From IMG/VR virus record IMGVR_UViG_3300025679_000005: DNA of 64,000 bases, one strand, 5' to 3'. Both the position numbers and the translations under genes were made by a program. How positions within the stretch are numbered: position 1 is the first letter of the stretch; every line of letters starts with the position of its first letter. This DNA is from a virus (taxonomy: Duplodnaviria; Caudoviricetes). The notes beneath the pieces were generated by a model that was given only the letters and a program-made list of their open reading frames with translations, did not search any database and had not been told where the DNA came from. Positions 1-64,000 of the stretch are shown here, piece after piece.

Positions 1-3
1 GCC

Positions 4-279
4 ATGAGCCTCAAGAAGCTGTGGGATACGGTTGGTGACGCCCTCGACGAATTTGTGGAAGAAGTTCTAGAGGACATCGTCCCTACGATTGAAGCGGCCA
101 AAGACGAACGCTCCGGAGTGGTCAAGGAGCTAGCTGTCTTGACCACTGACAGCCCTGAGGTCATCGAGCGACGGGCACTGGGGATCTACCTCAGTATCGT
201 CAAACACATCAAGGGTGGTGGCTCCGTCAAATTCTTGGACGCCAAAGGCGTGCGGACCCTCAAGGTCCCTCTGCGGTGA
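4..279 (+). CDS. hypothetical protein
   Basis: 91 aa ORF; stop overlaps next start. Confidence 0.55.
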   Translation: MSLKKLWDTVGDALDEFVEEVLEDIVPTIEAAKDERSGVVKELAVLTTDSPEVIERRALGIYLSIVKHIKGGGSVKFLDAKGVRTLKVPLR

Positions 280-470
280 TCTTCTGGGAAGAAACCCGAA
301 AGGAGTCGGGACACTTCGAGAAGTTTTACCGTCGAAACGGGAGCTTCATCTTCGACTTCAGTCGATGGATTTGGTTCCAGCAACGAGGGGACTTCAGTCT
401 AGGAGCTTGTGCTACTCCCTACGAGCACCCTGAGTTCTGGGCTGGGGTTTTTGGTATTGAATTGGTGTAA
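276..470 (+). CDS. hypothetical protein
   Basis: 64 aa ORF, GTGA overlap with previous gene. Confidence 0.5.
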   Translation: MIFWEETRKESGHFEKFYRRNGSFIFDFSRWIWFQQRGDFSLGACATPYEHPEFWAGVFGIELV

Positions 471-596
471 GAAGCGTACTGATTGCTCAGTACGCTGAGA
501 CTACGACCTGTCTATTACTGACGGACAGGCTCAAAAAGACCGATGAGAACAGCTCTCATCGGTCTTTTTCGTTGGTGTATGATACTATCCGCCGCT

Positions 597-1442
597 ATGC
601 CCAGAATTGCTTGGAGTACAGACACCCACCTCAACTTCCTGCACTACCCGAAGGCCCCCAAGGCCTTCGGGGAGTATCTGGCAGCGGAGCAGCCTTTCGA
701 CAGCATGATCTTGACTGGGGATATCTCAGAAGGTCCAGAGGTGGTCTATCACGTCAAGCAAGTACAGGAAGGGTTCGTCAAGCCCGTGTACTTCATAATG
801 GGCAACCACGATTACTACATGAGTTCCTTCGCTGAGGTTGATATGGCCATGGCAAAGGTGCCTGGCTGGCTCACCAAGAGCGGGGTCGTGGAAATAGACC
901 CAGGTGTAGCCCTCGTTGGCCACGAGGGCTGGTACGACGCTGAGTACGGTCACGCTTACGCCAGGTTCAATATGGCGGATTGGTCTCTCATCGGGGAGCT
1001 GAAAAGTTACATCTCAAGAGACGACCTCTTGGCCAAGATCCGAGCTAAAGCCCAGCTCGCTGCTAAGGCAGCTCGCCCTATTTTGGAAGCGGCGATCAAA
1101 GACCATGAACTAGTCTTGTTCGCCACGCACTTCCCGCCCTTCAAAGGTGCCTGCTGGCACGAAGGCGGCCTCAGTAACGACAACTACCTCCCGTGGTTCT
1201 CTTCGAAGGCTATGGGAGATATCCTCCTGGAAGTGGCTTCAGCCAATCCCACGAAGCGGATTCTAGTTCTGTGTGGACACACCCACAGCTTCGGGATCTA
1301 TGACGCAGCCCCCAACCTCAAGGTCTTGACGGGGAAGGCCAAGTACGGTTCGCCTGACCTCACAGGCGTCTTGGAGATTGCGGACACCAAAGTCTTGATC
1401 CGGATGAAAGACTCCAGCTGGGCGGACAGGGGCATTTTCTGA
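597..1442 (+). CDS. calcineurin-like metallophosphoesterase
   Basis: DTH, GD, GNHD and GHTH motifs; start placed at ATG 597 after GGTGTA motif. Confidence 0.85.
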   Translation: MPRIAWSTDTHLNFLHYPKAPKAFGEYLAAEQPFDSMILTGDISEGPEVVYHVKQVQEGFVKPVYFIMGNHDYYMSSFAEVDMAMAKVPGWLTKSGVVEIDPGVALVGHEGWYDAEYGHAYARFNMADWSLIGELKSYISRDDLLAKIRAKAQLAAKAARPILEAAIKDHELVLFATHFPPFKGACWHEGGLSNDNYLPWFSSKAMGDILLEVASANPTKRILVLCGHTHSFGIYDAAPNLKVLTGKAKYGSPDLTGVLEIADTKVLIRMKDSSWADRGIF

Positions 1443-1447
1443 GACCG

Positions 1448-1714
1448 TTGTCCGAAAAGCCGTTCGAGATCGCTTACCGACGTTGGAAACACATAGAGTC
1501 CGGTTACGTTGTCGAGGTCTTAGGGGTGCACCATTATACGGGTACTCACGGGCATTACGCCACAGTGACCGTGCGTGGGACCCGCCTGTCCAAAACCAAG
1601 GAAGCTTCCTGGTCAGCGAATAACTTTCTTCTGAAATTCAAACCTAGGGGCAAAAAGATCAAGTTCACATCGAAATGGGACCTTTTGGCTGACGACCCCT
1701 TATCCTCTATCTAA
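1448..1714 (+). CDS. hypothetical protein
   Basis: 88 aa ORF directly downstream. Confidence 0.5.
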   Translation: MSEKPFEIAYRRWKHIESGYVVEVLGVHHYTGTHGHYATVTVRGTRLSKTKEASWSANNFLLKFKPRGKKIKFTSKWDLLADDPLSSI

Positions 1715-1942
1715 GGCTAGACGTACCTTACCCTATGATTTTCGGCACCTTCATCATTGTCTTCGTAGTCGGACTGCTGTTCGCAACCCTACGGACTAAG
1801 GTGCCAAAGAGGGGCGCCCCGGAAAGCAAATCGCAGAACTAAAGAACTACGGGCAATTCCAGGGCGCTCCTAGGAGTATACACCGAATCCCGGGTTTTGC
1901 CAATCCACCATAAATAGATCTTGGGGTTGATAGAACATTAGG

Positions 1943-2278
1943 GTGCATCCCATTTGTAGGATGCCTTCATCTCTCTCAGACTACACGGGCGGGCAGACAG
2001 ATCTGCCTTTCATGGTTGAAATGACCAAAACCGTGATCTTGGCTGGATTACAACTCCAGGTCGAGACTACGATTGATCCTGCATCCCTTGCATACGACAC
2101 CGATTCCTTTGTCTGGGAAGAGGGGCAGATTGTCATGTCCCTCACTTTCAGGGACGGGTTCGGATGGGCACACGGGCGGCTCTACATTCAACCTAGCATC
2201 AGCGATGCCCACGATGTATGCTTCCTCGTAGATGCCGAGTTTCTAGGATACATTCCACGTAACGAGGGCCTAAACTGA
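1943..2278 (+). CDS. hypothetical protein
   Basis: 111 aa ORF. Confidence 0.45.
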   Translation: MHPICRMPSSLSDYTGGQTDLPFMVEMTKTVILAGLQLQVETTIDPASLAYDTDSFVWEEGQIVMSLTFRDGFGWAHGRLYIQPSISDAHDVCFLVDAEFLGYIPRNEGLN

Positions 2279-2288
2279 CCGCCTGAAA

Positions 2289-2717
2289 ATGTCCACGCCA
2301 CTCCTCCTCATTGAACGCACTTCCGACACCCCGATACGTCCCAAAGATATCGACGGAGATAGTGCCTTTATCGGAGCGTTTGGTCAACGTGAGCAGGAGA
2401 CACTAGCCCTCTGGATTGTGCGTCTGTGCCAGGCCAGGAAGAGTTGGCGCCCGTTCAAAATAACGGATCTCGTGAACTACTACGCGATGCATTACGGGAT
2501 TGAAGCTAAGGACTTCGAGTACAGCCTGAGCTTTTTGACGAAGCAAGACTGGGTCGTGGTCGAGGGGGAAGTCGTCACCCTCACTATCCCCTTTGTTGCT
2601 CAATGCTACTTGCACGCTCCGATATTGAGGCTGCCTTTAAGAAAAAAGGTTCGTAAACCTAAAGTGATCGAGCGCATTAGCCGTTACGAACGGCTAATGA
2701 AAGGGTTTCTTCCATAG
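2289..2717 (+). CDS. hypothetical protein
   Basis: 142 aa ORF; 3' end overlaps tnpB 3' end. Confidence 0.55.
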   Translation: MSTPLLLIERTSDTPIRPKDIDGDSAFIGAFGQREQETLALWIVRLCQARKSWRPFKITDLVNYYAMHYGIEAKDFEYSLSFLTKQDWVVVEGEVVTLTIPFVAQCYLHAPILRLPLRKKVRKPKVIERISRYERLMKGFLP

Positions 2718-3856
2718 ACTCTGGAATTCGGCTGGGGCTTCATCCCCAAGACCGCGCTCAAACCGAGCGCTTTTATATTCAATGCAGCGTTCTGATCTCT
2801 GTCCATGACGAGACCACAGACAGGGCAGCTATGGACGCGGTCCCGAAGTCCCTTGGGGACGACGGACCCGCACGCATGACACCTCTGTGTGGTCCCTCTT
2901 GGATCTACCCCTACTGCTAACTTGCCAGCTTCTTCCGCTTTGCATTTTAGGCAGTGAATGGTGATTGACCAGGATGCATCTGTGATTGATTTGGCTAGAT
3001 ATGAGCCTTCGATCATCTGGGCTATTGAAAGGTCTTCGTAGCAGACGATGTCATTCAATTCGAAAAGACTCTTAGCGAGCTTCCTAGCGTGATCTAGGCG
3101 CTGATTCTTGATATGGGCGTGAGCCCGCTGGACTAGGATCTTAGCTCGCTTCCGACTGTTGCTGCCCCGGCGCTTGCGTTGCAGAGCGCGTTGGCGCCTG
3201 GCCAATAGATCCTGACCGGCCTTGAAGAAGCGAGGGTTCTCGATCGTTTCACCAGAATCGAGGGTGCTGAAATGAGCCAACCCGAGGTCGATACCGACGG
3301 ACTTCGTGGGGTCGACAACGACCTCGGGAGCGGCTCCGAGGTCACACTGAAAGATCACGAACCAGCGATTACCCTCTCTGCGAACTGAGATGTCCTTGAG
3401 CATTCCCTTGTGGGGGCGGTACTGGTTGAACTTGATTAGGCCTAACTTAGGGATTTTGACTCGGGCTGAATAGCCACTGGCCTTTGGGATCGGCTCAGAG
3501 AACTGTCCCATGAGCGAGAAAGAGTTATACCGTTTAGAGCTACGGAAGCGAGGGAATCCCGGCGTTTCGCCAGACTTTAGACGACGGAAGAATGCCTTGT
3601 AGGCGTGGTCAAGGCGCTTGAGAGGGGTCCTGAGGATAGTGGCTGGAATCGTCCTGAATTCAGGGTCTTGGGATCGAATGAGGGTCAGGGATTTCTGTTG
3701 ATCGTATCTGGTCAAACTTTTGCCGAATCTACGATAGCAGTTGATTCGCTCTTCCAACGCCCCGTTGTAGAGGCTACAACACAAGCGAAGCCAGTGTAGC
3801 AGAATTACTTCTTGGGTCTTCGTCGGATGCAGCGGGTATCGATAAGAACGGATCAT
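2684..3856 (-). mobile_element. tnpB: TnpB RNA-guided endonuclease (IS200/IS605 family), no TnpA
   Basis: N-term YRYPLHPT, GIDLG, YEDL, CxxC-CPxC zinc ribbon, RDQNAALN. Confidence 0.95.
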
Positions 3857-3890
3857 CTAAGATGGTGTAGTATCTCAGAAAATTACCCTA

Positions 3891-4142
3891 ATGTCCATGT
3901 ATCTGATCACACTGACGGTTTTCGCCACTTGGCTCATCTTCAAAGCCAACCAAGTCTCCCGCAGAATACCTACCTGTCGGTATCGAGACCTTGGGGATTT
4001 CATCTGGGCCGCTGAGGCCTACACGGGCGGTTACTTTGCTATCGCTCTGTTGGGAGTCTTTTTTGGGCCATGGGGCCTGGCGATGATGGCCTGGATTCTA
4101 GGCTATGCTCTGCTTTGCCGGATTCGGGGAGCATCGACTTAA
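3891..4142 (+). CDS. small membrane protein
   Basis: 83 aa with hydrophobic segments. Confidence 0.5.
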   Translation: MSMYLITLTVFATWLIFKANQVSRRIPTCRYRDLGDFIWAAEAYTGGYFAIALLGVFFGPWGLAMMAWILGYALLCRIRGAST

Positions 4143-4172
4143 TTTCTTCGAGGTCGATCCGTTCTATAGGAC

Positions 4173-4346
4173 ATGGACAATAATTCGATCTCTATGGAAG
4201 ATGCCGCCGACGCTTTTCACGAGCTTAACGAGGAAGACTTCATCGAAGCTGTGAAAGCTATGCTTGAACGTCGTATGCGCATTTACCCTATTGCTCAGAG
4301 GCACATGTTTCGTGATGACGTTTGCAATGCGATCAAGTCCCTGTAA
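4173..4346 (+). CDS. small hypothetical protein (57 aa)
   Basis: Translated by hand (MDNNSISMEDAADAF...), AGGA RBS; below ORF-track cutoff. Confidence 0.5.
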   Translation: MDNNSISMEDAADAFHELNEEDFIEAVKAMLERRMRIYPIAQRHMFRDDVCNAIKSL

Positions 4347-4502
4347 GCACTCGCCCGACATGCACGGGACGATTGTTCGACATGCCAGTATTCGGTTAGC
4401 ACGGTCGAGCATGGCCCATTCAGAAGAATGGTGTGAAGCCTGTTTAGGGGATGATAGCGGCACAGTACTTAGTTAGGGTGGTCTTACAGTTATAACTTAG
4501 CC

Positions 4503-5036
4503 ATGAATTGGCGTTCTCCCATATCAGAGCAGTCTTTCATCGGCCATGAGAAGGTCAGTGCCAAACTCTTTGCCGGTGCGGCCAAACGTGTCAACTTCTT
4601 CGAAGCCGACGAGGTCAGGGACATCAAGTTCCTTATTTACAACCTGGGCTACATTGAGGAGTACGATTCCTCGTGGACGGACAGTGCGGTCGCTCGCCTC
4701 CAACGGCTGGCGGGATCCCACTTCAATGACCTAGTGGCTCTGGCCAGAGCGGACATCTCCTCGAAGAACGAGGCAAAGCGCAGGAAACACTTCGAGACGA
4801 TGAAGGAACTTCGGGATCGTGCAGATGAGCTTGCTCGAATTGCAGCAATTCTGCCGGCCTTGGTTTCCGGCCTGGGAGAGACTATCACCAAGGAGTTCGG
4901 AATTCCTCCCTCCAGGGAGCTGGGAGCGGTGATGCGTAAGCTCACGTCTGCTGTCGAAAACGAGGAGCTTCCTCGTCAAACCAGTGTAGAGACCGTCATT
5001 GCCTTCATGCACGCCAACAAGGACCGTTTCAAGTGA
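4503..5036 (+). CDS. C-terminal part of CCA-adding/tRNA nucleotidyltransferase-like protein
   Basis: LARADISS and GIPPSRELG tail resemble class II CCA enzyme C-terminus; no catalytic head domain. Confidence 0.5.
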   Translation: MNWRSPISEQSFIGHEKVSAKLFAGAAKRVNFFEADEVRDIKFLIYNLGYIEEYDSSWTDSAVARLQRLAGSHFNDLVALARADISSKNEAKRRKHFETMKELRDRADELARIAAILPALVSGLGETITKEFGIPPSRELGAVMRKLTSAVENEELPRQTSVETVIAFMHANKDRFK

Positions 5037-5590
5037 GCAACGTTGCCATATACGGCGGAAGCTTCGACCCCGTACATCTGGGACACGTCATGGTGGTCTC
5101 CCACCTTCTACTCAATGACCCTGACGTGGACGGCATCCTTGTTGTCCCCTGCTTTCAGCAGTCGGGAAAGAAGCTGGCCGGGTTCCACCATCGAATGATG
5201 ATGTGTAACCATGCCTTTGGTTGGCTACCCAGGGTTGATGTTTCCCCCATCGAAGAAGACTTGGGTGGGGAGAGCATCACCTCACGCTTGATCCTGGAGT
5301 TGAAAAAACGCCACCCACAAACCAACTACCGCTTCGTCATGGGGGCTGACCTCATGGATCACGCACCGAAATGGGAGGGTTGGGATGTCATCGAGGAGTT
5401 GGCTCCGCCTCTTGTCATCGGCCGAGCGGGAATCGCTCCTCTCGCTCCTGGAGATCCGACGCCTATCTCTCCCGCTATCAGCTCGACGATCGTCAGGGAC
5501 GCCTTGCACAAGCAGGACTACCATGCAGCCGGCAGGTACCTGCCCCGGGCTGTTCGAGAATACATCGAGAAGCACGGGCTCTACCTGTGA
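5033..5590 (+). CDS. nadD: nicotinate-nucleotide adenylyltransferase
   Basis: YGGSFDPVHLGH, MGAD...W and ISST motifs. Confidence 0.92.
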   Translation: MSNVAIYGGSFDPVHLGHVMVVSHLLLNDPDVDGILVVPCFQQSGKKLAGFHHRMMMCNHAFGWLPRVDVSPIEEDLGGESITSRLILELKKRHPQTNYRFVMGADLMDHAPKWEGWDVIEELAPPLVIGRAGIAPLAPGDPTPISPAISSTIVRDALHKQDYHAAGRYLPRAVREYIEKHGLYL

Positions 5591-5853
5591 CCACTCAAGC
5601 CCATCGAGAACTCGCTTACGAAGTCACCTACGGCGGCGACTGGCGGGACGATCCCAGTTCTGCCTCCGAGTACGTTAGGGTCGGTACCGGAGGAGAAACC
5701 TACGTCCGTATGGCAACGGCAGCTCAGGCGTTCGCCCTACTCGAAGCCAAGGTCGCTCACAAGACCTGGAACGAGGGTTGCTCTGCGGGCAATATCCGAG
5801 TGAACTTTGCCATCGGCGGAAGCGCTCCAGTCAACCCCTACCCGAAAGTATGA
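5587..5853 (+). CDS. hypothetical protein
   Basis: GTGA and ATGA overlaps with both neighbours. Confidence 0.55.
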
Positions 5854-6293
5854 TTATGAAAGTTGAAATAAAACTCCTAGGTGACATCGTCACCAAAGCT
5901 CCAAGCTATGCCACCTCTGGGGCGGCAGCTGTTGACCTCCAGGCAGCACTTAAAGAGCCTCTGAAGCTCGCTCCGTTCGAGAGGGCAGCAGTGCCCACCG
6001 GGATCGCCATCGCTCTTCCTGAAGGCTATGAGGGGCAGGTACGCCCCCGTTCTGGGCTGGCCATGAAGCATGGCATCAGTATCACTAACGGCCCTGGTAC
6101 AATTGACAGCGACTACCGAGCAGAGATCGGGGTTTTACTGATCAACCTAGGCAGTGAGCCCTATGTGATTAACCCGGGAGACCGTATCGCCCAACTGGTG
6201 ATCGCCCCAGTCACCCAAGCTGAATTCATTGTCGTCGAAACCCTGTCCGAGACCGATCGTGGATCGGGCGGCTTCGGCTCAACCGGAGTCTAA
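5850..6293 (+). CDS. dut: dUTPase
   Basis: [30 protein letters not shown] motifs. Confidence 0.95.
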
Positions 6294-6300
6294 ATAGCGC

Positions 6301-6337
6301 AGAACCCTCAAAGGCGACCAGGGTCTTTGAGGGTTCT
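6301..6337 (+). terminator. hairpin between convergent genes
   Basis: AGAACCCTCAAAG...CTTTGAGGGTTCT inverted repeat. Confidence 0.6.
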
Positions 6338-6372
6338 ACTTCCTAGCGTTTCAACTCATTTCAACCCATACC

Positions 6373-6600
6373 TCAGATCTCTGAGGTTGGCAACTGAGGG
6401 CCAGTGGGCTCGGCCAAGATCTTGACCCGTGACTTGGGGCTGCCAAGCCTCTTCGGGCTTCTTGCGGCCGGCAACTGACGGGCCTCGAACTTGGCGGCAA
6501 GGATATTCTGGGTCTCTTCGAGGAGGCTCTCTCGAACCAGCTCGATGATGTCTTTGGCGAAGTCGTTGATCAGGACACGGGACTTTTCAGAGTTAATCAT
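6373..6600 (-). CDS. hypothetical protein with basic tail
   Basis: 75 aa; GGTGTA motif 9 nt upstream. Confidence 0.55.
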   Translation of the reverse strand: MINSEKSRVLINDFAKDIIELVRESLLEETQNILAAKFEARQLPAARSPKRLGSPKSRVKILAEPTGPQLPTSEI

Positions 6601-6656
6601 CCCTGTACCTACACCGCCTAGGAAGATGTGCCTATAACCCCGGTGTAAAATCCTGG

Positions 6657-7031
6657 ATGAAGGTTTTGGTCTGCGGGTCGAGGAAATGGTTAGACCAGAA
6701 GCCTATCGAAGCTGTTCTGAAACGCTTCCCTCCAGGTACCGTCCTCATCCACGGGGACTGCGCTGGGGCCGACCGCATTGCCGCCGACGTAGGACGACGC
6801 CTAGGATTCGTAGTGCGGGGCTACCCGGCTGAAGCCGACGGTAGGACCTGGCCCTCGGCCGGACCCCTCAGAAACCAGGTGATGCTTGACCGTGAGCACA
6901 TTGAAGGGGACTACTTCGACTTGGCCCTGATATTCCACAAGGATCCAAACCTGGGGAAGGGTAGTCGGGACATGCACGGACGCATAAAAAATGCAGTCCC
7001 CGTCATTCCATACGAGGTCCATCGAAAGTAG
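6657..7031 (+). CDS. SLOG family (DUF2493/YspA-like) protein
   Basis: KVLVCGSR, IHGDCAGAD, AGPLRN motifs. Confidence 0.8.
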   Translation: MKVLVCGSRKWLDQKPIEAVLKRFPPGTVLIHGDCAGADRIAADVGRRLGFVVRGYPAEADGRTWPSAGPLRNQVMLDREHIEGDYFDLALIFHKDPNLGKGSRDMHGRIKNAVPVIPYEVHRK

Positions 7032-7172
7032 CCTTGACAGCTGGTGCCACAACCCTTAGTATTCCCAGCATGTTCTTGTAGCTGCCTCCGCCACATAAAT
7101 CGCGAGCCCCTCCCGTAGCGTGTGTCTACCCATATACCCATATAGGCCACCATCTAACTACAGGAGTCGATT

Positions 7173-7538
7173 ATGAATTCTCATAAAGCCGCGATCAGTC
7201 ACGTTCGAGAGGCCATCAAGACATTTTCTGCTGAGAAGCCAGAGCTTCGGGCCAAGTTGTTCGACCTGAGGTTCGACGCCACAGGCAAGCACAGGCCGGA
7301 GACAGGCCAGGAGCGTTGTGATCTCAAGAATCACTACGTCATCAATACCCAGTTCAGCCTGAGAGCCCACTACATCGCCTACGGCCTGCTTCGGGGTCGG
7401 GCCTACAAGGTGCTGGAGGCGACCTGCCACGAGGAACCTAGCGTTTACCGGGTGACAGCCATCATCCAGACGGCATTCGGCAACGACGACGAGGCCAAGG
7501 CCTCGGAAGGGTCCTGGGCTGATGACAACCCTAGCTGA
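7173..7538 (+). CDS. conserved phage hypothetical protein
   Basis: HYIAYGLLRGRAY motif. Confidence 0.6.
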   Translation: MNSHKAAISHVREAIKTFSAEKPELRAKLFDLRFDATGKHRPETGQERCDLKNHYVINTQFSLRAHYIAYGLLRGRAYKVLEATCHEEPSVYRVTAIIQTAFGNDDEAKASEGSWADDNPS

Positions 7539-8439
7539 GGCCAAAGCTGACTTCCTAGCGATTCGAGAGTTCCCGTTCAAGGAGCGGGGAAAAGACTTCG
7601 AGGTCCTTTGGCATAGCAACTATTGGGACGGGATGCTTTCGGGTGTCGTCCGGATGGATGCCCGGGAGTACTGGATCGAATGCGTTCTCGACGGCGTAGT
7701 AGGCCTGAGCCCGGAACCAGAAGAGGGTTACCTCAATGGGAGGAACTTCGCGATCGTCCAGCTCGATGATGACCAGATCAAAGAGCTGTACTTTCGCCAC
7801 AAGGACTTCCAGGAGAGCGTAGGCAAGCACACGGACTATACGGGAGGGCAACGCACCATAGGGGCTCACTGCAAGGACTCAGAGGGTTATTACAAGCGAG
7901 CTAAAGAGCGGCCTCCCTTGGACTTCTCGGGCAATGAAGTGGTGGCCTGGTGGGGCCGAATAAACTTCGATGACCAGGACTTGCTCTACAACATGATCTC
8001 AGGTCAGGCCGCAGAGAAGCTCTGGGTTTCGACCGAGGCGATGCTTGACCGTGCTGATCGCCGTAGGAAGCACGAGCAGTGGTGGACGGAATTCTTCGAC
8101 AACGACCCCCTCTACCTGGCCTTCGTTGAGGAGCTGAAAGACCCTCTGCTGAATCCGGAGGCTCACTACAGTGTTGGCCGGACCCATCAGGGTTGGGACA
8201 CGGAGTTTACGATCGAGGAGAGCCGCTTTTGCAAGCGCATTGCCTCCAAGACTCCGACCCAGCCTTACACAATCGACTTCGAATGGGCTGTGAATACAGG
8301 CCCCGTGAAGCTGAGCTTGTTCAAGGACGGGAAGACCCTTGAGGACAAGTTCTTCCGAGAACACTCTGCCGACAGCATCCTAGCGGCTTTCGCATATGCC
8401 AAAAAGATCATTGCGCCCAAATGTGAGCACCGGGAGTGA
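7522..8439 (+). CDS. hypothetical protein; frame stays open to 8604 past the TGA
   Basis: 305 aa ORF plus 54 further in-frame codons. Confidence 0.65.
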   Translation: MTTLAEAKADFLAIREFPFKERGKDFEVLWHSNYWDGMLSGVVRMDAREYWIECVLDGVVGLSPEPEEGYLNGRNFAIVQLDDDQIKELYFRHKDFQESVGKHTDYTGGQRTIGAHCKDSEGYYKRAKERPPLDFSGNEVVAWWGRINFDDQDLLYNMISGQAAEKLWVSTEAMLDRADRRRKHEQWWTEFFDNDPLYLAFVEELKDPLLNPEAHYSVGRTHQGWDTEFTIEESRFCKRIASKTPTQPYTIDFEWAVNTGPVKLSLFKDGKTLEDKFFREHSADSILAAFAYAKKIIAPKCEHRE

Positions 8440-8600
8440 CTCCCCGTTGACGATGAAGACGAATATCGGAGTGTGGGCACCGGGCCTCAATGCACTGAAG
8501 TCGCTACCCATCTGAGCTGCGTTCCCTACGTGAACACCCCTACCTGCCCGAAGCACAAATGCCGATGTCCTATAAAAACTATTGTGCTAGTATTGCCTGA

Positions 8601-9752
8601 ATGATTCGCTCCTATCGCTACCCGTTACATCCTACGAAGGACCAGGAGGCTACTTTGGCCGACTGGCTCTTAGCGTGCGGTAGCCTATACAACGGGGCCT
8701 TGGAAGAGAAGAAGGGTTCTTGGGTCAAGCTCAAAAAAGAGACTTCCTGTTACGACCAATACCGGTCACTGACCCTAATCCGATCTCAGGACCCCGCATT
8801 CGGAGCAATCCCAGCAGCTATCCTCAGATCCCCCCTCAAGCGCCTTGACCTTGCTTACAAGGCATTTTTCCGTCGTGTGAAATCTGGTGAAGCCCCTGGC
8901 TTCCCCAGATTCAAGAGCAGTAAGCGTTACGATTCTTTCTCGTTGATGGGCCGTTTCTGTGAGGTCATTTCCAAGGTCAAAGGCTCCTCAGCTCAAGTGC
9001 CTATCCCCAAGCTAGGCCTGGTCAAGTTCAACCAGTATCGACCTCACAAGGGGACGATCAAGGACATCATTGTCAAGCGAGATGGGGATCGTTGGTTCGT
9101 TATCTTCCAGTGCGATCTAGGAGTCGCCCCCAAGATTGATGTCGACCTCACGAATTCCGTCGGCATCGACCTAGGACTCACCCACTTCGCGACATTGGAC
9201 TCCGGGGATGTCCTTGACAATCCTAGGCTCTTCCGAGCTGGCCAAGAGTTGTTAGCCAAGCGCCAACGTTCTTTATCACGTAAGCGCAGGGGCAGCCGCT
9301 CTCGCCAGCGAGCAAAAGTCCTTGTTCAAAGGGCTCATGCCCACATCAAGAATCAGAGGTTAGATCACGCCAGAAAGCTGGCAAAATCTCTCTTCGACCG
9401 CTTTGATGTAGTCTGTTACGAAGACCTCTCGATCCACTCAATGATCGAGGGCTCGTCTCTAGCGAAATCAATCTTGGACGCATCCTGGTCAATCACAATC
9501 CACTGCCTAAAAAGCAAAGCTGAGAACGCTGGCAAATTAGCGGTGGCGGTAGATCCAAGAGGGACCACACAGAGGTGTCATGCCTGCGGAACCGTTGTCC
9601 CAAAGGGACTTCGGGACCGCGTCCATGATTGCCCTCAGTGTGGACTCATCATGGATCGAGATCAGAACGCTGCATTGAATATAAAAGCGCTCGGTTTGAG
9701 CGAGGTTCGTGGCCTGCAAGGCCAGCCGAAGTCCAGAGAAAGGGCGGCTTAA
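8601..9752 (+). mobile_element. tnpB: TnpB RNA-guided endonuclease, second copy, no TnpA
   Basis: Same intact RuvC D/E/D and zinc ribbon motifs as 2684-3856. Confidence 0.95.
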
Positions 9753-10103
9753 ATGAGCAGTCAAGACTCGGGCAAAACCCCGATGCAACCCGCCAAAGTC
9801 TATCTCGTAACCAGGACGGACCTCCCGGTGGGTCAGCGGGCGGTTCAAGCCGCTCACGCCCTCCGTGAGTTCAACCACCTGTATCCCCTCGAAGACGCCA
9901 TCTGGTATCGAGAGTCCAATACCTTGGCTCTTCTGGAGGTCAGGGACGAGACCTAGCTGAATCATCTTTTGGAAAAGGCTAGGGTGTGTGGTATATCCGC
10001 GGCACCTTTTAGGGAACCTGATCGTGACAACGAACTCACAGCAGTGGCATTCGGCCCGGCAGCAAAGAAGCTGTGCCGAGGTCTGCCGTTGGCGTTCAAG
10101 TAA
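9753..10103 (+). CDS. Pth2-like peptidyl-tRNA hydrolase with in-frame TAG at 9954-9956
   Basis: YLVTRTDL...QAAHA before the stop and FREPDRDNELTAVAFGP...LPL after it, same frame. Confidence 0.8.
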
Positions 10104-10124
10104 GGAGGGTGTGCTCATGTAGTT

Positions 10125-10346
10125 ATGCACATCAACTACAGACGCAAAAACAAGCACAAATCCCTTCGCCGCCGTGGACGCAAGTACGCCTACAGCTACA
10201 GACCTAGGTCACTGAAATCAGTGCGGAACAGGTCTGCCCGAGACTGGCGCATCCTGACCCGTCGATTGATGGACCTCGAAAGGTTTGACGAGCTTCCCGA
10301 TCGTCGGCCCAAAACCGTCTACAGGGATCTCTGGCGGTTCTACTGA
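10125..10346 (+). CDS. small Arg/Lys-rich protein
   Basis: 73 aa, highly basic. Confidence 0.55.
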   Translation: MHINYRRKNKHKSLRRRGRKYAYSYRPRSLKSVRNRSARDWRILTRRLMDLERFDELPDRRPKTVYRDLWRFY

Positions 10347-10347
10347 G

Positions 10348-10440
10348 CGCCCCACGGTGGGACTCGAACCCACGATCTTCGTCCGTAAGGACTCTTGCAG
10401 TTTTAAGAATCTGCTGCTCTGGCCGCTGAGCGATAGGAGC
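10348..10440 (-). tRNA. atypical class II tRNA-like gene, 8-nt anticodon loop TTCTTAAA
   Basis: D, T and long variable arms present; paralog of 10582-10674; imperfect acceptor stem. Confidence 0.55.
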
Positions 10441-10581
10441 TAATAAGGACCCTAAGGCCCACCCAAAAAAGATCGCATGGCCGCCCTTGGAGACGATCTT
10501 AGACCGTCTCAAGACAACCCCGTTCACTGTGCTGGCTAGAGAACTTGGAGTATCCGACAATGCCATACGAAAGCATATCCG

Positions 10582-10674
10582 TGCCCACGGTGGGATTCGA
10601 ACCCACGTTCCGAATTCGTTAGAATTTCACGCAAATTTAGAATTTGCTGCTCTGGACCACTGAGCGACATGGGC
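10582..10674 (-). tRNA. amber suppressor tRNA (anticodon CTA), class II, A73
   Basis: GCCCATG/CGTGGGC acceptor; GCAAA-TTCTAAA-TTTGC anticodon arm; GTGGG-TTCGAAT-CCCAC T arm. Confidence 0.85.
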
Positions 10675-10680
10675 TAAATT

Positions 10681-11058
10681 TCAAGAACGTTGTTTGTAAC
10701 CACGATTCATGAGTGCGTCAGTTCGAAGTGAGTTGGCGCAAGGGATTGAACAGAAGCTTCGCTTTTTGGCCTTGCCTTTACCCCTCACAGGGTCCCCACA
10801 CCAAGCGCACCACCCAGTAGGTGCGGGAGAGAAGAGGCAGCACAACACGGATATGAGCACATTTGGGTGCTTCTGTCCGCAATACGTACATAGGCATTCT
10901 TTCTTGGGCTTCCTTGAAGGAGGGGCCGCAGAAAAGGAGTGCCCTGCGTAAAGACCTAACTCAGATGCGAGGGAGAAGCTCTCAGCCTGCATCATCGGTC
11001 GTTCTACGTATTGTTGTGTCATGGTTTGTTCAGGGTCTGGCGGTAGGTTGCACAGCAA
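10681..11058 (-). CDS. Cys-rich zinc-finger-like hypothetical protein
   Basis: CTYC, CAWC, CSIPC; start uncertain. Confidence 0.45.
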   Translation of the reverse strand: MLCNLPPDPEQTMTQQYVERPMMQAESFSLASELGLYAGHSFSAAPPSRKPKKECLCTYCGQKHPNVLISVLCCLFSPAPTGWCAWCGDPVRGKGKAKKRSFCSIPCANSLRTDALMNRGYKQRS

Positions 11059-11354
11059 CGGAGGAACTCGTCTTGAGCGGGGACCTCAGGGGTGGGCTCG
11101 ACCCTCTCAGGTAACAGACTCCAAAGCTCGGGGACAAACCAACAGAGGTTGTGTCCCGTGGCATCTCGATGAGTACGGATTCCGGCCCTGAGCTTCTTGA
11201 CTTCGGCTAGTAGCCCAGCACGATTCATAGTCTCAAGGTCGGAATCCAACCCCTTTACCTCAGGCTCGTCCCCGTCCTTGTGACAAGAACAAGCACACGC
11301 TTTGAACGCACAGTTCTCCTGGGAACAAGCTAGGCATCGGGGCAAGCTAGGCAT
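11019..11354 (-). CDS. hypothetical protein
   Basis: 111 aa, coupled to groES stop. Confidence 0.6.
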   Translation of the reverse strand: MPSLPRCLACSQENCAFKACACSCHKDGDEPEVKGLDSDLETMNRAGLLAEVKKLRAGIRTHRDATGHNLCWFVPELWSLLPERVEPTPEVPAQDEFLRCCATYRQTLNKP

Positions 11355-11668
11355 CAGACGGGTTCCTCGACTCCGAGGATGTGTTCTTCCTTGACGATGA
11401 CGTACTTGACGCCTTCCAGCTCGACCTCAGTACCCATGTACTTACCCAGGAGCACAGTATCTCCCTTGCGAACGTCAGATTCGACGCGGCGTCCGTTTTC
11501 GAGGATGCGACCTGGGCCTACGGAAATGACAGAGGCACGCCAGGAGAGGTCATGATCCCGTGCGGTCGGGGGGATGTAGATCCCACCCTTGGTGACGCCT
11601 TCGCGCTCGATGACTTGAATGACTACGTTATCGTGAAGAGGGGTGATGTCTTTGACGGTCTTTGCCAT
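11354..11668 (-). CDS. groES: co-chaperonin GroES
   Basis: PLHDNVVI, TKGGIYIP, VGPGR, GTEV...KEEHILGV. Confidence 0.93.
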   Translation of the reverse strand: MAKTVKDITPLHDNVVIQVIEREGVTKGGIYIPPTARDHDLSWRASVISVGPGRILENGRRVESDVRKGDTVLLGKYMGTEVELEGVKYVIVKEEHILGVEEPV

Positions 11669-11715
11669 GTGACTCCTTGATCTAGGCTATACACCAGATC
11701 GGTGTAATGGAAAAC

Positions 11716-12033
11716 ATGAAGAAGCGGGTCGAAAGATTTGTGACGAAACGCCTTGAGGCGTTCCATAGCCACGGCCCTATGTTTGGAGATCCCGAGGCTC
11801 TTGAACTGGGGGTCCTCATGCTTCTCGAATTCGAGCTTCTGACCAAATTCCCAGGGGTGTTGGAAGGCCAGCCTAGGATCGCAATTGAAGCCTACCGTAA
11901 GGAAGTTGTAGAGCGCTTCCCCAAGGCTGGTAATAGTCCCTGGTTATCTATGCTGACTTCAGCAGATGCCTTCCCAGAGGATCTCTTCACTATCGCGACG
12001 GCTGCGAGGAAGCGGCTAGGCGTTCTACCGTAG
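11716..12033 (+). CDS. hypothetical protein
   Basis: ORF after GGTGTA motif. Confidence 0.55.
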   Translation: MKKRVERFVTKRLEAFHSHGPMFGDPEALELGVLMLLEFELLTKFPGVLEGQPRIAIEAYRKEVVERFPKAGNSPWLSMLTSADAFPEDLFTIATAARKRLGVLP

Positions 12034-12346
12034 ACGACACGAAGATTAGCCTGCCTTCGGCTACCGCCCACGGAATGTTAGACCAGACGCTGGTAAAGTG
12101 TTTACACTTTACCACGAAGTTCTGAGAGGAAGCTCGACGATGAGGTGCTTGGGTTGTCCTGTCGAGGATCTCCACTTGGTCCCCAACATTGTAGATCACA
12201 CCTGCTAAGGTCGAATATTCCCGGGTGAATTCGTAGATGTCTCCGGGGATCACATCACGCTCAGGCGCTGGAATTGGGCTGGAATGATTGGGGGTGTGGC
12301 CGTCGTACGTGATTGTGTAGGTCTTCATGATCTTCCCTACGTCCAA
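11990..12346 (-). CDS. hypothetical protein
   Basis: 118 aa ORF. Confidence 0.5.
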   Translation of the reverse strand: MDVGKIMKTYTITYDGHTPNHSSPIPAPERDVIPGDIYEFTREYSTLAGVIYNVGDQVEILDRTTQAPHRRASSQNFVVKCKHFTSVWSNIPWAVAEGRLIFVSSTVERLAASSQPSR

Positions 12347-12451
12347 TGCAAGTGAGACTTAAGGGATTCGAAGATTCTCCACATGGCCCTATACTCCAAA
12401 AGCAGCCGATTACAGCCAGAAGTACTGCGATGACAATGAGGAGAAATGTGA

Positions 12452-13399
12452 TCATGGTTTCTCGTACAGTTCCTTGTCCAGCCGAAGGAGAATGGGAGCG
12501 TCTTCAAGCTCATTCAAGTAGGGCTGAACCTGTCCTACTCCGTAGAAGGTCCCTGCCAATGCCCCGGTGATGGCGGCGGTTGTGTCCGTGTCCCCGCCAG
12601 CTCGGACAGCGATCTCAACAGCATCGGCAAAGTTGCTGGTGGCCAGAAAACAGAGGAGGGCGGCTGGAACCGTCTGAACCACGTGGGCTCCGGTCCCCAT
12701 CTCCAAAAGAGCCTTCAAGGTTTCCTTGAGGCGGGCGACGGGCTCTGTGGGAAGCTCACTTAGGAGATCCTGGACATCCACGAGCTTCGAGATGATGTCC
12801 CCCTCGTACGTTGTGTAGTACAGGACTCTTCGGATGAAATTGTCGTCGGAGCGTGGGTCCAAGTTTGGCGGAGGGGCATTCACTAGCAGGGCTGTAGCCA
12901 CTGCAATGATAACGGCCCCTTCGACGGATGCCTCCGAGCTGTGCGTGATTCGAGAGTCGATCCTGGCGGCGATGGCGGCCGTTCCTGGGCTGTTGTAGTA
13001 GAACAAGCCCAGGGGGGCGGCCCGCATAGCCGAACCGTTCCCTTCGCTGGGCACACCGGAGTCGAGCCAGTGGTGCCCACTCAGGATACGCTCCAGGGCC
13101 TCCTTGGTGGCTTTGCCCATACCTCTGTGGTCGTTGGAGGCATACCACTCAATGTAGTTCTGAGCTGCCCCTACGGGGTCATAGGTTCCGCTGGCCGCTA
13201 GGCTCGTGGCCAGGGCTGTGGCCATCTTCGTGTCGTCAGTCCACTGCCCTGGCTTCAGATTGGGCTGAAGGGTGTTGATGTCCCATGAGCGGAAGGAACC
13301 ATCCCAGTCCAGCAACGCTTCCGAGGAGAAGTGATGGGTTTCAAAGGGCCCTCCAAGACTATCCCCCACAGCCAGGCCAGTGAGTGTCGCCGGAATCAT
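12452..13399 (-). CDS. ADP-ribosylglycohydrolase (DraG/ARH family)
   Basis: GLAVGDSLG, WTDDT, GNGSAMR, GGDTDTTAAITG. Confidence 0.92.
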   Translation of the reverse strand: MIPATLTGLAVGDSLGGPFETHHFSSEALLDWDGSFRSWDINTLQPNLKPGQWTDDTKMATALATSLAASGTYDPVGAAQNYIEWYASNDHRGMGKATKEALERILSGHHWLDSGVPSEGNGSAMRAAPLGLFYYNSPGTAAIAARIDSRITHSSEASVEGAVIIAVATALLVNAPPPNLDPRSDDNFIRRVLYYTTYEGDIISKLVDVQDLLSELPTEPVARLKETLKALLEMGTGAHVVQTVPAALLCFLATSNFADAVEIAVRAGGDTDTTAAITGALAGTFYGVGQVQPYLNELEDAPILLRLDKELYEKP

Positions 13400-13630
13400 G
13401 AGACCTCCTTGATGTTACCTGCCACAGCCAGACAAATTTCTATAAAGGCTGCCTGGCTCAGGGTCCACTTCATCTGATTCACGTTTTTGTGTACCCATTG
13501 TATGTTACCCAGATCGTACCCTAGACCACTGTCGATGCGATCTAAAGACCCTGCCATCGTTACAGAAGCTAACGCCAAGACCTTAATTCGACCTATTTCG
13601 CTTCCTACCAGGTCTGTGCCAAAGTTAGTT
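13396..13630 (-). pseudogene. internally deleted HNH endonuclease remnant
   Basis: N-term motif DLVGSEIGRIKVLA joined directly to SLDRIDSGLGY...NIQWVHKNVNQMK; no in-frame start. Confidence 0.65.
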
Positions 13631-13647
13631 GGGCTGTGCGGGGCATC

Positions 13648-13953
13648 CTAGCGCTTTACACCAGGGGAGGTCCTCTCCTTGTAGCGGATCATTGCCTCGA
13701 AGGAATTGACCAAAGGCTCTGGCTGAGGCTCGTGGAAGATGGCCCAGGTAACATCCTGAATCTTCTTCTTGGCCTCCGCCAGCTCCTCTTGCGCTCTATG
13801 CTTTTCCAGTTCGAGGGCTCGACGCCTAGCTAGTCGGATGAGACTGTCGATCTTGCTTCCCACGACGCTTGGTCTTCTTTCGGAATTTGCGAGCTTCCTC
13901 GAAGCCTTTGCTGTACTTCGGTTTTTTGAGGCCGTAGTGCACCAGTTCTTCAC
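13648..13953 (-). CDS. hypothetical protein (coiled coil)
   Basis: 101 aa ORF; start uncertain. Confidence 0.4.
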   Translation of the reverse strand: MKNWCTTASKNRSTAKASRKLANSERRPSVVGSKIDSLIRLARRRALELEKHRAQEELAEAKKKIQDVTWAIFHEPQPEPLVNSFEAMIRYKERTSPGVKR

Positions 13954-14216
13954 TCGAAAGCTTTTTGATTACCTTCCTAGCTTTGAGGTAGGCAGCTCGG
14001 AGGGTCCTGCCGTGGATGAATAGCTTGTGCTCTTGGATCCTTCCCAGAGCCAGACACCAGGCTTGTATACTGTCCTTGGCCAGCTCCTCGGCAGTAGGGA
14101 CAATGCCTGCCCTATCCATGATCTCGACGCCGTACAGGAAGACTCTGCTGATCGTCGTCCCAGGTATCTGACTATCCTCCAAGGCCGTGAGGGCCTTGTC
14201 AATATCCCACTTCATA
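13826..14216 (-). CDS. hypothetical protein
   Basis: Start set at MKWDIDKAL, adjacent to upstream stop. Confidence 0.5.
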
Positions 14217-14424
14217 TGTTCAGGCCTCGTTGACGTAGGCGAGCAGTCAGGTTCTTGATGGCTCGCATGTCGCTGGGGGAGCCTGCGGTGTGGACCATGT
14301 CCTTGCCATTGGGGGCCAAGAACTTGTAATGCCCCCTGTTGGTTTGGACTGTTTTCCACCCTTGGGTTTTGGCAGCAGCCAAAATATCACGGAAGTCACT
14401 ATTTGTTTCGACTCTAGGTGCCAT
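14212..14424 (-). CDS. HicA-like small dsRBD-fold protein
   Basis: GWKTVQTNRGHYKFLAPNG...TPSD-like pattern. Confidence 0.6.
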   Translation of the reverse strand: MAPRVETNSDFRDILAAAKTQGWKTVQTNRGHYKFLAPNGKDMVHTAGSPSDMRAIKNLTARLRQRGLNI

Positions 14425-14547
14425 TGGATTTCTCTTTTCTTTGGGGACGGCATTTCAGGGCCGTCCCAGGTACTAACGACCGCTCCCTCCAGGAACTTAA
14501 GAGGCGATTCCTGAAGAAAAGTTAGCTTGTTCGGTGTATGTTTGATC

Positions 14548-16014
14548 ATGACTACAGCTTTAGAGAGTGACGCATACAAAGCCTCGATGACCGAAGCGGG
14601 TTTCCCGTTGCGAGACGAAAACTTTTACTACGCGCATCGGCGTGGCGGGGCCCAAGGCTGGCACTACATGCCACTTGATGTCAACAAATTCATTCAGAGC
14701 ATCCTACCGACGCCGACGGAAGAGGATTATAACTACCTGAAAGAACACAACTACGAGGCCGGTGCTGGTACTCGTAAGGCCTTCACGCTGAAAGATCAAG
14801 TGAAGATCCTATCCGTACCTCAAGGCGGATGGTTCTACAACCGTGAAGCTGCGTTCAGTGGAAGGGGGCCTTCAACTCTCGTGAGCTGGCTGGAGCCCAA
14901 GACTCTGCAACTGCATCTTCGCATCCAAGTAGCGACGGCGTACATGTCCGCCGACCCTTCTCTAGCCGAAAAGATTCGGTACGTTACATGCGAACGTGAG
15001 AAAGAGATCATCCTGGAAACCCTGGATTCTCTGAAACCTTTGGGCGTTCGGGCCGCCCAAAGGTTTCAGATCGAAGTCTGCGAGCAGCAGTACTATGACG
15101 CCGTATACGCTCGTGCTCGAAAGCTCGTTGACGTGGTGCACAATCCAGATCGCATCTTCGAAGTCGGTATGCGTGGAGTGTCTTGCATGGAGCAGCACGA
15201 GATCGCGCTCCGAGCAATCAAAGATGCGGGCATTCTTCGCACCTCCAATATGGAACTTGCTCGCAGGCTGGGGATGACCCCCGTAGGTACAATGGGTCAC
15301 GAGCACCCTCAGCGGATGGGTGGGGACTACTGTGCTTTTGCCACTATGCGGGATCGTTTTCCAGGCTTCTTGTTCTACTTACCCGACACCTTCGACACTA
15401 TTCGCTCTGGAGTGCCTGCCGCCTTGCGTGCGATTGGGGAAGCCCCCGACCGTAATGCGGGCATTCGTTTCGACTCGGAAGAAGGTATCCGAGGACATTA
15501 CATGTTCACCGTGGTCCGTGCCAGAGAGCTTGGGTTGACACCCAACTTGGCCCTGGAAAGTGGCTGGAACCACGACCTGACTGTAGAATTTGAAGAACTT
15601 CGAAAGCAGATCAAATGGCCGGAAGATCGCCAGTGTTATGGCTTTGGGGGGTTCCTCAATAAAACCCCCTGGCCGTCCTTCGAGCGGGATACCGTCTCCG
15701 CAGTGTGGAAGCTCTCTCAGACAGGAAATCGTGCGGTCATGAAGTTCGGAGATGAGCCCGGTGGGGCCAAGGAGTCTATTCCCGGCCGTCCGCAAATCTA
15801 TCGTCCAAAGCCGGCTGTGCACAGTGATGTGATCGGCTATGTTTACCAAGAAGGCGAGGATCATCCCAACTCTGATGTCTTCTGCCTGAGCGGCCAGGAG
15901 ATGACCTCTCCGCTATACCCAGGCCGTCCAGGATCGTTGGTGTACTCCCCAGAAACTCAGCGTTTGGTGAGCGAGTGTCGTGCCGCCAAGAAGCGTATCC
16001 TGGAGGAGTGCTGA
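14548..16014 (+). CDS. pncB: nicotinate phosphoribosyltransferase (PncB/NAMPT family)
   Basis: SDAYK, EVGMRG, GTMGHEH, LPDTFD, GIRFDS motifs. Confidence 0.85.
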   Translation: MTTALESDAYKASMTEAGFPLRDENFYYAHRRGGAQGWHYMPLDVNKFIQSILPTPTEEDYNYLKEHNYEAGAGTRKAFTLKDQVKILSVPQGGWFYNREAAFSGRGPSTLVSWLEPKTLQLHLRIQVATAYMSADPSLAEKIRYVTCEREKEIILETLDSLKPLGVRAAQRFQIEVCEQQYYDAVYARARKLVDVVHNPDRIFEVGMRGVSCMEQHEIALRAIKDAGILRTSNMELARRLGMTPVGTMGHEHPQRMGGDYCAFATMRDRFPGFLFYLPDTFDTIRSGVPAALRAIGEAPDRNAGIRFDSEEGIRGHYMFTVVRARELGLTPNLALESGWNHDLTVEFEELRKQIKWPEDRQCYGFGGFLNKTPWPSFERDTVSAVWKLSQTGNRAVMKFGDEPGGAKESIPGRPQIYRPKPAVHSDVIGYVYQEGEDHPNSDVFCLSGQEMTSPLYPGRPGSLVYSPETQRLVSECRAAKKRILEEC

Positions 16015-16015
16015 T

Positions 16016-17992
16016 ATGCACCTTCTAAAGGTAGGGACAGCTTCCGTCAATCAGGCCCCTCTCGATTGGACGGGTAACTACGAGAACATCGTCGAAGCCA
16101 TTAACATGGCGGCGGCAGAAGGAGTGCAGATCCTCTGCCTCCCGGAGCTGTGCATCACCGGCTACGGGTGTGAGGATCACTTTCACTCGTACGATGTTCA
16201 GCAGACGGCGCTCCAAGTTCTGAAGATGATCGCCAAGGACATCTCCGAGGCAGAGCTGAAGATCAAGGTCTGTGTAGGGTTGCCGTTCTTGCACAACAAC
16301 GCCCTGTACAACGTTGTGGCCATGATCGATTCCGGCAGGATCTTAGGGTTCGTACCCAAGCAACATCTAGCCGGCGACGGGCTGCACTACGAGCCTCGTT
16401 GGTTCAAGCCCTGGCCTGCGGGTCATCAGGACGTAACCAACTTCATCGACGACGAACTCTACGTCCCGATTGGAGACATGATCTTCGAATTCCGTCACAC
16501 GGGGGAGTCAGCCGTCGTGCGGGTAGGCTTCGAAATCTGTGAAGACGCCTGGGTGGCCAACCGTCCTGGTGCTCTGCTCTCTCAGTACGGGGTAGACATC
16601 ACGATGAACCCCTCGGCTTCCCACTTTGCTTTCGGCAAGTATGAGGTCCGTCAAAGGTTCGTCATGGAAGGGTCCCGAGCTTTCGGCACAACCTATCTCT
16701 ACGCGAACTTGCTGGGCAATGAAGCCGGGCGGGCTATCTACGACGGCGGTAACCTCATCGCTACCAAAGGGAGCATCGTAGGGTTTGGGCGACGATTTTC
16801 GTTCAAACCTGTGGAACTCCTGACGGCGGTCATCGACATTGATGCCACGAGGACTCAGCAGTCTGCCACGGCCAGCTTCACGCCTAAGTTGGGGAAGTGT
16901 CGTGTCATGCAAGGGTATCAGGCCCTGGAGGCCACCGAAGAAGGGGTATCCAACGGGCATGCCATACAGGAGGACGAGACCCACGACGAATTCACCAACG
17001 CCATCTCCTTGGCCTTGTGTGACTACATGCGTAAAGCCCATTCTAAGGGGTTTGTGATCTCCCTCAGCGGTGGGGCTGACTCGGCCGCTTGTGCCGTGCT
17101 GGTCCGAAAGATGTGGGACATCGGTGTGGACACCTTTGGGGAAGAGCTGTTCCTCGAACACTTGGGACTCGAACCTGGAACAGGGTTCAAGGACATCCTC
17201 ACGTGCATGTACCAAGGCACCAAGAACAGCTCTGACGTGACTTTAAACGCAGCAACAGTCGTTGCCGAAGAGCTGGGGGCCAAGTTCTTGATCGTCTCCG
17301 TAGACAGCCTCGTGGAGGGCTACAAATCAATGATGTCGACGGCTTTGGGTCGGGAGCTATCCTGGGAGACTGATGATCTGGCCCTACAAAACATCCAAGC
17401 CCGTGTCCGAGCGCCTAGCATCTGGATGGTAGCAAATGTCGAGGGGAAGCTCCTGATCACTACCAGCAACCGAAGTGAAGCGGCGGTGGGGTATTGTACA
17501 ATGGACGGTGATACCGCCGGCAGTATTGCGCCGATTGGTGGTATCGGCAAAGCCTTCTTGCTCCGTTGGCTACGGGACTCCGCAAGACTAGACTTCCCTT
17601 CCCTGGAAGCTGTGATCAAGCAGAAGCCGACAGCAGAGCTTCGCCCAGGGACTTCGGCGCAGACAGATGAGACCGACCTCATGCCTTACGAAGTTCTAGA
17701 TGCAGTAGAAAAGGAGGCCATTGTGGGCAAGAAGTCTCCAACTGATGTCTACAGGTCTGTTCGTCGTAGGTTCTCAATGTACGCTGAAAAGGACCTTCTT
17801 CTCTGGATCGAGCGGTTTTTTCTTTTATGGGCCAGGAATCAGTGGAAGCGCGATCGGCTTTCCCCAGGATTCCACGTCGATGAAGAAAGTCTTGACCCCA
17901 AAACATGGTGCAGGTTCCCAATCCTCTCAGGAGGCTTCGTCCAAGAGCTTGCCGCACTGCGAGCCTACGCCAAAGCTGAAGGTGTGTGTTGA
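16016..17992 (+). CDS. nadE: glutamine-dependent NAD+ synthetase
   Basis: Nitrilase domain (LPELCITGY, EICED) plus SGGADS, QNIQAR, TSNRSE, PTAEL. Confidence 0.95.
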   Translation: MHLLKVGTASVNQAPLDWTGNYENIVEAINMAAAEGVQILCLPELCITGYGCEDHFHSYDVQQTALQVLKMIAKDISEAELKIKVCVGLPFLHNNALYNVVAMIDSGRILGFVPKQHLAGDGLHYEPRWFKPWPAGHQDVTNFIDDELYVPIGDMIFEFRHTGESAVVRVGFEICEDAWVANRPGALLSQYGVDITMNPSASHFAFGKYEVRQRFVMEGSRAFGTTYLYANLLGNEAGRAIYDGGNLIATKGSIVGFGRRFSFKPVELLTAVIDIDATRTQQSATASFTPKLGKCRVMQGYQALEATEEGVSNGHAIQEDETHDEFTNAISLALCDYMRKAHSKGFVISLSGGADSAACAVLVRKMWDIGVDTFGEELFLEHLGLEPGTGFKDILTCMYQGTKNSSDVTLNAATVVAEELGAKFLIVSVDSLVEGYKSMMSTALGRELSWETDDLALQNIQARVRAPSIWMVANVEGKLLITTSNRSEAAVGYCTMDGDTAGSIAPIGGIGKAFLLRWLRDSARLDFPSLEAVIKQKPTAELRPGTSAQTDETDLMPYEVLDAVEKEAIVGKKSPTDVYRSVRRRFSMYAEKDLLLWIERFFLLWARNQWKRDRLSPGFHVDEESLDPKTWCRFPILSGGFVQELAALRAYAKAEGVC

Positions 17993-18755
17993 GTGTGGGC
18001 CTAAGCCACTTGAGGCCTTCTACGTAGCCTACACGACTCCTAAGGGCGCCGTGGTATTTAAGTCCAGATGTAAAGAGTGTTACCCAAAAGTCAAGAGTCC
18101 GAACTCAATTCGACTGGCTTCAGAACGCTCTAAAATACAACGAGCTTCTGGGCACAATAAGGCGGCTTTCTTGGTGAAAGACTCCACAAGGGTAGACAGG
18201 GATAAGGGATTGACCTGTGACCTCACAAAGGAATTTGTGGAGGAGCAGCTCGCTAAAGGTTGCTCCTACTGTGATGAGACGGACATACGATGGCTGGGCC
18301 TAGATCGCGTAGACAATTCTTTGGGACACACTCAACACAATGTGGTGCCTGCCTGTGAGCGCTGTAACTATATCCGACGAGACATGCCTTATGAGGCTTG
18401 GCTCTTATTTGTGCCCACTCTCAGGCAGGTGCTGGATTGCGGCGCCTTCGGAGAGTGGTACCCCAATAACGCAAAGTTACGCAAAGGGATCCGACGAGAA
18501 ATGCCTGTGGACGCTAGACTAGGTGCACCACTAACAGAAGCCTTGATCTTAGCCGATGCAGACACATTTTTCAGCGTTTATGGGGAGTGGCCCAAGTCCA
18601 CAGATAAACGCCCAGTTGTTGGTAAGGATGTGACATGGCCTTACTACGACCGTGCCCTTTACTATGGCCTTAGAGGACTTCCCAAAGGAGAGACTACTTT
18701 GGCTCAGCTGCTCCAGGCAGAGCGTGGCGTGCCTAACAGAAAAGGTAAGCGATGA
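17982..18755 (+). CDS. HNH-type endonuclease with C-terminal RGLP repeat domain
   Basis: CSYC...GLDRVDNSLGH...NVVPACERCN; start set at GTG 17982. Confidence 0.75.
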   Translation: MCVECGPKPLEAFYVAYTTPKGAVVFKSRCKECYPKVKSPNSIRLASERSKIQRASGHNKAAFLVKDSTRVDRDKGLTCDLTKEFVEEQLAKGCSYCDETDIRWLGLDRVDNSLGHTQHNVVPACERCNYIRRDMPYEAWLLFVPTLRQVLDCGAFGEWYPNNAKLRKGIRREMPVDARLGAPLTEALILADADTFFSVYGEWPKSTDKRPVVGKDVTWPYYDRALYYGLRGLPKGETTLAQLLQAERGVPNRKGKR

Positions 18756-19276
18756 GGCGAGTAGAAGCGGACGAGATAGTTCCCAACCTGTGGCAGGGCT
18801 CCTACCCCCGATACGGGGAACATGTTGCTAAGTCGGGCTTCACGCTCTTGGTGTTCTGTGCTGGGGAAATACAGCCTCCAGCAGAGGACTACCCTGGCGT
18901 CAGGATCATCTACGCCCCCAACAGCGATGACTACGTTAGCAAAATGCCTAGGGACCTGCTTCAAATAGCCGTTGAAGCAGCCCACGAGGTAGCTCAGGAA
19001 ATACAGGACGGTGGTAAAGCTCTTGTGACTTGTGCCGCCGGCATCAACCGGTCAGGGCTAGTGTCCGCATTGACCCTGCACTTCCTTCACGGTTGGGCAG
19101 GAACTGAATGCATCGCACGAGTGCAGAAGACTAGGGTCAATCAAAAGCACCACATGGTCGCTTTGGATAACCCTCAGTTCCGAGCTGTCCTAAAGAACCT
19201 CAAGCCTGCGGGCAAGGCCAAAGCGTTACCAGCAGGCTGGGTTGAAAGTGACTCTGGCTTGATCCTACCTGAGTAA
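18752..19276 (+). CDS. dual-specificity protein phosphatase
   Basis: VTCAAGINRS (CX5R) motif. Confidence 0.88.
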   Translation: MRRVEADEIVPNLWQGSYPRYGEHVAKSGFTLLVFCAGEIQPPAEDYPGVRIIYAPNSDDYVSKMPRDLLQIAVEAAHEVAQEIQDGGKALVTCAAGINRSGLVSALTLHFLHGWAGTECIARVQKTRVNQKHHMVALDNPQFRAVLKNLKPAGKAKALPAGWVESDSGLILPE

Positions 19277-19278
19277 CC

Positions 19279-19521
19279 TTACTTAGGTCCGTAGAAACGA
19301 GTCTCAGGATAACCACCGCAAGCAGGACATTGGGGCCCAGGATCCCCTTTAGGGCCTATTGCTGCGAGGAGTTGCCCACCAGTCTTCTCGTACATCCCGG
19401 CCAAAGACACGAGGGTGTCCTCAAGTTGCTCCCGTGTAAAAGGAGGCTCAGTTGGGCAGTCCCCTTGGGTTTGACGGAGCTTAACTGAAGCGACTATGGC
19501 TTTGACGGCTAGTGAATGCAT
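19279..19521 (-). CDS. hypothetical protein
   Basis: 80 aa, CPACGG. Confidence 0.5.
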   Translation of the reverse strand: MHSLAVKAIVASVKLRQTQGDCPTEPPFTREQLEDTLVSLAGMYEKTGGQLLAAIGPKGDPGPQCPACGGYPETRFYGPK

Positions 19522-19524
19522 GAG

Positions 19525-20283
19525 TCAGTCCGGAATCGGTATGTGGGGTTCCATGTAACGAGTCTTGGCCTGAACCTGAACGAAGTCCACGGAGGGGCTG
19601 TCACTCACTATCAGAGCGGTCAGACGCCCACCGTAAACAACACCCGTGTCGATGCCGTAGCAGGTCACACCTTGAGGTCTGACATCGATGCGGGGTGTAG
19701 ACAGGCTGTGAGCTTCGTGGCCATAGACTACATTGTAGGGCCCGTCGTACACTTCCGCCCAATGTGACGCGCCCACAGGTTGGGACAGGTCAGAGTAGTC
19801 CAGAGGGATGTACCCTCCTTCAGCATTGACCCACCTCAGCCGCATGATCTTGTCCTCTGGTTGTCTCCTTAACGGGATCCTTGGCATCAAGCCACCATGG
19901 ACTGCAACCCAATCAAACCTAGGTTTCAGTACAACTGGCAAAGTCTTGATCCATTCCAGATTTCGTGAACCTAGGCTCAAGTTCGCTTGTTCATCTTGGG
20001 GGCTGAAAGGCCGTGTCATAGGATTAATGTAAGCTGAGTCAGCCTGGCTTCGCTCCCAATGACGACGCCATCGAAGGTGGCGCTCCTCATGATTCCCGAG
20101 AATACTCATCAGTCCGTTCACTCTAGCGAACTCGACACAAGCAGCAGGCGACGGCCCCTTGTCCATGAAGTCGCCCAAGCAGATGACCGTGTCGGACTCT
20201 TTCACACAGAGCTTTACGTAAAGCTCTGTGAACTCCTGGATACACCCGTGGATGTCCCCGATGTAGATCGTACGGCCTGACAT
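19525..20283 (-). CDS. metallophosphoesterase (PrpE/ApaH-like)
   Basis: GDIHG, GDFMDKG, GNHE, VHGG, YGH, IDTG. Confidence 0.9.
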   Translation of the reverse strand: MSGRTIYIGDIHGCIQEFTELYVKLCVKESDTVICLGDFMDKGPSPAACVEFARVNGLMSILGNHEERHLRWRRHWERSQADSAYINPMTRPFSPQDEQANLSLGSRNLEWIKTLPVVLKPRFDWVAVHGGLMPRIPLRRQPEDKIMRLRWVNAEGGYIPLDYSDLSQPVGASHWAEVYDGPYNVVYGHEAHSLSTPRIDVRPQGVTCYGIDTGVVYGGRLTALIVSDSPSVDFVQVQAKTRYMEPHIPIPD

Positions 20284-20314
20284 GATGGTTTCTAACGGCA
20301 ACGGAGCAATAAAG

Positions 20315-20572
20315 TTAAGGGTTTCGTTCCCCAACAGCTTGCTTGAGGATCCGGTACACGAGGTCCCATTGACCTCGGACGCGGGGATTGTGGCCAGTGA
20401 TCTGGCCTTTCTTCCAGGTACCTTTATCACCTTTTTTGGTGATGTCCCAGTCATACCCTCGATTCGAGAAGTTTTTTGACAGGGTTCGGCTAAGGGCGAC
20501 CTTCAAAGTGCCCAGGGAGTAGGCCTTGGTCTTGTCGCCCTTGGGCCACATCTGGATCTGGATAACCAACAT
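20315..20572 (-). CDS. hypothetical protein
   Basis: 85 aa, coupled to upstream stop. Confidence 0.55.
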   Translation of the reverse strand: MLVIQIQMWPKGDKTKAYSLGTLKVALSRTLSKNFSNRGYDWDITKKGDKGTWKKGQITGHNPRVRGQWDLVYRILKQAVGERNP

Positions 20573-21393
20573 CAGAGGGTGAGGCTCTTCTTCCAGCTAT
20601 CCAGGAAAGAACGGATGGCCTTCTGCCCCTCAATGTTTTCTGAGTGGATGGCATACTCCGGAACCGGACCATTGGGGAACTTCTCCGCAAGCCACTTGAG
20701 GAACACCATCGCCGTGTCCTCACCACCCAGGTCGTGGTCCAGGTCCATCACAGCGGGCAAGCCCTTAGACACAATCAGGAGGCTGGCCTCGGTCGTGGAC
20801 TTGGCTCCGATGTACCCCTCTGGTACCGCTCGACGGGGAACCTCATCCAATTGGTCGTCTAGCCAGAGCTTCCAAGGGAGCTTGAAGGTCTTGGCTCCAA
20901 CGACGCAGAGAGCGCCCAGGCCTCCTAGACCTAGGAAGCTGACAAGACTGCACACCGGGAAGGCCTGCGGCGATACAACCATGATCGCGACCGGCAGCAT
21001 GAACACCAAATGCACGATTTGGTCGATGGCTATGAGCAAGATCTTGCCAAGGGTCGACTCAGCGAAGACCACGAAGTCCGTGAGATTATTCATCGGGCCC
21101 GGCTTCCGGATATACTTCGCCCAGACGAACACGGGAATGTAAGTGTCCTCCATGAAGTGGCTCAGCCAGAGGATGACCGCGGACATGCCGATGACGTACC
21201 AGGCCGGATTCACGAGCATCAACGAAGCACAGCAGATGACCGTGTAGATCAGGCAGTGTCGTGCTCGAACCCAATGGTTCTTCGGTTTCGCCATTGCCTC
21301 CGCATGGGATTGGAAGACCCAGTCAGCTACGAAATGGATCAGAACGAGAAGGGCGAAGATCCCGCCAATTTTTGCAACCACGTCAATGGACAT
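20572..21393 (-). CDS. DUF3307-like membrane domain fused to cyclic-phosphate-processing Receiver domain
   Basis: HFVADWVFQ...SHFMED...DQIVH then LWLDD...DLDHDLG...IHSEN. Confidence 0.75.
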   Translation of the reverse strand: MSIDVVAKIGGIFALLVLIHFVADWVFQSHAEAMAKPKNHWVRARHCLIYTVICCASLMLVNPAWYVIGMSAVILWLSHFMEDTYIPVFVWAKYIRKPGPMNNLTDFVVFAESTLGKILLIAIDQIVHLVFMLPVAIMVVSPQAFPVCSLVSFLGLGGLGALCVVGAKTFKLPWKLWLDDQLDEVPRRAVPEGYIGAKSTTEASLLIVSKGLPAVMDLDHDLGGEDTAMVFLKWLAEKFPNGPVPEYAIHSENIEGQKAIRSFLDSWKKSLTL

Positions 21394-21412
21394 GGCTGGA
21401 TACTACACCATT

Positions 21413-21865
21413 TCAGTCGATGCGAATGTCCACCACTCCCGTAAGGGTCGGACCTCGAACTAGGGTGACCTTACGGGTTCGGCTCAGCAGCTCGTTGGAA
21501 TACACCGGGTTCACGCCAGGGGCAACGGCAATAGTTACGTGAGGATGGGTGTTGTGGGAGTAAACGTTGGGACGGACCAATACTGCCTGACCATGTTGAT
21601 CTGAGGCGTAGCCGATGACCACCATATTGGCGGAGGCACCCACATCAATCTGGAGGATTTCGTCCTCGTTCGGGTCGTACTTGATGGTCATGTGATGGGC
21701 AAGCACATGAGCGTGGAAGGGGATCCCTAGAGTGATCTCCCACCATTCGAGGAGCTTCTCCTGAGCGTCCTCGTCCAGAAAGACCGCTGCGTAGGGTCGA
21801 TCGTCTTTATTTGTGGGCAGCACAGGTGACGGGGTCCAATGCCCTGGCCGGCTCAATGCCGTCAC
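21413..21865 (-). CDS. 2H phosphoesterase (tRNA ligase phosphodiesterase-like)
   Basis: Two HxT motifs: HHMTI and PHVTI. Confidence 0.75.
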   Translation of the reverse strand: MTALSRPGHWTPSPVLPTNKDDRPYAAVFLDEDAQEKLLEWWEITLGIPFHAHVLAHHMTIKYDPNEDEILQIDVGASANMVVIGYASDQHGQAVLVRPNVYSHNTHPHVTIAVAPGVNPVYSNELLSRTRKVTLVRGPTLTGVVDIRID

Positions 21866-22139
21866 AGGAGGTTACTGCCAGGACACACTTGGGACTCATG
21901 TTGACATATTTGTCCTGCATCTCCGTGCAGAACATCGTGCAAGTCTCATTGGGCACGTCAGGAGGTCCGGGCAGGTCATTGTTGTACAACGCCTCGGCTT
22001 CAGGGCATTTTAGGTCAGCCAAGTGGGCACACATCTTGGGGCATAGGTCGGAATTTGGGGGAGGAAAACCGGCTGTTGGTTGCTCAGCACAGGCTACGGC
22101 CAACCAAAGACCTAGGATAAGGGAGACGTGCTTGATCAT
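21807..22139 (-). CDS. Cys-rich putative lipoprotein
   Basis: Signal peptide with LAVAC lipobox, 8 further Cys. Confidence 0.6.
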   Translation of the reverse strand: MIKHVSLILGLWLAVACAEQPTAGFPPPNSDLCPKMCAHLADLKCPEAEALYNNDLPGPPDVPNETCTMFCTEMQDKYVNMSPKCVLAVTSCDGIEPARALDPVTCAAHK

Positions 22140-22201
22140 GGGTACCTATTCGAGGGGACTCATCGGTAGAATCGTGATTCTTCTTTTCCCACCGTAGACA
22201 T

Positions 22202-22993
22202 ATGGCACACGTCTACGGCTACCGCCCAGACCCCGTAAAAGCGGACGGGGAGTCCTCTGCCAACAACTTTTCCCTTCAGTTAGCCCCCAAACTAACCCAG
22301 GTGACGGCAGGAGACCCTGATCTCAGGCCTTTCTGCACAGTTACCAACCAGTACGACTTGGAGTCTTGCACTGGCAACGCCACTGCCGACTCAGTAGAAG
22401 TCCTGAATGCTATCCAGGGGTTGTCCCCGGTTCAGCTCTCCCGAATGTTCGTCTGGACTCTGGCCAGGAACATGGACGGGAACCTCTCCAAGAACGAGGG
22501 GACCCACATCCGGAATTGCTTCCAAGTGTTGGCCAGCTTCGGGATCTGTCGGGAGGACCTTGCCAGCGGTCAGGGAGGCTGGCCCTATGATTCCGCCAAG
22601 GTAGGGTTCCTACCTGATGTGATGTCTATGCGGGCTGCCACCGGGCATCGAATCCACAGTTATTACCGCATAGTTGAAACTGGTCAGGCTCGTATTGACA
22701 AGATGCTGGAGGCCCTCCGAGCCCACCATCCAGTGGTTTTCGGAACCCAGGTCGACGATGTCTTCGAGGGGATCTCGGACATGACCCCTTGGAAACGGCC
22801 TGCTGGTGCCGTCAAGGGTGGTCATGCGATGATGGTCGTTGGGTACATCACGGGCAAGGGCTTCATCGTGAAGAACTCCTGGGGTCCGGACTGGGGCGAG
22901 AATGGCTTCTGCATCATGGCGGAAGAGGTCTTCACCTGGAACATGACCGAGGACATCTGGGTCCCGACCAACGGCATGAACTTCAAGGCTTAA
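22202..22993 (+). CDS. papain-like (C1) cysteine peptidase
   Basis: Q...SCTGNA, GGHAM, KNSWG..WG..G. Confidence 0.9.
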   Translation: MAHVYGYRPDPVKADGESSANNFSLQLAPKLTQVTAGDPDLRPFCTVTNQYDLESCTGNATADSVEVLNAIQGLSPVQLSRMFVWTLARNMDGNLSKNEGTHIRNCFQVLASFGICREDLASGQGGWPYDSAKVGFLPDVMSMRAATGHRIHSYYRIVETGQARIDKMLEALRAHHPVVFGTQVDDVFEGISDMTPWKRPAGAVKGGHAMMVVGYITGKGFIVKNSWGPDWGENGFCIMAEEVFTWNMTEDIWVPTNGMNFKA

Positions 22994-23183
22994 GAGTATT
23001 CTAGTAGGAATTGGCGAGCCCAAGACAGCTTGTCTAACGCCCGTTGACCACTAGGTTGACTCCTTGTCCTGTTAGGTCTATTTTAGTAGACATATCTAAT
23101 GAATGGACACATAAAAGAATCCTCATTAGGTGTGCTCTGTTCCAAGTATGGCGAAATTATTGTCTTTTAGCTAACACCTAAGT

Positions 23184-24077
23184 ATGCCCAGTGGCCTAAC
23201 GTACCGTGTAGCAAGGCGCTACTTAGCCTCGTATTTCTCTGTGGGAGATACGGTCTTGTACGGACGCTGGAAGAACCACACCGGAAAAATCGTAGCCTTC
23301 TCCCAAGATCACTGGGGAAATCCGACAATAGAGGTCGAGCCAGTGCCAAAAGGCCGTAAAGGCAACAAAGTTTTTGGCCTGTTCAAGGTGTGGCGAGCGG
23401 ACGTAAAAGAGAACGCAATGAAGAAGCTACTCGAAAAGCAAGCGGGAGACACCATGAACAGCACCAAACGAGTCGTTGCACGATACATCAAACAGGCTGG
23501 CATCGAGGAAGGTCGTGTTTACGTCTCCGCTGAGGACAATGTCCGGATCCAGCGCTGGAGAGATCACTTTAGGGTTTGGGATCTGACCAATGCCGGCAAG
23601 CGTGGAAAATCCGTCGAAGGATTCGTCCTGAGTACCACCCACTACTACAAGGGTGACGCGGCGGCTTGGATGGACAACATGGGGAAGGTCTTGCCTGAGC
23701 AAGGGGACTACAACGCCATCGTGAGGCTGATCAAGGATGTCCAACACGACTATCCGAACGAAATCGAGATGTCGGAGTTCAAGGAAAAGGGGATCAACGT
23801 CCTACCCGCTTCTTCTGCGCCCATCCAGCTAGAGACGGACACAGGGATCCGGATCAAGGCTGACCCGCTGGATTTCTCAGTGGTCAACTCGGTCAAGCAC
23901 ATGGGCCCTAAAGGGAACTCCTTCAATCAGGACACATTGTTCTCCCCCAGGAACAAGAAGGACGCCCTCCTGTTCTATACTTGGCTAAAGACGAATCTGT
24001 CCAAGGTCAACAAGATGGACATGAACACATTGCGTGACACCTGGAGTTCTGAAGGCGTTCAGTACGATTACCACTGA
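23184..24077 (+). CDS. putative virion/late protein with RVARRY and KQAG motifs
   Basis: 297 aa; motif shared with several ORFs here. Confidence 0.6.
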   Translation: MPSGLTYRVARRYLASYFSVGDTVLYGRWKNHTGKIVAFSQDHWGNPTIEVEPVPKGRKGNKVFGLFKVWRADVKENAMKKLLEKQAGDTMNSTKRVVARYIKQAGIEEGRVYVSAEDNVRIQRWRDHFRVWDLTNAGKRGKSVEGFVLSTTHYYKGDAAAWMDNMGKVLPEQGDYNAIVRLIKDVQHDYPNEIEMSEFKEKGINVLPASSAPIQLETDTGIRIKADPLDFSVVNSVKHMGPKGNSFNQDTLFSPRNKKDALLFYTWLKTNLSKVNKMDMNTLRDTWSSEGVQYDYH

Positions 24078-24084
24078 GGAAATC

Positions 24085-24414
24085 GTGGCTTACTCCTACG
24101 ACCGCACAGCGGGAACCCGCCTGAAGCTGGGTCCAGCTCACCCTGAAGCCCAAGCTTCTGCCGGGCTCAAGAAAATGAAGCTGAAAGCCCGTAGCCAAGG
24201 CGATCTCCAAAGCGCTACGTTGGCTGCGGCTTATGTTGCTCAGAGAGTAGGCAAGACGTACTTCCTTTACCAAGGCAACTCGTTCGGGCATGCCGTCTGG
24301 CGTTCCGACTTCAACCCGTCGAACTATCTCGACCCGATCAACAACACAGGCGGATACGTTTACTCTATCACTCCCGAGCTTGATGTTACGCGCTACGACA
24401 TCATCCGCGATTGA
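24085..24414 (+). CDS. hypothetical protein
   Basis: GAGGA RBS; starts MAYSYDRTAG. Confidence 0.6.
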   Translation: MAYSYDRTAGTRLKLGPAHPEAQASAGLKKMKLKARSQGDLQSATLAAAYVAQRVGKTYFLYQGNSFGHAVWRSDFNPSNYLDPINNTGGYVYSITPELDVTRYDIIRD

Positions 24415-24436
24415 GCTGGTGTAGTAACGCCGGGCC

Positions 24437-25084
24437 ATGATTTTAAGCGGGCCGGAAATAGAGCGACAGGTAACGGGCGGCAACATTGAGATCACGCCGT
24501 GGGATCTCAAGAAGTCGAACCCCGCCAGCTTTGACCTGACCCTAGGCGGTCTCGGGGCCGTCTACTCGGAAGTGGTTGAGCACAGAGACCTGTCCGACCC
24601 CAGTGGTCGGAGCTTCTACCCGAAGGACGGGGTCTTGGACTCAGCCAAGGATAACCCTACCCTACAGTTCGAGCTGCCCAAGAGTGGCTTCGTATTGAAG
24701 CCAGGCATCGGCTATCTCCTCCACACTGAAGAGATCATCTGCGCTGAGGAGTTCGTGCCGGTACTTGACGGCAAAAGCAGTATCGGACGCCTTTTCACCA
24801 AAATCCACGAGACTGCTGGATACTTGGACCCGTCCTTCCGAGGGCAGGTCACCCTGGAGGTGACAGTTGTCCACGCTGTGTGGGTCTACCCGGGCATGCG
24901 CATTGGTCAGATTCGGTTCCACACGCTTGTAGGTGAATTGCGGCCCTACAACGGGAATTACACTGGGGACAGAGCGAAGGGCCCCGTGGGATCCCGCTGC
25001 TGGAAGCAGCTCGCTGAGGACGGGATTGAGACCCTTTCTATAGAACGCCTTGAGCGTGGGACTGACAAGTCGACTACTGGCTGA
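24437..25084 (+). CDS. dcd: dCTP deaminase
   Basis: NPASFDLTL, DGKSSIGR, AGYLDPSFRGQVTLE. Confidence 0.93.
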   Translation: MILSGPEIERQVTGGNIEITPWDLKKSNPASFDLTLGGLGAVYSEVVEHRDLSDPSGRSFYPKDGVLDSAKDNPTLQFELPKSGFVLKPGIGYLLHTEEIICAEEFVPVLDGKSSIGRLFTKIHETAGYLDPSFRGQVTLEVTVVHAVWVYPGMRIGQIRFHTLVGELRPYNGNYTGDRAKGPVGSRCWKQLAEDGIETLSIERLERGTDKSTTG

Positions 25085-25397
25085 GCTGGGAGCTACTCCC
25101 GAAAGGTTGGGGACTACCCACACTGTAGAAGCGCTGGATTCGCTGAAGGCTGAAGCCCGTCAGAAATTCAAAGCCCTAGCCTTTAAGTACCACCCTGACC
25201 GACATCCCGGCGATGATGGCTTGTTGTTTAGAGCATTGAATGAAGCCTTTAACTGGCTGCTCTCTTCGAAGGTGACTCCTCCGGTAATGATCACCACGAC
25301 TACCTACATGTGCCCTGCTCCTAGCTATTTTGATCGGCAGGTGTCTCCAAAAAGAGTATACGACGCCAGGCGGGTAGTTTCGATTCGGCCCACTTAA
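25050..25397 (+). CDS. J-domain (DnaJ-like) protein
   Basis: FKALAFKYHPDRHPG...LNEAF. Confidence 0.8.
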   Translation: MSVGLTSRLLAELGATPERLGTTHTVEALDSLKAEARQKFKALAFKYHPDRHPGDDGLLFRALNEAFNWLLSSKVTPPVMITTTTYMCPAPSYFDRQVSPKRVYDARRVVSIRPT

Positions 25398-25430
25398 CTT
25401 TCGACCTCGGGATCCGTTCTATCAATCATC

Positions 25431-25622
25431 ATGAAGACCGAAGCCAAAACATTCGTTGATTTCAGTGCTTCCGGAAACCCTTCCGAGGTGACTGCAATGA
25501 ATGATAGCTTCGTCCGCAAGTGCGAGCTTTCCAAAGAGCAACAAGCACTACATAACTTCGGCCTCATCGGGTTTGACGCCTACCGTGCTTGGATTCTTGA
25601 GAATCAACTACCGTTGAGCTGA
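25431..25622 (+). CDS. hypothetical protein
   Basis: 63 aa ORF. Confidence 0.45.
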   Translation: MKTEAKTFVDFSASGNPSEVTAMNDSFVRKCELSKEQQALHNFGLIGFDAYRAWILENQLPLS

Positions 25623-25666
25623 AAAGGTCTCGACTTTGCTCAGCAAAGTGCCTATGCTCCGCGCCG

Positions 25667-26092
25667 ATGCTCACACAGAATCAAAGTTTCGAAGAGAAGA
25701 TTGGGGTCCGCCTTCCGGACGGTACTCGCCACATGGCGGTTGTTAAGGTCGGCGCCTTAGACAGCGACGAAGACGTGCTGAAGCGGATCTCCACGAGAGT
25801 GGGTACGCTGTTCAACGTCACCGGCACCAAATATTTGGTGACCTGTCAAGATCCGTTCCGACTGGAAAAAGTAGTGGGCGACGTTTGGGCCCTACCCAAG
25901 GTCGAAAAGGCTGTTTCAGCTGTCGTGGCTCAAACAACTTCCGGCCCCCAGGTCGGGGAAACTTGGCGTCCGAAGGACCCACGTCGTAAAGCGTCTTTTA
26001 TTGTACTTGCTGTTGAAGAGGGTCACGTCGTCACTGATGACGGTCGGCGCATTCAACTGACAAGGTTCAAACGCTATGAGCGAGTCGGATAA
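25667..26092 (+). CDS. hypothetical protein
   Basis: 141 aa ORF. Confidence 0.55.
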   Translation: MLTQNQSFEEKIGVRLPDGTRHMAVVKVGALDSDEDVLKRISTRVGTLFNVTGTKYLVTCQDPFRLEKVVGDVWALPKVEKAVSAVVAQTTSGPQVGETWRPKDPRRKASFIVLAVEEGHVVTDDGRRIQLTRFKRYERVG

Positions 26093-26258
26093 GCCAGTCG
26101 TAATACGATGCCCCAAACACGATGTGAAGGCAGATCTACACCAAGAGGCTGACCTCGACGCCTTCGTTGACACCCACCGTTGGTGCGGCGGCCTTGAGAT
26201 GTACGAGGGTGAAGCCCTCACGGGAACGTTCGACCCTCCAGAGGACTGGATGAACTAG
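26076..26258 (+). CDS. hypothetical protein
   Basis: 60 aa, overlaps upstream stop. Confidence 0.45.
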   Translation: MSESDKPVVIRCPKHDVKADLHQEADLDAFVDTHRWCGGLEMYEGEALTGTFDPPEDWMN

Positions 26259-26454
26259 GCCTTCTCTTTGATGGCCTTCTTGTCGTTGGTGCGACGTACC
26301 TTCTTCGAGGTCTTCTTTGCCTCGGCACGCCTGCACCAACGGCTGGTGTCGCCCTTCATCTCAGCTTTCATCTTCGTGTAGGCCATGGTCCCTCATAACG
26401 GATGGCGGATAGAGAAGTTAAGTACGCCGCTGAGTGCCTGGTGTAAATGGGGTC

Positions 26455-26640
26455 ATGACCGAAGCCTTCCTTACTGCCATTGGAGCTTCGGTCTTCTTGT
26501 TGCTGGGCATCACCATCGGCTGGTTAGCCGGTAAGCGCCAAGGTCAACGAGAGTTAGACCTATTCCGTGAGGGTCTGGGTGGAAGCGTCCGTGGCGGGCC
26601 CTGCTGGCTCCGTACGCAGCTCCCGCCACACGACCCTTGA
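26455..26640 (+). CDS. small membrane protein
   Basis: One TM segment; GGTGTA motif 9 nt upstream. Confidence 0.5.
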   Translation: MTEAFLTAIGASVFLLLGITIGWLAGKRQGQRELDLFREGLGGSVRGGPCWLRTQLPPHDP

Positions 26641-26649
26641 GGTAATGTC

Positions 26650-26847
26650 ATGGGACCAGCTGAACGCCTCCTACGCAAGACCAGAGTCACTCGCAAGAGT
26701 TTGACGGCAGCCTACTCCGACAAGGTGGCCGGTCCGCTTTTGATCGGTGCCCGTCTCACGTTGAAGATCCCGTTCTCGAAGTTCGATCAGTTCTTCGCGG
26801 AGATCATCTCCGAAGCCGTCGAAGCAGCTTCGGCCTTGAAGCTCTAG
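26650..26847 (+). CDS. hypothetical protein
   Basis: 65 aa ORF. Confidence 0.5.
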   Translation: MGPAERLLRKTRVTRKSLTAAYSDKVAGPLLIGARLTLKIPFSKFDQFFAEIISEAVEAASALKL

Positions 26848-27164
26848 ACGACAGGGGTTCGGGGCGACACAGCGGGGGAGAGCCTACGAGGCGCTGTGGC
26901 TGGCTTCTTGATGGCGACCCACGCTGGGGCAACCTCGGCGGCCTCGACGCTCAGGAGCTGCTTGTGAGGCGACAGAGAGGCATCGAAGCCTACTGCTGTA
27001 ACTCGGAAGCGGCCGTTCACGTCGAGCACTTCGTACCGACCACCATTCTTGCGCTCCAAACAAAACCTCAGAGCAACGAGGTCTCCGTTCCTGAGAGGCC
27101 CCGGTAGGTCGAGCTTCACTTTTGGCTCTCCTGAAACATCAGCTATTTTTAGCACACTGAGCAT
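26844..27164 (-). CDS. hypothetical protein
   Basis: 106 aa ORF. Confidence 0.55.
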   Translation of the reverse strand: MLSVLKIADVSGEPKVKLDLPGPLRNGDLVALRFCLERKNGGRYEVLDVNGRFRVTAVGFDASLSPHKQLLSVEAAEVAPAWVAIKKPATAPRRLSPAVSPRTPVV

Positions 27165-27899
27165 TTTGTCTCTCCTGTCTCACAAAGAGCTTGGCATCCT
27201 CGCCCCATTTGGTGTACCACTGAAGGTTCCGGCTCGCTAGCCAGTGAGTTGGAACTGTCACAGACCACGGTTACTAGGTTCCGTGTCCTTTCGAGGGCAG
27301 GATCAGCTTACTCCGAAGTTGAACAATCCTGTGAAAATAAAAACCAACTGCTCAGACCTTCTCTCCGATGGAGAAGGATCGCTCGTTCTAGGAACCCGCC
27401 TACGTTGCACTGAGTCAAAGCAACGAGGTCTCCTAGCTAGGTACTCCTTGAGGTCTTGGATGACCCAAGGGCTTCCGACAGCTAAGTAGAAGAATAGCCA
27501 GTGATGATCCAGAACACTTCCCAGAGCATCCACTCCCTGACCTTCTCAGGTAGTGTTCTCTCTACGTGTTCCATTCCCTGTCTACTAGATCAAGATCTCT
27601 CTTTCTATCTTCTTGATCTTACTATCTCTTCGAAGTCTGAGAACCCTCTACAAACAGCATCAGTATCGATAGTCGTACAGGAATACCAAGTAGTCATGCA
27701 TCAAGGAATAGTTCAGTAGCAGGTAGAGTAGTAGCGGTAGCAGACAGCTCAAATGGACTCTGTCAGAGTAGGTCAGATAATGTCATACCTCACGGGTAGT
27801 TAGGCTGGACAGCCGGACTATTGTCAGGTAAGGATGAGATACTCACTCCGAGTTGCTCAAGTCCTAGTTCTGAGGCGGGACTCGTAGGGAGTCTGCCTG

Positions 27900-28060
27900 A
27901 TGAAAGCCAGAGACCTCATTGCTCAGAGTTCTCCTGAGGCAGCTATTGCTAGGAAGACCTCGTGGAGAAGCGCGAAGCGCTATCCTCAGCAGATCAAGCG
28001 GCTCTGGATAACTTCGTTGAAGCTCTTCCTGCCCCTATAAAAGTGAACCTACCTCGATGA
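27900..28060 (+). pseudogene. small ORF with apparent 1-nt deletion
   Basis: MKARDLIAQSSPEAAIA continues in another frame as EDLVEKREALSS...VNLPR. Confidence 0.35.
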
Positions 28061-28062
28061 TT

Positions 28063-28623
28063 TCATCTGAAGAAGGATGCCGTATACGCCCACTGTACGA
28101 CCGTATTACTATCGGTTTGGCATTGGGTGCCGAGCTGAACCGAACGGCGGAAGAGCCTACGGGCTTCGTCCGTATCGTTCACGGCCAGCGCTTCGATAGC
28201 TGCTTGCCACGGGTCAAGGCTCATCCACTGAAGGGCGCCACCAAACTCCACGGCGTGAGCGGGGGCTTTTTGCAACAGTGCCCAAGGGCTCAGGCCGGCC
28301 GCCCACTCCATCCACGCCGAGGCAAGTATGCCGAAGCGTTTTCGAACGGTGGGGGATTGGACGACCTCAACCTTTTGGCAGGTGAAGGGTACACCCAAAA
28401 TCTTTGCGAGGGCGCAACGAATGGTCACATCTTCCACCGCTGTGCCTCGGCTGCGCGAATGCAGCCTGTCGACTTCCGCCAGAACTTCGTTTCGAAGTTC
28501 GAGTCCCGGGTGATCCAAATACGTAAGCGCCAACGACAGGGCTTTGCGGCTCTGTGAGGTCTTACGGATCTTGTTGGAGAGTTCGGATGCGATCATTGGA
28601 TCAATCTGTTCGGAATTACACAT
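28063..28623 (-). CDS. hypothetical helical protein
   Basis: 186 aa ORF. Confidence 0.6.
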   Translation of the reverse strand: MCNSEQIDPMIASELSNKIRKTSQSRKALSLALTYLDHPGLELRNEVLAEVDRLHSRSRGTAVEDVTIRCALAKILGVPFTCQKVEVVQSPTVRKRFGILASAWMEWAAGLSPWALLQKAPAHAVEFGGALQWMSLDPWQAAIEALAVNDTDEARRLFRRSVQLGTQCQTDSNTVVQWAYTASFFR

Positions 28624-28812
28624 GAATATACACCGCAGAAGTTGACGGTCAAATGGCAGCGCTGATGGCTCGCGAAAGGTCTTATTTTCGCGAGTGCTCT
28701 TTCACTCTTGACTAGATCGCCTCAGCTCAATTATGAGGGAAGGCTCCCCAACTACGTCTTTTTCAAGGGACAATGTAGGTAGGGGTGCACGGGGCTTAAG
28801 TTACACGGACCC

Positions 28813-30348
28813 ATGGCCGTTGGGTCCGTACATGTACCGAAACGAGGGTTAATGCCGTATCCAACACGCTCTTCTAAAGCATCTTCCGTGCCGAAAACCG
28901 CCAGCGGGAGTACAAGCGGTTTATCTACGCCACGTAAACAATACTGTGGCACTGTGCCGCCTCAGGGTCTTATTCCGCTGTGGCAGCCTGTCACAGGTCA
29001 GAGGGCGATGGCGGGGTTGCCTAGGGACTACCGTGCCTTGTGGGCGATGTGTCGAAAACAGATTGTGGCGACTGCCAAACGGTGTGGCCTCACCAATACC
29101 GAAGTCCTCTCCGAGCTGAGGGAGCAAGAAGCCCTCGAAGCGTTCGTGACTGACGAGACAATACCTGACGAGATGTCTTGGGAGGACACCCTGGCCCTCT
29201 TGGGCCTCGATGATGCTGGTTGGCGTCGTACCCTGCATTCGATGACCAAGAGCAACGGCGATGGCTTGAAGTGGTGTAACATCGCACCTCTGCCCGCTCG
29301 TAACGGCGACAACCTGACCTCACGGGACATCGTCTATTACGGCCCCACTCTGTGGGAGGCTGCTAGGTTCCTCGACGGCTCCAATCAGATTGCTGTGACC
29401 AAGCCTTTCTGTCCTCGTAGGACTCTAGCCTTCAAGGAATACCTCGACAACATCTTGGCGACCGTCCAGCCGGTGGTGAAGGTTGTCGAAAAACCGAAGC
29501 TGACTGTTGTCCCGCCACCGGCCGTTCAAGAGATCCCTGTGGCGGTCACCCCGGACCCTCCTTGGCCCAAGGGGTTACCGAAGAACTACGACGGTGTGGT
29601 CCTCAAGTATGGTACCTACGTCCATGATCAGGTTCAGCGGTCATCCAAGATCAAGACCTCCGATGAAATCCAGGAGGTCTGCCAAGAAGTCTGGCTGAAA
29701 CTCATCAGAGCTGACGTGCTTCGCAAGTTCGCCGAGATCGCGATGTCGAAGCTCCCGTCTACGATGACCTACCCTCAGTGTCTGATTTTCTTGGGGATCA
29801 CTTCCAAGCAATTTTCTAGTGCGCTGAAGAAGGCTCCCTTCAGCATCAAACCCGTTCAAGGCGTGGAGTTAGCTGACGATGCCTTGTATTCGACGGCACA
29901 GATCGAAACGTTGGATGTCAGCGGCTTGCTGCCGACCGTCAGGGATCCAGATCGTTGCCGTCCTGAGGCGACCGAGCGCGGTTTCAAGTCCTATTTGGCG
30001 ACCGCTGTGAAGAATCACTTCAAGAATTTGATCCGGTATCGTAACCGCCGTCATCAGGAGCGGGGCCTGGATTCCCGTGTTGTCCTGTCCGGGGGGTCCA
30101 CCGGGGTCTATTCGAAGACCATGCTCTTGGAAGAGGCTAGCTCGTGGGAGGCTAATATCCCTGATGATACCGACATGCCTATGGAAGCTATGTTGGACCT
30201 GGCCTCGGAGATCCGTCGTCATGACATTACCCCCTGCTCTGAACAAGGTATGGCCGTCTTGGACTGTGTGGTGGCCAATTCCAGGAAGAACCTGACTCTG
30301 AGGGGGGCTATGGACTCCGTTAGGGCCAAAGTCCGCGTCGGGGAGTAA
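28813..30348 (+). CDS. large protein with sigma-70 region-2-like segments
   Basis: EIQEVCQEVWLKL...FKSYLATAVKNHFKNLIR; start uncertain. Confidence 0.5.
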   Translation: MAVGSVHVPKRGLMPYPTRSSKASSVPKTASGSTSGLSTPRKQYCGTVPPQGLIPLWQPVTGQRAMAGLPRDYRALWAMCRKQIVATAKRCGLTNTEVLSELREQEALEAFVTDETIPDEMSWEDTLALLGLDDAGWRRTLHSMTKSNGDGLKWCNIAPLPARNGDNLTSRDIVYYGPTLWEAARFLDGSNQIAVTKPFCPRRTLAFKEYLDNILATVQPVVKVVEKPKLTVVPPPAVQEIPVAVTPDPPWPKGLPKNYDGVVLKYGTYVHDQVQRSSKIKTSDEIQEVCQEVWLKLIRADVLRKFAEIAMSKLPSTMTYPQCLIFLGITSKQFSSALKKAPFSIKPVQGVELADDALYSTAQIETLDVSGLLPTVRDPDRCRPEATERGFKSYLATAVKNHFKNLIRYRNRRHQERGLDSRVVLSGGSTGVYSKTMLLEEASSWEANIPDDTDMPMEAMLDLASEIRRHDITPCSEQGMAVLDCVVANSRKNLTLRGAMDSVRAKVRVGE

Positions 30349-30391
30349 GACCACTAGTCCTTCTATCAGGGATCCTTTTCAGAGGATCTCT

Positions 30392-31168
30392 GTGCACCAT
30401 CCTGTAATTGCTCGGGCTGAAGCCCTAAGTCGTAGGATCTACGCCTCATTTCCGTGGGGTTACAGGGTCGCGAACCTCTTTCTGAAGCTCGCTTCAGGGT
30501 ACATCGATGCCTTTGGGCGCTTGGTCTACGCTGAGATGATCAAGGCAGGGGTCACGGACATGCCACCCATCAACGGGGAGTCAGCCGAGTCCTACGCGGA
30601 CAAGGTCCAGGGGCCTAGGGGTCCAGATAAGCTTCCCAGGGGTTACGGCTCGGAATTCGGCAAGAGGATCTACGCTTTTTTGATGTCTAAGACCCATAAC
30701 ATCGAGACCACGGAAGAGGTAATGAGTCGGATGATGATGGACATTGCCCGAGGTAAGATCCGCTTCCAGGGCGGCTTTGACCTCAAGCAGTCTGAGGCCT
30801 TGCTCTACAAGACGGCTTTGCGAACGGTCCTCGACATCAAACGTGAGCAGAAGGGTCGGAACAACGATCGTTTGACTCCGGAGTCTTTGACCGATGACAT
30901 GGGTGAGACCATCGACTTGTCAGACCCCAGTGCCTTCAAGCATCTGGATGGGATGATCCCTCAGTCGGAAGTTCACCGCATTGTGGATGAACTTTCAAAG
31001 CTCGATCCCAGAGCTGTAGAGTGGTTCGAGGGTAAGCTGGAAGGGCTCAAGAACAAAGAGATGGCCGCCCAATGGGGGGTGTCTGAGCCTAGGTTCATCC
31101 AGATCGAGAACCTAGTGGAGCCGTTGGTTAAGCAGATACTCATGAAGTACCTGAGGGACGCAGCATGA
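30392..31168 (+). CDS. RNA polymerase sigma-factor-like protein
   Basis: TEEVMSRMMM...ALRTVLDIKR and region-4-like GLKNKEMAAQWGVS HTH. Confidence 0.6.
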   Translation: MHHPVIARAEALSRRIYASFPWGYRVANLFLKLASGYIDAFGRLVYAEMIKAGVTDMPPINGESAESYADKVQGPRGPDKLPRGYGSEFGKRIYAFLMSKTHNIETTEEVMSRMMMDIARGKIRFQGGFDLKQSEALLYKTALRTVLDIKREQKGRNNDRLTPESLTDDMGETIDLSDPSAFKHLDGMIPQSEVHRIVDELSKLDPRAVEWFEGKLEGLKNKEMAAQWGVSEPRFIQIENLVEPLVKQILMKYLRDAA

Positions 31169-31731
31169 AATCGAAGAACGTGGTCGTAAGGTTTCGCCAG
31201 GCAGGGCTGATCAAGCGGGTGGCCGCTCGTTTTGCCATGGAGCACAGCTCGCCTGAGGAGCTGAAGGATTACCTCCACGAGCATCCAGGGGCGGATCCAA
31301 AGAACCACCACGTCGAGAAGAAGGACAACAAGCCCTCTTCAGGTGGGGATGACAAGGCCTCCAAAGAGTTCATGCGTCATGGTCAGAACGCTGAGAAGAA
31401 GCTGAAAGCAATCAGTCGTTTTGCGGAGCAGGCTGACAAGCAGGACGGACCCAAGGCCAAAGAAGCTTTGGACAAGACCCATGCCGCCGGCTCAGAACTA
31501 CACGACTTGGGTGTGCAGCTACACAAAAAGTTGTCGGGTATGAAATCCAAGTCTGCGGACAAGGAATTCGGATACATGAAGGGTAGCTTGAAGAAGCTCG
31601 AAGACGCCCTCAGCGACGCCAAGGAAGGCTCGATGCACGGCTTCTCAGCAAAGGCAATTGCCAAAGCTGCTGATGAGCTGTACGGCGATATCCACCGTGT
31701 GACCGCCCTGGGAGTCTCAGGCAACCTCTGA
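31165..31731 (+). CDS. putative virion/late protein
   Basis: RQAG, KRVAARF and YLHEHPGAD motifs. Confidence 0.6.
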   Translation: MKSKNVVVRFRQAGLIKRVAARFAMEHSSPEELKDYLHEHPGADPKNHHVEKKDNKPSSGGDDKASKEFMRHGQNAEKKLKAISRFAEQADKQDGPKAKEALDKTHAAGSELHDLGVQLHKKLSGMKSKSADKEFGYMKGSLKKLEDALSDAKEGSMHGFSAKAIAKAADELYGDIHRVTALGVSGNL

Positions 31732-31753
31732 CTTCGGTGTATAGACTCCGATC

Positions 31754-34480
31754 ATGGAGTTTCTCAACCAGGTCCTTTTAGGTGATTGCCTCGTTCGTCT
31801 GAAAGAACTGCCGGACTGCACATATGACAGCTGCGTCACTGACGTGCCTTATGGCCTTGCCGACAGAGAGCCCACCCTTGAAGATATCCTGGCATATCTT
31901 CAAGGCGCCGACTCGCTAGGCCCCCTCAAACAGGGTCGCAAGAACTGTTTGAACAGCGTGGTCGAGCTTCCCGTTGTCCCTGAGACGAATCACAGTGATT
32001 CCCAAGTCCCGGAGAATTTGATCTCGTTCCATATCGTAGTGGCGAGTGGCCCTGTTGTGCCATCCGGGACGATCCAACTCGATGATCAGCTTTCTGTCGG
32101 GGAAGAAAAAATCGGTTACAAAGGACCTGTCGTCAAGCTCGATGACATGTTGGTGAATGAAACTCACTCCGAGAAGCCCCAAAGCTTCAACCACGGCCAG
32201 TTCAGTCTTGGGAAAAGCCAGTGCTTTTCCGGATGCATAGAGACGTGCCGCTGCTTTACTCAATCGAGTCCGACCACCTTCAGTGTACTGGTATGGCTTG
32301 ATCACGATCCTCTTACTGAAACCGAATCGTCTACCAAGATAATGACAGGTGGGGGAGCAAAAATTCCCGCCATGCTTACTCTTGATGTGGGAAACATGAC
32401 GGGTGAAATCCGTCCTGCAAACATCACAGGAGAGGCTGACTTTGGTCTGTTTCTCTTGCCCCCTAAGAATGTAGGAGCACTTCCTGGAGCAGGTAGTTTG
32501 TTTTCCCTTGTCCAAGTACTTTTGGGCAGCGAGGTAGGCGATCAAACAGACCGGACAGACTCGTTCGACATTTCTATCCCAGCCGTTGTTTTGGGTCGGT
32601 TCCATTCTCCCAGAGTTGCTCAAAAGGACTTTATGAATAAGGGATGGGAGATTCCTAGTGTCTCCGTCTGGAAAGAGGTCTACCGCATACTCAAGCCAGG
32701 GGCTTATGTCCTCTGCTTCGGGGGGACCCGAACCTTCGACCTCATTTCAATGGGGCTCCGAGCCGCAGGGTTCGAGAACCGCGACACGATCGCTCATGAG
32801 TTCGGCGTTCCTGTTCTTCAGTGGGTCCAAGGGATGGGGATGCCCAAGAGCAGTAACCCAGGTAAGGTTGTCAAGAAAAAGATAGGTTCGTGGGTTGGTT
32901 CGCGAGAACCTACTGATGAACACACAGTAGTAAATGCATACTGTACGTGTCTCAAAGAAACTAGAATGGACTCCGGAATTGGAGGTTCTGTTGGGGACAA
33001 TCTCCGATATGCAGCTAGCAGTTCAGATGGGGCTGCCCAGAACGTCGAGTTCAGAGAATCGCGTACGCCATCATCGACGCACGCTAGGTATAACAGCTCA
33101 CAGAACGAAGCTACATGTAGTGATAGTGTGCCTGACTTGCGGGAAAAAGGCCCGCAAGAGGATGAAAGAGATCCGCAAGAACAAGAAAAACTACTGTTCA
33201 CACCCGTGTGCATCGATGGGGCAGAAGACTCGGGATTCAGAGAGTCTGCGCTACGGGCGAGGGTGGAAAGCTCTGAAGGCTCTGGTGTTACAGCGGGACA
33301 AAGCTTGTCGATGCTGCAAACAGATCCCAAAAAGGACTCTTCACGTGCATCACTTGAAACCGTTCCGATTCGGGGGGACCAACAATTTGGAGAACTTGGT
33401 AGCTCTGTGCGATTCGTGTCATCACAAGATAGAGGCGGCAACGACCAGAATTTTGAGTTCGATACAGGTCGTTGTCACTCTAGAAGAATCTTGCTTGACG
33501 ATACAGGTAGATGGGGTCATGCGAGGGCAAGAGTCTGTTCCTGGTGTGGCTCCTTAGACAAGTCCTTTTACGATAGCCTAGAGAATCTTGGCAGTGCACT
33601 GAAGCCTGCTTGGGAGCCGATTCTGGTCTTTCGCAAGCCGGTAGAAAAGACCCTCGTGGAGAATGTGCTCAAGTACGGGACCGGGGGGATCAACATTGAT
33701 GCTACCCGAGTCAAGCACGCCAGCAAAGACGACTTCGAGAAGCACAAGGCACAGGTTGAGGCCGTCAAAGCCAAAGGCGGTGTCCGAGGAGATTCCTGGA
33801 AGAACTCCTCAGACCTCTCAGGAGCTAACGATGTGCAGGAAGGGGGTAGGTGGCCTGCCAACATCTTGCTCACGCATTCTGAGGGCTGCCAGCACAGCGG
33901 AACCACCAAGGTTAAGGCTCACCCCGCTTGGAACGACAACCGCCCACCATCTGCTTTTACCGGCCCAGAGACCTCTCCGGTGCACCATGCTGAAGAGGAT
34001 GGAACCGAAACCGTGGAAGTTTGGAACTGTGTAGAAGGTTGTCCTGTCCTGGCCTTGGAAACCCAAACCGGGCTCCTCAAGAGCGGGCCCCTGAATCAAG
34101 GAGGAGCCTCCAGGTTTTTCCAGCAGTTCGAAGGCCAAGAACTACCCGAGGCCCCGTTCTTTTACACAGCCAAGCCGTCTAAGAACGAGACGACGTTAGG
34201 CGGGCGCATAGAGAACGAACATCCGACGAAGAAGCCTATTGCTCTCATGAAGTGGCTCATTCGATTGGTCACACGAAAGGGGGGACTCACCATTGATCCC
34301 TACTGCGGGTCCGGGTCCACTCTCCACGCAGCCATCGAAGAAGGCGTCAACTTCACGGGAATTGAGAGGGACGAGCCCTCCTACAAGACCTCGGTGGAGC
34401 GTGTCACACTTGTAGCGAAATTGTACGAGGAAGCCCATGTCCAACGAGACCTCTTTGACCTTGCGATGTCGAATGACTGA
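31754..34480 (+). CDS. beta-class N4/N6 DNA methyltransferase with two in-frame insertions
   Basis: GDCL, TDVPYG, RILKPG, LKPAWEPI, HPTKKP, DPYCGSGST all in one 908-codon frame. Confidence 0.9.
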   Translation: MEFLNQVLLGDCLVRLKELPDCTYDSCVTDVPYGLADREPTLEDILAYLQGADSLGPLKQGRKNCLNSVVELPVVPETNHSDSQVPENLISFHIVVASGPVVPSGTIQLDDQLSVGEEKIGYKGPVVKLDDMLVNETHSEKPQSFNHGQFSLGKSQCFSGCIETCRCFTQSSPTTFSVLVWLDHDPLTETESSTKIMTGGGAKIPAMLTLDVGNMTGEIRPANITGEADFGLFLLPPKNVGALPGAGSLFSLVQVLLGSEVGDQTDRTDSFDISIPAVVLGRFHSPRVAQKDFMNKGWEIPSVSVWKEVYRILKPGAYVLCFGGTRTFDLISMGLRAAGFENRDTIAHEFGVPVLQWVQGMGMPKSSNPGKVVKKKIGSWVGSREPTDEHTVVNAYCTCLKETRMDSGIGGSVGDNLRYAASSSDGAAQNVEFRESRTPSSTHARYNSSQNEATCSDSVPDLREKGPQEDERDPQEQEKLLFTPVCIDGAEDSGFRESALRARVESSEGSGVTAGQSLSMLQTDPKKDSSRASLETVPIRGDQQFGELGSSVRFVSSQDRGGNDQNFEFDTGRCHSRRILLDDTGRWGHARARVCSWCGSLDKSFYDSLENLGSALKPAWEPILVFRKPVEKTLVENVLKYGTGGINIDATRVKHASKDDFEKHKAQVEAVKAKGGVRGDSWKNSSDLSGANDVQEGGRWPANILLTHSEGCQHSGTTKVKAHPAWNDNRPPSAFTGPETSPVHHAEEDGTETVEVWNCVEGCPVLALETQTGLLKSGPLNQGGASRFFQQFEGQELPEAPFFYTAKPSKNETTLGGRIENEHPTKKPIALMKWLIRLVTRKGGLTIDPYCGSGSTLHAAIEEGVNFTGIERDEPSYKTSVERVTLVAKLYEEAHVQRDLFDLAMSND
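31916..32623 (-). CDS. DUF559/Vsr-like PD-(D/E)xK endonuclease nested antisense in the MTase
   Basis: Zn motifs (CPVC, CSRKC, CDVC, CSPTC) then PKTE...DFFF...IIELD...WH. Confidence 0.85.
   Translation of the reverse strand: MSNSGRMEPTQNNGWDRNVERVCPVCLIAYLAAQKYLDKGKQTTCSRKCSYILRGQEKQTKVSLSCDVCRTDFTRHVSHIKSKHGGNFCSPTCHYLGRRFGFSKRIVIKPYQYTEGGRTRLSKAAARLYASGKALAFPKTELAVVEALGLLGVSFIHQHVIELDDRSFVTDFFFPDRKLIIELDRPGWHNRATRHYDMERDQILRDLGITVIRLRDNGKLDHAVQTVLATLFEGA
32934..33557 (+). CDS. HNH endonuclease nested in the +1 frame of the MTase
   Basis: CRCC...HVHHLKP...NNLENLVALCDSCH. Confidence 0.88.
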   Translation: MHTVRVSKKLEWTPELEVLLGTISDMQLAVQMGLPRTSSSENRVRHHRRTLGITAHRTKLHVVIVCLTCGKKARKRMKEIRKNKKNYCSHPCASMGQKTRDSESLRYGRGWKALKALVLQRDKACRCCKQIPKRTLHVHHLKPFRFGGTNNLENLVALCDSCHHKIEAATTRILSSIQVVVTLEESCLTIQVDGVMRGQESVPGVAP

Positions 34481-34973
34481 CCCTCTTGTGAGGTTTGTAG
34501 GTTTGGAGGACAGAGTGTTCAGCCAACCATTCACGGTCATCGATCCCCAGGGCTCGGCGTGGGGAATTGCGTCGGACAAGATCTGGTTCGTAGCCTCCAG
34601 AGGTAAGCACTTTGCTCGCTTTAAGGGTACTATGGATTCTCTGTCCTCAGTTCTTAAGTTGTTGAAGGCAGAACCTTCGGAGTTCATCGAGGCCCTATCC
34701 TCGGGAAAGTCCGTTGTTGAGGGATCCCCTATAGTTTCGATCTTAGGGGTCCCCGTCAGCCAAGACCGCTTGAACACCCTGATCGAGGCCTTCCCTTGTA
34801 GGATCCAGGTGTGGAATTCCTCAGCCTATTTAGGGGTACCTAGCCTAGGGTTCTATTCCAAGGAATGGCGAGCCTTTTTGATGGGCTATGAGAACGTCAT
34901 CGGGGAGGTACCTGAGTCCAACATTGAGGTTCAGGACGAGCGAAGCCTGTTCCGCCTTGCAATGGGTTTATAA
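34473..34973 (+). CDS. hypothetical protein
   Basis: Overlaps MTase stop. Confidence 0.6.
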   Translation: MTDPLVRFVGLEDRVFSQPFTVIDPQGSAWGIASDKIWFVASRGKHFARFKGTMDSLSSVLKLLKAEPSEFIEALSSGKSVVEGSPIVSILGVPVSQDRLNTLIEAFPCRIQVWNSSAYLGVPSLGFYSKEWRAFLMGYENVIGEVPESNIEVQDERSLFRLAMGL

Positions 34974-34999
34974 TGTGCTTTTGAGCAAGGGGATTTGAC

Positions 35000-35440
35000 A
35001 TGTCCTCTACCCCTGCCGCAAGAGTGACCATACGTTATGCGGCGGCCCGGCCAATGAAGCCGGAGAAGATGCAGGCCCTTCTCCTCAAGCTCCGGAAGGG
35101 TGCTGAGGGCAGCTTGCGAATGCCAGAGCTGGTGCAGGTCCTGGACTATCTAGGGGGCTACAAGCTCGAAGAGGCCTTGGTGCTTCAGAGTCAGGAACCT
35201 TACAAGGGTGCCAAGAAGGCTTTCTCTGGATCTCTGGCTCAGGTCAAGGCTGAGTGGGAAGAGATCAAGGCCAATGAGGTCAGCACTCTGCCGACTCATC
35301 CAGTGCTGCACAAGGTGTACTATCAGGATGTCGACCCTATCGTGGAAAAGGGTGACGGCACAGCTTACTTCAGAGCACCTTTCGTCCAGCCATTGTGCTC
35401 ACGGAGTCTGCGCTCTGGTTCTGTCGTGACGCCCGTGTAG
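35000..35440 (+). CDS. putative virion/late protein
   Basis: N-term ARVTIRYAAA motif. Confidence 0.55.
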   Translation: MSSTPAARVTIRYAAARPMKPEKMQALLLKLRKGAEGSLRMPELVQVLDYLGGYKLEEALVLQSQEPYKGAKKAFSGSLAQVKAEWEEIKANEVSTLPTHPVLHKVYYQDVDPIVEKGDGTAYFRAPFVQPLCSRSLRSGSVVTPV

Positions 35441-35523
35441 AGCAGCGTGGCATCGTTCGTGATGATGTAGACGAACCAGGCAGCATTCGTTATCTGAGGC
35501 AATACTTCACTTGTGCTCATTTA

Positions 35524-36144
35524 ATGGGTATGAGGCTGATAGATATTTCAGGACAGGTCTTTGGACGGTTGACAGTCATTAGGAAGTCTGAAGCACCCTC
35601 CATGTGGGAGTGTCTTTGTTCTTGCGGCACAACCAAGTTATTCACAGGTCCTAATTTGCGCACTGGAAATACCACTTCGTGTGGTTGCTTGCATAGAGAA
35701 AAGTTAGCGGCCTCCAACACAAGTCTGAAGTCCCTCGTGGAGCCATGGCTTGCAGACATGAACCTCTATGTTCGCAAGGTAGGCTATCGTCGGCAGCGAG
35801 GGAAGTTAGGTTCCAATCAATTTGCCTCTGTGGAAGGTAGCCCAGTATCTACTCACCCCTCCAATCATTGGGCACTAGACTTAGAGGCCTACACTAGTTT
35901 GGTGACTGGTATTTGTCATTATTGTGGGAGACCTCCTAATCAATTGCCCAAAGGTGCAAACATGAACCCCAGCTTAAGACGTAATGGCATCGACCGTATG
36001 GACAATACCAGGGGGTATGAACCGGACAATTGTGTATCGTGCTGTGCTTCGTGCAACAGAGAAAAAAGAGCACAGACCTTTGAAGTGTTCGTTGAAAATA
36101 CTAAGCGGCGCTACGAGCACCTAAAGACCAAAGGCTTGCTATAA
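35524..36144 (+). CDS. HNH-type homing endonuclease
   Basis: DISGQVFGRLTV...SCGC; CHYC...GIDRMDNTRGY...NCVSCCASCN. Confidence 0.85.
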   Translation: MGMRLIDISGQVFGRLTVIRKSEAPSMWECLCSCGTTKLFTGPNLRTGNTTSCGCLHREKLAASNTSLKSLVEPWLADMNLYVRKVGYRRQRGKLGSNQFASVEGSPVSTHPSNHWALDLEAYTSLVTGICHYCGRPPNQLPKGANMNPSLRRNGIDRMDNTRGYEPDNCVSCCASCNREKRAQTFEVFVENTKRRYEHLKTKGLL

Positions 36145-36147
36145 TAC

Positions 36148-36780
36148 TCACCAGGTGAAGTTGCCTTCAGCCTTACGTAGCTTGAGACGAGTCACGATCC
36201 ATGGGCCATAGGCTAGGTTGAAGAAGAGTCCTCCAGCCCAGCGCTTGCGGTCATAGTCCGACAAGTCTCTCATAGCACGATCACGACGACATTCGATGTT
36301 GAAAGCAGCAGCATCAATCATGGCTTGGCGGTGTTCACCCCAGATAGGGGCATGTGCCATAACCCAAACACTGTAATCGACAGCGCCCTCCTCACAAAAG
36401 GGATCTCCCTCAGGGAACCCTGCCAATGAAGCGTGCATGAACTCGTGGGTGAGCTTCTCCAAGGTCGTTCCTGGCTTGCCCTCAACGATGGATGGTGAGA
36501 GGCGGACCTGACCGTTGTCGGGTTGGAAGCTGGCGTTGGCACCACCCGAGTGGGCCCCATCATGGATCGAGAGGATCTCAGACATGGGCTCCTGTTGGTA
36601 GGGGCCTAGGGCTTGGGCGATGAAGGCGTAGCACTTCGGGGCCCACTCCTCGATGAACTTGTTCCACTCTGGGCTACACACGCTCGTGGTGAACTGCTTG
36701 GCCGCCCTTTTTGGCAGGATCGAGGCAGTCCTCAGGGTATGCTGCACTTCTGCTGGAAATGGGTTCACCCCAAAGCTCAT
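36148..36780 (-). CDS. HExxH metallopeptidase-like protein
   Basis: LTHEFMH...EEG. Confidence 0.65.
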   Translation of the reverse strand: MSFGVNPFPAEVQHTLRTASILPKRAAKQFTTSVCSPEWNKFIEEWAPKCYAFIAQALGPYQQEPMSEILSIHDGAHSGGANASFQPDNGQVRLSPSIVEGKPGTTLEKLTHEFMHASLAGFPEGDPFCEEGAVDYSVWVMAHAPIWGEHRQAMIDAAAFNIECRRDRAMRDLSDYDRKRWAGGLFFNLAYGPWIVTRLKLRKAEGNFTW

Positions 36781-36820
36781 TTATCAAAACCCTATGGATT
36801 TCTGGTGTATACCACCGGAT

Positions 36821-37219
36821 ATGTCCATGTCCTCAAAGATCACCACGATGATTGCGGCCAACCCTGGCTGGCTGGCCGTTTTCACTACGGCTGAAGGGAA
36901 CCCAATTTTCGTGCCGGTAGCCGCCTGGGCTTCCTTCGAGCATGAAGATGAGGGTGAGGAAATGTGGCCATCGGTTGAAGCCATGATTGCGGACGGTTTC
37001 CGTATCGTTCCAATCTACATTCAAGAAGAGTACGACGTGGATATGTTGGTCGGGATCTTCGGCCCTGAGCAGGTGGCAGCTACCGGACCCAAAGCCTGGA
37101 CCGAAAAATGCTTAGATTACCTGGCTGAAATCAAGAGCCTGGAGGCAGAGCATGCAGCGAACTGCCCTCACCATGGCGCCGAAGCCAATGAACTGAAGCT
37201 AGTTCCCAAGCCCAACTGA
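36821..37219 (+). CDS. hypothetical protein
   Basis: Start after GGTGTA motif. Confidence 0.55.
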   Translation: MSMSSKITTMIAANPGWLAVFTTAEGNPIFVPVAAWASFEHEDEGEEMWPSVEAMIADGFRIVPIYIQEEYDVDMLVGIFGPEQVAATGPKAWTEKCLDYLAEIKSLEAEHAANCPHHGAEANELKLVPKPN

Positions 37220-37336
37220 AGCCTCTCAAAGAAAAGATCACCCGACCCAAACTTTCTACTTGACGTTTCACTTATAGCACTGTACTTACTAGGGACGCTG
37301 GTTGCAGAGCCAGCACCTATCCAAAAGCAAAAGGTC

Positions 37337-37567
37337 ATGTCTACTTCAACCGCAACCACACATACCAGCAAACCGGAGCTAACAGCTTCTGTGCTGTGGT
37401 GTGGGGTCAAGTTGGGACGGACCGTCAGTGGGATCAAGTTGGGCCGAGGCTTCGGCGGTCAGTCCCCCATGACGACCTCAACGCTCGGCGGCCTCCGCCA
37501 GGATAGCCAGAAGTATTCGCAACCAGCCTCCATTTCGTTCGCTGGCAATCTGGAGGCAGAAGCGTAA
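37337..37567 (+). CDS. putative leader peptide of the tRNA array
   Basis: 76 aa Thr/Ser/Gly-rich ORF ending at competing hairpins. Confidence 0.4.
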   Translation: MSTSTATTHTSKPELTASVLWCGVKLGRTVSGIKLGRGFGGQSPMTTSTLGGLRQDSQKYSQPASISFAGNLEAEA

Positions 37568-37630
37568 GGCGGTTTAGGATCACCCCCAAAGGGATCTGAA
37601 ACCGCCTCCGAAAGGAAGAGCGGTTTTTTT
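37567..37630 (+). terminator. intrinsic terminator with overlapping antiterminator
   Basis: AAACCGC pairs either with upstream GCGGTTT or with downstream GCGGTTT plus T run. Confidence 0.65.
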
Positions 37631-37652
37631 CGTTTTAGGGCTCAGAAATTAC

Positions 37653-37735
37653 GGGTCGTGTGCTGCGCCGGGACGCAGGTCTGACTGTAAATCAGATGTC
37701 AATTGGCTATCTAGGTTCGACTCCTAGGCGACCCA
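37653..37735 (+). tRNA. tRNA-Tyr(GTA)
   Basis: Cloverleaf; loop CTGTAAA; long variable arm. Confidence 0.85.
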
Positions 37736-37791
37736 CTAGGAGAAACACATATCATGGAGAGGAGAATCAAACAGAGCTGCTGACACCCTGC

Positions 37792-37863
37792 GGGCCAGTA
37801 GCTAAGTGGTAAAGCTTTCGACTTTTAATCGAATGATCGCCGGTTCGAACCCGGCCTGGCCCA
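37792..37863 (+). tRNA. tRNA-Lys(TTT)
   Basis: Loop CTTTTAA. Confidence 0.9.
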
Positions 37864-37905
37864 CCTTAAATGGGTGTCTTAATCTGCTTGTAAACCGATC
37901 CTAGT

Positions 37906-38541
37906 ATGCAAAGGGATCGACAGCTACACTCAGATTACACCACTCTGAAGATGAGGATTAGGCACAAGAGGTTGAAGCAACGAGCAGTCGACTATAAGGG
38001 CGGCAAGTGTGAGACCTGCGGATATGACAAATGTCTGTCCGCTTTGGAATTCCACCACACCGATCCAAATGAGAAAGACTTCGGGATAGCTTCTTCCACC
38101 AGATCTTGGGAAAGTGTCAAAGCAGAACTGATCAAGTGTAAGATGCTGTGTTCCAATTGTCACAGGGAAGAGCATGAACGGCTGACGGACTCTAAGCATG
38201 AAGAGCTTACCGTGAAGGTAAGGGAAGTCATACCAGAGAGGCCACCGGGGTTAAAAGCAGTCAGTCACTACTGCCTTGTTTGCAAAAAGGTTTTTGAGAC
38301 AGATGAGCCTGAACGCAAATTTTGCAGCACACTATGTACTCACAAAGATCAGGAAGTTACGAGCTGGCCCAGCGATTCTGAGCTGGCCCAAATAGTGTGG
38401 CAGATGCCTGTGAGTGCTGTCGCAAAGCAACTGAATGTCTCCGACAAAGCTATTTCCAAACGATGTAAACTGAGAGGCATAGAGACTCCAGGTAGAGGTT
38501 ACTGGCAACGACAACGGGTGTATAACTCAATGGTAGAGTAG
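37906..38541 (+). CDS. HNH endonuclease with C-terminal HTH
   Basis: CETCG...FHH...CSNCH; WPSDSEL...GYW tail; 3' end overlaps tRNA-Lys. Confidence 0.88.
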   Translation: MQRDRQLHSDYTTLKMRIRHKRLKQRAVDYKGGKCETCGYDKCLSALEFHHTDPNEKDFGIASSTRSWESVKAELIKCKMLCSNCHREEHERLTDSKHEELTVKVREVIPERPPGLKAVSHYCLVCKKVFETDEPERKFCSTLCTHKDQEVTSWPSDSELAQIVWQMPVSAVAKQLNVSDKAISKRCKLRGIETPGRGYWQRQRVYNSMVE

Positions 38542-38589
38542 CCGCCTCTTAAGCGGTTAGTTGGTCGGGTTCAAGTCCCCCTACACCCA
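38516..38589 (+). tRNA. tRNA-Lys(CTT)
   Basis: Loop CTCTTAA. Confidence 0.85.
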
Positions 38590-38613
38590 CGAAGAGATAC
38601 AGACACGAAATAT

Positions 38614-38684
38614 TCCGGGTTCGGCTAATGGTAGGCCAACTGACTCTGACTCAGTAAATCGAGGTTCGATCCCTTGCCCCGGAA
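38614..38684 (+). tRNA. tRNA-Gln(CTG)
   Basis: Loop CTCTGAC. Confidence 0.9.
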
Positions 38685-38974
38685 CTAGTAAGGAAGGCTT
38701 ACACCTTCCCTGCTCCTTGAAAATTTGAACAGGACACTTTGAATTCGTTTCCACCGATCCCGTCAGGGCTCGGAAAAACGCATCCAACACATCCGGAATG
38801 AAGCCGGCGCTGTGATTGGCTGTCCGCAGAGTAAGCTCGACCTCACAAGGTAGAGTGCAAAAAGCGGTGGAGCACCATCTCCATTAGGAACTCGGAATTC
38901 TCTCCTGGTTTGTCCGTGGGCGACAGGGCACACAAAACTCCTTCGGGAGTGCGTGTGAACTGTCACCCAATTTT

Positions 38975-39045
38975 GCCCCCATCGTCTATTGGTAGGACAC
39001 TAGGTTCTCAACCTGGTAAGAGGAGTTCAATTCTCCTTGGGGGCA
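38975..39045 (+). tRNA. tRNA-Glu(CTC)
   Basis: Loop TTCTCAA. Confidence 0.88.
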
Positions 39046-39096
39046 CTGAGTGGCGTATTGGAGGGGCAGTAATCCACTTGTAAGCCTGCCCCTTGT

Positions 39097-39810
39097 ATGC
39101 AACCAGAAACAGCCATTTGCTCTGTGTGCCACGACCCTAAGCTACTGACCTCTTTTGAGATGGCTAAAGTTGGTCGTCGGACTCAGTGCAACCAGTGCAG
39201 GCACCTCCAAAAGAAGAAGGCCAATCCTGACAGAGTCAAAAATGAGGGCCGAAAAGCCCATGGCAAAATTGCCGCTAGACGGCGTCTATATCCAGATTGG
39301 GCTATTTACGTAGACTGTAAGGCCTCCGACAGAAAACGAGGATTGGTCAACGATTTGGACAGAGAGGTCATTCGGTGCCTAATTGCCAAGGGGTGTCAGT
39401 ACTGCGGTGAGACTCGACTTCGCATGACCCTCGATAGAAAAGACAACTCCTTAGGGCATGTGCAAGCAAATGTGATGCCCGCCTGCCTACGTTGTAATTA
39501 CATGAGAGGCTCTATGCCTTATGCTGCGTGGGAATTGATTGTTCCTGTGTTGCACAGCATAAGAGAACAAGGCCACTTCGAGGATTGGCAGTCAGTACCG
39601 CTCAATCTTCAATATGCTGAGGACCAGTCAATGGAGACACCCTCTGACCCAAAGCAGCACAACGGTACTGCGATGGTCAAAATAACGTGCTTGGAGTGTG
39701 GCCAGCAAGCGGTTAAGGTTGCAGGGTATGTGAAGGCTAATGCACAGAAGGGCCATAAAGGACCCTTCTGTGGAAGGTCCTGTGCTGCTAAATACTCTTC
39801 TAGAAAGTAA
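39097..39810 (+). CDS. HNH-type endonuclease
   Basis: CQYCG...TLDRKDNSLGH...NVMPACLRCN. Confidence 0.85.
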   Translation: MQPETAICSVCHDPKLLTSFEMAKVGRRTQCNQCRHLQKKKANPDRVKNEGRKAHGKIAARRRLYPDWAIYVDCKASDRKRGLVNDLDREVIRCLIAKGCQYCGETRLRMTLDRKDNSLGHVQANVMPACLRCNYMRGSMPYAAWELIVPVLHSIREQGHFEDWQSVPLNLQYAEDQSMETPSDPKQHNGTAMVKITCLECGQQAVKVAGYVKANAQKGHKGPFCGRSCAAKYSSRK

Positions 39811-39811
39811 C

Positions 39812-39883
39812 GCGGGTGTTACGCCAAGGTGGATTCCGATCTTGCCAAGATCGATTCGGTCGGTTCGATTCCCGTCACCCGCT
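39812..39883 (+). tRNA. tRNA-Gly(GCC)
   Basis: Loop TTGCCAA; atypical D arm. Confidence 0.78.
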
Positions 39884-39888
39884 CTCAT

Positions 39889-39972
39889 TGACAGGTACCC
39901 GAGTGGAAGCAGGGGTCCGGCTGTTAACCGGAAGTAGAAATACCGTCGTTGGTTCGAATCCAACCCTGTCAG
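39889..39972 (+). tRNA. tRNA-Asn(GTT) with long variable region
   Basis: Loop CTGTTAA, T1-A72, G73, about 16-nt variable region. Confidence 0.75.
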
Positions 39973-40002
39973 CAATATACCATCTATCAACCTCCCCATT
40001 GT

Positions 40003-40746
40003 ATGTCCCATCAACGAAAGTACACTTACGAGTACCTCGCCCCTCTAGTTAAAGAGAGCACCAATTTTACCGAGTTGTTGCGTAAAATAGGGGTCACTAG
40101 CAGTGGATCCTTGTGGTCTTTGATTAGGCGGCGAGTGGACGAGTTCGGGATAGATCGAAGCCACTTCATTGGGGTGTCTTCGAATAAGGGCCGTGTAAGA
40201 CGAACACCCGCAGAGGTGTTCTCTCAGGTGAGCACGCGCAGACTTGATCACGCTACACTACGGAACGCTCTTCTCAGAGATGGCGTATCCCATAAGTGTG
40301 CTGTCTGTGGGGCAGGACCCGAGTGGTGTGGTCGGCCACTAACTTTACAAGTTGATCACATTGACAGCGACTTCCTCAACAACGCAAAGAGTAACCTTCG
40401 ATTTCTGTGCCCTAATTGTCACACTCAGACAGAGGATTACGGACCTAAAGGCTTGAAGCAGGCTTTAATTGTGACAGCCTGTGTGGTGTGTGAGGCACCC
40501 GTATCGGTCACTCCTAGGAGATTTAAGAGGGGTAACTGTTATTGTGGAAAGAAGTGTTCTTCATCCATAGCTACTCGAAGAGAAAAAGCTGACTGGCCCT
40601 CTGACTCTCAATTGAAATCTTTGGTGTGGGAGATGCCCACCACTAAGATCGCTAAAAATTTGGGTGTTTCTGGTACAGCAGTGAAGCAAAGATGCTTAGC
40701 TAGAGGGATAGACACCCCCTCAAGAGGGTTTTGGACCAAAAAGTAA
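40003..40746 (+). CDS. HNH endonuclease with C-terminal HTH
   Basis: LQVDHID...NLRFLCPNCH; WPSDSQL...GFW. Confidence 0.9.
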   Translation: MSHQRKYTYEYLAPLVKESTNFTELLRKIGVTSSGSLWSLIRRRVDEFGIDRSHFIGVSSNKGRVRRTPAEVFSQVSTRRLDHATLRNALLRDGVSHKCAVCGAGPEWCGRPLTLQVDHIDSDFLNNAKSNLRFLCPNCHTQTEDYGPKGLKQALIVTACVVCEAPVSVTPRRFKRGNCYCGKKCSSSIATRREKADWPSDSQLKSLVWEMPTTKIAKNLGVSGTAVKQRCLARGIDTPSRGFWTKK

Positions 40747-40750
40747 CGAT

Positions 40751-40822
40751 GCGAGTGAAGCCCCATGGTGGGGCACTAGTTTTCCAAACTAGGATCAGCG
40801 GGTTCGATTCCCGCCACCCGCT
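40751..40822 (+). tRNA. tRNA-Gly(TCC), copy 1
   Basis: Loop TTTCCAA; one acceptor mismatch. Confidence 0.8.
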
Positions 40823-40833
40823 CTCGACGACAT

Positions 40834-40905
40834 ACTAGGGTAGCATAAAGGCAATGTGTTCCGCTGTTACCGGAGAAGATGAGGGTTCGATTCCTTCCCC
40901 TAGTG
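40834..40905 (+). tRNA. tRNA-Asn(GTT)
   Basis: Loop CTGTTAC. Confidence 0.8.
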
Positions 40906-40920
40906 CTGACCGTTACGCAT

Positions 40921-40995
40921 TCCTGGGTAGCCAAGCGGTAAGGCAGCGGATTGTTAATCCGCCTAGCGAAGGTTCGATCCCTTCCTCAGGAGCCA
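40921..40995 (+). tRNA. tRNA-Asn(GTT)
   Basis: Loop TTGTTAA; encoded CCA. Confidence 0.9.
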
Positions 40996-41034
40996 ATTTT
41001 TACTTATAGGTATGGCCACTTAGGAGCCATACCT

Positions 41035-41418
41035 ATGTCAGCAGCCAGTCGCGTCGCCCTCCGATACAAGCTTGCCAAGACCTTCCCCTCGGAAAAGGCC
41101 TTGAAAACGTATCTGGACGCCCACCCGAAGGCTGACAAGTCCAAGCATCGAGTCGAGGACGCCGATGTCCAGAGGATCAAGGATGAGGTAGCCCCTCACG
41201 CTAAGATCAAGAAGGACCAGGAAAAGGCTGAAAAGAACCGCGGCAAGGCTAAGGAAAAGCGCGACGACGAAAAGACCAAGAAAGACCTGACTAAGCATCA
41301 GGAAGAGCACCCTCGTGGGACGATCAATTGGGACTACGATCCTAAGAACCGCACGAAGGACCAAAAAGAGAAGTCTGAGAAGGTGGTCGATGAGGCCGTC
41401 GATAAGAAACGCGAGTGA
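41035..41418 (+). CDS. Lys/Glu-rich putative virion/late protein
   Basis: SRVALRY and YLDAHPKAD motifs; stop lies inside tRNA-Gly 5' end. Confidence 0.6.
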   Translation: MSAASRVALRYKLAKTFPSEKALKTYLDAHPKADKSKHRVEDADVQRIKDEVAPHAKIKKDQEKAEKNRGKAKEKRDDEKTKKDLTKHQEEHPRGTINWDYDPKNRTKDQKEKSEKVVDEAVDKKRE

Positions 41419-41482
41419 AGCCCCATGGTGGGGCGCTAGTTTTCCAAACTAGTGCCAGCGGGTTCGATTCCCGCCACTCGCT
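41411..41482 (+). tRNA. tRNA-Gly(TCC), copy 2
   Basis: Differs from copy 1 at 5 positions. Confidence 0.85.
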
Positions 41483-41809
41483 CCCAAGAAACCCGCCGAA
41501 AGGTTATAGCTATACCAATCGGGATTACGGGGATGGTGAAGAGTGGAATGCCGGAGTCCGGATGGACGTTGATGGCGCCCCTGGGTAGCACCCAGTATCT
41601 CTAGTGTGGGTTCGATTCCCGCACCTTGGACTAAGGAGTCTCCACTCCTAGAAGCATACACGCAAATAGTAGGTTCGAATCCTGCCTCCTTCACAAGATG
41701 CCTCAATCTCTGAGACCTCTTGTGAAGGAGACGCCCAATGGCCGGGCACCAGACGGTAAATCTGGCTCGCAAGAGCAATCCCTGCTTCACTACTCGGAGA
41801 CTCTTTTAT

Positions 41810-41882
41810 GCCTACGTAGCACAATTGGCGGTGCCCCTGTTTTGTACTCAGGAGGTTGGAGGTTCGATGCCTCTCGTAGGCT
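41810..41882 (+). tRNA. tRNA-Thr(TGT)
   Basis: Loop TTTGTAC. Confidence 0.78.
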
Positions 41883-41887
41883 CTCAC

Positions 41888-41961
41888 GCTGGCGTAGCAT
41901 CTCTTGGGAGTGCACTTGCATGGTAAGCAAGTTTAGGTGGGTTCGAATCCCATCGCCAGCT
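41888..41961 (+). tRNA. tRNA-Thr(GGT)
   Basis: Loop ATGGTAA. Confidence 0.82.
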
Positions 41962-42090
41962 CTCAGTCATTGCCCATCACATGGGCCGAAGGTTTCTTCG
42001 GTTGGGCAGTCACCGCCTCGCAAGAGGTTGCAGTCAAAGAGTCGACCGGGAACACCGGCAACTTCTCTGAAACGTGATGACCGTGTCTAT

Positions 42091-42161
42091 GCCTCTTTAG
42101 CTCCAAGGCGGAGCAACGGTTTCGTATACCGTCGGGCTGAGTTCGATTCTCAGGAGAGGCT
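42091..42161 (+). tRNA. tRNA-Thr(CGT)
   Basis: Loop TTCGTAT. Confidence 0.85.
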
Positions 42162-42206
42162 CTACCCCTTGTAGACGGGGCGAAAGAAGTAGTCTACAAT
42201 CTCTAT

Positions 42207-42281
42207 TGCGGGATGGCGCAACCTGGTAGCGCGTCGGCCTCATAAGCCGAAGGTTCTCTGTTCAAATCGGAGTCTCCGCAA
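42207..42281 (+). tRNA. tRNA-Met/Ile2(CAT)
   Basis: Loop CTCATAA. Confidence 0.82.
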
Positions 42282-42290
42282 CTACGCTAT

Positions 42291-42362
42291 GCCCCGTTCG
42301 TCTAACGGTTAGGATACTTGGTTTTCACCCAGGTGACAGGAGTTCGATTCTCCTACGGGGTA
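42291..42362 (+). tRNA. tRNA-Glu(TTC)
   Basis: Loop TTTTCAC. Confidence 0.88.
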
Positions 42363-42477
42363 CTGATTCATTGCTAGGGGTGAGCAGACGATGCAGGCCT
42401 ACGGGTTCGATTCCCGTGTATCAGTGGTGGGAGGCTCGACTGGCTGGCGGGTTCGACACCCGTACAACGAATCAAAT

Positions 42478-42553
42478 GGCTACCAAGCTAACCTGGTGGA
42501 AGCGCTATGTTGAAGCCATAGAGGGCTCCGATCGTAACGGAGGGTAGCCACCA
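42478..42553 (+). tRNA. tRNA-Phe(GAA), atypical T loop
   Basis: Loop TTGAAGC; T loop ATCGTAA; encoded CCA. Confidence 0.72.
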
Positions 42554-43245
42554 AATTTCTTCATCCGTTTGCGAACGGCTGCTTCAGAAACTCCCAGCTC
42601 TCTGGCTACTTGAACTTTAGAACTGTTCAAGACTCGTTTAGCCAACTCCCTTGCAGACGGCCAGTTAATCTTGGTTATGCTCTGACCATAGCATGCCTCG
42701 CATCTTTTAGAGTTTCTGAATACAGGTGCATGACAGTCAGAACATTTGGCTGCTTGTTTCTTGTATCTCCCTTTAGTTTTACTCCTTGTGAAGGTCTTAG
42801 TTTGAGAGTGGCAGTTGGGGCACAAGATCCTTAGATTATCAAGGCGGTTGTCGAATGGGTCTCCGTTGATATGATCCAATTGGAGTGTGATGGGTTCTTC
42901 TTCCCAAACAGGAAGCAACCCACATTTTAGACAAACTTCTTTCAGCAACCCTGCCTTGAATAGACGCTGTTTGAGGGCAACCGTGTTGCGGTATGTGCTG
43001 TCCTCGACCAGGATCTCTTCAAGGGATTGTTTGAGAGGTGTCACAGAAGTACCGTGGGCTCTACCCGTATGGTGGGATATGTCCAAGCCTAGGCGTGTGA
43101 TGTACCCTTTGACTGTCTTGTAGTTGCCAGGACTCGTGGAAATCCCTAGATTTCTGAGGGTATCTGCGATGGTGTAGCTGGAAGCCAGCGCTTTTCGCAG
43201 TTCTTCGTCGGACCAAGTGCGGTTTGACATTGTACTAGCGAACAT
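42505..43245 (-). CDS. HNH endonuclease with C-terminal HTH
   Basis: LQLDHING...NLRILCPNCH; WPSAREL; 3' end antisense to tRNA-Phe. Confidence 0.9.
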   Translation of the reverse strand: MFASTMSNRTWSDEELRKALASSYTIADTLRNLGISTSPGNYKTVKGYITRLGLDISHHTGRAHGTSVTPLKQSLEEILVEDSTYRNTVALKQRLFKAGLLKEVCLKCGLLPVWEEEPITLQLDHINGDPFDNRLDNLRILCPNCHSQTKTFTRSKTKGRYKKQAAKCSDCHAPVFRNSKRCEACYGQSITKINWPSARELAKRVLNSSKVQVARELGVSEAAVRKRMKKFGGYPPLRSEPSMAST

Positions 43246-43275
43246 ATAGATAGACTAGCACATGGTTCGAGATAC

Positions 43276-43360
43276 GCCGTCGTGGTGGAATTTGGCATAC
43301 ACGCATCGCTGAGAACGATGGCCCCTTGTGGGTATGAGGGTTCAAGTCCCTCCGACGGCA
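43276..43360 (+). tRNA. tRNA-Leu(GAG)
   Basis: Loop CTGAGAA; long variable arm. Confidence 0.88.
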
Positions 43361-43472
43361 CTCCGTGTCCTGGTTCGCGTCCGGGAACAAAATAGAGGCT
43401 ATACCAGGCGCAGGCCCTGGTGCTTCTGAGGTCGGTGGTTTGATCCCACCCCACGGTGAACCTGCATACAAT

Positions 43473-43546
43473 GTCCTCGTAGCACAGCTGGATAGTGCAG
43501 GGCTTTCCTAAAGCTCAGGTCGCAAGTTCGAATCTTGCCGAGGACG
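43473..43546 (+). tRNA. tRNA-Arg(CCT)
   Basis: Loop TTCCTAA. Confidence 0.9.
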
Positions 43547-43553
43547 CTACTAT

Positions 43554-43626
43554 GGTGGCCAATGTTCAATGGATGGACACGCGACTGTGACTCGCGTTTA
43601 GACGGGTTCGATCCCCGCTGGTCACC
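43554..43626 (+). tRNA. tRNA-His(GTG)
   Basis: G-1/C73; loop CTGTGAC. Confidence 0.88.
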
Positions 43627-43636
43627 CTGATACTTT

Positions 43637-43709
43637 GCTCCCGAAGTCCACTGGTGTAGACGGCAGCTTGTCACGCTGTGTCGAGGAGGGTTCGATTCCC
43701 TTCGGGGCT
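43637..43709 (+). tRNA. tRNA-Asp(GTC)
   Basis: Loop TTGTCAC. Confidence 0.78.
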
Positions 43710-43796
43710 ATCAAGAAGCATTGCTTAAAACGAGGTGTCGAAACCAAGCCTAGGGGCTACTGGGCAATTCAAGAAGCCCTGAAGAAAATCGGGTGA
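43710..43796 (+). pseudogene. remnant of HNH C-terminal HTH tail
   Basis: IKKHCLKRGVETKPRGYW directly after tRNA-Asp, no start codon. Confidence 0.65.
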
Positions 43797-43856
43797 GAGA
43801 CAACGGGTTCCTCGGGGTTCCCTCTCCGACTAATCCCTCTGTGAAATCGCTAGAGC

Positions 43857-44846
43857 ATGTCCAACGACGTATTGATGGCTCGAACCCTCCTTCCGGCCGA
43901 CTGCATCGACCTGGGGATAGGCGAGCCCCACTTCCTACGGGAAGTTGTAAGTCAGACTTACAACTTGGATTCCTTCAGTTTTTCTGGTCTTCCGAAGATC
44001 TGGGAGTATGCCCCGCCGAACGGCTACGGGCCTCTGGTGAAGCTTTTGGAGGAGAAGTACCAAGCACCCGTCGTTCTCACGGTGGGCGCTAAGCATGGCA
44101 TCTTCGCAGCACTACATGCGGTCCGCCAGCAGGGAGCCCGTTCGGTGGCCTACAGGAAGCCCTACTGGGCCTCGTTCCCCTTCATGATGGCTCGTGCCGG
44201 CCTGAAGTCGGTGACCAACAGCTTGAAGGCAGACGCTCACCTATTGGTGATGCCAAACAATCCCGACGGCTTCGTTCTTTCCGAGGAAAAGACCGCTGAC
44301 TTTTGCAATACCTCGGTGCCAATCATCCACGATGCGGCCTACTACACGGAGAGCTATCTCCCCGACGATTACAAGCTGACCGCTCTGGGCGATATGCAGG
44401 TGTTCAGTGTTTCAAAGATGTATGGTTTGTCAGGGCTGAGGCTAGGCTGGGTCGTGTGCCACAACCCGGTCTACTACAGCGCCTTGACGAGCTTCGTGGA
44501 AGCCACTACCGCAGGGATATCGACGGCCTCTCAGAGAGTGCTGTTGTCGATTCTTGAGGCGGATTCGGCTGACCCCGAGCTTCGGAAGAGTTTCTCCAGG
44601 GAGATGCGAGATCATCTTGCCTGGGCTCACGAGAAGCTCTTGGACCTCGACCCTAAAGTTTTGACCCCTAAGTCATCCGTTGGGATGTTTGGGTGGTGCA
44701 AGAAAGGCCCTAGGTTTGACGCGGTCAAGGCTAAGGTCAATGTGATGGATGGCGCCTCCTTTGGAGACGCCTCGATGGTGCGCCTGAGCTTGGCTGTGTC
44801 GAAGACCACACTGACAAGTGCGGTTCAAAGACTCAACAAGATGTAA
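43857..44846 (+). CDS. PLP-dependent aminotransferase class I/II
   Basis: PNNPDG, IHDAAY, SVSKMYGLSGLRLGW. Confidence 0.9.
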   Translation: MSNDVLMARTLLPADCIDLGIGEPHFLREVVSQTYNLDSFSFSGLPKIWEYAPPNGYGPLVKLLEEKYQAPVVLTVGAKHGIFAALHAVRQQGARSVAYRKPYWASFPFMMARAGLKSVTNSLKADAHLLVMPNNPDGFVLSEEKTADFCNTSVPIIHDAAYYTESYLPDDYKLTALGDMQVFSVSKMYGLSGLRLGWVVCHNPVYYSALTSFVEATTAGISTASQRVLLSILEADSADPELRKSFSREMRDHLAWAHEKLLDLDPKVLTPKSSVGMFGWCKKGPRFDAVKAKVNVMDGASFGDASMVRLSLAVSKTTLTSAVQRLNKM

Positions 44847-44856
44847 AAGGGGTGCC

Positions 44857-45048
44857 ATGTCGAGCAGAAAAGAGTGGACTATCTTAGGCCCTCACAAGAC
44901 AGCTCATTGTGAGAGATGCAAGGCGACCTCAGCCTGGGTGACTGGCGTCCGCTTCGGAGGCAAGGAACTAACATACTGGAGATGGTGGAAGCGTTTCAAG
45001 CAAACGCATTCACGATGTATAGAGCGACAGCATGCTGTTGTGGCGTAA
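44857..45048 (+). CDS. small hypothetical protein
   Basis: CERC...HSRC pattern. Confidence 0.5.
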   Translation: MSSRKEWTILGPHKTAHCERCKATSAWVTGVRFGGKELTYWRWWKRFKQTHSRCIERQHAVVA

Positions 45049-45119
45049 TTGGTAGCCGCCCTGGCTTGAGGTGTCAGTGGGATGCAAATCCCGTGTAGGT
45101 TCGAGTCCTATCAACAGCA
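45034..45119 (+). tRNA. tRNA-Leu(GAG), second
   Basis: Loop TTGAGGT; long variable arm. Confidence 0.82.
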
Positions 45120-45130
45120 CTAGTAGATAC

Positions 45131-45200
45131 GGGGTTGTCCGTCGGGACGGGGCCTTGCTTCGCACGCAAGCGCACGGGAGTTCAACTCTCCCCAGCTCCA
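45131..45200 (+). tRNA. tRNA-Ala(CGC)
   Basis: G3-U70; loop TTCGCAC; short D arm. Confidence 0.78.
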
Positions 45201-45243
45201 CTAGCACTTGGTTTGCGCAATTCACTTGTAATACTACTAGGGT

Positions 45244-45951
45244 ATGCCCATAAAGAACTGCGAAGTCTGTCAGAAGGAATACACAGCCTCCAAGCATGCT
45301 TTGCCCAAGCGTCGAGCCTGTTCTGTGGATTGTGGGCACAAGTTACGTAATAAACATATCACAGTAACTTGTGCCCAATGTTCAACCCCTTTCAGCATCA
45401 GAGCACGTCGGTTGAAACTTTCTAAAAGTGGCCTGGTGTTCTGCTCTAGGCTCTGCAAAGAAAGGGCCTCAAGCTACGGTGGTCACCTTGAGAGAGGTAC
45501 GGGAAAGTATTCCTATCGAGAAAGAGCCTTATCTGAATACGGATCCAGCTGTAATTCGTGCGGGTACGACACAGACGCTAGAATGCTTGATGTAGATCAC
45601 GTAGATTCGGACAGGGGGAATAACAAAATATCAAACTTACGTGTACTGTGCGTCTGGTGTCATGCCTTGAAGACCCGCCAGGTTAGGAGCCATCATCGAG
45701 GCGCTCCTGAGGAGGGAATCAAAAGGGAGAGGTCCGCCAACCCCAGACCCACAAAGATCCATTGGCCTTCAGATGAAGAGCTGGAGGGATTACTTTGGGA
45801 GCAGTCAGCTGTGCAGGTAGCCAAGGCACTTGGCGTCTCCTCTACTGCAATCAAGAAAAGGTGCTTACGGAGAGGAATCCAAACCAGACCCATAGGCTAT
45901 TGGGCTAAGGTGAATTCTCCTACAAATAAGCCCTCCAGAAGATTCAGATAA
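45244..45951 (+). CDS. HNH endonuclease with C-terminal HTH
   Basis: LDVDHVD...NLRVLCVWCH; WPSDEEL...GYW. Confidence 0.9.
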   Translation: MPIKNCEVCQKEYTASKHALPKRRACSVDCGHKLRNKHITVTCAQCSTPFSIRARRLKLSKSGLVFCSRLCKERASSYGGHLERGTGKYSYRERALSEYGSSCNSCGYDTDARMLDVDHVDSDRGNNKISNLRVLCVWCHALKTRQVRSHHRGAPEEGIKRERSANPRPTKIHWPSDEELEGLLWEQSAVQVAKALGVSSTAIKKRCLRRGIQTRPIGYWAKVNSPTNKPSRRFR

Positions 45952-45956
45952 CTCAT

Positions 45957-46012
45957 GCTCCAATGGCGGAATGGCAGACGCACCTGGCTTAGTGAAGGTT
46001 CAACTCCTTCTG
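45957..46012 (+). pseudogene. internally deleted tRNA-Leu(TAG)
   Basis: 5' half up to the anticodon joined directly to a T arm; no matching acceptor 3' strand. Confidence 0.55.
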
Positions 46013-46051
46013 CAATCAACCCGGACCTTCGACTCGAACACTCTTATCTAC

Positions 46052-46133
46052 GCTTCTGTGTCGTAATGCAGCCGAGCGACCCTTAGAAGGTCGTGTCCTT
46101 AGGGACGTGTGGGCTCGATCCCCACCAGAAGCA
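46052..46133 (+). tRNA. tRNA-Leu(TAG)
   Basis: Loop CTTAGAA. Confidence 0.85.
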
Positions 46134-46222
46134 CAACTAGCCCGAAAGGCTGGTTAACTTTTACGGGGAGGGCAAGCTTACTATTAGCTTGGACTCAAGA
46201 TACAAGAGTTGTAAGATGTAAT

Positions 46223-46308
46223 GCTACCGTGGCGTAATGGCAGCCGCACCTCACTCAAAACGAGGCGTTCTTTGGGACGTACTGGTTCAAGTCCAGTCGG
46301 TAGCACCA
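46223..46308 (+). tRNA. tRNA-Leu(CAA)
   Basis: Loop CTCAAAA; encoded CCA. Confidence 0.88.
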
Positions 46309-46310
46309 AT

Positions 46311-46385
46311 GGCGAGATGGTCTGAATGGTAAGGCGCCGGTTTGCAAGTCCGGTTTTTTCGTGGGTTCGATTCCCACTCTCGCCT
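46311..46385 (+). tRNA. tRNA-Cys(GCA)
   Basis: Loop TTGCAAG; U73. Confidence 0.88.
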
Positions 46386-46390
46386 CTGAT

Positions 46391-46465
46391 GGTGGCTTCG
46401 TTCTCTGGGAGAGCACTACTTCGACAAGGTAGACCAGGAGGGTTCGATTCCCTCAGCCACTACCA
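46391..46465 (+). tRNA. tRNA-Val(GAC)
   Basis: Loop TCGACAA (C33); encoded CCA. Confidence 0.82.
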
Positions 46466-46467
46466 AT

Positions 46468-46542
46468 GTCTCCATGGTGAAACGGATATCACTCGACTCT
46501 ACGAAAGTCGCGTTCTAGGTTCAAATCCTAGTGGAGACGCCA
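46468..46542 (+). tRNA. tRNA-Arg(ACG)
   Basis: Loop CTACGAA; encoded CCA. Confidence 0.88.
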
Positions 46543-46547
46543 CGCAC

Positions 46548-46623
46548 GCTTCTCTGTTGCAACGGATAGCATCGAGGCCTTCTAAGCCTTTGGATCCGAG
46601 TTCGAATCTCGGGGGAAGCGCCA
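46548..46623 (+). tRNA. tRNA-Arg(TCT)
   Basis: Loop CTTCTAA; encoded CCA. Confidence 0.88.
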
Positions 46624-46624
46624 T

Positions 46625-46697
46625 GTCTTCTTGGTGAAACTGGATATCACAAGGCTCTTCGAAAGCTTTATTTCGGGTTCGAATCCCGAGGAAGACG
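46625..46697 (+). tRNA. tRNA-Arg(TCG)
   Basis: Loop CTTCGAA. Confidence 0.88.
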
Positions 46698-46857
46698 CTC
46701 AGATCAACTTGTAGACGATCTCACTGGTTGTCCAAAGGACAACAGTTACAAGGGTGAGCAATAGCTGAGCAACGAATTCGACGGCCGCCATATTCTAGGT
46801 GTTTCATAAATATTAGGACAGGTGAACACACTTTTTCACTTATCGGTGTGTTTGTAC

Positions 46858-47631
46858 ATGGTCTACACGAAGAAGCAGCTAGCTGAGGCAGTTGCCTTGA
46901 GCAGTTCTATTTCAGGCGTGCTGGGATTTCTAGGTGTGTATGGAAGAAGCGGTGGTGTTTGGGCTCGTTTCAAAAAGCTGATCATTGAGCATCGGTTAGA
47001 CACATCTCACTTCAACCCTTCTAGAAGAGGCCAACCCTCATCAAGAAGACGGTCATCGGATAAGGTTTTGGTTCTTAGGGAAATCAACTATCGTGAGACG
47101 ACAGTTAGATTGAGAATGGCTATGCTTGAAGCGGGCTTCTTGCATGTTTGCGCCGTCTGCTCCCAAGCCCCCGAATGGCAAGGGGGCCGTCTGACTCTGC
47201 AAATCGACCATAAGAGTGGTGATTGGAGAGATTGTAGGCAAGAGAATTTGAGATTTCTGTGCCCTAACTGCCACAGTCAGACAAGCACCTTTGGACACAG
47301 GCCTGACCCATTGTTGATAGTCGAGACTTCTTGTGTTTCCTGTTCAAAGAAACTGCGCCTCAACCAGAACACTCTACGGAGAAAGACATCAGGGCCCTAT
47401 TGTAAACCTTGTAGGGATGTGAAATTTTTTGCTGCTAAACCTGCCAGCAAAGAGAAGATTGAGTGGCCAAATCCTATAGAATTGTCCACTTTGGTGTGGA
47501 CCACCCCTGTAACGAAGTTAGCTAACCAACTTGGTGTCTCTGGGTCTGCTATCAAGAAACGTTGTAAGCAACTCGGGATCACGACACCCGGAAGAGGTTA
47601 TTGGTCTCAACGTCAATCAGAGGTGAAGTAG
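46858..47631 (+). CDS. HNH endonuclease with C-terminal HTH
   Basis: LQIDHKSG...NLRFLCPNCH; WPNPIEL...GYW. Confidence 0.9.
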   Translation: MVYTKKQLAEAVALSSSISGVLGFLGVYGRSGGVWARFKKLIIEHRLDTSHFNPSRRGQPSSRRRSSDKVLVLREINYRETTVRLRMAMLEAGFLHVCAVCSQAPEWQGGRLTLQIDHKSGDWRDCRQENLRFLCPNCHSQTSTFGHRPDPLLIVETSCVSCSKKLRLNQNTLRRKTSGPYCKPCRDVKFFAAKPASKEKIEWPNPIELSTLVWTTPVTKLANQLGVSGSAIKKRCKQLGITTPGRGYWSQRQSEVK

Positions 47632-47646
47632 CAGCTAGTTGACTGT

Positions 47647-47718
47647 GCCGCGTTAGTCCTCTGGGAGGGCAGCTGGTCTACACCCAGCACCAGGAAGGTC
47701 CGATTCCTTCACGCGGTA
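47647..47718 (+). tRNA. tRNA-Val(TAC)
   Basis: Loop TCTACAC (C33). Confidence 0.78.
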
Positions 47719-47823
47719 CTAAGTTCGGGAACCTGGTAGGTAAGGGCAGCCCAAGAGGTTCGAGTCCTCAACCCGAGCTAGGCCAATACTGATGGTGATC
47801 AACGTTGGCGTTGGCTGATTTAT

Positions 47824-47910
47824 GCGTCGTGAGTGGAGCTGGTGACCCCATCTGTCTGACATGCAGGTCCCCTTCGAGGTAGTAGCAGAGTTCGATTCTC
47901 TGATGACGCA
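47824..47910 (+). tRNA. tRNA-Val(GAC)-like with long variable arm
   Basis: GCGTCGT/ATGACGC acceptor; loop CTGACAT; about 18-nt variable region. Confidence 0.65.
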
Positions 47911-48126
47911 CCCATGTAGGACGTTTATAGTACATATGTGTTCTATAAACGACGTGATCCCCATAGGCTGGAGGCGGGGCCATTACAGGCCGTGCCCTAG
48001 GCTCTGGAGTCGGAGAGTGAGGGGTTCCCTATGGGACTGTGAGGTACAGCCCAGAAAAAGAACCACTAGCAGCCAGAGCCGCACGGTTCTAGCTTAGCAG
48101 GCCCTAGGGCCGAATCAAGATTACAT

Positions 48127-48200
48127 CGGCGATCAAACTCAAGGTGGGTTACCCCGTTCGGAACGGGGGCATTAGGCTGGTTCGATTCCAGCATCGCCGA
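48127..48200 (+). tRNA. tRNA-Pro(CGG)
   Basis: C1-G72, A73; loop TTCGGAA. Confidence 0.82.
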
Positions 48201-48204
48201 CTAC

Positions 48205-48276
48205 CGGTACGTCATCTAATGGTTAGGATTGTTGTCTGATACACAGCACACGAAAGTTCGATTCTTTCCGTACCGA
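48205..48276 (+). tRNA. tRNA-Ile(GAT)
   Basis: Loop CTGATAC. Confidence 0.8.
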
Positions 48277-48282
48277 CTACAT

Positions 48283-48370
48283 GGAGAGTTAGCCTAATGG
48301 TAAGGCACTGTCTTGGAAAGGCAGCGTTGGCCCTTAAAAGCCATTGCAGGTTCAAGTCCTGTGCTCTCCG
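48283..48370 (+). tRNA. tRNA-Ser(GGA)
   Basis: Loop TTGGAAA; long variable arm; G73. Confidence 0.9.
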
Positions 48371-48396
48371 CTGCTGGTCTGTGCTACACTTCGTGA

Positions 48397-48666
48397 ATGC
48401 CCAGGAAGTTGCTAGTCGAGTTGAGAACGCTGTCTCTTTTCGTAACAGTTGACGACGTTCGGATAGGTGCTTTGGAGAAACTCGAAGTGAGGGCCACAGG
48501 AGACATTAGGGATGTCATTGCGACATTCCCTGCGATCAAATGCTCTGATGACACAGAGGCCCGCATAGTGGAGTACACGAAACTATTGGCTGAGGCCTGG
48601 GTCAGAGTATTCCGTGGCGGTAAGCAGATTGCTGGGCCTGCCGACACACTTCGTCTGGGCGCGTGA
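48397..48666 (+). CDS. hypothetical protein
   Basis: 89 aa ORF. Confidence 0.55.
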   Translation: MPRKLLVELRTLSLFVTVDDVRIGALEKLEVRATGDIRDVIATFPAIKCSDDTEARIVEYTKLLAEAWVRVFRGGKQIAGPADTLRLGA

Positions 48667-48769
48667 CTAGGCGTAGCGACCTAGGTGGGGGTACCAAGGG
48701 CACTTCGGTGTATGAACGGCTTCACACTGTTGCCCGTCGTGAGCGGGACTAAATTGAAAAGAGAAGACA

Positions 48770-49504
48770 ATGGCGAAACTGAACCAAATTCTGGCGGTCG
48801 AGAAGCAGACCAAGACGAACACCAACGAGCAGATCACGGTCTTGTACCAGACCTTGCAGAAGGCTCCGCTCTTGGCGGGCATCTCCCGTACCTACAAGCC
48901 GGCCGAAGAAGAGGGCGAGCAGTTCCCGCCGGAGAACGTTCAGGTGCAGGTTCGAGTCGAGCAGACTCTCAAGGAAGTCGCCAAGCACATGATCCCGCTC
49001 TTTGACGTGACGATAGCTCGTGACACCGCCAACTGTTCGGCCAAGTCCGACGTGGTCGTGGACGGTAAGGTCATCCTCAAGGATGTTCCGGCAACGTACT
49101 TGCTTTGGCTGGAGAAGCAGCTGACCGACATCCACACGTACATCGTGAAGGTCCCGACCTTGTCCCAAGACGAGACCTGGACTCTTGACACCAACCAGAA
49201 CTGTTACCGTACTGGCGTTGTCGGCACGGCGAAGACGAAGAAGATCCCGCGTGCCTTCGTCAAGGCTGAAGCCACCAAGGAGCACGCAGCTCAGGTGGAT
49301 GTGGTCCATGAGGACAAGGTAGCCGGCTACTGGTCGACCACCAAGTACTCGGGCGCCATTCCCCGCAACCGTGCTCAAGAACTTCGTGACCGAGTGGAGA
49401 AGCTCATGGCTGCAACGAAGGTTGCCCGTGAGCACGCCAATCTCGTGGAGGTGCCCAAGGTAGCAGCCGGCGAAGCCGTGTTCGACTACCTGTTCGCCAC
49501 CTGA
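48770..49504 (+). CDS. conserved coiled-coil hypothetical protein (DUF7873-like, family name from memory)
   Basis: MAKLNQILAVEK...GISRTYKP...DVPATYLLWLEKQL; GAAAAGAGAAGAC RBS region. Confidence 0.8.
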   Translation: MAKLNQILAVEKQTKTNTNEQITVLYQTLQKAPLLAGISRTYKPAEEEGEQFPPENVQVQVRVEQTLKEVAKHMIPLFDVTIARDTANCSAKSDVVVDGKVILKDVPATYLLWLEKQLTDIHTYIVKVPTLSQDETWTLDTNQNCYRTGVVGTAKTKKIPRAFVKAEATKEHAAQVDVVHEDKVAGYWSTTKYSGAIPRNRAQELRDRVEKLMAATKVAREHANLVEVPKVAAGEAVFDYLFAT

Positions 49505-49552
49505 AAAGACTACCCCAAGCTGAATCTAAGACTCCTTTTGAAATGTACTACG

Positions 49553-49661
49553 ATGTGGGCGAGAGCCCTGTGCAGGTTCGATTCCTGCCCTCCCAGCCAA
49601 TGTTCGTCAGTTCGCTAACGAGCATTACTGGGAGGTGGCCCAATATGGCAAGAGGCGCATC
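49553..49661 (+). ncRNA. circularly permuted tRNA-like unit 1 (YrlA-like topology)
   Basis: T arm, then CCTCCCA-G-CCA, linker hairpin, TGGGAGG, D arm; closed by GATGT/GCATC. Confidence 0.65.
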
Positions 49662-49744
49662 ACCGGTATCTGTCAAGTTTAGGTTTGGGTTCAAGCTGAG
49701 TTACAGTGCTGCGTTCCACCTCTCAAATGGTCATCGGCAATCCT

Positions 49745-49838
49745 CCGTAAATGTTGGTTCGATTCCGACCTTCCCAGCCATGCTCGTCAGAGCACTAACG
49801 GTCATGGCTGGGAAGTTAGCTAACGGCAAGCTGTGCGG
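49745..49838 (+). ncRNA. circularly permuted tRNA-like unit 2
   Basis: T arm, CTTCCCA-G-CCA, linker, TGGGAAG, D arm; closed by CCGTA/TGCGG. Confidence 0.65.
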
Positions 49839-49937
49839 GCTTTAGAGCTGATCGATGATCTTAAACGCCGTGGTGGATTCTAAGCAGTCTTAAACAATCC
49901 GTCCGGGGAGCCGGCTACGCTCCTCGGACACCTAATG

Positions 49938-49986
49938 GAAGAAGTCGTCTGGGACTTTTTGAGGGTTCGAACCCCTCGTCTTCCTC
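49938..49986 (+). ncRNA. minimal tRNA-like RNA lacking an anticodon arm
   Basis: GGAAGA/TCTTCC stem, one small hairpin, GAGGG-TTCGAAC-CCCTC T arm. Confidence 0.45.
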
Positions 49987-49992
49987 TTCGTT

Positions 49993-50083
49993 GGATAGGT
50001 GGCTGAGCGGCTTAAAGCACCAGGTTGCTAACTTGACGTGGGACTTAAAAACACCACCGTGGGTTCAAATCCCACCCTATCCG
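49993..50083 (+). tRNA. tRNA-Ser(GCT)
   Basis: Loop TTGCTAA; long variable arm. Confidence 0.88.
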
Positions 50084-50128
50084 CTGTGATACTGGGCTCA
50101 TCCCCTGTTCGCCCACGACAAGACAAAT

Positions 50129-50200
50129 GCTTCTGTATCCTAGTGGAACAGGTAATTCTCTCCGAAAGAATTTACGCAGGTTCGACTCCTGCCAGAAGCG
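50129..50200 (+). tRNA. tRNA-Arg(CCG)
   Basis: Loop CTCCGAA. Confidence 0.78.
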
Positions 50201-50241
50201 CTGCGGGTGTGGCCATAGTTTTCTGTGATACACTATGTGCC

Positions 50242-50727
50242 ATGGACCATGCAGAGAAGTTACGTCGTAACGGGATTCGCCAGCGTGAGAAGAAGAACCG
50301 AAATCGATCGGAGATCTTAAGGCTGCTAGGGGATGCATGTAAAAAGTGCGGCTTCACCGATTCAAGAGCCATTCACATAGACCACGTGAATGGCGGCGGA
50401 GGTATTGATCGGAAAAGCTCAGGTAGTGGATTCCGCTACTACCAACGAGTGTTGAAGTTGATTCTGACTGGCAGTACCGATTATCAGCTGCTGTGTGCTA
50501 ATTGTAACGCCATAAAACTGGCGGACCATGAACGGAGGAAACCTAAGCATGTGGGAGAAATACCCGAAATACCAAAGCTTAGACCATGCGGAACCCATTC
50601 AGCATATCATCGAGGATGTCGATGTGAATTATGCTGCGAAGCCCATCGTGTGTACTGTAGAGAGAAGATGCGAAAACAGAGATTGAGGCGAGGACAAAAA
50701 CCGCGCACCCTCAGGACTCTTAGCTAA
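50242..50727 (+). CDS. HNH endonuclease
   Basis: CKKCG...HIDHVNG...YQLLCANCN. Confidence 0.8.
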   Translation: MDHAEKLRRNGIRQREKKNRNRSEILRLLGDACKKCGFTDSRAIHIDHVNGGGGIDRKSSGSGFRYYQRVLKLILTGSTDYQLLCANCNAIKLADHERRKPKHVGEIPEIPKLRPCGTHSAYHRGCRCELCCEAHRVYCREKMRKQRLRRGQKPRTLRTLS

Positions 50728-50734
50728 CAAAAAC

Positions 50735-50803
50735 GGTAACATTCCTAGGAGGAGAGCTGGTTTCATACGCCAAGCTACTATGGTTCGAGTCCATTTGTTA
50801 CCA
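50735..50803 (+). tRNA. tRNA-Met/Ile2(CAT), atypical
   Basis: Loop TTCATAC; weak D arm. Confidence 0.6.
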
Positions 50804-50804
50804 C

Positions 50805-50881
50805 TCCGGAATCGTCTACTGGCCAGGATAACCACGCTTTGAACGTGGGAGAGTAGCGTTCGAGTCGCTAGTCCGGAACCA
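50805..50881 (+). tRNA. tRNA-Gln(TTG)
   Basis: Loop CTTTGAA; encoded CCA. Confidence 0.82.
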
Positions 50882-51302
50882 ATCGGTGTAGACCATAGGG
50901 TCATGAAAGACGCCCAAGGCCACGACTGGCAGGTGGACCAGACTGATCACCCCTTCCTAACAGGATGGAAGTGCCAGAACTGTGCCCGTAAGACTTTCAC
51001 CCACGATGGCTGGATTCCGGCCGATGAACCTAAATCACCAGAGCCCTGTGTCCCTGGTGTCTTAAACCCTTAAGTGGTCGCAACTCGTGCCGTATAGGAC
51101 GGTGCAATCAAGCGAGCACAGAAGTCCTTTTGGCTAAGAGCGCCGTAATGAAGGAACTACACTCCAGACCAGGGGCTAAGGAAAAACGGGGCGCTGCCAT
51201 CTCCCGTGTCCACAATACCCTAGACGGTAGGCGCAAACTGGCCAATCGCAGACGTAAGGGTGAGAGTGTAGAAACGTGGAAGAAGCGTATAGGACAAGTA
51301 CC

Positions 51303-52262
51303 ATGACCTGGAGAGACCTACTTCAAACGGCTGAGGAAACCATCGTGTTGCCTTGGACGGGTGGTCGGACTCTCCGGGGGTACGACCGGGTTTGGACCAT
51401 TGAGGGCCGAACTCCGAACGAGATGGGTTGGTACCGTTTCCGACTGAACGGCCGTAAGGCCAAGGTCGACGGTACCTCCCTGTCTGATACTGACCGTGTG
51501 GGCTGGATAGTCCGAGGGTACCTTGTGGGCGATCGAATCGTCCCTGATGGTGTCCGGATGGACCCAGACCCTCTCAAGATCATTCCGTCCTCGGAGAGGG
51601 TGTACCTCATTGAGGACGGGTTAGACCGATTCGTTAGGATCTCAGCGGGGCGTATTTACGAGGGCGGGCCTCTCGTGTACGTTCAGCAGGAGATGCCTTT
51701 GGGCTCTGAGGACGAAGTGTTGTCAGCGTTCCTTGACCAGAAGCCTTCCGTGGATGCCGTTTCCGGCGTCACACCGGCCCTTGACGCTGCGTTTCGCATG
51801 GAGACGTGGCAACGAGTCGAGGCCGAGCGGAGGCGTCTGGAAGAGGCAGCTAGGCGGCAGGCAGAAGAAGAGCAGCGGCAGCGCGAGGAAAACCGCCGCC
51901 GGCTCGTTGAGCAACTTGGTGATGGGGCCGGCCGAAGGGCCATGGCCCGCGTAGACTTTAGTCAGGCAGCCCGGGCGGCCCTGGCGGTAGGTGGCGCTGA
52001 GTTTCTTGACAATCGTCGAGCGGTTCAACGGGGTGAGATGGTGGTTCGGTTCCGATTGATCAACCGTCGGTTCGAGTGTACTTGCGACGAGAACACTCTG
52101 AGGATCATCGACTCTGGTATTTGCCTCACCCAGGAATATGATGACGGGGACTTTGAAAGAGGCACCAAAGGAGACACATGGCTCTCTTTGGAGTCTCTCC
52201 CCGGTGTAATCATGGAAGCGGATCGAGAAGGAAAGCTGGTGGTTTTCAGACATGTCGATTGA
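51303..52262 (+). CDS. hypothetical protein with possible C-terminal E2 (UBC)-like segment
   Basis: GICL...W.SL.SL..VI pattern resembles the E2 active-site region (inference); first large gene of the JAB/Ubl/E1 cluster. Confidence 0.5.
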   Translation: MTWRDLLQTAEETIVLPWTGGRTLRGYDRVWTIEGRTPNEMGWYRFRLNGRKAKVDGTSLSDTDRVGWIVRGYLVGDRIVPDGVRMDPDPLKIIPSSERVYLIEDGLDRFVRISAGRIYEGGPLVYVQQEMPLGSEDEVLSAFLDQKPSVDAVSGVTPALDAAFRMETWQRVEAERRRLEEAARRQAEEEQRQREENRRRLVEQLGDGAGRRAMARVDFSQAARAALAVGGAEFLDNRRAVQRGEMVVRFRLINRRFECTCDENTLRIIDSGICLTQEYDDGDFERGTKGDTWLSLESLPGVIMEADREGKLVVFRHVD

Positions 52263-53049
52263 CAGAAAGGCTATTGCCAGAAATAGGAAGTCAAGCCGAA
52301 TGATCACAGCTTTTGACAGAACCCAATGTCTTTCTGCTTGGGCGGAGGAGGGTGGTATTGGGTATGCCACTATCCGTATGAGGCTCTCCGCCGGCTGGGC
52401 TCCAGAAGTGGCAGTAACACTCCCACCAGGGGCCCACCGTGTTCAGCGGACTACTGAAGGGTACTCCGGTTTTTCTCAATTGAAGGAAGTTCTGACACAG
52501 TACCGTTCGACAGAGATGGTGCCGGTGATCTGCACTAGATGTGCCGCCCAGTTCTTTAGGACGAAGGAGGAACTGGCAAAAGCTCACAAGAACCGACATG
52601 GGATATTTTGCTCCTCTTTTTGTGGGGCGAAGTATCCGTCAGAAAAGAATATTTTAGAGGTAGATGGCATTAAGGGCAAGATCTGTAGAGCTTGCAATAC
52701 CTGGAAGGTTCTGCCTAAAATAGGTAACAAAAGGGTATGTGACACATGCCTAAATACAAGACCTAGATCCAGATATACCGACTACAAGAGACATTCTAAG
52801 TACGGCTTCGCCTTAACATTTGATGAGTTCAATAGCCTCATATTCCAGGCTTGCTGGTATTGTGGAACTCGCGCAGGCATTGACGGTAACGGTATTGACC
52901 GTATCGATAGCCTGAAAGGGTACTCCACAGATAATTGTCTACCTTGTTGCAAGGGATGCAATAGGTCGAAAAGTAACCATTCTCAGCAAGAGTTCTTGGA
53001 ACGGTGCCATAGAATAGCGCAGAGGCATCCAATGGAGAGTACATGTTAG
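52252..53049 (+). CDS. HNH-type endonuclease inserted in the Ubl cassette
   Basis: CWYCG...GIDRIDSLKGY...NCLPCCKGCN; overlaps both neighbours. Confidence 0.85.
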   Translation: MSIDRKAIARNRKSSRMITAFDRTQCLSAWAEEGGIGYATIRMRLSAGWAPEVAVTLPPGAHRVQRTTEGYSGFSQLKEVLTQYRSTEMVPVICTRCAAQFFRTKEELAKAHKNRHGIFCSSFCGAKYPSEKNILEVDGIKGKICRACNTWKVLPKIGNKRVCDTCLNTRPRSRYTDYKRHSKYGFALTFDEFNSLIFQACWYCGTRAGIDGNGIDRIDSLKGYSTDNCLPCCKGCNRSKSNHSQQEFLERCHRIAQRHPMESTC

Positions 53050-53444
53050 AGACAGGTGTTTTAGTTGGAACTAGTGGTCAAATTTTAGCTTGGCACCTTC
53101 CTCCGGGGCGTACTAGTGGGTACCTTCCCGATAGCCGTAATCTGTGGGAAATTCTGTGGGAGCACCGAAAGGGGCTCTACGGGTTTGCTCACAGCCACCC
53201 CGGCTCCGGGCCCGTCGCCCCCTCGAATGAGGACCTGACGACGTTCTCGGCTGTTGACAGGGCTTTGGGTCAGCGGCTGGTCTGGCCGATTTCTTCAGAA
53301 GATCACGTGGCCTTCTTTACTTGGAAGGGGCCTGGGCCGTATGACTACGCACACGCTGGACAGTTCAATGCGGATGACGCACCGGACTGGATGCCAGCTG
53401 AATGGCTCCTGAAATTGCGGGAGCTTTCTAACTACAACAAATGA
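53043..53444 (+). CDS. JAB/MPN+ metallopeptidase
   Basis: AHSHP...PSNED (HxH-x7-S-x2-D). Confidence 0.85.
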   Translation: MLETGVLVGTSGQILAWHLPPGRTSGYLPDSRNLWEILWEHRKGLYGFAHSHPGSGPVAPSNEDLTTFSAVDRALGQRLVWPISSEDHVAFFTWKGPGPYDYAHAGQFNADDAPDWMPAEWLLKLRELSNYNK

Positions 53445-53454
53445 CGGAGAAAAC

Positions 53455-53715
53455 ATGGACATTGAGACATTTCAAGCACGGGTGAACATCACCTACAACG
53501 GATCCAACGGGGATCTCCCGGATCCAGTCACCTTCGACTCGACGGATGCAGCCATCCGCGGGTTCATCACGGAAGCTGTGCGTGCAGGCAGCGTTCCTGG
53601 TATAGCGGCCGATCCGAACGCAGACTTCACGGACTTCGTGATCGATCGGTTCACAGCGAATGAGGTAACGCCCTTTAATCGCCTGATGGCCCGGCCCAAG
53701 ACTCCCTTCGGCTGA
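53455..53715 (+). CDS. ubiquitin-like (beta-grasp) small protein ending in Gly
   Basis: 86 aa, C-term RPKTPFG, sits between JAB and E1; GGAGA RBS. Confidence 0.6.
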   Translation: MDIETFQARVNITYNGSNGDLPDPVTFDSTDAAIRGFITEAVRAGSVPGIAADPNADFTDFVIDRFTANEVTPFNRLMARPKTPFG

Positions 53716-53753
53716 GCCCTTACCTCTTCTGAAACCCGACCGTATAGAGCAAC

Positions 53754-54326
53754 ATGAAACGAATCACTGTCGTAGGCGTCGGAGCCTTAGGTTCCCACGT
53801 CGTCATGTTGCTCCGTAATGTCGGGGCAGACCTTCGAGTCATCGACTTCGATCGGGTCGAGCAGAAGAACGTTCTGTCTCAGTTTCACGGGAAGACTCAG
53901 GTGGGCAAGAACAAGTGCCAATCCCTGGCTCAGACCATGAACTTCCTGTTCGGGACGAAGATGATCATGTTCCCTCATAGGCTCACCTCGGAGAACGACA
54001 CTCAGCTATTGGGCGGCTCCGACCTCCTCATCGACTGCTTGGACAACGGGACAGCGAGGAAGGTGGTTCAGGACTTCGCTCGCAAGACCAAGACCCCGTG
54101 CTTGCATGGAGCTTTGGCTGCGAACGGAGGCTTCGGTCGAGTCGTCTGGGATGCCAAATTCGAGATTGATGAGGCCTCGGGAGGAGCCGCCACCTGCGAA
54201 GACGGCGCTCATCTGCCGTTCATTTCGATCACGGCTAGCTACTTGGCCAAGGCCGCCCAGGACTTCCTGGTCCACGGCAAGACCACGGGCTACCAAATTC
54301 ACCCGCAGGGAGTGTTCGCCGTCTGA
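53754..54326 (+). CDS. ThiF/E1-like adenylation enzyme
   Basis: VVGVGALGSH, DFDRVEQKN, IDCLDN; candidate Cys in ATCE. Confidence 0.9.
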   Translation: MKRITVVGVGALGSHVVMLLRNVGADLRVIDFDRVEQKNVLSQFHGKTQVGKNKCQSLAQTMNFLFGTKMIMFPHRLTSENDTQLLGGSDLLIDCLDNGTARKVVQDFARKTKTPCLHGALAANGGFGRVVWDAKFEIDEASGGAATCEDGAHLPFISITASYLAKAAQDFLVHGKTTGYQIHPQGVFAV

Positions 54327-54383
54327 CTGGCTCGTCAAAGTAGGTACCGATAGTTTACAATCTACTTGTAAACTACTCTAGAC

Positions 54384-55088
54384 ATGGAAGAGACGCGAAT
54401 TTGCAAGAAGTGTGGCAAAGACAAGCTGATTACGAAGTTTCAGCTCGCACGAAGCGGGAAAAGTCGCGGTCGTACCTGTATGGCCTGCATCCACAAGGAT
54501 TGGTATCATAGCAAAGGTAAAGCCAGAAGCGCTGAGCGGCTGGCTAAGCAGGATGCTACAGAGCCTCTACGCACTTGCAACACCTGCGGCCTCGAAAAGA
54601 ATATCGTCAACTTCGGTGAGGTAGGCGGTGGATATCGGCGGAGAACGTGCAAGTTATGTTGCTCCAGAGCAGATGAGACGACGTTCAAATTAAATGGAGA
54701 TGTGCTCTTACGGAAAGGCACTAGGAGTGCTCAAGAAAAAGTAAGAAGAGTATGCGACATCCCTAAGACAATATATACGGATTGCCGTGGGTCAGACCGT
54801 AAGAAAGGATTCCCAGACTCAGACTTGACAGTGGAGATCATCGCCAAGTTGTTATACGGGGGTTGTCGTTATTGCGGGGAGACCGATCTCCGGATGACTT
54901 TGGATCGAATAGACACTAGCCAAGGTCATAGTGTAGCGAATGTCGTGCCAGCCTGCCTTCGATGCAACTATCATAGAGGTTCCATGCCTTACGAGGCTTG
55001 GCTGCATATTGCTCCGGCTGTCAGGTCGGCTCGCGAGCTGGGATTGTTCGGTACCTGGAGGTCCAAACCTTTTAACAAAAAGTCTTGA
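54384..55088 (+). CDS. HNH-type endonuclease
   Basis: CRYCG...TLDRID...NVVPACLRCN; paralog of 39097-39810. Confidence 0.85.
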   Translation: MEETRICKKCGKDKLITKFQLARSGKSRGRTCMACIHKDWYHSKGKARSAERLAKQDATEPLRTCNTCGLEKNIVNFGEVGGGYRRRTCKLCCSRADETTFKLNGDVLLRKGTRSAQEKVRRVCDIPKTIYTDCRGSDRKKGFPDSDLTVEIIAKLLYGGCRYCGETDLRMTLDRIDTSQGHSVANVVPACLRCNYHRGSMPYEAWLHIAPAVRSARELGLFGTWRSKPFNKKS

Positions 55089-55131
55089 CGCCACCTACCT
55101 TGCCGGTGTACATACTTCAAGTCACGTTTCG

Positions 55132-55261
55132 CCCGGTCACTGAGGGTAGGGTTCCCTCGCCAAATTTTGGTTTTGGAAAAACAACCGCTCTGTCGCCTCG
55201 TCCCAGTAATGGGACACCAGACAGTGCTTACAAGCTGAGAGTTCGATTCTCTCACCGGGCA
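55132..55261 (+). ncRNA. oversized tRNA-like RNA
   Basis: GCCCGGT/ACCGGGC acceptor, D-like arm, T arm, about 75-nt central region. Confidence 0.5.
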
Positions 55262-55265
55262 CTCT

Positions 55266-55408
55266 GTTACGGTCACCAGCTCTAACCCTACAAGCAATAT
55301 ACACGGGTTCGATTCCCGTTGTCCCCTTCGGGGGATATCGTCTAGTGGTTAGGACATTTTCTATTCAAGAAAAACAACGCAAACCTGGTTAGAGCACTCG
55401 ACCGTAAC
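55266..55408 (+). ncRNA. permuted tRNA-Glu-like domain inside a long closing stem
   Basis: Order is T arm, TTCG-capped acceptor, D arm, anticodon-like arm; ends pair as GTTACGGTC/GACCGTAAC and CTCTAACC/GGTTAGAG. Confidence 0.7.
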
Positions 55409-55417
55409 TGAAATCTT

Positions 55418-55449
55418 AGAAAGCCTCCTTTCGGGGGCTTTCTGCTTTT
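55418..55449 (+). terminator. intrinsic terminator
   Basis: AGAAAGCC-TCCTTTCGGG-GGCTTTCT followed by GCTTTT. Confidence 0.65.
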
Positions 55450-55466
55450 GTGGTGTAGGTGGTAAT

Positions 55467-55686
55467 ATGGCGTACACTATCCAAGATCTGTTCGACGACC
55501 CCAGCCTGTGGGAAGGGATGCGGATGCGGAACGTCCCCCAGAACTGCGCTGAGTGTTCCCAGCCCATCCAAGGCAGCTCCTTTCCGGCCCCGAACGATGG
55601 GAAGGTCTGGGAAGGTCTGTGAAGACTGTTATTATCTCCTTCTTGGCAACGAGATAGAGAAGCACCCGTTAGGCAGGACCCCATGA
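55467..55686 (+). CDS. small Cys-rich protein
   Basis: CGKGC...VCEDCY; GGTGTA motif upstream; exact start frame uncertain. Confidence 0.4.
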
Positions 55687-55874
55687 CTTACGTTGAAAAA
55701 CTCCAAGAGTGGACCCGCGACCAGGTCGAGAACCACGGCCTTGTTGATGTGAAATTCTTTGCGGGCAATGGCCTTGACCCGCTCCCCGAGGGGACAACCT
55801 TGGAGCAGCTGGCTGAGCAGGCCTACACGGTCCTGACCTCTGAAGGGGTCGACGTTTCCGAAGAGAACCTCTGA
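55683..55874 (+). CDS. hypothetical protein
   Basis: ATGA overlap. Confidence 0.55.
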   Translation: MTYVEKLQEWTRDQVENHGLVDVKFFAGNGLDPLPEGTTLEQLAEQAYTVLTSEGVDVSEENL

Positions 55875-55938
55875 TGTCCCGACGATTTTACGCGCCTGAG
55901 ATCACGACCGTGCCGCTGACGGCGGCGAAGGAGATCTC

Positions 55939-56121
55939 ATGGCACATCACAAGCGTAGGCGACGCAGGCGAGCTGGTATCAAAGGGCATTGCGGCATGTG
56001 TATGCTCAGGACTACAGACGGTAGGCGCAACGGTCGCCTGCTGACGAAGCAAGAAAAAGCTAATCGGTTGAAGCTGAAGGAGGCTTCCTCCGAGTTGGTC
56101 TGTGAGCCGGATCAAGATTAA
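55939..56121 (+). CDS. small basic protein
   Basis: AAGGAG RBS; CGMC. Confidence 0.55.
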   Translation: MAHHKRRRRRRAGIKGHCGMCMLRTTDGRRNGRLLTKQEKANRLKLKEASSELVCEPDQD

Positions 56122-56560
56122 GTCCGTTGGTCGCTAGGTATGCAGCACCCTTAGTCAGTAGACTTGAACGGTCTTCGAACAAGCCCAATGCCATATTGCA
56201 GCGATTACACAGCAATCCTCGTATAACCCCTGTCGTGTGATCGTGATCTACGACCAGTCCGTAAGTTACGCCTTGTTTGGCTTGACCTGGGCGTCTGGCT
56301 CCTTCGGCGTCTACTTTACAGACTGCACAACAACCCTCTTGAATTTGAAGCAACTGGTCGTATTGTTCAGGAGTTACCCCGTACTTCCACTTAAGGAAGG
56401 CAGTTCGTTGAGCTTCAGGGTAGTCGGGCAGATCTCTGCGTCTTTTACCTCTAGCTCGTGAGCAGGCCTTGCAGTAGGCTTGTTTGCCGTCTGGTCGGGC
56501 GGCATTGTTCCCAAATTCGCTGGCATTTTTGTTTTTCTCACACGCAGGACAGTACTTCAT
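56060..56560 (-). CDS. endonuclease VII-family protein
   Basis: CAVC...VVDHDHTTGVIRGLLCNRCNMALG. Confidence 0.9.
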   Translation of the reverse strand: MKYCPACEKNKNASEFGNNAARPDGKQAYCKACSRARGKRRRDLPDYPEAQRTAFLKWKYGVTPEQYDQLLQIQEGCCAVCKVDAEGARRPGQAKQGVTYGLVVDHDHTTGVIRGLLCNRCNMALGLFEDRSSLLTKGAAYLATNGLNLDPAHRPTRRKPPSASTD

Positions 56561-56621
56561 GTCTTCGCTGTTTCATCAATAGAAAAGGCATGAAGCAGCA
56601 GGGGCGGTGTAGAGTAGGGTA

Positions 56622-57014
56622 GTGGAACTACCTGAAGAAATAGTGCCCGAACAAATACTTGGGCAGGCTTTCGAGTACGAGAGCCTGCTTACGATGCTGG
56701 ACGACATCCAACGCCTTCGGAAGAAGACTGGGTGGATGGTGGCGTCGTCGGATACGGACCAGCATTGTGTGTTCATCCTCGGCAGGGAACACGATTTGAA
56801 CGTCACCTTCTTCAAGTTCGAGAAGAATCGGATGCGTTTGGTGGATTGGCCACGGTCGTACCTAGGGGTCGACCGCATCAAGTACGCCTTCATCAGGAGG
56901 GCAGAGCGCCTGGTATTGGTCAAGGCCTTCAATCAAATACCTCAAGAAATAGACGAGTCCTTACGTGGGGAAGCCCGATCAGTTTGGGAACGGTTATCCG
57001 ATGATGACATTTGA
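56622..57014 (+). CDS. hypothetical protein
   Basis: 130 aa ORF. Confidence 0.55.
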   Translation: MELPEEIVPEQILGQAFEYESLLTMLDDIQRLRKKTGWMVASSDTDQHCVFILGREHDLNVTFFKFEKNRMRLVDWPRSYLGVDRIKYAFIRRAERLVLVKAFNQIPQEIDESLRGEARSVWERLSDDDI

Positions 57015-57378
57015 CGAGGTCACAGTGGACTACAGCGACATCTTCGAGCTACTGGAAGCTGTTCGACAGTACGAGCTGCGACCCAAGGAATCGATCATCC
57101 TCTTGAATTCGGTCAAAGGGTCGGTCCTAGGGTATGTGACAGCTCACCCTGAGTACCCGTCGATTGAATGGGCGATCCCTACGAAGTCTGCCTTGAACTC
57201 CGCCCGAGCCAGGGGGACTAGGGAGGGTGTCCGGATTAGGGAACTCTTAGGAAATTCCCTGGGTAGGAAACAGATCCTAAAAGAGCTTCGGGATGGGTCT
57301 TTGGAGTATGGGATCATGCGGATGCCAGAGCCGGTGGGCCCGCCAAAGCCCAAACAAATGACTATCCCCGGGCTTTGA
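57001..57378 (+). CDS. hypothetical protein
   Basis: Overlaps upstream stop. Confidence 0.55.
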   Translation: MMTFDEVTVDYSDIFELLEAVRQYELRPKESIILLNSVKGSVLGYVTAHPEYPSIEWAIPTKSALNSARARGTREGVRIRELLGNSLGRKQILKELRDGSLEYGIMRMPEPVGPPKPKQMTIPGL

Positions 57379-57432
57379 CGATCGGTGTATATCTCTAACG
57401 GGGCGGGCATTCTCCTGTCCGAAGGAAATAAC

Positions 57433-58263
57433 ATGAGATCATTCATTTTGGTACTGCTGGCGTTCGTGCTGGCTGGGTGCACTAGTTCAGGAACAGGATC
57501 CAGTCATACATCAAAGCCAACAGAAGGTATTGTTGGTAGCGTCGGGCAACCGTTGCATGGCCCGGATTTGGTCAGTGTCCCTTTCAGCGCCACCGTAGGC
57601 GAAGTGGGGACTGGAGCCGAACGGGTAGTGACTTTCTACGACGGTTTCTCGCTTGATACGACAGAGATCACTGAAGACCAGTACGGAGAGTGCTATACGG
57701 CAGGTTTTTGTTCTGCGACGGGGACTGCCGACAATTGCAATTGGGCTGTTACAGGCCATGAAGATTACCCCGTCAACTGTGTTACCTATATCCAAGCTAC
57801 CCAATATTGCGCGTGGGCAGGCAAGCGTCTTCCAACCGCTCCAGAGTGGGAGTACGCTGCGCAATACCCCGAGGATGGCCGTCTTTGGCCCTGGGGCAAC
57901 GATGACTCCAGTTACACTACAGAAACCAACTCAGCAGCGTCCGGCGATGGCTATACGTACACTGCACCAGTTGGAAGCTATCCCGCAGGTGACAGCGCTT
58001 TAGGCCTCAAGGATATGTCTGGTAATGTTTGGGAAATCACCCAAAGTCCTTCGTGCACAAGTGAGACAGGTGCCTGCACGAATTGTCCGGAGGGAGAGAC
58101 GTGCGACGATGCCTGTAATGTTTGCGGGGCCAACACTAGGTCTATGCTGGGCGGCAGCTACGGAGATGGCGTAGCTAAAGTATGGCTGACAACATCCACC
58201 AACGCATTCGACACGACATCCTCAGAGCCTCGTGTGGGTTTCCGCTGCGCTAAAAATCGTTGA
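57433..58263 (+). CDS. formylglycine-generating-enzyme (SUMF1) domain lipoprotein
   Basis: LAGC lipobox; PVNCVT, RLPTAPEWE, DMSGNVWE, GFRCA. Confidence 0.88.
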   Translation: MRSFILVLLAFVLAGCTSSGTGSSHTSKPTEGIVGSVGQPLHGPDLVSVPFSATVGEVGTGAERVVTFYDGFSLDTTEITEDQYGECYTAGFCSATGTADNCNWAVTGHEDYPVNCVTYIQATQYCAWAGKRLPTAPEWEYAAQYPEDGRLWPWGNDDSSYTTETNSAASGDGYTYTAPVGSYPAGDSALGLKDMSGNVWEITQSPSCTSETGACTNCPEGETCDDACNVCGANTRSMLGGSYGDGVAKVWLTTSTNAFDTTSSEPRVGFRCAKNR

Positions 58264-58300
58264 GGTCTGATGTCAACGATTTTTGGTGTAAGAATGAGTC

Positions 58301-59332
58301 ATGTTTTGGCTCATTCTTTTGCCGTTTGTAGTGGCCCTATGGTATCGGATCTACCTCAACCGAGGGCAGACATGGGGCACTCCCGATGAGCGTGTGTACT
58401 CTACGTACGCTCAGAAATGGTCGCCTAGGCAATATCGTGAATTCGTGAGGGTCTTCCTTACGTCAAAAGACCTACAGGTACCCCCCACACGGTACGCTTT
58501 TTTTGGAGTATGCAGGCTATTCGTCGCAAAAGCTAAAGACCCCTATCGTACGGTGACGTGGGTGGCTGCTACCTCCGGAGCCTTAGCAGCCCCAGTTGCG
58601 TACGGTATAACCCACAATCTGGCTTCAGCCCTACTTGTCGGAAGCTCCCCTTTATCTCTCATACTGAGCCGTAGAGCCCTTCAGGACACGTTTGCAGCTG
58701 TCACTGTGCTGTTGAGCATCTACGCCATTTACTCGCAAAATGTGGCCCTTCTAGTAGGATCGACGTGGCTTGCTCTTGCTTCCAGGGAAGCCCTGTTGTT
58801 GTATCTTCCGGCGCTGTTTTTGGCGTGGGGCCTACGCACGGGCCATTGGGTGGTTGGTGCAGGAGCCTTGAGCACCGCCCTCGCTTTTGCGATAGGCGGG
58901 TACTACACTCTAGGAGGGCGTGAATTAGGAGCCATATTCAGAAGACTCCGGGAAAAAACAGACTATGTGCGTAGGATGCAGTCTGGCCTGCCTCATCGAG
59001 TTCTGGTGGATTTAGCCCTGGTATCTCCTGCGACCTTGATAGGAGCCTTGATCGCATGCCCCTATGCTCCTCTATGGCTGGCCGGCTTCTTGGGAGTGGG
59101 GTTGGGGGTACATGCGTGTGTGACCCCTAAAAACGTGCGTTTCTTGCTGGCATTAGACTTATGTGCCAGGATGCTTTGCGCCTGGCTGCCAGGATACGGG
59201 ATTTGGGTTGTCTTGTGTTTAGGTTCATTGGCCGACTTCTGCCTGTACAGGGCTTTCAAAGAGACCCGAGATCCCATCACGCATGATCTTGTGTTAAGAA
59301 CGGGTATGTACCAAACTGGAGAAGTACCATGA
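58301..59332 (+). CDS. multi-pass membrane protein, GT-C glycosyltransferase-like
   Basis: N-term loop with PDE; many TM helices. Confidence 0.55.
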   Translation: MFWLILLPFVVALWYRIYLNRGQTWGTPDERVYSTYAQKWSPRQYREFVRVFLTSKDLQVPPTRYAFFGVCRLFVAKAKDPYRTVTWVAATSGALAAPVAYGITHNLASALLVGSSPLSLILSRRALQDTFAAVTVLLSIYAIYSQNVALLVGSTWLALASREALLLYLPALFLAWGLRTGHWVVGAGALSTALAFAIGGYYTLGGRELGAIFRRLREKTDYVRRMQSGLPHRVLVDLALVSPATLIGALIACPYAPLWLAGFLGVGLGVHACVTPKNVRFLLALDLCARMLCAWLPGYGIWVVLCLGSLADFCLYRAFKETRDPITHDLVLRTGMYQTGEVP

Positions 59333-59562
59333 AAGACAAGCTAGGCGCCCAAGACGCAGTTGACGCAGGTCTCACAACCGAGGTGACCCTACCTGAATTT
59401 CCATGCCCCAAATGTGGTATAGGCATGGTCGATCATAGGACTCACGAGGAGTTCCGGGCTCGCATAGACATAAAAATCTGCTATTCGGACAAGTGCCGTG
59501 CAATCGCAGACTGGACTTCTGGGTCACCTGTGATGACGGATCGAGTCTATAGGCCAAATTGA
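59329..59562 (+). CDS. zinc-ribbon hypothetical protein
   Basis: CPKC...C...C. Confidence 0.5.
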   Translation: MKDKLGAQDAVDAGLTTEVTLPEFPCPKCGIGMVDHRTHEEFRARIDIKICYSDKCRAIADWTSGSPVMTDRVYRPN

Positions 59563-59563
59563 G

Positions 59564-59746
59564 ATGGATGCTTACGAGGCCCTTGCCGCTTACGAGGCCG
59601 GTACCCTGACTCGCTCTGAGCTGGTCTCCCAGCTGGCCCTGCTCCCTGAGGTGCCTTTGGAAGACGCAGCCCTTAGCAGGGATGTGGACTACCTTAGGGT
59701 GGTCATCGACCTGGGGCAGTCCTTCGAAATTCGCGATTGGTGCTGA
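59564..59746 (+). CDS. hypothetical protein
   Basis: 60 aa ORF. Confidence 0.5.
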   Translation: MDAYEALAAYEAGTLTRSELVSQLALLPEVPLEDAALSRDVDYLRVVIDLGQSFEIRDWC

Positions 59747-59778
59747 CCCACTAGTCTGGTTATGGCTTTTCTTAGGTA

Positions 59779-59988
59779 GTGCCAAACCGAACTTTGGGAC
59801 CCTGGGAAAAACACCAACACACCTACAACTGTGACTGCGGCACCTACCCCGAAAGCTCCGGCTTCCGAGGGGTATGGTACTTCCGTCCGAACTCAGAGGG
59901 CGACGAGATCGTCTACGCCTTCTCTGAGGAAGATAAATCGACGGCCGATGAGAAGGCTGTTGATGACGGGTGGGTGATTCCGGTGTAA
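59779..59988 (+). CDS. hypothetical protein
   Basis: 69 aa ORF. Confidence 0.5.
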   Translation: MPNRTLGPWEKHQHTYNCDCGTYPESSGFRGVWYFRPNSEGDEIVYAFSEEDKSTADEKAVDDGWVIPV

Positions 59989-59997
59989 GAGCTGGCT

Positions 59998-60249
59998 ATG
60001 GACGCCAACAAGCTCAAGGTACTGAGGGAGCTTCCCTACAGTATCCACAAGGTTTGCGGGCTCTGCATTCACGGAGATTTCAAGCTCAGTGACTGGGGCG
60101 TCTGCCACAAGGCGGAATACGTCCATGAGAAGCACACTGGTGAGCCTAGGTTTCTCAGCATCAACCAATTCGGTGTGTGTAGCAGCTTCGAGCCTGACAA
60201 GACCAGGGTCGAGCGTCTAGGAGCCTTCAAGGAGTTTTTGGAGCAGTAA
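59998..60249 (+). CDS. Cys/His-rich hypothetical protein
   Basis: CGLC...C...C; GGTGTA motif upstream. Confidence 0.6.
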   Translation: MDANKLKVLRELPYSIHKVCGLCIHGDFKLSDWGVCHKAEYVHEKHTGEPRFLSINQFGVCSSFEPDKTRVERLGAFKEFLEQ

Positions 60250-60312
60250 TTCAAGCCCTATCGGCCCCTTAGGGGAATTGAAAGCATACTTCACTTATAC
60301 CGTGACTTATGT

Positions 60313-61089
60313 ATGCTTTCGAGAAGTGAGGCCGGCAAACTAGGGGCTGCAAAATCCGCTGCAAAATCTAAGGAGAGGTATGAGGCATTCAGAGCCGAGT
60401 ACTTAGCTAATCCGAAGATATGTGGGCAATGCCATGTCGCCTTGCCTTATGCTAAACGGCATAACCAGTACTGCAACCACACTTGTGCAGCCCAACACAG
60501 CAACCCCATCCGCACTACTACAAGGTCTGGACGAAGTGCCTGTGATTCTTGTGCGGGCCCGGTCTTAAAGGGGCGTAAGTACTGTGCGGTGTGTTGGGGT
60601 AACGTTAGCGATCGTCGTAAGATCCTTGTGCTTGATGAGACCAAGACTGATCGGATCCGAAGAAGAATCCTCACGAAAACTCGTGGCCATCGATGTGAGG
60701 TGTGTCACTTAGCAGATTGGCAGGGCCTCCCCATAGCTCTTGACCTGGATCACATAGACGGAAATGCGGACAACAACAGTGAGGGTAACTTACGCCTCAT
60801 TTGTCCGAACTGCCATGCTCAGACTCCTACCTATAAAGGTAGAAACAAGGGCACTGAGAGTACTAGGAGCCTTCTTAGGAAGGCTCGTTACCAGAAAAAT
60901 CTTAAGCCACCGAAAGGTGTTTGGCCGTCTGAGGGGGAACTGTCGAAGATGGTATGGGAGCGCACCGCTACAGAGCTAGCGAAGGAAGTTGGAGTCTGCT
61001 ACAACTCTTTCAGAAAACATTGTAGTCGCCTAGGGATTGCAATGCCTCCAAAAGGACACTGGCAGAGATCACGGGGCGCTGAGGCTTAG
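60313..61089 (+). CDS. HNH endonuclease with C-terminal HTH
   Basis: LDLDHIDG...NLRLICPNCH; WPSEGEL...GHW. Confidence 0.9.
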   Translation: MLSRSEAGKLGAAKSAAKSKERYEAFRAEYLANPKICGQCHVALPYAKRHNQYCNHTCAAQHSNPIRTTTRSGRSACDSCAGPVLKGRKYCAVCWGNVSDRRKILVLDETKTDRIRRRILTKTRGHRCEVCHLADWQGLPIALDLDHIDGNADNNSEGNLRLICPNCHAQTPTYKGRNKGTESTRSLLRKARYQKNLKPPKGVWPSEGELSKMVWERTATELAKEVGVCYNSFRKHCSRLGIAMPPKGHWQRSRGAEA

Positions 61090-61234
61090 GGTCTTGAAAT
61101 TTGGTGTATAGGGCTCCGAGGTCGCAAGGCCTCTAGCGTGACTAGGTCAAGTCCGTTTCTGCGGTAGCGACCTATACGGGTTTGTGGTACAAGCCTACAC
61201 GTGAACCGGCGTCGACCCGGAAACCACAACAATG

Positions 61235-61301
61235 TAGATGTCGCCTAAATGGTAGGCAGCCCGGTCACCGGGTGATAGTTGGTTCGAATCCAGCCGTCTG
61301 C
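61235..61301 (+). ncRNA. tRNA-like RNA with CCCGG-TCA-CCGGG anticodon hairpin
   Basis: Acceptor, D and T arms present; loop only 3 nt if fully paired. Confidence 0.5.
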
Positions 61302-61467
61302 ACAGGGCGTGTCCCCATTAAGGCCACGTCTTAGGGAAGGAGTAATTACCCGCCCCGATCCTCAAGGCCCCAGGAAGTAAGATCGAGAACCTTCCCGCAC
61401 GGGGTTATGCCTTCGACGAAGCATCTCACAGGAACCGCTGAGCGGGCCTGGGTAGCCTTGAGACTTG

Positions 61468-61540
61468 CGAGTGTAGCCTAGCGGTCAGGCAACAGCTTCC
61501 CATGCTGTATCAGGCGGGTTCGACTCCCGCCACTCGCTCC
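61468..61540 (+). tRNA. tRNA-Gly(CCC)
   Basis: Loop TTCCCAT; U73; encoded CCA. Confidence 0.9.
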
Positions 61541-61645
61541 AACCTGGCTGGCGTCCAGGTAGTGCCGACGGCACCGGCTAGAGTAAAGCCGAACAAGGTC
61601 CCGATGCCAAGGGGGTCAACTCACTTCGGTGTAGGATCAGTTACG

Positions 61646-62029
61646 ATGACTTGTCGACACGCTCCCGGGGATTCGAGTTGTAGCTCGCACAGGGACTACG
61701 TGCCACCTTATGATCCCTATAAGGCGCCTCCGGCCACTCCTGATGCTTCGAACTACACGATTGAAGAAGTCGAGCGGATTGGGAAGCACCTAGTGATGAA
61801 GGTGAAGTACCCGAATTGTCGGAGCTGTTCTTTCGAGGGCGTGAAGGTGATGGTTTTCCTCAACGTGACGGAGATGCAGGTCATTCATTGGCGGAAAATT
61901 GACCCGCACTTCAGAGACCCGAAGTCAAGGAATTCAAAGACAGAGGCGCCTAGTCCCGCTGCCCGATTTCCGGGTTCAGCAGATGGCTGGGTCGATGCTC
62001 TGACATATGCCAGGGGCAAAGACCGTTAG
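61646..62029 (+). CDS. hypothetical protein
   Basis: Start after GGTGTA motif; YPNC..C.FEG. Confidence 0.6.
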   Translation: MTCRHAPGDSSCSSHRDYVPPYDPYKAPPATPDASNYTIEEVERIGKHLVMKVKYPNCRSCSFEGVKVMVFLNVTEMQVIHWRKIDPHFRDPKSRNSKTEAPSPAARFPGSADGWVDALTYARGKDR

Positions 62030-62508
62030 GTTATTTTGCCGGTATCTAGGTTAGGGACTCTGGCCTTGAGGAAAGCACGCCAGTGTGTGAACTCCCCAAG
62101 GTCGCCATTCCCTATGCGGCGGTACCAGCCCCAATCTTCATCGGGCTTGAGCATGAGGAATACCGTCCAGCAATCTTCGCCCCAGGAGTCGACACGGTGG
62201 ACGGTGCTGTGATCCATGGCAAATGACTGCCCTGCCCGGTGGGTTATTTTGAGGCCGCCTGGCCGTTCTTCAGTGTACTCACCGGAGAGCACTAGCGACC
62301 GCATGTAGTGCCAGCGGTGCCGGTGGAAGTAATCCCGGGATTCGGCGTTCTCGAAGTGCTGTAGGTACAGTATTTTCGGGATGACCTTGAACTGGGTCAG
62401 CATCGATATCTCTGGGAAGTCAGACCTAGGAACGGTTCGAGCACGATCGGGGAAGGTCTTGCACAGCCATCTACACGTAGAGTCAACTACGGAATTCCAC
62501 GTTTTCAT
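62026..62508 (-). CDS. cupin-like protein
   Basis: FHRHRW...SGEYTEE...HRV. Confidence 0.7.
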   Translation of the reverse strand: MKTWNSVVDSTCRWLCKTFPDRARTVPRSDFPEISMLTQFKVIPKILYLQHFENAESRDYFHRHRWHYMRSLVLSGEYTEERPGGLKITHRAGQSFAMDHSTVHRVDSWGEDCWTVFLMLKPDEDWGWYRRIGNGDLGEFTHWRAFLKARVPNLDTGKIT

Positions 62509-62555
62509 CTCAGGTCATCGTAGCACAAAACTGTGCCTCTGACGCTAAAACTGGT

Positions 62556-63011
62556 TCAGTTGTCTGAAGACGAGAAGGGTGCTGAGCTGACTGACAGTGG
62601 CTTTGGCAAGGACGCCATCTTGAACCAGAACTGGTCTAGGCTTCGGATACAGTCCAAGAGGGTGTCGTAACCCAGCGGCTTGCGGACGTAGGCGTTGCAG
62701 TGGCTGGCGTAGGCCGACACCACGTCATCCTCGGACATCGAGTTCGTGAGGATGATGACGGGGATGGTCTTCAAGCCAGAGTCTCGCTTGATCTCACGGA
62801 GGACCTCTAGGCCTGACTTTTTGGGCAGGTTGAGGTCCAAGAGGATGAGGGTGGGCTTGTTCTCGACCGAGTACAGAAACTGGAGGGCCTCATCACCATC
62901 GGAGGCGACCTCGATGATGATACGGTCCGAGATCTCTTTGATGGCCAGTGAGATTAGCTCCACGTCCTGGTGGCTGTCCTCGACGAGTAGGATATGTACT
63001 TCGGACATCAA
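62556..63011 (-). CDS. single-domain response regulator (Rcp1-like)
   Basis: LVEDS, LLDLNLP, ILTNS, RKP. Confidence 0.93.
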   Translation of the reverse strand: MMSEVHILLVEDSHQDVELISLAIKEISDRIIIEVASDGDEALQFLYSVENKPTLILLDLNLPKKSGLEVLREIKRDSGLKTIPVIILTNSMSEDDVVSAYASHCNAYVRKPLGYDTLLDCIRSLDQFWFKMASLPKPLSVSSAPFSSSDN

Positions 63012-64000
63012 GTTTGGCTCACATTCGGTAGGGTGAAGTAGAAAGTTGCGCCCTTATCTGGTTCCGATTGTGTCCAAATTTCGCCTCGATGGCGTTCCAC
63101 GATCCGTTTGGCAATAGCGAGACCTATGCCCGTACCCGGATACTGCTCTGTCGTGTAAAGTCGTTGGAATACCCCGAAGATGCGTTCTTTGAACTGCATG
63201 TCGAACCCTAGACCGTTGTCGGAGACGGCGATGCAGAGGAAGGCGTCGTCATGGGGGTTAACGTCAACTGAGATCACTAGGGGGCGATCGGGACTACGGT
63301 ACTTGATTGAATTCGAGAAGAGGTTCTGGAAGATCTGGGCCACCATGCTACGGTCGCCCGACACCATCGGTAAATCCTCTGGAATAGAGAATACTACTCC
63401 GGACTCTTCGATGCTCCTGGAGACGGACCGACGAGCCTCTTCGATAGCTACGCCTAGCTGGAACGACCCTTGAGGGGTTGAACGCCCGGCCCTAGAGAAG
63501 GCCAGGAGATCATCAATCTTGCGTTCCATTCGTTTGGTGCTGTCGATGACTTCTTCGAGGAAGTGTTTCCCCAGGTCGTCTAGGGCGTCAGCGTAGCGTT
63601 TTTTGAGGAGGGTGGCATAACCGGCGACCGCTGTCAGGGGTTCTCGCAGATCGTGGCTGGCGATGAAGACGAACTGCTCAAGGTCCTCGCTGTTTTTCAG
63701 GAGGTCATCTTCAGTGCGTTTTTGACCGGTAATATCTTGTAGTTGGATCAAGAGGGCTAACACCTTTTCGTCATGGCGAATCGCAGAGACGTTGATACGG
63801 GCCCAAATCACCACGTTGTCTTTGCGGGTGTAGCGGTACTCGTTTTGCCAATTCTGAAGATTGTGCGTTTCGAACTTGGCCGCCAGGCCTTCCAAGTCCG
63901 GAGCGTCGTCGATGATCAGGTCCTTGTGGTGCTGGTGGAGGATTTCCTCTCCCAGCAACTGAGTCGCTTGATAGTTGGCGGCTAGGACGGCCCCCTCTGG
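63008..64000 (-). CDS. PAS-domain sensor histidine kinase, 5' end outside window
   Basis: ASHDLREP, NLFSNSIK, DNGLG, GTGIGL; frame open to the window edge. Confidence 0.93.
   Translation of the reverse strand, partial: PEGAVLAANYQATQLLGEEILHQHHKDLIIDDAPDLEGLAAKFETHNLQNWQNEYRYTRKDNVVIWARINVSAIRHDEKVLALLIQLQDITGQKRTEDDLLKNSEDLEQFVFIASHDLREPLTAVAGYATLLKKRYADALDDLGKHFLEEVIDSTKRMERKIDDLLAFSRAGRSTPQGSFQLGVAIEEARRSVSRSIEESGVVFSIPEDLPMVSGDRSMVAQIFQNLFSNSIKYRSPDRPLVISVDVNPHDDAFLCIAVSDNGLGFDMQFKERIFGVFQRLYTTEQYPGTGIGLAIAKRIVERHRGEIWTQSEPDKGATFYFTLPNVSQT

Follow-up and report, generated by a model that had tools for sequence, protein, structure and literature searches.

How can a mobile nuclease gene sit in the middle of a DNA methylase gene that is never interrupted? 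This question is raised by a locus in the window analysed here, a stretch of 64,000 nucleotides from a virus record (IMGVR_UViG_3300025679_000005; Duplodnaviria, Caudoviricetes). The methylase gene in this window contains two nuclease-bearing inserts, which we named insert 1 and insert 2, and its reading frame is open across both (Table 1). An earlier note on this DNA had proposed that the nuclease of insert 1, which is encoded on the opposite strand, belongs to a selfish class that survives by being translated as a tolerated loop of the host protein instead of by splicing.

Table 1. Positions of the methylase gene, its segments and its two inserts in the 64,000-nucleotide window.
Feature	Coordinates	Strand	Description
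Beta-class N6/N4 DNA methyltransferase ORF	31754..34480	+	908 codons; unbroken across two nuclease-bearing inserts
Methylase N-terminal segment	31754..31912	+	Residues 1-53, catalytic motif IV; aligned with nine insert-bearing and >100 insert-free alleles; pLDDT 82-97
Insert 1	31913..32626		238 codons; absent from insert-free alleles (junction comparison with L092, L004 and ~119 proteins)
Element-borne peptide SLGPLKQG	31913..31936	+	Methylase-frame conservation; the same DNA encodes the variable nuclease tail with its stop codon
Vsr/DUF559-type homing endonuclease gene	31916..32623	-	235 aa from TTG start; PF04480, fold match
Methylase middle segment	32627..32915	+	DFMNKGW ... GMPKSSN; conserved in all alleles; pLDDT up to 97
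Insert 2, ShiLan-domain homolog	32916..33560 (approximate limits)	+	Absent from L003
HNH gene in insert 2	32934..33557	+	PF01844, E 5.5e-8
Methylase C-terminal segment	33561..34480	+	LKPAWEP, NxHPTKKP motif, AdoMet motif I DPYCGSGST; Pfam; C-terminal pLDDT 86-96

The host gene encodes an orphan DNA methyltransferase of a jumbo phage. Its product matches the Pfam N6_N4 methyltransferase family (PF01555, E 1e-24) over residues 615-878. The catalytic motif IV (DVPY, residues 30-33) precedes AdoMet motif I, which lies near the C-terminus, so that both motifs are present in the order of the beta-class N6/N4 enzymes, with motif IV off consensus at its second position. A PDB search with an insert-free homolog returned CcrM, M.RsrI, the PvuII methylase and DpnA, and the best fold matches of the methylase model were CcrM and M.BceJIV. 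Besides the window, two further insert-bearing alleles have DVPY in place of DPPY, as do none of the approximately 119 insert-free alleles; this could reflect an altered or reduced methylase activity. All complete methylase alleles have intact motifs and are under purifying selection. AlphaFold modelled the 908-residue product poorly (pTM 0.49), with the methylase pieces packed unlike those of the solved enzymes (rmsd about 20 Å). The model is too badly assembled to tell whether the inserts lie at the surface as loops or how well a loop would be tolerated.

Insert-free alleles, which the earlier note had suggested for comparison, define the limits of insert 1: it is missing from L004, L092 and about 119 proteins. 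The insertion site is a short variable loop about 20 residues past motif IV, and the insert replaces the 4-5 native residues LDTGG or LKTG (xxLDTGG or xxLKTG in the insert-free alleles). Insert-free alleles are as similar to insert-bearing ones as the latter are to each other. Not one stop codon is present in the methylase frame across the 238 codons.

As the earlier note had described, a 235-codon gene for a DUF559/Vsr-type nuclease fills this insert, occupying all but about 7 of its codons. The product scores 37.9 bits with PF04480 (DUF559), well above the cut-off of 20.6 (E 1.8e-9). The 235-codon ORF has a TTG start, and a probable ATG start at 32605 would give a protein of 229 aa. The protein consists of a predicted Cys-rich N-terminal DNA-binding part and a nuclease domain encoded at 31931-32182. 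Its homologs are 50-63% identical, and the acidic residues D171, E182, D184, D197 and D201 are invariant among seven homologs. In a Foldseek search, the nuclease model matched 3r3p, the catalytic domain of I-Bth0305I (target TM 0.68), and also 3hrl and 1vsr (Vsr). With this domain and these acidic residues, the protein is a probable member of the Vsr-like/DUF559 homing endonucleases. Counting codons also bore out that the gene is codon-aligned with the methylase frame on the opposite strand and avoids TTA, CTA and TCA, each of which is absent. A promoter and terminator scan gave nothing beyond shuffled expectation, and we found neither a promoter nor a good ribosome-binding site for the nuclease gene.

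A hidden, out-of-frame HNH endonuclease residing in a stop-free insertion of mycobacteriophage DNA methylases has been described as the ShiLan domain (Arsenault, Gosselin and Gogarten 2025, Genes 16:178, PMC11855218). Insert 2 is a homolog of this domain, being 48.5% identical to the insert within the "DNA methylase" genes of 18 mycobacteriophage records; SG4 gp70 has the same insertion site and the same frame geometry. Like ShiLan, insert 2 carries its HNH gene in a shifted frame on the same strand, with the methylase frame one base behind the HNH frame (s+2). The methylase frame contains no stops in insert 2, against 9.5 expected (P about 2e-5), and the host frame is the only stop-free one among the frames.

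Insert 1 resembles the ShiLan domain in its host, a phage N6/N4 DNA methylase that also carries inteins, in having its nuclease in another frame and in the existence of insert-free alleles. Three of the ShiLan features are found in it, namely an insertion that is absent from homologs, a host frame without stops, and the lack of an intron or intein signature, whereas the fourth, a same-strand HNH gene, is not. Its nuclease is encoded on the opposite strand, codon-aligned, and of the Vsr/DUF559 family, and the insert lies between motif IV and the FMGxxW motif, in environmental jumbo phages. Cases that are antisense, on the opposite strand or of the DUF559 family go unmentioned in the ShiLan paper (PMC11855218). 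The idea of a hidden nuclease is thus already known; insert 1 adds a new variant of it, with a DUF559 gene in antisense and at a site not seen before. For the proposal of the earlier note, this means that the class itself is not novel, ShiLan being a precedent, while the tolerated loop is supported by the open frames at the nine loci described below, from which we infer read-through.

Vsr-like (EDxHD) homing endonucleases, including I-Bth0305I, and "fractured genes" have also been described (Dassa et al. 2009, PMC2677866). These enzymes share with the nuclease of insert 1 the catalytic fold, a phage-borne gene, and conserved sites in genes of DNA metabolism. However, their genes are on the same strand and either split the host into ORFs, usually with split inteins, or reside in group I introns (PMC2677866). 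At insert 1 the host ORF is never interrupted and neither an intein nor an intron is present: instead of separately translated ORFs there is one ORF of 908 codons, and all complete homologs are likewise unsplit.

The open frame of the window could be due to chance. The earlier note had estimated this chance at about 1e-5, using a stop frequency of 3/64, which is about 100-fold too optimistic. TTA, CTA and TCA together make up 2.7% of the codons in 49 window genes and 3.2% of those in the 14 other nuclease genes of the same genome, resulting in single-locus P values of 1.6e-3 and 5e-4, respectively. Moreover, two ordinary window genes (15980..17992 and 48770..49504) have open aligned antisense frames of 244 codons. 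Because of these P values and these two equally long chance ORFs, the open frame at the window locus is only suggestive when taken alone; it is the comparative evidence that makes it significant.

The same nuclease is present at the same methylase site, in inserts of almost the same length, at nine distinct loci (the window, L003, L084/L085, L086, L087, L002, L088/L089, L090 and L097), and the nuclease proteins are 44-67% identical. Stops in the methylase frame of homologs, which the earlier note had named as evidence against its proposal, are absent: the frame is open across the insert in all nine loci, and the other two antisense frames contain 4-14 stops. In L003, which lacks insert 2, the nuclease frame contains a TGA and the methylase frame has no stop. 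Taking the nuclease protein of a locus and the local codon usage as given, the probability of having no stop is 8e-4, 0.05, 0.012, 0.012, 0.07, 0.047 and 0.0035 for the seven loci of moderate G+C content; the other two, of high G+C, give no information. As synonymous differences between the loci are close to saturated, the per-locus probabilities are nearly, and in view of the relatedness of the loci not fully, independent. The joint probability of an open frame in nine out of nine loci is far below 1e-8. Stops in the host frame are selected against at these loci.

The two nested genes of the window methylase show reciprocal patterns. In the aligned antisense frame, the DUF559 gene has no stops and the HNH gene has 10; in the s+2 frame, the DUF559 gene has 12 and the HNH gene none. 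Codon counts against other nuclease genes, a comparison put forward in the earlier note, gave 2-15 aligned-antisense stops and 7-29 s+2 stops for the 14 free-standing nuclease genes of the same genome. Base composition does not account for the open frame, since stops occur at normal density in the remaining four frames of the nested gene and in the 14 control genes. Enumeration of the genetic code revealed that synonymous codons suffice to avoid every stop in only two frames, the aligned antisense and the s+2 frame; the other three geometries involve forbidden dipeptides. These permitted geometries are the two that are present in this methylase gene.

The distribution of substitutions differs between the insert and its flanks. 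Within insert 1 they peak at the third codon position of the nuclease, and in the flanks at that of the methylase, also when two insert-bearing alleles are compared. Read from these positions, protein-level selection is on the nuclease strand inside insert 1 and on the methylase strand outside it. The upstream junction block follows the methylase frame: read as methylase it differs pairwise by 0.09 on average, read as nuclease by 0.54, and its variation is located at methylase codon position 3. In the methylase frame, the peptide SLGPLKKG is better conserved than the DPPY block. This conservation of amino acids with synonymous variation indicates that the methylase frame is translated at least into insert 1. 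The peptide was not found among the approximately 119 insert-free alleles, and a search for GPLKKG directly preceding DFMG in an insert-free allele was also negative.

The explanation that we consider likely is that a homing nuclease insert, purged of host-frame stops, is carried by a methylase that is probably translated straight through it, without splicing. An antisense transcript would supply the nuclease, which, if it acts like other homing endonucleases, would cleave the insert-free methylase alleles of co-infecting phages, so that repair copies the insert into them. Indirect support for such homing comes from the one fixed site at nine loci and from the equal similarity of insert-free and insert-bearing alleles described above. 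The host gene would be kept usable by an insert length that is a multiple of three and by purging TTA, CTA and TCA from the nuclease gene, since these codons are stops when read on the methylase strand; in the aligned antisense geometry, this purge costs the nuclease no amino-acid change. Ribosomes reading through would then produce one active polypeptide, in which the methylase carries about 230 non-native residues as a loop.

The stop purge indicates that ribosomes have to pass, not that the loop is retained in the finished protein, and the insert might be removed after all by an unrecognised form of RNA or protein splicing, with the frame open because removal takes place at or after translation. 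A processing signal could be what the conserved SLGPLKKG of the upstream junction represents, and the same methylases do host real inteins: those of L090, L097 and L092 contain true inteins with canonical ends. We nevertheless regard splicing as unlikely. Insert 1 lacks such ends, reading SLGP ... VAQK followed by DFM, and has neither Hint nor an N-terminal Cys/Ser nor a C-terminal His-Asn plus Cys/Ser/Thr; like homing-endonuclease inteins it is in frame, stop-free and at a conserved site of these methylases, but its nuclease is not in the host frame. Nor was a group I or group II ribozyme core found: the Rfam intron models gave no match in the region 31500-34700 even at E 10, and the nuclease ORF leaves only the few spare codons mentioned above. 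The absence of an intron core and of intein ends noted earlier was thereby upheld. A look for sequencing runs of the source gave the peat metagenome only, and no RNA run. In addition, the methylase-frame peptide of insert 1 is no more conserved than the antisense gene imposes, its pLDDT is mostly low, and the authors of the ShiLan study found no splicing signature in the same-strand form (PMC11855218). Ribosomal bypassing of the T4 gene 60 type was also dismissed: it would have to span about 690 nt, the putative take-off codon is not followed by a stop, and a stop-free insert would be needless.

True dual coding, in which the methylase-frame reading of insert 1 is a working part of the enzyme and not merely a tolerated loop, would fit the conservation of SLGPLKKG above that of the DPPY block. 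It would also fit the strands of insert 1 at residues 168-183 and 203-221 that AlphaFold predicts with a pLDDT of 70-83, but these values come from an alignment of four sequences, which resemble each other because of the gene on the antisense strand. Past the first ~15 codons, the synonymous sites of the nuclease differ at 46-60%, about as freely as those of the methylase exons, which implies little extra constraint on insert 1. As more than 100 relatives manage without the insert, dual coding also seems improbable to us. Less probable still is a methylase that is defective or assembled from pieces translated separately, with an open frame that is an accident of codon bias. The chance 244-codon frames in two ordinary window genes, the DVPY form of motif IV, and a Met codon with AAGGA upstream just past the insert (KDFM) would be in line with this. 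Against it stand the nine open frames and their joint probability, the reciprocal pattern of the two nested genes together with the control nuclease genes, and the complete alleles with intact motifs under purifying selection; a downstream piece alone would, moreover, be devoid of catalytic motif IV.

The hidden-nuclease strategy, reported in 2025 for one HNH family of mycobacteriophages, is thus not a one-off: in environmental jumbo phages it is also employed by a second, unrelated family, whose gene lies on the opposite strand and at a different site. Both forms are present in one gene, and each is a control for the other. A tentative extension, which we rate slightly short of an even chance, is that the HNH and Vsr/DUF559 families may have converged on a splicing-free life in host ORFs, using the only two geometries that permit a synonymous purge, with the adaptor peptide SLGPLKKG of the element replacing the destroyed loop. 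Homing endonucleases, which otherwise live in introns, in inteins or as free-standing genes, would then have a general fourth lifestyle, and a rule would predict where such genes can hide. The genetic-code rule tells which overlaps cost the nuclease no amino-acid change and is testable across metagenomes; long antisense ORFs of this type should not be dismissed automatically as shadows. The locus also provides a natural test for the size of unrelated loop that an enzyme tolerates.

Rickettsia palindromic elements are about 100-150 bp long and non-coding in their own right. They are reportedly selfish DNA that is translated in frame inside host proteins. As in insert 1, a mobile insert persists in a coding sequence and would be read through as an extra surface segment; unlike these elements, insert 1 contains a complete 0.7-kb protein-coding gene on the other strand.

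Searches for relatives gave few matches. Deposited phages contained no match to the region by megablast, nor did any of 50,697 such genomes match the DUF559 protein by tblastn. No relative of the DUF559 gene turned up in 185,579 prokaryote genomes. A single-protein scan of viral contigs was negative, and a later profile scan identified L097. Gene callers split or mis-call methylases of this kind, and they omit or truncate the genes nested within them.

The parent IMG/VR record of the window is 155 kb in length and about 32% complete according to CheckV, and is therefore a jumbo-phage fragment; the source of the DNA is a peat metagenome. The methylase ORF (see table) encodes a beta-class N6/N4 DNA methyltransferase (PF01555, E 1e-24), and the PDB matches of an insert-free homolog are CcrM, M.RsrI and the PvuII methylase. 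Methylase sequence proper is limited to three stretches of this ORF (residues 1-53, about 292-387 and about 603-908), which are separated by two inserts.

Features of the methylase gene, its inserts and compared loci (window coordinates unless a locus is named)
Feature	Position	Strand	Description
Methylase ORF	31754..34480	+	908 codons
Catalytic motif IV	31841-31852	+	DVPY
Insert 1	31913-32626		in methylase ORF; holds minus-strand nuclease ORF
SLGPLK(K/Q)G block	31913-31936		first eight insert codons
Nuclease ORF	31916..32623	-	235 codons from TTG; 229 from conserved ATG at 32605
Cys-rich repeats	32339-32557	-	CxxC ... CSxxC
Methylase-frame beta strands	32255-32302; 32360-32416		residues 168-183; 203-221
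Insert 2	about 32916-33560		methylase frame one base behind HNH gene
HNH gene	32934..33557	+	207 codons
Shadow ORF	16508..17215	-	235 codons; antisense to NAD synthetase gene, codon-aligned
Shadow ORF	48749..49435	-	228 codons; antisense to gene 48770..49504, codon-aligned
ORF with similar repeats	45244..45951		
GIY-YIG-like ORF	35365..35520	-	51 codons
Related loci with the nuclease			L003; L084 (~L085); L086; L087; L002; L088 (=L089); L090; L097 (323-kb phage contig)
DUF559 gene of L003	L003:5210-6070	+	in-frame TGA (TCSRR*SYIL)
Intein-bearing methylase	L090:1-3897	-	
Intein-bearing methylase	L097:763-3885	-	
Intein-bearing methylase	L092:3017-5794	+	

The nuclease ORF of insert 1 matches DUF559 above the Pfam cut-off. 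Its AlphaFold model contains two Cys-rich beta-hairpin modules followed by one domain, whose best compact fold matches are the Vsr-like homing endonuclease I-Bth0305I (3r3p, target TM 0.68), 3hrl (a DUF559 protein) and Vsr. These matches agree with the DUF559/Vsr type proposed in an earlier note made from the sequence alone. A codon-by-codon check also confirmed that the nuclease and methylase ORFs are codon-aligned on opposite strands, and that TTA, CTA and TCA are all absent from the nuclease. The repeats in its Cys-rich N-terminal half are shared with the HNH proteins P0007-P0009 (46-50% identity over 45% of the query), which indicates that a putative DNA-binding module has been shuffled between nuclease families; judged by eye only, similar repeats appear to be present in ORF 45244..45951.

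The earlier note had put the chance of such an open frame at about 1e-5. TTA, CTA and TCA make up 2.7% of the codons in 49 window genes, and resampling the synonymous codons of the nuclease protein with window codon usage gave 5.9 expected stops and a probability of 1.6e-3 of finding none, so that the window locus taken alone exceeds chance only moderately. Moreover, two accidental open frames of 244 codons, in the frame in which opposite-strand codons line up with those of the gene (a0; a1 and a2 being the remaining opposite-strand frames), occur elsewhere in the window, in the NAD synthetase gene and in gene 48770..49504, the latter having zero TTA, CTA or TCA codons. The resulting shadow ORFs warn that a0 is readily open in this genome. 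The doubt is settled by a same-genome control, the related loci and the strand under selection. In the control set of 14 free-standing HNH or GIY-YIG genes of the same genome, 2-15 stops were counted in a0 and 7-29 in s+2 (s+1 and s+2 lie on the same strand as the gene, offset by one and two bases). The corresponding counts are 0 and 12 for the nested DUF559 gene and 10 and 0 for the HNH gene of insert 2; each nested gene lacks stops solely in the frame in which the methylase is read. At control-gene rates, the probability of no stop is 5e-4 for the DUF559 gene and 2.6e-7 for the HNH gene. The latter has 0 methylase-frame stops versus about 9.5 expected, and shuffling its synonymous codons yielded 0 stop-free cases in 100,000 trials.

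Relatives of the DUF559 nuclease are few, and all those with readable DNA lie at the same site: they run antisense to a homologous methylase, between its YLxG helix and its DFMGxxW motif. Stops in the methylase frame of homologs, which the earlier note had named as refuting its reading, were looked for and none was found: this a0 frame is fully open in 9/9 loci, while the other two antisense frames contain 4-14 stops. The nucleases are 44-67% identical, with synonymous sites near saturation. Conditioned on each nuclease protein and on local Leu and Ser codon usage, the probability of no stop is 8e-4, 0.05, 0.012, 0.012, 0.07, 0.047 and 0.0035 for the seven moderate-G+C loci, and about 0.7, and hence uninformative, for both high-G+C loci. 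Substitutions were also counted by codon position in a gapless 237-codon alignment. Within insert 1 their maximum is at methylase position 1 (nuclease position 3), whereas the flanks have it at methylase position 3. The same flank pattern was obtained for allele pairs that both bear insert 1 (L003 versus L084, counts at positions 1, 2 and 3: 11, 8, 32 and 17, 10, 51), and the methylase has therefore remained under purifying selection in the presence of the insert. In L003, a TGA replaces a Cys codon of the window in the DUF559 gene and the methylase frame is still open; either the nuclease is decaying in a maintained host gene or this is a sequencing error. Altogether, it is highly probable that stops in the methylase frame are selected against over the length of the antisense nuclease gene.

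A column-by-column comparison placed the switch in selection elsewhere than at the left boundary that the earlier note had given for the insert. The SLGPLK(K/Q)G block is the best-conserved methylase-frame block of the N-terminal region, with a mean pairwise amino-acid difference of 0.09 in the methylase frame versus 0.54 in the nuclease frame, and it varies only at methylase third positions. The overlapping nuclease tail and stop codon vary freely, the stop being any Leu or Ser codon of the block that is CTA, TTA or TCA. About 119 insert-free relatives read xxLDTGG-DFMG or xxLKTG-DFMG here, and no insert-free case of GPLKKG directly preceding DFMG was found in IMG/VR. The block is thus not native to the methylase, and the element seems to carry with it a short peptide that is important in the host frame; its conservation is the most direct sign of probable host-frame translation into the insert. 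The nuclease frame is dominant between about 31960 and 32600, where the methylase-frame reading looks unconstrained save for its lack of stops.

An open frame might alternatively accompany an insert that is removed from RNA or protein. An intron, however, needs neither a length divisible by three nor a stop-free exon frame, no Rfam model matched in 31500-34700 even at E 10, and the about seven codons of insert 1 outside the nuclease ORF leave no room for an intron core, as the earlier note had argued. It had likewise reported no intein ends, and none were found at insert 1, unlike the true inteins in the methylases of L090, L097 and L092, which have the canonical intein termini (CLSED...GN|S and CLHPD...SHN|T). 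Apparently, then, nothing removes insert 1. The open frame is probably due to read-through translation, which would yield one methylase polypeptide with at least partial activity: ribosomes would pass through insert 1 and the unspliced methylase would carry a loop of ~230 residues. Relatives differ in the length of the DPPYG-FMG segment (about 2 to 25 residues), and the site is plausibly tolerant. Several observations count against this read-through or leave it open. The AlphaFold model of the full-length methylase is poor, and neither a promoter nor a clear ribosome-binding site was seen for the nuclease gene. In addition, DVPY stands in place of DPPY at motif IV in 3/9 insert-bearing alleles (the window, L087 and L002) and in 0 of the ~119 insert-free relatives; relaxed or altered activity could explain this, as could co-conversion of a variant along with the nuclease. 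The two methylase-frame beta strands in insert 1 have pLDDT values of 70-83, in contrast to 26-36 throughout insert 2; the strands may be real, or the values may result from the conservation that the antisense gene imposes on an alignment of four sequences.

Sequence comparison identifies insert 2 as a ShiLan-domain homolog; it is 48.5% identical to inserts of 18 mycobacteriophage methylase records, in which a single 'DNA methylase' gene is annotated over the entire stretch. Site, offset and open host frame are shared with these records, L092 and a Mycobacteroides chelonae prophage (L095/L096), and site and offset were confirmed directly for phage SG4 gp70. Arsenault, Gosselin and Gogarten (2025) described ShiLan as a stop-free insertion in mycobacteriophage methylases with an out-of-frame HNH gene hidden inside, lacking an intron or intein signature and predicted to loop out; antisense, opposite-strand or DUF559 cases go unmentioned (PMC11855218). 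A stop-free host frame and the lack of a splicing signature are thus common to ShiLan and insert 1. The tolerated loop proposed in the earlier note is supported, but not as a new class, since the hidden-nuclease principle had been published before, for HNH genes on the same strand (PMC11855218). What is new is a Vsr/DUF559 form that is antisense and codon-aligned and occupies a new site in jumbo phages from the environment, for which the ShiLan homolog in the same gene serves as an internal control, together with the quantitative evidence for selection, the host-frame adaptor peptide and a genetic-code rule on permitted geometries. Enumeration of the standard code revealed that only 2/5 alternative frames, a0 and s+2, can always be made stop-free by synonymous choice. 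In a0, stops depend only on Leu and Ser codons; in s+2, a T-ending codon before AA, AG or GA must be avoided, and a C-ending synonym is always available. The remaining three frames rule out certain dipeptides, namely Met or Phe before Ile, Lys, Met, Asn or Thr, and Cys, Asp, Phe, His, Asn or Tyr before Tyr. Both cost-free geometries, and no others, are occupied by the nested nucleases, although two cases are only suggestive of a rule for hidden nucleases.

Canonical inteins occupy two further sites of the same methylases, before the (S)GFPKS motif and within the NxHP|T(V/K)KP motif, and a single gene family thus hosts inteins, a hidden HNH gene on the same strand and a DUF559 gene on the opposite one. 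Homing-type nuclease genes are very numerous in the 155-kb record (12 HNH, 4 GIY-YIG and 1 DUF559 matches); only the two methylase-borne ones are nested in a longer open frame. Finally, the ORF at 35365..35520, with a GIY-YIG-like start (match in the whole record, E 4e-8), lies antisense over the junction of two plus-strand ORFs and looks like a nuclease fragment.

Follow-up and report, generated by a model that had tools for sequence, protein, structure and literature searches.

Selection keeps a methylase frame open across a putative ShiLan-type HNH element in a huge peat phage

In the stretch of 64,000 nucleotides of viral DNA analyzed here (the window), a complete HNH endonuclease gene is nested in a DNA methyltransferase gene, and the methylase frame runs through it without a stop. 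This raises the question why the frame is open and how a methylase could tolerate such an insertion. A "hidden" out-of-frame HNH endonuclease, the ShiLan domain, has been described in DNA methylases of actinobacteriophages (Gosselin et al. 2023, PMC9957025; Arsenault, Gosselin & Gogarten 2025, PMC11855218). Judged by homology, the insert carrying the HNH gene (insert B) is a new, distant member of this already described type of element. A further insert (insert A) lies upstream in the same gene:

31754..34480, plus strand: DNA methyltransferase open reading frame, beta-class N6/N4, 908 aa, ATG start, match to Pfam PF01555 (N6_N4_Mtase) at 1.1e-24
31913..32626: insert A, about 714 nt, methylase aa 54–291, not present in the closest methylase homologue, L014
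31916..32623, minus strand: DUF559/Vsr-like PD-(D/E)xK nuclease gene, match to PF04480 at 1.8e-9
32906..33574: insert B, putative ShiLan-type element, about 669 nt, methylase aa 385–607, delimited by alignments with the uninvaded methylases L007 and L006
32934..33557, plus strand: HNH homing-type endonuclease gene, 207 aa, ATG to TAG, matches to PF01844, PF14279, phrog_1271 and phrog_589

The host enzyme is assigned to the beta class, in which motif IV, (D/N/S)PPY, precedes motif I, FxGxG, on a Rossmann-type methyltransferase fold. Motif IV is found as DVPY at the N end, a variant also seen in the relative L101, motif I is found as DPYCGSGST near the C end, and the predicted model of a relative's methylase matches CcrM, M.BceJIV, M.RsrI and M.MboIIA. 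The nested arrangement is not an assembly artifact, since the same peat sample yielded an independent Logan contig that spans 31000–35500 with 0 differences at a depth of 84. The sole sequencing run containing the locus is a DNA run, and an insert-free variant is absent from it. A megablast search with 24 kb of the sequence against phage records gave 0 matches.

A preliminary description of this DNA had reported a complete 207-aa HNH gene in the +1 frame of the 908-aa methylase and had quoted the peptides on either side, ...KVVKKKIG and SLENLGSALKPAWEP. We recovered both open reading frames, with the ATG and TAG as described, and both peptides; in addition, (32934-31754) mod 3 = 1, and thus the HNH gene is in the +1 frame. 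The description had also placed both inserts between conserved methylase blocks, which agrees with our comparisons to L014, L007 and L006. Insert B occupies the place of a short loop that joins the GFPKS and GTALKP blocks, and its insertion site can be read at the DNA level as well by comparing the phages Rufus (uninvaded) and Molly (invaded). The bounds of insert A follow from the comparison with L014 (YLQGAD..KTGDFMGKDW in one and YLQGADSL[...]KDFMNKGW in the other). L014 has insert B and lacks insert A, and insert B is missing from the uninvaded relatives L007, L006, L101 and L102; this patchy distribution points to mobility of the inserts.

The 207-aa open reading frame matches the Pfam family HNH (PF01844, 5.5e-8) and HNH_5, as well as PHROG HNH families at 3e-18, and its profile matches the HNH domains of McrA and IscB in the PDB. 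The His, Asn and His expected of the PF01844 beta-beta-alpha-Me fold and the flanking Cys pairs are all found in the predicted product; H140, N150, N154, H163, C125, C128, C159 and C162 show no variation across 27 sequences. Insert B has a length that is a multiple of three and extends beyond the HNH gene by just 28 nt before and 17 nt after it. There is no recognizable Shine–Dalgarno sequence or promoter ahead of the HNH ATG, and a Shine–Dalgarno sequence is missing from most genes of the peat phage. Scanning for promoters and terminators gave nothing above shuffled expectation and nothing ahead of the HNH gene, nor was the recurrent upstream motif of the phage (AATCNACTTGTAA) found before it.

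According to the preliminary description, two unrelated nuclease folds behave alike in this methylase, and this holds: the HNH gene is in sense orientation in the +1 frame, and the DUF559/Vsr-like gene runs antisense, its codons in register with those of the methylase. The latter fills almost all of insert A, and its protein has zinc ribbons at the N terminus. It avoids TTA, CTA and TCA codons altogether, so that the methylase frame has 0 stops, against an expected 6.0 (P = 0.0014). Homologues of this gene are nested likewise in L101 and L102. The antisense nuclease is a second element following the same strategy in the same methylase gene.

Is the methylase frame across the HNH gene open by selection? 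Synonymous resampling of the HNH gene led to a mean of 9 expected stops in the methylase frame, where 0 are observed, and not one of 20,000 resampled versions was stop-free. The earlier estimate of 5e-5 for a frame open by chance is of a similar order of magnitude. Codons preceding AA, AG or GA never have T in the third position (0/32), against 43 of 129 elsewhere (p = 1.3e-5), and the same avoidance of T is seen in nine further loci, two near-identical pairs included. None of the 17 non-redundant nested relatives has a stop in the methylase frame. Among metagenomic loci of the family, 18 of 20 have 0 stops in this frame, compared to 3–30 in the other alternative frame, and in 16 of the 20 a homologous methylase flanks the HNH gene in this same frame; in all 48 outgroup HNH loci the corresponding frame contains at least one stop. 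Conservation of the open frame had been set beforehand as the test on which the idea of selection could fail, and every intact relative keeps it. Thus, the methylase frame is held open by selection, as had been claimed.

Copies within decayed methylases have gained stops or lost the cysteines. In pseudogenized methylases the frame is broken. L018, a free-standing copy in a bacterial context with no surrounding methylase, still keeps the open frame and the cysteines; therefore the trait may outlast the host gene for a while or may be of some other use to the element.

The relatives were recovered by alignment-based and exhaustive searches, whereas a single-protein scan of viral contigs gave nothing and a word-based search with the in-frame peptide retrieved only the protein itself. 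The in-frame peptide is present in 29 further clusters (≤50% identity) of N6_N4 methylases of 504–981 aa. Gene callers split or omit the methylases of nested pairs, and such pairs are therefore under-reported.

The selected frame is not the same throughout insert B. The following features within it are relevant here:

32942..32950, plus strand: 5′-end CxC of insert B, read in the methylase frame as Cys397 and Cys399
32975..33517, plus strand: interior of insert B, methylase aa 408–588, with substitution periodicity of the HNH frame only and predicted to be disordered in the methylase frame
33536..33547, plus strand: 3′-end CxxC of insert B, read in the methylase frame as Cys595 and Cys598 and overlapping the last HNH codons

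Coding periodicity of one frame or the other is present in all parts of the insert. The variability of codon positions reveals selection on the methylase frame at both ends and on the HNH frame only in the interior, where the amino-acid identity in the methylase frame is 0.16–0.47. The periodicity of the methylase frame restarts at aa 589, ahead of the HNH stop. Outside the insert, the flanks of invaded methylases are under strong purifying selection: in the flank aa 613–641 of invaded alleles, codon positions 1 and 2 are 0.62–0.86 identical and position 3 is 0.30–0.41 identical.

The CxC and CxxC motifs are invariant in 19 of 19 nested loci, and all four Cys positions are retained in 27 of 29 library representatives. 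Cys codons toggle between TGC and TGT, which is silent for the methylase and swaps Ala and Val in the HNH protein. In an AlphaFold model of a full-length relative, the insert ends reach a pLDDT of 70–83 and form a beta-hairpin ending in the CxxC, with an interior at about 34. Residues 292–908 of the window protein yielded a poor model (mean pLDDT 46), and the predicted interior is at about 25–37 in the window protein and the relative. A complex prediction of the two insert-end peptides with Zn had a score of 0.05, which bears on a clasp in neither direction. The CxC...CxxC pair at the insert ends is possibly a zinc clasp.

The preliminary description had gone further and proposed selection for an active 908-aa enzyme. 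The part concerning the open frame stands, whereas activity of the product we infer from the catalytic motifs, which invaded methylases keep intact, from the flanks, which are under purifying selection, and from the conserved cysteines that are encoded within the insert in the methylase frame.

Taken together, we consider it probable that insert B is a frame-transparent homing element of the ShiLan type through which the methylase is read, with a possible clasp at the base of the resulting loop. In a huge phage from peat, about 470 kb in size, a free-standing-style HNH gene with almost no flanking DNA would have invaded the GFPKS/GTALKP loop of the methylase. The element would possess neither ribozyme nor intein and would be frame-transparent instead: since its length is a multiple of three and the HNH codons avoid stops in the methylase frame, the ribosome would read the methylase straight through, adding about 223 aa in the form of a loop. 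In its interior this loop would be an unconstrained, hydrophilic, probably disordered by-product of the HNH frame. At the ends, which are selected in the methylase frame, the CxC...CxxC pair may bind zinc and staple the base of the loop, and the methylase fold would thereby survive. The HNH protein might be made by internal initiation at the ATG at 32934 and might cut uninvaded methylase alleles in a co-infection, whereupon repair would copy the element in.

A broader proposal is more tentative, with doubt slightly prevailing. The mobile element may encode, in the frame of its host, a four-cysteine zinc clasp that pins the loop ends. Together with stop-free overprinting this could give homing endonuclease genes a third general means of staying harmless in a region essential for the fold, a kind of "structural splicing" with no ribozyme or intein. 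It would extend over more than 45 diverged methylase alleles, those of mycobacteriophages as well as of huge phages, and the antisense DUF559 element in the same gene would be a parallel.

The frame could also be open solely to keep ribosomes on the mRNA, be it to escape Rho-type polarity or to maintain coupling to the downstream gene at 34437, with the interrupted methylase being inactive. In fact the methylase open reading frame overlaps the next one (34437..34973), and methylases of the same family are dispensable in related phages. Nevertheless, polarity would not account for the purifying selection on the flanks of invaded alleles and their intact catalytic motifs, does not require four cysteines conserved at the protein level at the insert ends, and is at odds with the broken frame where the methylase is a pseudogene. 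We therefore regard this explanation as unlikely.

A self-splicing intron (group I, group II or a new kind) that carries the HNH gene and is removed from the mRNA would make the open frame irrelevant. HNH genes are frequent in phage group I introns, and introns with odd ends have been described in mycobacteriophages (cited in PMC11855218). On the contrary, an Rfam scan of 31000–35500 found no match at E ≤ 1, the nucleotides outside the HNH gene leave no non-coding room for a conserved ribozyme core, and coding periodicity extends throughout. An intron would have no need to avoid stops at synonymous sites or to keep Cys codons of the host frame invariant, and in published work RNAweasel and MFannot gave negative results for the homologous element. 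Thus, a group I or II intron was rejected, and splicing in any form seems very improbable. We also rejected an intein, as the in-frame peptide has no match in Pfam or PHROG that would reveal a Hint splicing domain and the alignment has no C/S...HN ends; the real intein in L014 looks quite unlike insert B.

It is similarly hard to credit that the in-frame peptide of 223 aa is a genuine new domain of the methylase, for example, for DNA binding, overprinted on the HNH gene. The conserved cysteine motifs and the predicted structure of the insert ends would fit such a domain; however, the variability of aa 408–588 tracks the HNH frame only, this interior is predicted to be disordered, and the peptide has no match in Pfam or PHROG. 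Finally, chance or base composition as the source of the open frame is ruled out by the resampling and the outgroup loci and has a negligible probability, even though a 207-codon antisense open reading frame (32818..33441) is also open in the window; antisense frames are stop-free in none of the 17 relatives, and this antisense frame was rejected as a third gene, as stops occur in the antisense frames of the window and of 16 of 16 nested relatives.

The ShiLan-type element is no peculiarity of mycobacteriophages but is old, widespread and under active selection, and it extends to huge phages of uncultured hosts. A cysteine clasp under a disordered loop would be a candidate mechanism for tolerating an insertion of 223 residues beside the target-recognition region, and the element may serve protein engineering as a naturally occurring loop insertion that is portable and tolerated.

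The comparison with the ShiLan domain was made with StellaBean, Molly and SG4 as representatives. These phages belong, as we assume by genus or earlier naming, to clusters E, A1 and F1, which the ShiLan papers name. In a tblastn search, mycobacteriophage methylases align in one piece across insert B. The pairs gp97/gp98 of StellaBean and gp60/gp61 of Molly are annotated as methylase and nested HNH in the same +1 frame, the nested HNH of SG4 is also in the +1 frame, and the peat-phage HNH protein is 49% identical over its full length to the nested HNH proteins of all three. Insert B thus shares with the ShiLan domain a homologous HNH, the methylase family, the insertion loop, the relative frame, the stop-free host frame, the lack of an intron or intein signature and a disordered in-frame peptide. 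On the other hand, the host of the ShiLan domain is a mycobacteriophage and that of insert B an uncultured huge peat phage; as further differences we list that the HNH gene of insert B has an ATG start and no Shine–Dalgarno sequence, and that the antisense DUF559 element resides in the same gene. The codon-level proof that selection keeps the host frame open, which is the first of its kind, the switch of the selected frame, mapped precisely along the insert, and the CxC...CxxC signature are contained in neither PMC9957025 nor PMC11855218; the switch and the invariant cysteine pair appear to be unpublished.

The methyltransferases CcrM, M.BceJIV, M.RsrI and M.MboIIA (PDB 6PBD, 8URK, 1EG2 and 1G60) have the same fold and motif order as the host enzyme. 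Unlike the peat-phage methylase they have no insert after motif IV, and a short loop is found where the latter has 223 extra residues.

Homing endonuclease genes also reside in group I introns and in inteins; examples are I-HmuI and the inteins in the ShiLan and L014 methylases. They resemble insert B as selfish nuclease genes of patchy distribution that reside in a conserved host gene and keep it usable. In contrast to these, which are removed at the RNA or protein level, insert B would stay in the protein and be silent by stop-free overprinting and probably by the structural clasp.

A further comparison concerns phage Aeh1, in which, as Friedrich et al. reportedly described in 2007, nrdA is split by the free-standing HNH gene mobE. 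There, an intron-less HNH gene likewise interrupts a coding sequence while the host gene keeps its function. In Aeh1, however, two polypeptides reassemble, whereas the peat-phage methylase would be one continuous polypeptide.

The window belongs to a virus record of 155 kb in IMG/VR, estimated to be ∼32% complete and derived from a peat metagenome. As the same protein is also found on a 466-kb contig, the source is a huge phage. The methylase gene and the nuclease genes within and next to it are:

31754–34480, + strand: N6_N4 DNA methyltransferase ORF, 908 codons, ATG start (PF01555, 1.1e-24)
31916–32623, − strand: complete DUF559/Vsr-like nuclease gene inside the methylase ORF (PF04480, 1.8e-9)
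32934–33557, + strand, +1 frame: complete HNH gene of 207 aa inside the methylase ORF (PF01844, 5.5e-8)
35395–36144, + strand: free-standing HNH/endonuclease VII-like gene (phrog_374, 1.2e-21; phrog_1035, 5.9e-17)

The 207-aa HNH gene is also matched by PHROG HNH families at 3e-18. Since this anatomy was found as described and the region 31000–35500 is identical in an independent assembly from the same sample (depth 84), the preliminary description of the nested HNH gene is correct in all details. The free-standing gene, 1 kb downstream from the methylase, is a third homing-type nuclease within 5 kb.

The insert with the HNH gene (insert B) is probably not an intron, as Rfam gave no match at E ≤ 1 and the HNH ORF leaves just 28 nt and 17 nt of the ∼669-nt insert uncovered. 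Likewise it is probably not an intein, as the peptide encoded in the methylase frame has no match among Pfam or PHROG families and lacks intein-type ends. An example of an intein in this methylase family is provided by the closest methylase homologue (L014:2017–4797), in which the HNH element occupies the same site and a genuine intein lies in the HPTKKP motif (C...HN/T ends). A 484-kb uncultured phage (L006, LR756508.1 282430–290528) has four paralogous genes for beta-class methylases in a row; an intein interrupts the first of them at WVYG/C...HN/SGFPKN, adjoining the HNH-element site.

A stop in the methylase frame requires an HNH codon with T in third position followed by a codon beginning with AA, AG or GA. 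Among the codons of the window HNH gene that have a T-ending synonym, T is used at 0 of 32 such risk sites versus 43 of 129 sites elsewhere (p = 1.3e-5), and the NNY codons show 0 T and 13 C at risk sites versus 43 T and 25 C elsewhere. Synonymous resampling of the gene yields a mean of ∼9 stops, and a stop-free frame was obtained in 0 of 20,000 resamples. The same T-avoidance bias is present in all nine further loci examined, which include the near-identical pairs L001/L003 and L017/L019 and have an HNH identity of 46–78% among the rest.

By scanning metagenomes with the HNH alignment we retrieved 20 full-length family members and 48 more distant HNH loci. The methylase frame is without any stop in 18 of the 20 family members, versus 3–30 stops in the other alternative frame, and in 16 of the 20 the open frame runs on into methylase sequence homologous to that of the window; stops are present in the corresponding frame of all 48 distant loci. 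When 1.84 billion representatives were searched exhaustively with the peptide that the insert encodes in the methylase frame, 29 further clusters with proteins of 504–981 aa were retrieved, all of them N6_N4 methylases. The exceptions are a decayed methylase with one stop (L027), two loci with a frameshifted HNH gene (L034 and L035), and L026, situated at the same place as L015, which has lost the methylase body and the cysteine motifs described below and contains stops. Thus, the open methylase frame is under selection, as the preliminary description had proposed, and its refuting condition, a lack of conservation of that frame, does not hold: the frame is kept in the relatives, and the exceptions are decayed or frameshifted. 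At L026 (2734–3618; L015 and L016 are the same place) an N-terminal methylase remnant that still reads ...TDPPYHL continues, in the HNH frame, into the HNH ORF, and the remainder of the methylase is absent; the element is here in a decayed or domesticated state. The window also contains a 207-codon antisense ORF, but the antisense frames carry stops in every relative and this ORF is therefore not a third gene.

Which frame is selected changes along the gene. The codons of 17 nested members, chosen to be non-redundant, were aligned with the methylase frame as guide, and identity was measured per codon position. Up to about aa 375 the methylase third position is the most variable, indicating methylase-frame selection. 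Between aa 408 and 588 the methylase first position, which is the HNH third position, varies most and the methylase-frame amino-acid identity is 0.16–0.47; the interior is therefore constrained as HNH only. From aa 589 the methylase pattern is back, while the HNH ORF extends to aa 602.

At the ends of insert B the methylase-frame peptide contains a C-x-C (Cys397, Cys399) and a C-x-x-C motif (Cys595, Cys598). All four cysteines are invariant in the 19 aligned nested loci, comparable to the methylase's own motif residues, and are found in 27 of 29 library representatives. Their codons alternate between TGC and TGT, which leaves the methylase unchanged and replaces Ala by Val, or Val by Ala, in the HNH protein, and the HNH-frame synonymous site preceding them is T without exception. 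Uninvaded methylases have no cysteines in the corresponding loop. When an invaded relative was modelled at full length with AlphaFold (P0135, 40-row alignment), the core came out confident and CcrM-like (pLDDT ∼70–98 over most of the ordered core, <50 in several loops) and the insert interior disordered (pLDDT ∼34). The insert ends are modelled with confidence (pLDDT 70–83): a helix precedes the CxC, and the CxxC lies at the end of a beta-hairpin. The model of the window's own protein was poor. We propose that the four cysteines form a candidate zinc clasp which would tie the base of the loop together.

The DUF559 gene fills the other insert (insert A, 31913–32626) and runs antisense to the methylase with its codons in register; a methylase stop would therefore appear as TTA, CTA or TCA in the nuclease gene. 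None of these is used among its 23 Leu and 14 Ser codons versus 6.0 expected (P = 0.0014). Two DUF559 homologues with 50–53% identity are likewise nested in other N6_N4 methylases; they follow motif IV at the identical site, and the methylase frame is open across them:

L101:2501–3199: nested DUF559 homologue
L102:1434–2117: nested DUF559 homologue

The methylases of both loci lack insert B, and L014, which has insert B, lacks insert A; thus, the two elements move independently. These results support the earlier interpretation: a single gene harbours two nucleases of unrelated fold that follow the same pattern, and its open frame is selected.

We suggest that the methylase is read through the insert without splicing and would be functional despite it, and that the HNH protein is made by internal initiation and may mediate homing of the element. 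The window HNH ATG has no Shine–Dalgarno sequence, like most genes of this phage and most ORFs of the window. The motif AATCNACTTGTAA occurs at 37881, 39071, 45219, and 54359 (+), ∼13 nt upstream of the ATGs at 37906, 39097, 45244, and 54384, and looser copies precede 43857 and 60313; it may be a phage promoter with very short leaders. Actinophage copies have GAGGAA upstream of the HNH ATG, 6 nt before it in L001:1715–1753 and L012:2468–2503; in copies of this type the element has an AT-rich 5′ end within a 63% GC genome and the ATG lies within a conserved methylase-frame R-Y-G. A free-standing copy in a bacterial chromosomal context (L018:2961–3740; neighbours H-NS, YkuD, and DUF1236) has no flanking methylase, but its alternative frame is still free of stops and the two cysteine motifs are retained, so the trait can exist after, or before, the element resides in a methylase.

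When the 908-aa protein was compared with phage records by tblastn, mycobacteriophage methylases (SG4, Optimus, Tarkin, StellaBean, Molly, and others) aligned unbroken across insert B. In the StellaBean and Molly records the methylase is annotated together with an HNH gene of 208 aa that is nested in it, likewise in the +1 frame, and whose product is 49% identical to the window HNH protein over the full length, and the insertion place, between the GFPKS and GTALKP blocks, is shared. The first report of this element, the ShiLan domain, described an enigmatic mobile insertion that lacks stop codons (PMC9957025); in 2025 it was identified as a "hidden" HNH endonuclease, encoded out of frame, for which neither intron or intein features nor a ribosome-binding site could be detected (PMC11855218). 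Thus, the window element is a new, distant member of the known ShiLan kind in a very different phage. Neither paper mentions the in-frame cysteines or the antisense DUF559 class. Beyond the principle established in 2025, our analysis adds the codon-level proof of selection, the map of the frame switch, the candidate cysteine clasp, and the co-occurrence of an antisense DUF559 element in the same gene, all of which are worth testing.

What the first reader, a model, noticed from the sequence alone, without database searches (positions are those of the whole stretch)
55266..55408. Complete tRNA-Glu cloverleaf, permuted at the variable loop and mounted on a Y-RNA-like stalk
Seen: T arm, acceptor capped by TTCG (no free CCA), Glu/Asp-type D arm GTCTAGTGGTTAGGAC, and an anticodon-like arm with TTC. 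All are enclosed by a two-part stem with an internal loop (GGTC-ACCAG / CACTC-GACC) and followed by a terminator. Known: YrlA mimics lack the anticodon arm, and the Ro60 site is a similar bulged stem. The bacterial GNCGAA consensus is absent here. Inference: an unchargeable full tRNA mimic, possibly a decoy for anticodon nucleases.
Basis: partly seen in the sequence, partly recalled or inferred. Interest (0 to 1): 0.75.

Follow-up and report, generated by a model that had tools for sequence, protein, structure and literature searches.

The report
Permuted tRNA mimic on Y-RNA-like stalk
This is a real small-RNA gene of a huge peat phage, a complete tRNA cloverleaf with its ends moved into a conserved stalk, and it belongs to a widespread, apparently undescribed family that in related phages and myxobacteria is encoded beside a distant look-alike of the Ro60 RNA-binding protein, so it is most likely a new variant of Y RNA and not a decoding tRNA.

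Summary

It is not a standard YrlA. There is no Rfam match, the arm order differs, GNCGAA is absent, and no TROVE gene occurs in our 155 kb or in a complete 529 kb relative.

It is one member of a family. My covariance model finds 84 full-length members in related huge phages and in bacteria, mostly Myxococcota. 94.5% of cells are paired, 33 of 37 pairs show double changes, and the Levitt pair covaries.

The shared part is the stalk: two helices around a 4x4 loop whose 3' side reads ACUC. The neighbour at 55131-55261 carries the same stalk, closed, as the variable arm of a normal-order tRNA-Gln-like gene. The finding is its exact circular permutation.

In 29 of 80 bacterial loci the RNA lies just upstream of a ~586-aa protein, and all phage relatives encode that protein. 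Its predicted fold matches Ro60 best, but sequence homology is not shown. The gene is not in the part of our phage I could read.

The anticodon-nuclease decoy idea has no support. Earlier notes of this scan reported the same family elsewhere in this genome and on other DNA; I re-derived their main claims here.

The parts
55131..55261 (+). Unpermuted sister RNA: a normal-order tRNA-Gln(UUG)-like gene. Acceptor 55131-37 / 55254-60, D-like arm 55142-58, anticodon arm 55160-76, T arm 55237-53, A73 at 55261. Its variable arm is the closed stalk module 55190-55224: inner helix CUGUC/GACAG, loops GCCUC/ACCA, outer helix GUCCCA/UGGGAC, GUAA cap 55206-09.
   Evidence: Parsed from the sequence. ARAGORN calls tRNA-Gln(ttg) once the stalk is removed and calls nothing with it in place. 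The fold has z -3.4.
55266..55274 (+). Outer stalk helix, 5' strand (pairs with 55400-55408)
   Evidence: MFE fold. Helix 1 of the family: 8 of 9 pairs show double changes.
55275..55278 (+). 5' side of the stalk's internal loop (ACCA); variable in the family
55279..55287 (+). Inner stalk helix, 5' strand (pairs with 55387-55395)
   Evidence: helix 2: 6 of 7 pairs show double changes
55288..55302 (+). 5' linker CUACAAGCAAUAUAC, carrying the family motif YACAHGC. Its last base, C55302, is the Levitt partner (position 48) of G15.
55303..55319 (+). T arm (ACGGG-UUCGAUU-CCCGU)
   Evidence: (partial tRNA model match)
55320..55337 (+). Acceptor stem closed into a hairpin: 3' strand UGUCCCC, UUCG cap, 5' strand GGGGAUA. 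No free end and no CCA.
   Evidence: Family caps are mostly 4-5 nt, and only 4 of 84 start with NCCA.
55340..55355 (+). D arm GUCU-AGUGGUUA-GGAC, with A14, G15, G18 and G19
55357..55373 (+). Anticodon-like arm: 5-bp stem and 7-nt loop UAUUCAA (A33, triplet UUC, A37, A38)
   Evidence: Family helix 7: 5 of 5 pairs show double changes. 73 of 84 loops are 7 nt.
55374..55386 (+). 3' linker ACAACGCAAACCU (family motif ..CAACGCNAAC..)
55387..55408 (+). Inner stalk 3' strand, the conserved ACUC loop side (55396-55399), and the outer stalk 3' strand
   Evidence: ACUC occurs in 81 of 84 members, but the search pattern partly demanded it.
55417..55452 (+). Intrinsic terminator: 12-pair stem, UUUC loop, T tract. 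It ends the two-RNA unit.
   Evidence: also weak terminator-type Rfam alignments
41635..41804 (+). Second permuted copy of the same family in this window. It has the same stalk and linker motifs, a 12-bp capped acceptor, and an anticodon-like loop CGGUAAA (GUA).
   Evidence: R1 scores it 58.8 bits, E 2.4e-12; fold

Best explanation
The element is a stable non-coding RNA of the Y-RNA type. Its stalk, two helices around a conserved 4x4 internal loop plus two A/C-rich linkers, is the handle for a ring-shaped Ro60-like protein with a vWA domain. Its head is a complete but capped tRNA body that folds into the tRNA L-shape, and it probably recruits or occupies a tRNA-binding enzyme or substrate, as YrlA is thought to do for Ro60/Rsr. 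It is probably transcribed together with its unpermuted sister (55131-55261) and ended by the terminator at 55417-55452. It most likely arose from a sister-type gene by tandem duplication, with the new ends falling in the tip of the variable-arm stalk. Shown here: the structure, its conservation, the tRNA-like tertiary signature, and the genetic linkage of family members to the protein in bacteria and in related phages. Inferred: that the protein binds the stalk, that the protein is a true Ro60 relative, that our phage encodes it in the part I could not read, and what the particle does.
For: Fold: z -6.9. Family alignment of 84 members: 94.5% of cells paired, 33 of 37 pairs with double changes, covariation score 0.664 against 0.18 for shuffles and at most 0.10 when partners are slid. 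tRNA-like 3D signature: 55 of 82 members have G15:C48 or A15:U48 against 28 expected, GG is in the D loop of 82 of 84, and U8 and A14 are common. One stalk carries heads in several arm orders, which marks the stalk as the constant functional module. In 29 of 80 bacterial loci a ~586-aa protein follows the RNA on the same strand at a median gap of 34 nt. All four phage relatives that hold the RNA family encode that protein (E 1e-141 to 1e-148) within a few kb of RNA copies. Two further viral contigs found through the protein each hold a full-length RNA 3-5 kb downstream. The protein has a helical N-terminal region and a C-terminal vWA domain, the Ro60 layout. Its top 13 Foldseek PDB matches are Ro60/Rsr/TROVE chains over the full length. 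The N-terminal region alone again finds only Ro60/TROVE at probability 0.97 or more. Caps are short hairpin loops without CCA in most members.
Against: The partner gene is absent from the 155 kb I can read, which CheckV rates 32% complete. Only a generic vWA ORF is there. Homology of the partner to Ro60 is not shown by sequence: no TROVE match and hhalign probability 7.8%. The structural matches have low TM (0.25-0.5) and high rmsd (7-12 A). 51 of 80 bacterial loci show no partner within the 8 kb fetched; some of these are tRNA-rich contigs that may be phage DNA. Binding and expression are untested. The bacterial loci were retrieved with a pattern that demanded three family motifs, and alignment A4 is fitted to the model, so motif invariance is partly built in.
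Confidence: 0.55

Rival explanations
1. It is a permuted tRNA gene that matures into a working tRNA. The stalk would be a cleavage-and-ligation site, as the bulge-helix-bulge is in archaeal and algal permuted tRNAs. Joining there would leave a long variable arm, and RNase P plus 3' trimming and CCA addition would then open the cap.
For: The closed and open stalk forms sit side by side, mirroring the intron / split / permuted relation of archaeal tRNA genes. Most family loops are canonical anticodon loops (C/U32, U33, R37) with many different triplets. A few caps carry NCCA straight after the acceptor 3' strand. The phages encode RNA ligases: RtcB in G006/G007 and an Rnl2-type ligase in G000 and G009. 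M. smegmatis YrlA can be cut by RNase P and receive CCA (PMC4201824).
Against: The loop is a symmetric 4x4 loop, not a bulge-helix-bulge. No splicing endonuclease family was found in any of the five phage records. Our cap is the very stable C(UUCG)G tetraloop without CCA, and only 4 of 84 caps start with NCCA. Our loop has A33. The linkers would leave a variable region far longer than in any known tRNA. In bacteria the RNA is an operon partner of a Ro60-like protein, not part of the tRNA set.
Confidence: 0.1
2. It is a decoy or sponge. The capped tRNA body would soak up host anticodon nucleases or other tRNA-targeting defence enzymes and so protect the phage's tRNAs. This could work with or without a bound protein.
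For: It lies in a 40-gene phage tRNA island, and such islands are thought to counter tRNA-cleaving defences (PMC7824862). It is a full cloverleaf with an anticodon-like loop, unlike YrlA. Paralogs carry different loop triplets.
Against: There is no direct evidence. A33 in our copy breaks the U-turn that anticodon nucleases see in real substrates. The same family is common in bacterial chromosomes next to the partner gene, where a phage counter-defence role does not apply. The conserved part is the stalk, not the loop.
Confidence: 0.12
3. It is an ordinary YrlA that binds canonical Ro60 (TROVE) supplied by the host or by the unread part of the phage genome. The different arm order would be a trivial variation.
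For: The 3' stalk sequence GCACUCGACC resembles the CACUUG of canonical phage elements such as L002 and, from my own recollection of the sequence, the Ro-binding strand of human Y1 RNA. The Rfam YrlA model is narrow: a canonical-looking element from a TROVE-positive jumbo phage gets no match, and a Bxz1-type mycobacteriophage YrlA next to Ro scores only 36 of the 69 bits needed. Other huge phages do pair canonical YrlA-like RNAs with TROVE proteins.
Against: A complete 529 kb relative that carries several family copies has no TROVE gene but does have the vWA partner. GNCGAA is absent. The family's stalk loop (NNNN / ACUC) is a different and much tighter motif than the large loops of canonical phage YrlAs.
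Confidence: 0.08
4. It is a structural or processing element with no function in trans. It could be a fossil of a tandem tRNA duplication, or a leader-trailer helix that serves as an RNase III-type processing or stabilising signal for the neighbouring tRNA-like gene.
For: It sits 4 nt after a tRNA-like gene and before a terminator. A free-standing closed stalk hairpin follows a tRNA directly in a relative, at L075:3714-3747.
Against: All seven helices, including the capped acceptor and the anticodon-like arm, are kept by compensatory changes across phyla, and the Levitt pair covaries. A fossil or a bare processing helix would not keep the whole tRNA body.
Confidence: 0.05

Closest known systems
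YrlA-type bacterial and mycobacteriophage Y RNAs bound by Ro60/Rsr (Rfam RF02553; Chen et al. 2014, PMC4201824; Wang et al. 2018, bioRxiv 10.1101/312249)
   Same: The RNA's two ends pair into a bulged stalk. The head is a tRNA mimic with T arm, capped acceptor and D arm in that order, and it keeps tRNA tertiary nucleotides including the Levitt pair. Family members are encoded next to, and on the same strand as, a ring-plus-vWA protein. It occurs in bacteria and in large phages.
   Different: In YrlA the stalk replaces the anticodon stem and there is no anticodon loop. Here the stalk takes the variable-arm position and a full anticodon-like arm follows the D arm. The GNCGAA motif is absent, and the stalk loop is a tight 4x4 loop with ACUC. 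There is no match to RF02553. The linked protein has no TROVE match by sequence.
Deinococcus radiodurans Yrn1 (Y RNA with D-like and T-like loops in normal order; PMC4201824)
   Same: It shows that Ro60-bound RNAs can carry the tRNA-like head in a different arm order from YrlA. Some members of the present family have that order (D, anticodon arm, T) on the same stalk.
   Different: Per the paper, Yrn1 lacks a full D arm, has a 6-nt loop in its 'anticodon' arm, and has no V arm. Our element is a complete five-part cloverleaf in yet another permutation.
Circularly permuted tRNA genes of Cyanidioschyzon merolae and other algae, and split tRNA genes of archaea (own knowledge; see PMC3400036 and PMC4238349)
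   Same: The 3' half (T arm, acceptor 3' strand) is encoded before the 5' half. The termini pair into a helix. Closed and open versions of the same junction helix coexist.
   Different: Those use a bulge-helix-bulge cut by the splicing endonuclease, and they have a real spacer between the acceptor strands. Here there is a symmetric 4x4 loop, no such endonuclease was found, and a UUCG tetraloop closes the acceptor. No permuted tRNA gene of this kind is known to me in bacteria or phages.
Ro60 / Rsr proteins (PDB 1YVP, 2I91, 2NVO, 9NEN; Thermus phage phiLo Ro60 9L5Y, PMC12135203). This is the comparison for the linked protein.
   Same: Similar length (~586 aa against 500-600). A helical-repeat N-terminal region is followed by a vWA domain with a DxSGS MIDAS motif at the same relative position. 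Ro60 chains are the best structural matches for the whole protein and for the N-terminal part alone. The gene lies beside tRNA-mimic RNAs.
   Different: There is no Pfam TROVE match, hhalign probability is only 7.8%, and identity is about 13-15% in structural alignments. TM-scores are low, so a closed ring is not demonstrated.

Membership tests
YrlA (Rfam RF02553) | Scores at or above the family's gathering threshold (69 bits) | tested here: not met
   No YrlA match at the locus even at E<=10. The whole-record search puts its weak hits on ordinary tRNAs only. Caveat: the model is narrow. A canonical-looking phage element gets no match, and a Bxz1-type YrlA next to Ro reaches only 36 bits.
YrlA (Rfam RF02553) | Arm order stalk, V region, T arm, capped acceptor, D arm, stalk; the stalk stands for the anticodon stem and there is no anticodon loop | tested here: not met
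   The order here is stalk, T, capped acceptor, D, anticodon-like arm, stalk.
YrlA (Rfam RF02553) | Acceptor stem closed by a loop, with no free CCA end | tested here: met
   A 7-bp stem is closed by UUCG at 55327-55330.
YrlA (Rfam RF02553) | T and D arms keep the nucleotides of the tRNA elbow and core (G18 G19, U54 U55 C56, A58, U8, A14, covarying 15:48) | tested here: met
   The sequence shows these nucleotides. The family-wide 15:48 pair is compatible in 55 of 82 members against 28 expected, and GG is in 82 of 84 D loops.
YrlA (Rfam RF02553) | GNCGAAN0-1G motif near the 5' end | tested here: not met
   The 5' stalk reads GGUCACCAGC. The family's 5' loop is variable (GGCC, AAUC, AACC and others).
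YrlA (Rfam RF02553) | Encoded within about 4 kb of a TROVE/Ro60 gene on the same strand | tested here: not met
   There is no TROVE match in the 155 kb record or in four relatives' records, including a complete 529 kb one. The record is only 32% complete, so absence from the whole phage is not shown.
Stalked tRNA-mimic family defined here (model R1), linked to a vWA protein | Two-helix stalk with a 4x4 loop closed by C-G and G-C, 3' side ACUC, and linkers with YACAHGC and CAACGCNAAC | tested here: met
   Our element was used to build R1, so its own score is not a test. The window's second copy (58.8 bits) and about 80 others are independent hits.
Stalked tRNA-mimic family defined here (model R1), linked to a vWA protein | A gene of the partner family (alignment A3) in the same genome, usually nearby | tested here: inconclusive
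   It is absent from the 155 kb available. It is present in all four relatives' records (G006 and G007 are near-duplicates), in two further viral contigs, and in 29 of 80 bacterial loci.
Permuted tRNA genes (algal/archaeal type) | The 3' half is encoded upstream of the 5' half and the termini pair | tested here: met
Permuted tRNA genes (algal/archaeal type) | A bulge-helix-bulge motif at the junction, and a splicing endonuclease to cut it | tested here: not met
   The junction is a symmetric 4x4 internal loop. PF01974 is absent from five phage records. The host genome is unknown.
Permuted tRNA genes (algal/archaeal type) | A mature, linear, CCA-ended, aminoacylated product | not testable with these tools
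   No RNA data could be obtained.
Ro60/TROVE (for the linked protein) | TROVE domain detectable by sequence | tested here: not met
   Pfam finds only vWA families. hhalign against five Ro60 proteins gives probability 7.8%.
Ro60/TROVE (for the linked protein) | A helical-repeat ring followed by a vWA domain with a MIDAS motif | tested here: inconclusive
   The layout and the DxSGS motif are present. Ro60 chains are the top Foldseek matches for the whole protein (E about 1e-7) and for the N-terminal part alone (E 1.5e-3 to 3e-2, probability 0.97 or more). But TM is 0.25-0.5, and VIA gives Z about 13 with rmsd 7-9 A, no better than the vWA domain alone.

The most novel reading that the evidence does not exclude
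A large, undescribed branch of Ro60/Y-RNA-type particles may exist in myxobacteria, other soil bacteria and huge phages. In it a sequence-unrecognisable Ro60-like ring protein would dock on a compact ACUC-loop stalk that can carry a complete tRNA body in any circular permutation. That includes normal-order, open-ended forms such as 55131-55261, which might still be processed and charged, so the particle could tether real, decodable tRNAs as well as capped mimics.
Probability: 0.3. Interest if true: 0.8.

Novelty: new variant of a known kind. Interest (0 to 1): 0.6.

Why it matters
Y RNAs and Ro60 are conserved from bacteria to humans, yet the job of the tRNA-like head of bacterial Y RNAs is still unknown.

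This family offers new material for that question:
- It has full cloverleaf heads, including an anticodon-like arm, with many different loop triplets.
- It shows the same stalk in open (permuted) and closed (variable-arm) forms side by side, a living picture of how a Y RNA can arise from a tRNA gene by duplication.
- Its partner protein escapes the TROVE model, which suggests that Ro60-type surveillance particles are more widespread than sequence searches show.
- Members occur in cultivable Myxococcus and Corallococcus, so the particle can be studied at the bench.

For phage biology, it adds a recurrent non-tRNA component to the tRNA islands of huge phages.

Tried and rejected
- Expression: no RNA holder is listed among public runs. 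The only full holder is a peat metagenome that may be the source sample.
- Megablast of 3 kb around the locus against cultured phages: no match.
- Relatives through the 343-aa downstream protein: none.
- Rfam at gathering and permissive thresholds on the locus, on canonical-looking viral elements and on six bacterial loci: only tRNA matches, nothing for this family.
- A strict descriptor for closed stalks found only our neighbour and one free-standing hairpin in L075; other hits look like chance.
- Partner protein in our record: the profile search found nothing. A local hmmsearch gave one 15-bit hit, a generic vWA ORF at G000:70536-71171 with no N-terminal region. I rejected it as the partner.
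- hhalign of the partner family against Ro60 proteins: probability 7.8%, not significant.
- The 'tRNA-Glu' identity: the body is not closest to the phage's own tRNA-Glu genes.
- Kink-turn and bulge-helix-bulge readings of the stalk loop were rejected on sequence: no tandem G-A pairs and no staggered 3-nt bulges.
- The 2020 Ro60 review (PMC10870794) is not held. The phiLo Ro60 paper has no text on YrlA or tRNA-like RNAs. Paper searches for permuted tRNAs in phages, and for Ro60 with Myxococcus or with vWA, found nothing that describes this family.
- Complex prediction was not used, because it does not take RNA.

Full report
**Setting**

The window is the minus strand of G000:78137-142136, a 155,231-base IMG/VR virus record. 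CheckV rates it 32% complete. The only run that holds it in full is a peat metagenome. The window holds 40 tRNA genes, so the finding lies at the edge of a huge-phage tRNA island. It sits in a 370-nt non-coding gap between an HNH-like ORF (54384-55088) and a small ORF that starts near 55459.

The parts are an outer helix, an internal loop, an inner helix, a 15-nt linker, a T arm, an acceptor stem closed by UUCG, a D arm, a 5-bp arm with a 7-nt loop (UAUUCAA), a 13-nt linker, and the returning stalk strands.

- The minimum-energy fold is exactly this structure: -53.4 kcal/mol, z -6.9, and none of 200 shuffles folds as well.
- Re-joined in normal order, the parts are called tRNA-Glu(ttc) by ARAGORN.
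- A 12-pair terminator with a T tract follows at 55417-55452.

Two corrections apply. Loop position 33 is A, not U. And the body is no nearer to the phage's own tRNA-Glu genes than to other tRNAs, so the 'Glu' label is thin.

**It is not a standard YrlA**

- Rfam gives no YrlA match here even at E<=10. Over the whole record the YrlA model touches only ordinary tRNAs.
- By the literature, YrlA runs stalk, V region, T, capped acceptor, D, stalk. Its stalk stands for the anticodon stem, and 'YrlA lacks the anticodon loop'.
- Here the extra arm follows the D arm, so the stalk occupies the variable-arm position.
- GNCGAA is absent.
- No TROVE gene is in the 155 kb.

The Rfam failure alone means little. 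A canonical-looking element from a TROVE-positive 480 kb phage also gets no match. A Bxz1-type YrlA lying next to Ro reaches only 36 of the 69 bits needed.

**It belongs to a family**

Homologs of the upstream HNH-like ORF led to four viral records, G006 to G009. G006 and G007 are near-duplicates. In these I found elements with our arm order and shared motifs. Three sequences already gave 20 compensatory pairs of 38. I built a covariance model, R1, from them. It found further full-length copies in all four records.

The aligned copies show one constant stalk and a variable head. The stalk has an outer helix, a 4x4 loop closed by C-G and G-C whose 3' side reads ACUC or CCUC, an inner helix, and A/C-rich linkers. 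The head comes in several arm orders:
- our order;
- the YrlA order;
- a form with an added V hairpin;
- a normal order with no acceptor hairpin.

**The neighbour is the unpermuted twin**

The stretch 55131-55261 has an open 7-bp acceptor, a D-like arm, an anticodon arm (loop UUUUGGU), a T arm and A73. Between the anticodon arm and the T arm sits the same stalk module, closed by GUAA: CUGUC / GCCUC / GUCCCA, then GUAA, then UGGGAC / ACCA / GACAG. The same linker motifs flank it.

ARAGORN calls tRNA-Gln(ttg) once the stalk is cut out, and calls nothing with it in place. Read around the circle, the finding has exactly this order of parts, opened at the tip of the stalk and closed at the acceptor. 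A tandem duplication of a sister-type gene would produce it. This fits the dimeric-tRNA origin proposed for YrlA.

A second permuted copy lies at 41635-41804.

**The family is also bacterial**

A strict three-motif pattern hit more than 120 loci in the species genome collection. Most are Myxococcota, including cultured Myxococcus, Corallococcus and Pyxidicoccus. Some are Gemmatimonadota and Acidobacteriota. R1 matched 84 elements at full length over 61 sources, often in tandem.

- On that alignment 94.5% of cells are paired.
- 33 of 37 pairs show changes on both sides.
- The covariation score is 0.664, against 0.18 for shuffles and at most 0.10 when partners are slid.
- The Levitt pair covaries: 55 of 82 members are compatible against 28 expected. 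GG is in 82 of 84 D loops.
- 73 of 84 anticodon-like loops have 7 nt, mostly C/U32, U33, R37, with many different triplets.
- Caps are mostly 4-5 nt, and only 4 start with NCCA.

Caveats: the pattern demanded ACACGC, the T loop and CACTCGG, and the alignment is fitted to the model. The invariance of those motifs is therefore partly built in.

**A linked protein**

I clustered all ORFs in the 80 bacterial loci that reached my scripts. One family occurs in 29 loci, always on the RNA's strand, at a median 34 nt from it and downstream of it.

- It is about 586 aa, with a C-terminal vWA domain. The first ~390 residues have no Pfam or NCBIfam family, and there is no TROVE match.
- A profile of 17 members (A3) finds clear homologs in all four phage relatives (E 1e-141 to 1e-148), each within a few kb of RNA copies. 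It finds none in our 155 kb.
- The only weak local hit in our record is a generic vWA ORF.
- Two more viral contigs reached through the protein each hold a full-length RNA 3-5 kb downstream.

**Is the protein Ro60-like?**

The AlphaFold model has mean pLDDT 74 and shows a helical N-terminal region plus a vWA fold.

- Foldseek ranks 13 Ro60/Rsr/TROVE chains first, aligned over 520-610 columns at E about 1e-7. vWA-only matches come after them.
- VIA-align gives Ro60 chains Z about 12.5-13 over ~400 residues, but at rmsd 7-9 A. That is no better than the vWA domain alone.
- The N-terminal region folded alone (pLDDT 79) again finds only Ro60/TROVE at probability 0.97 or more, with E 1.5e-3 to 3e-2. 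Unrelated helical repeats follow at probability 0.4 or less. TM is 0.25-0.29.
- hhalign against five Ro60 proteins is not significant, at probability 7.8%.

So the layout and the best fold matches point to Ro60, but homology is not established.

**Reading**

The constant, covarying stalk, the swappable tRNA head and the operon-like link to a ring-plus-vWA protein make a Y-RNA-type particle the best explanation (confidence 0.55).

- The processing rival is weakened by the symmetric loop, the missing endonuclease, the UUCG cap, A33 and the bacterial operon context. RNA ligases are present, however.
- The decoy idea has no evidence for it.
- A canonical YrlA/Ro60 pairing is unlikely, because the complete 529 kb relative lacks TROVE but has the vWA partner.

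**Earlier notes of this scan**

Notes consulted after my own first reading had already reported the window's other copy and, on other genomes, the same kind of family with a 'hidden' Ro60 relative. I treated them as leads. I re-derived the bacterial distribution, the linked protein and its fold matches independently. The sequence-level claim of Ro60 kinship did not hold in my test.

I found no paper or Rfam family that describes this RNA family.

Noticed in passing
window 41635-41804: A second permuted stalked tRNA mimic of the same family. It has a 12-bp capped acceptor and loop CGGUAAA, and it sits inside the tRNA array.
   Followed up: partly
window 49540-49929: Two tandem T-arm-plus-long-capped-hairpin modules lie downstream of an ORF. 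Earlier notes call this a double tRNA mimic beside a DUF7873 gene. It shows no ACUC stalk in my fold, so it seems to be a different family.
   Followed up: partly
window 55086-55115: A TTGACG, then an 18-nt spacer and TACATA, lie about 15 nt upstream of the sister RNA. This is a possible promoter for the two-RNA unit, but it does not meet the scan tool's criteria.
   Followed up: no
window 53043-54326: JAB-like (PF14464, weak) and ThiF/E1-like (PF00899, 1.5e-23) genes lie just upstream of the HNH-like ORF. This is a ubiquitin-like cassette next to the RNA locus.
   Followed up: no
window 54384-55088: An HNH-like 234-aa ORF with no Pfam match. Its homologs (49-52% identity) lie next to stalk RNAs in four related viral records. 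It is possibly a homing endonuclease of tRNA islands.
   Followed up: partly
window 10581-10674 (minus strand): A tRNA with anticodon CUA and a long variable insert, which ARAGORN calls tRNA-Pyl. It is probably an amber suppressor.
   Followed up: no
L075:3714-3747: A free-standing closed stalk hairpin (loops ACUC / AUCG) lies directly after the CCA end of a tRNA gene. The stalk module can therefore occur without a tRNA head of its own.
   Followed up: no
L076:10548-10780: A long (~230 nt) acceptor-plus-T-arm element with CACCUCG motifs lies just upstream of that phage's permuted copy. It may be the counterpart of our sister RNA, but I could not parse it.
   Followed up: partly
L062:4518-4651: A viral contig matches Rfam ceN72-3_ceN74-2 above its gathering score (46 bits against 38). 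To my knowledge that family contains nematode stem-bulge RNAs, which are regarded as Y RNA homologs.
   Followed up: no
L113 and L131 (Labilithrix and Myxococcales MAG contigs): More than 20 tRNA genes plus 3-4 stalk RNAs lie within 8 kb. These 'bacterial' contigs may be phage or prophage tRNA islands.
   Followed up: no
G009:116020-116316 (L105): Only the last ~90 residues of RtcB match, inside a 138-aa open frame, in an otherwise complete 529 kb phage. This is a fragment or a split gene.
   Followed up: no
L078 about 3000-3200 (same element as L018): A canonical-order YrlA-like RNA lies directly downstream of a TROVE gene on the same strand in a viral contig. It is a textbook Ro60/Y RNA pair that still fails the Rfam YrlA threshold.
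   Followed up: partly
L044:9117-9601: A GOLLD RNA (195 bits) lies in a phage tRNA island that also holds a capped-acceptor tRNA mimic.
   Followed up: no
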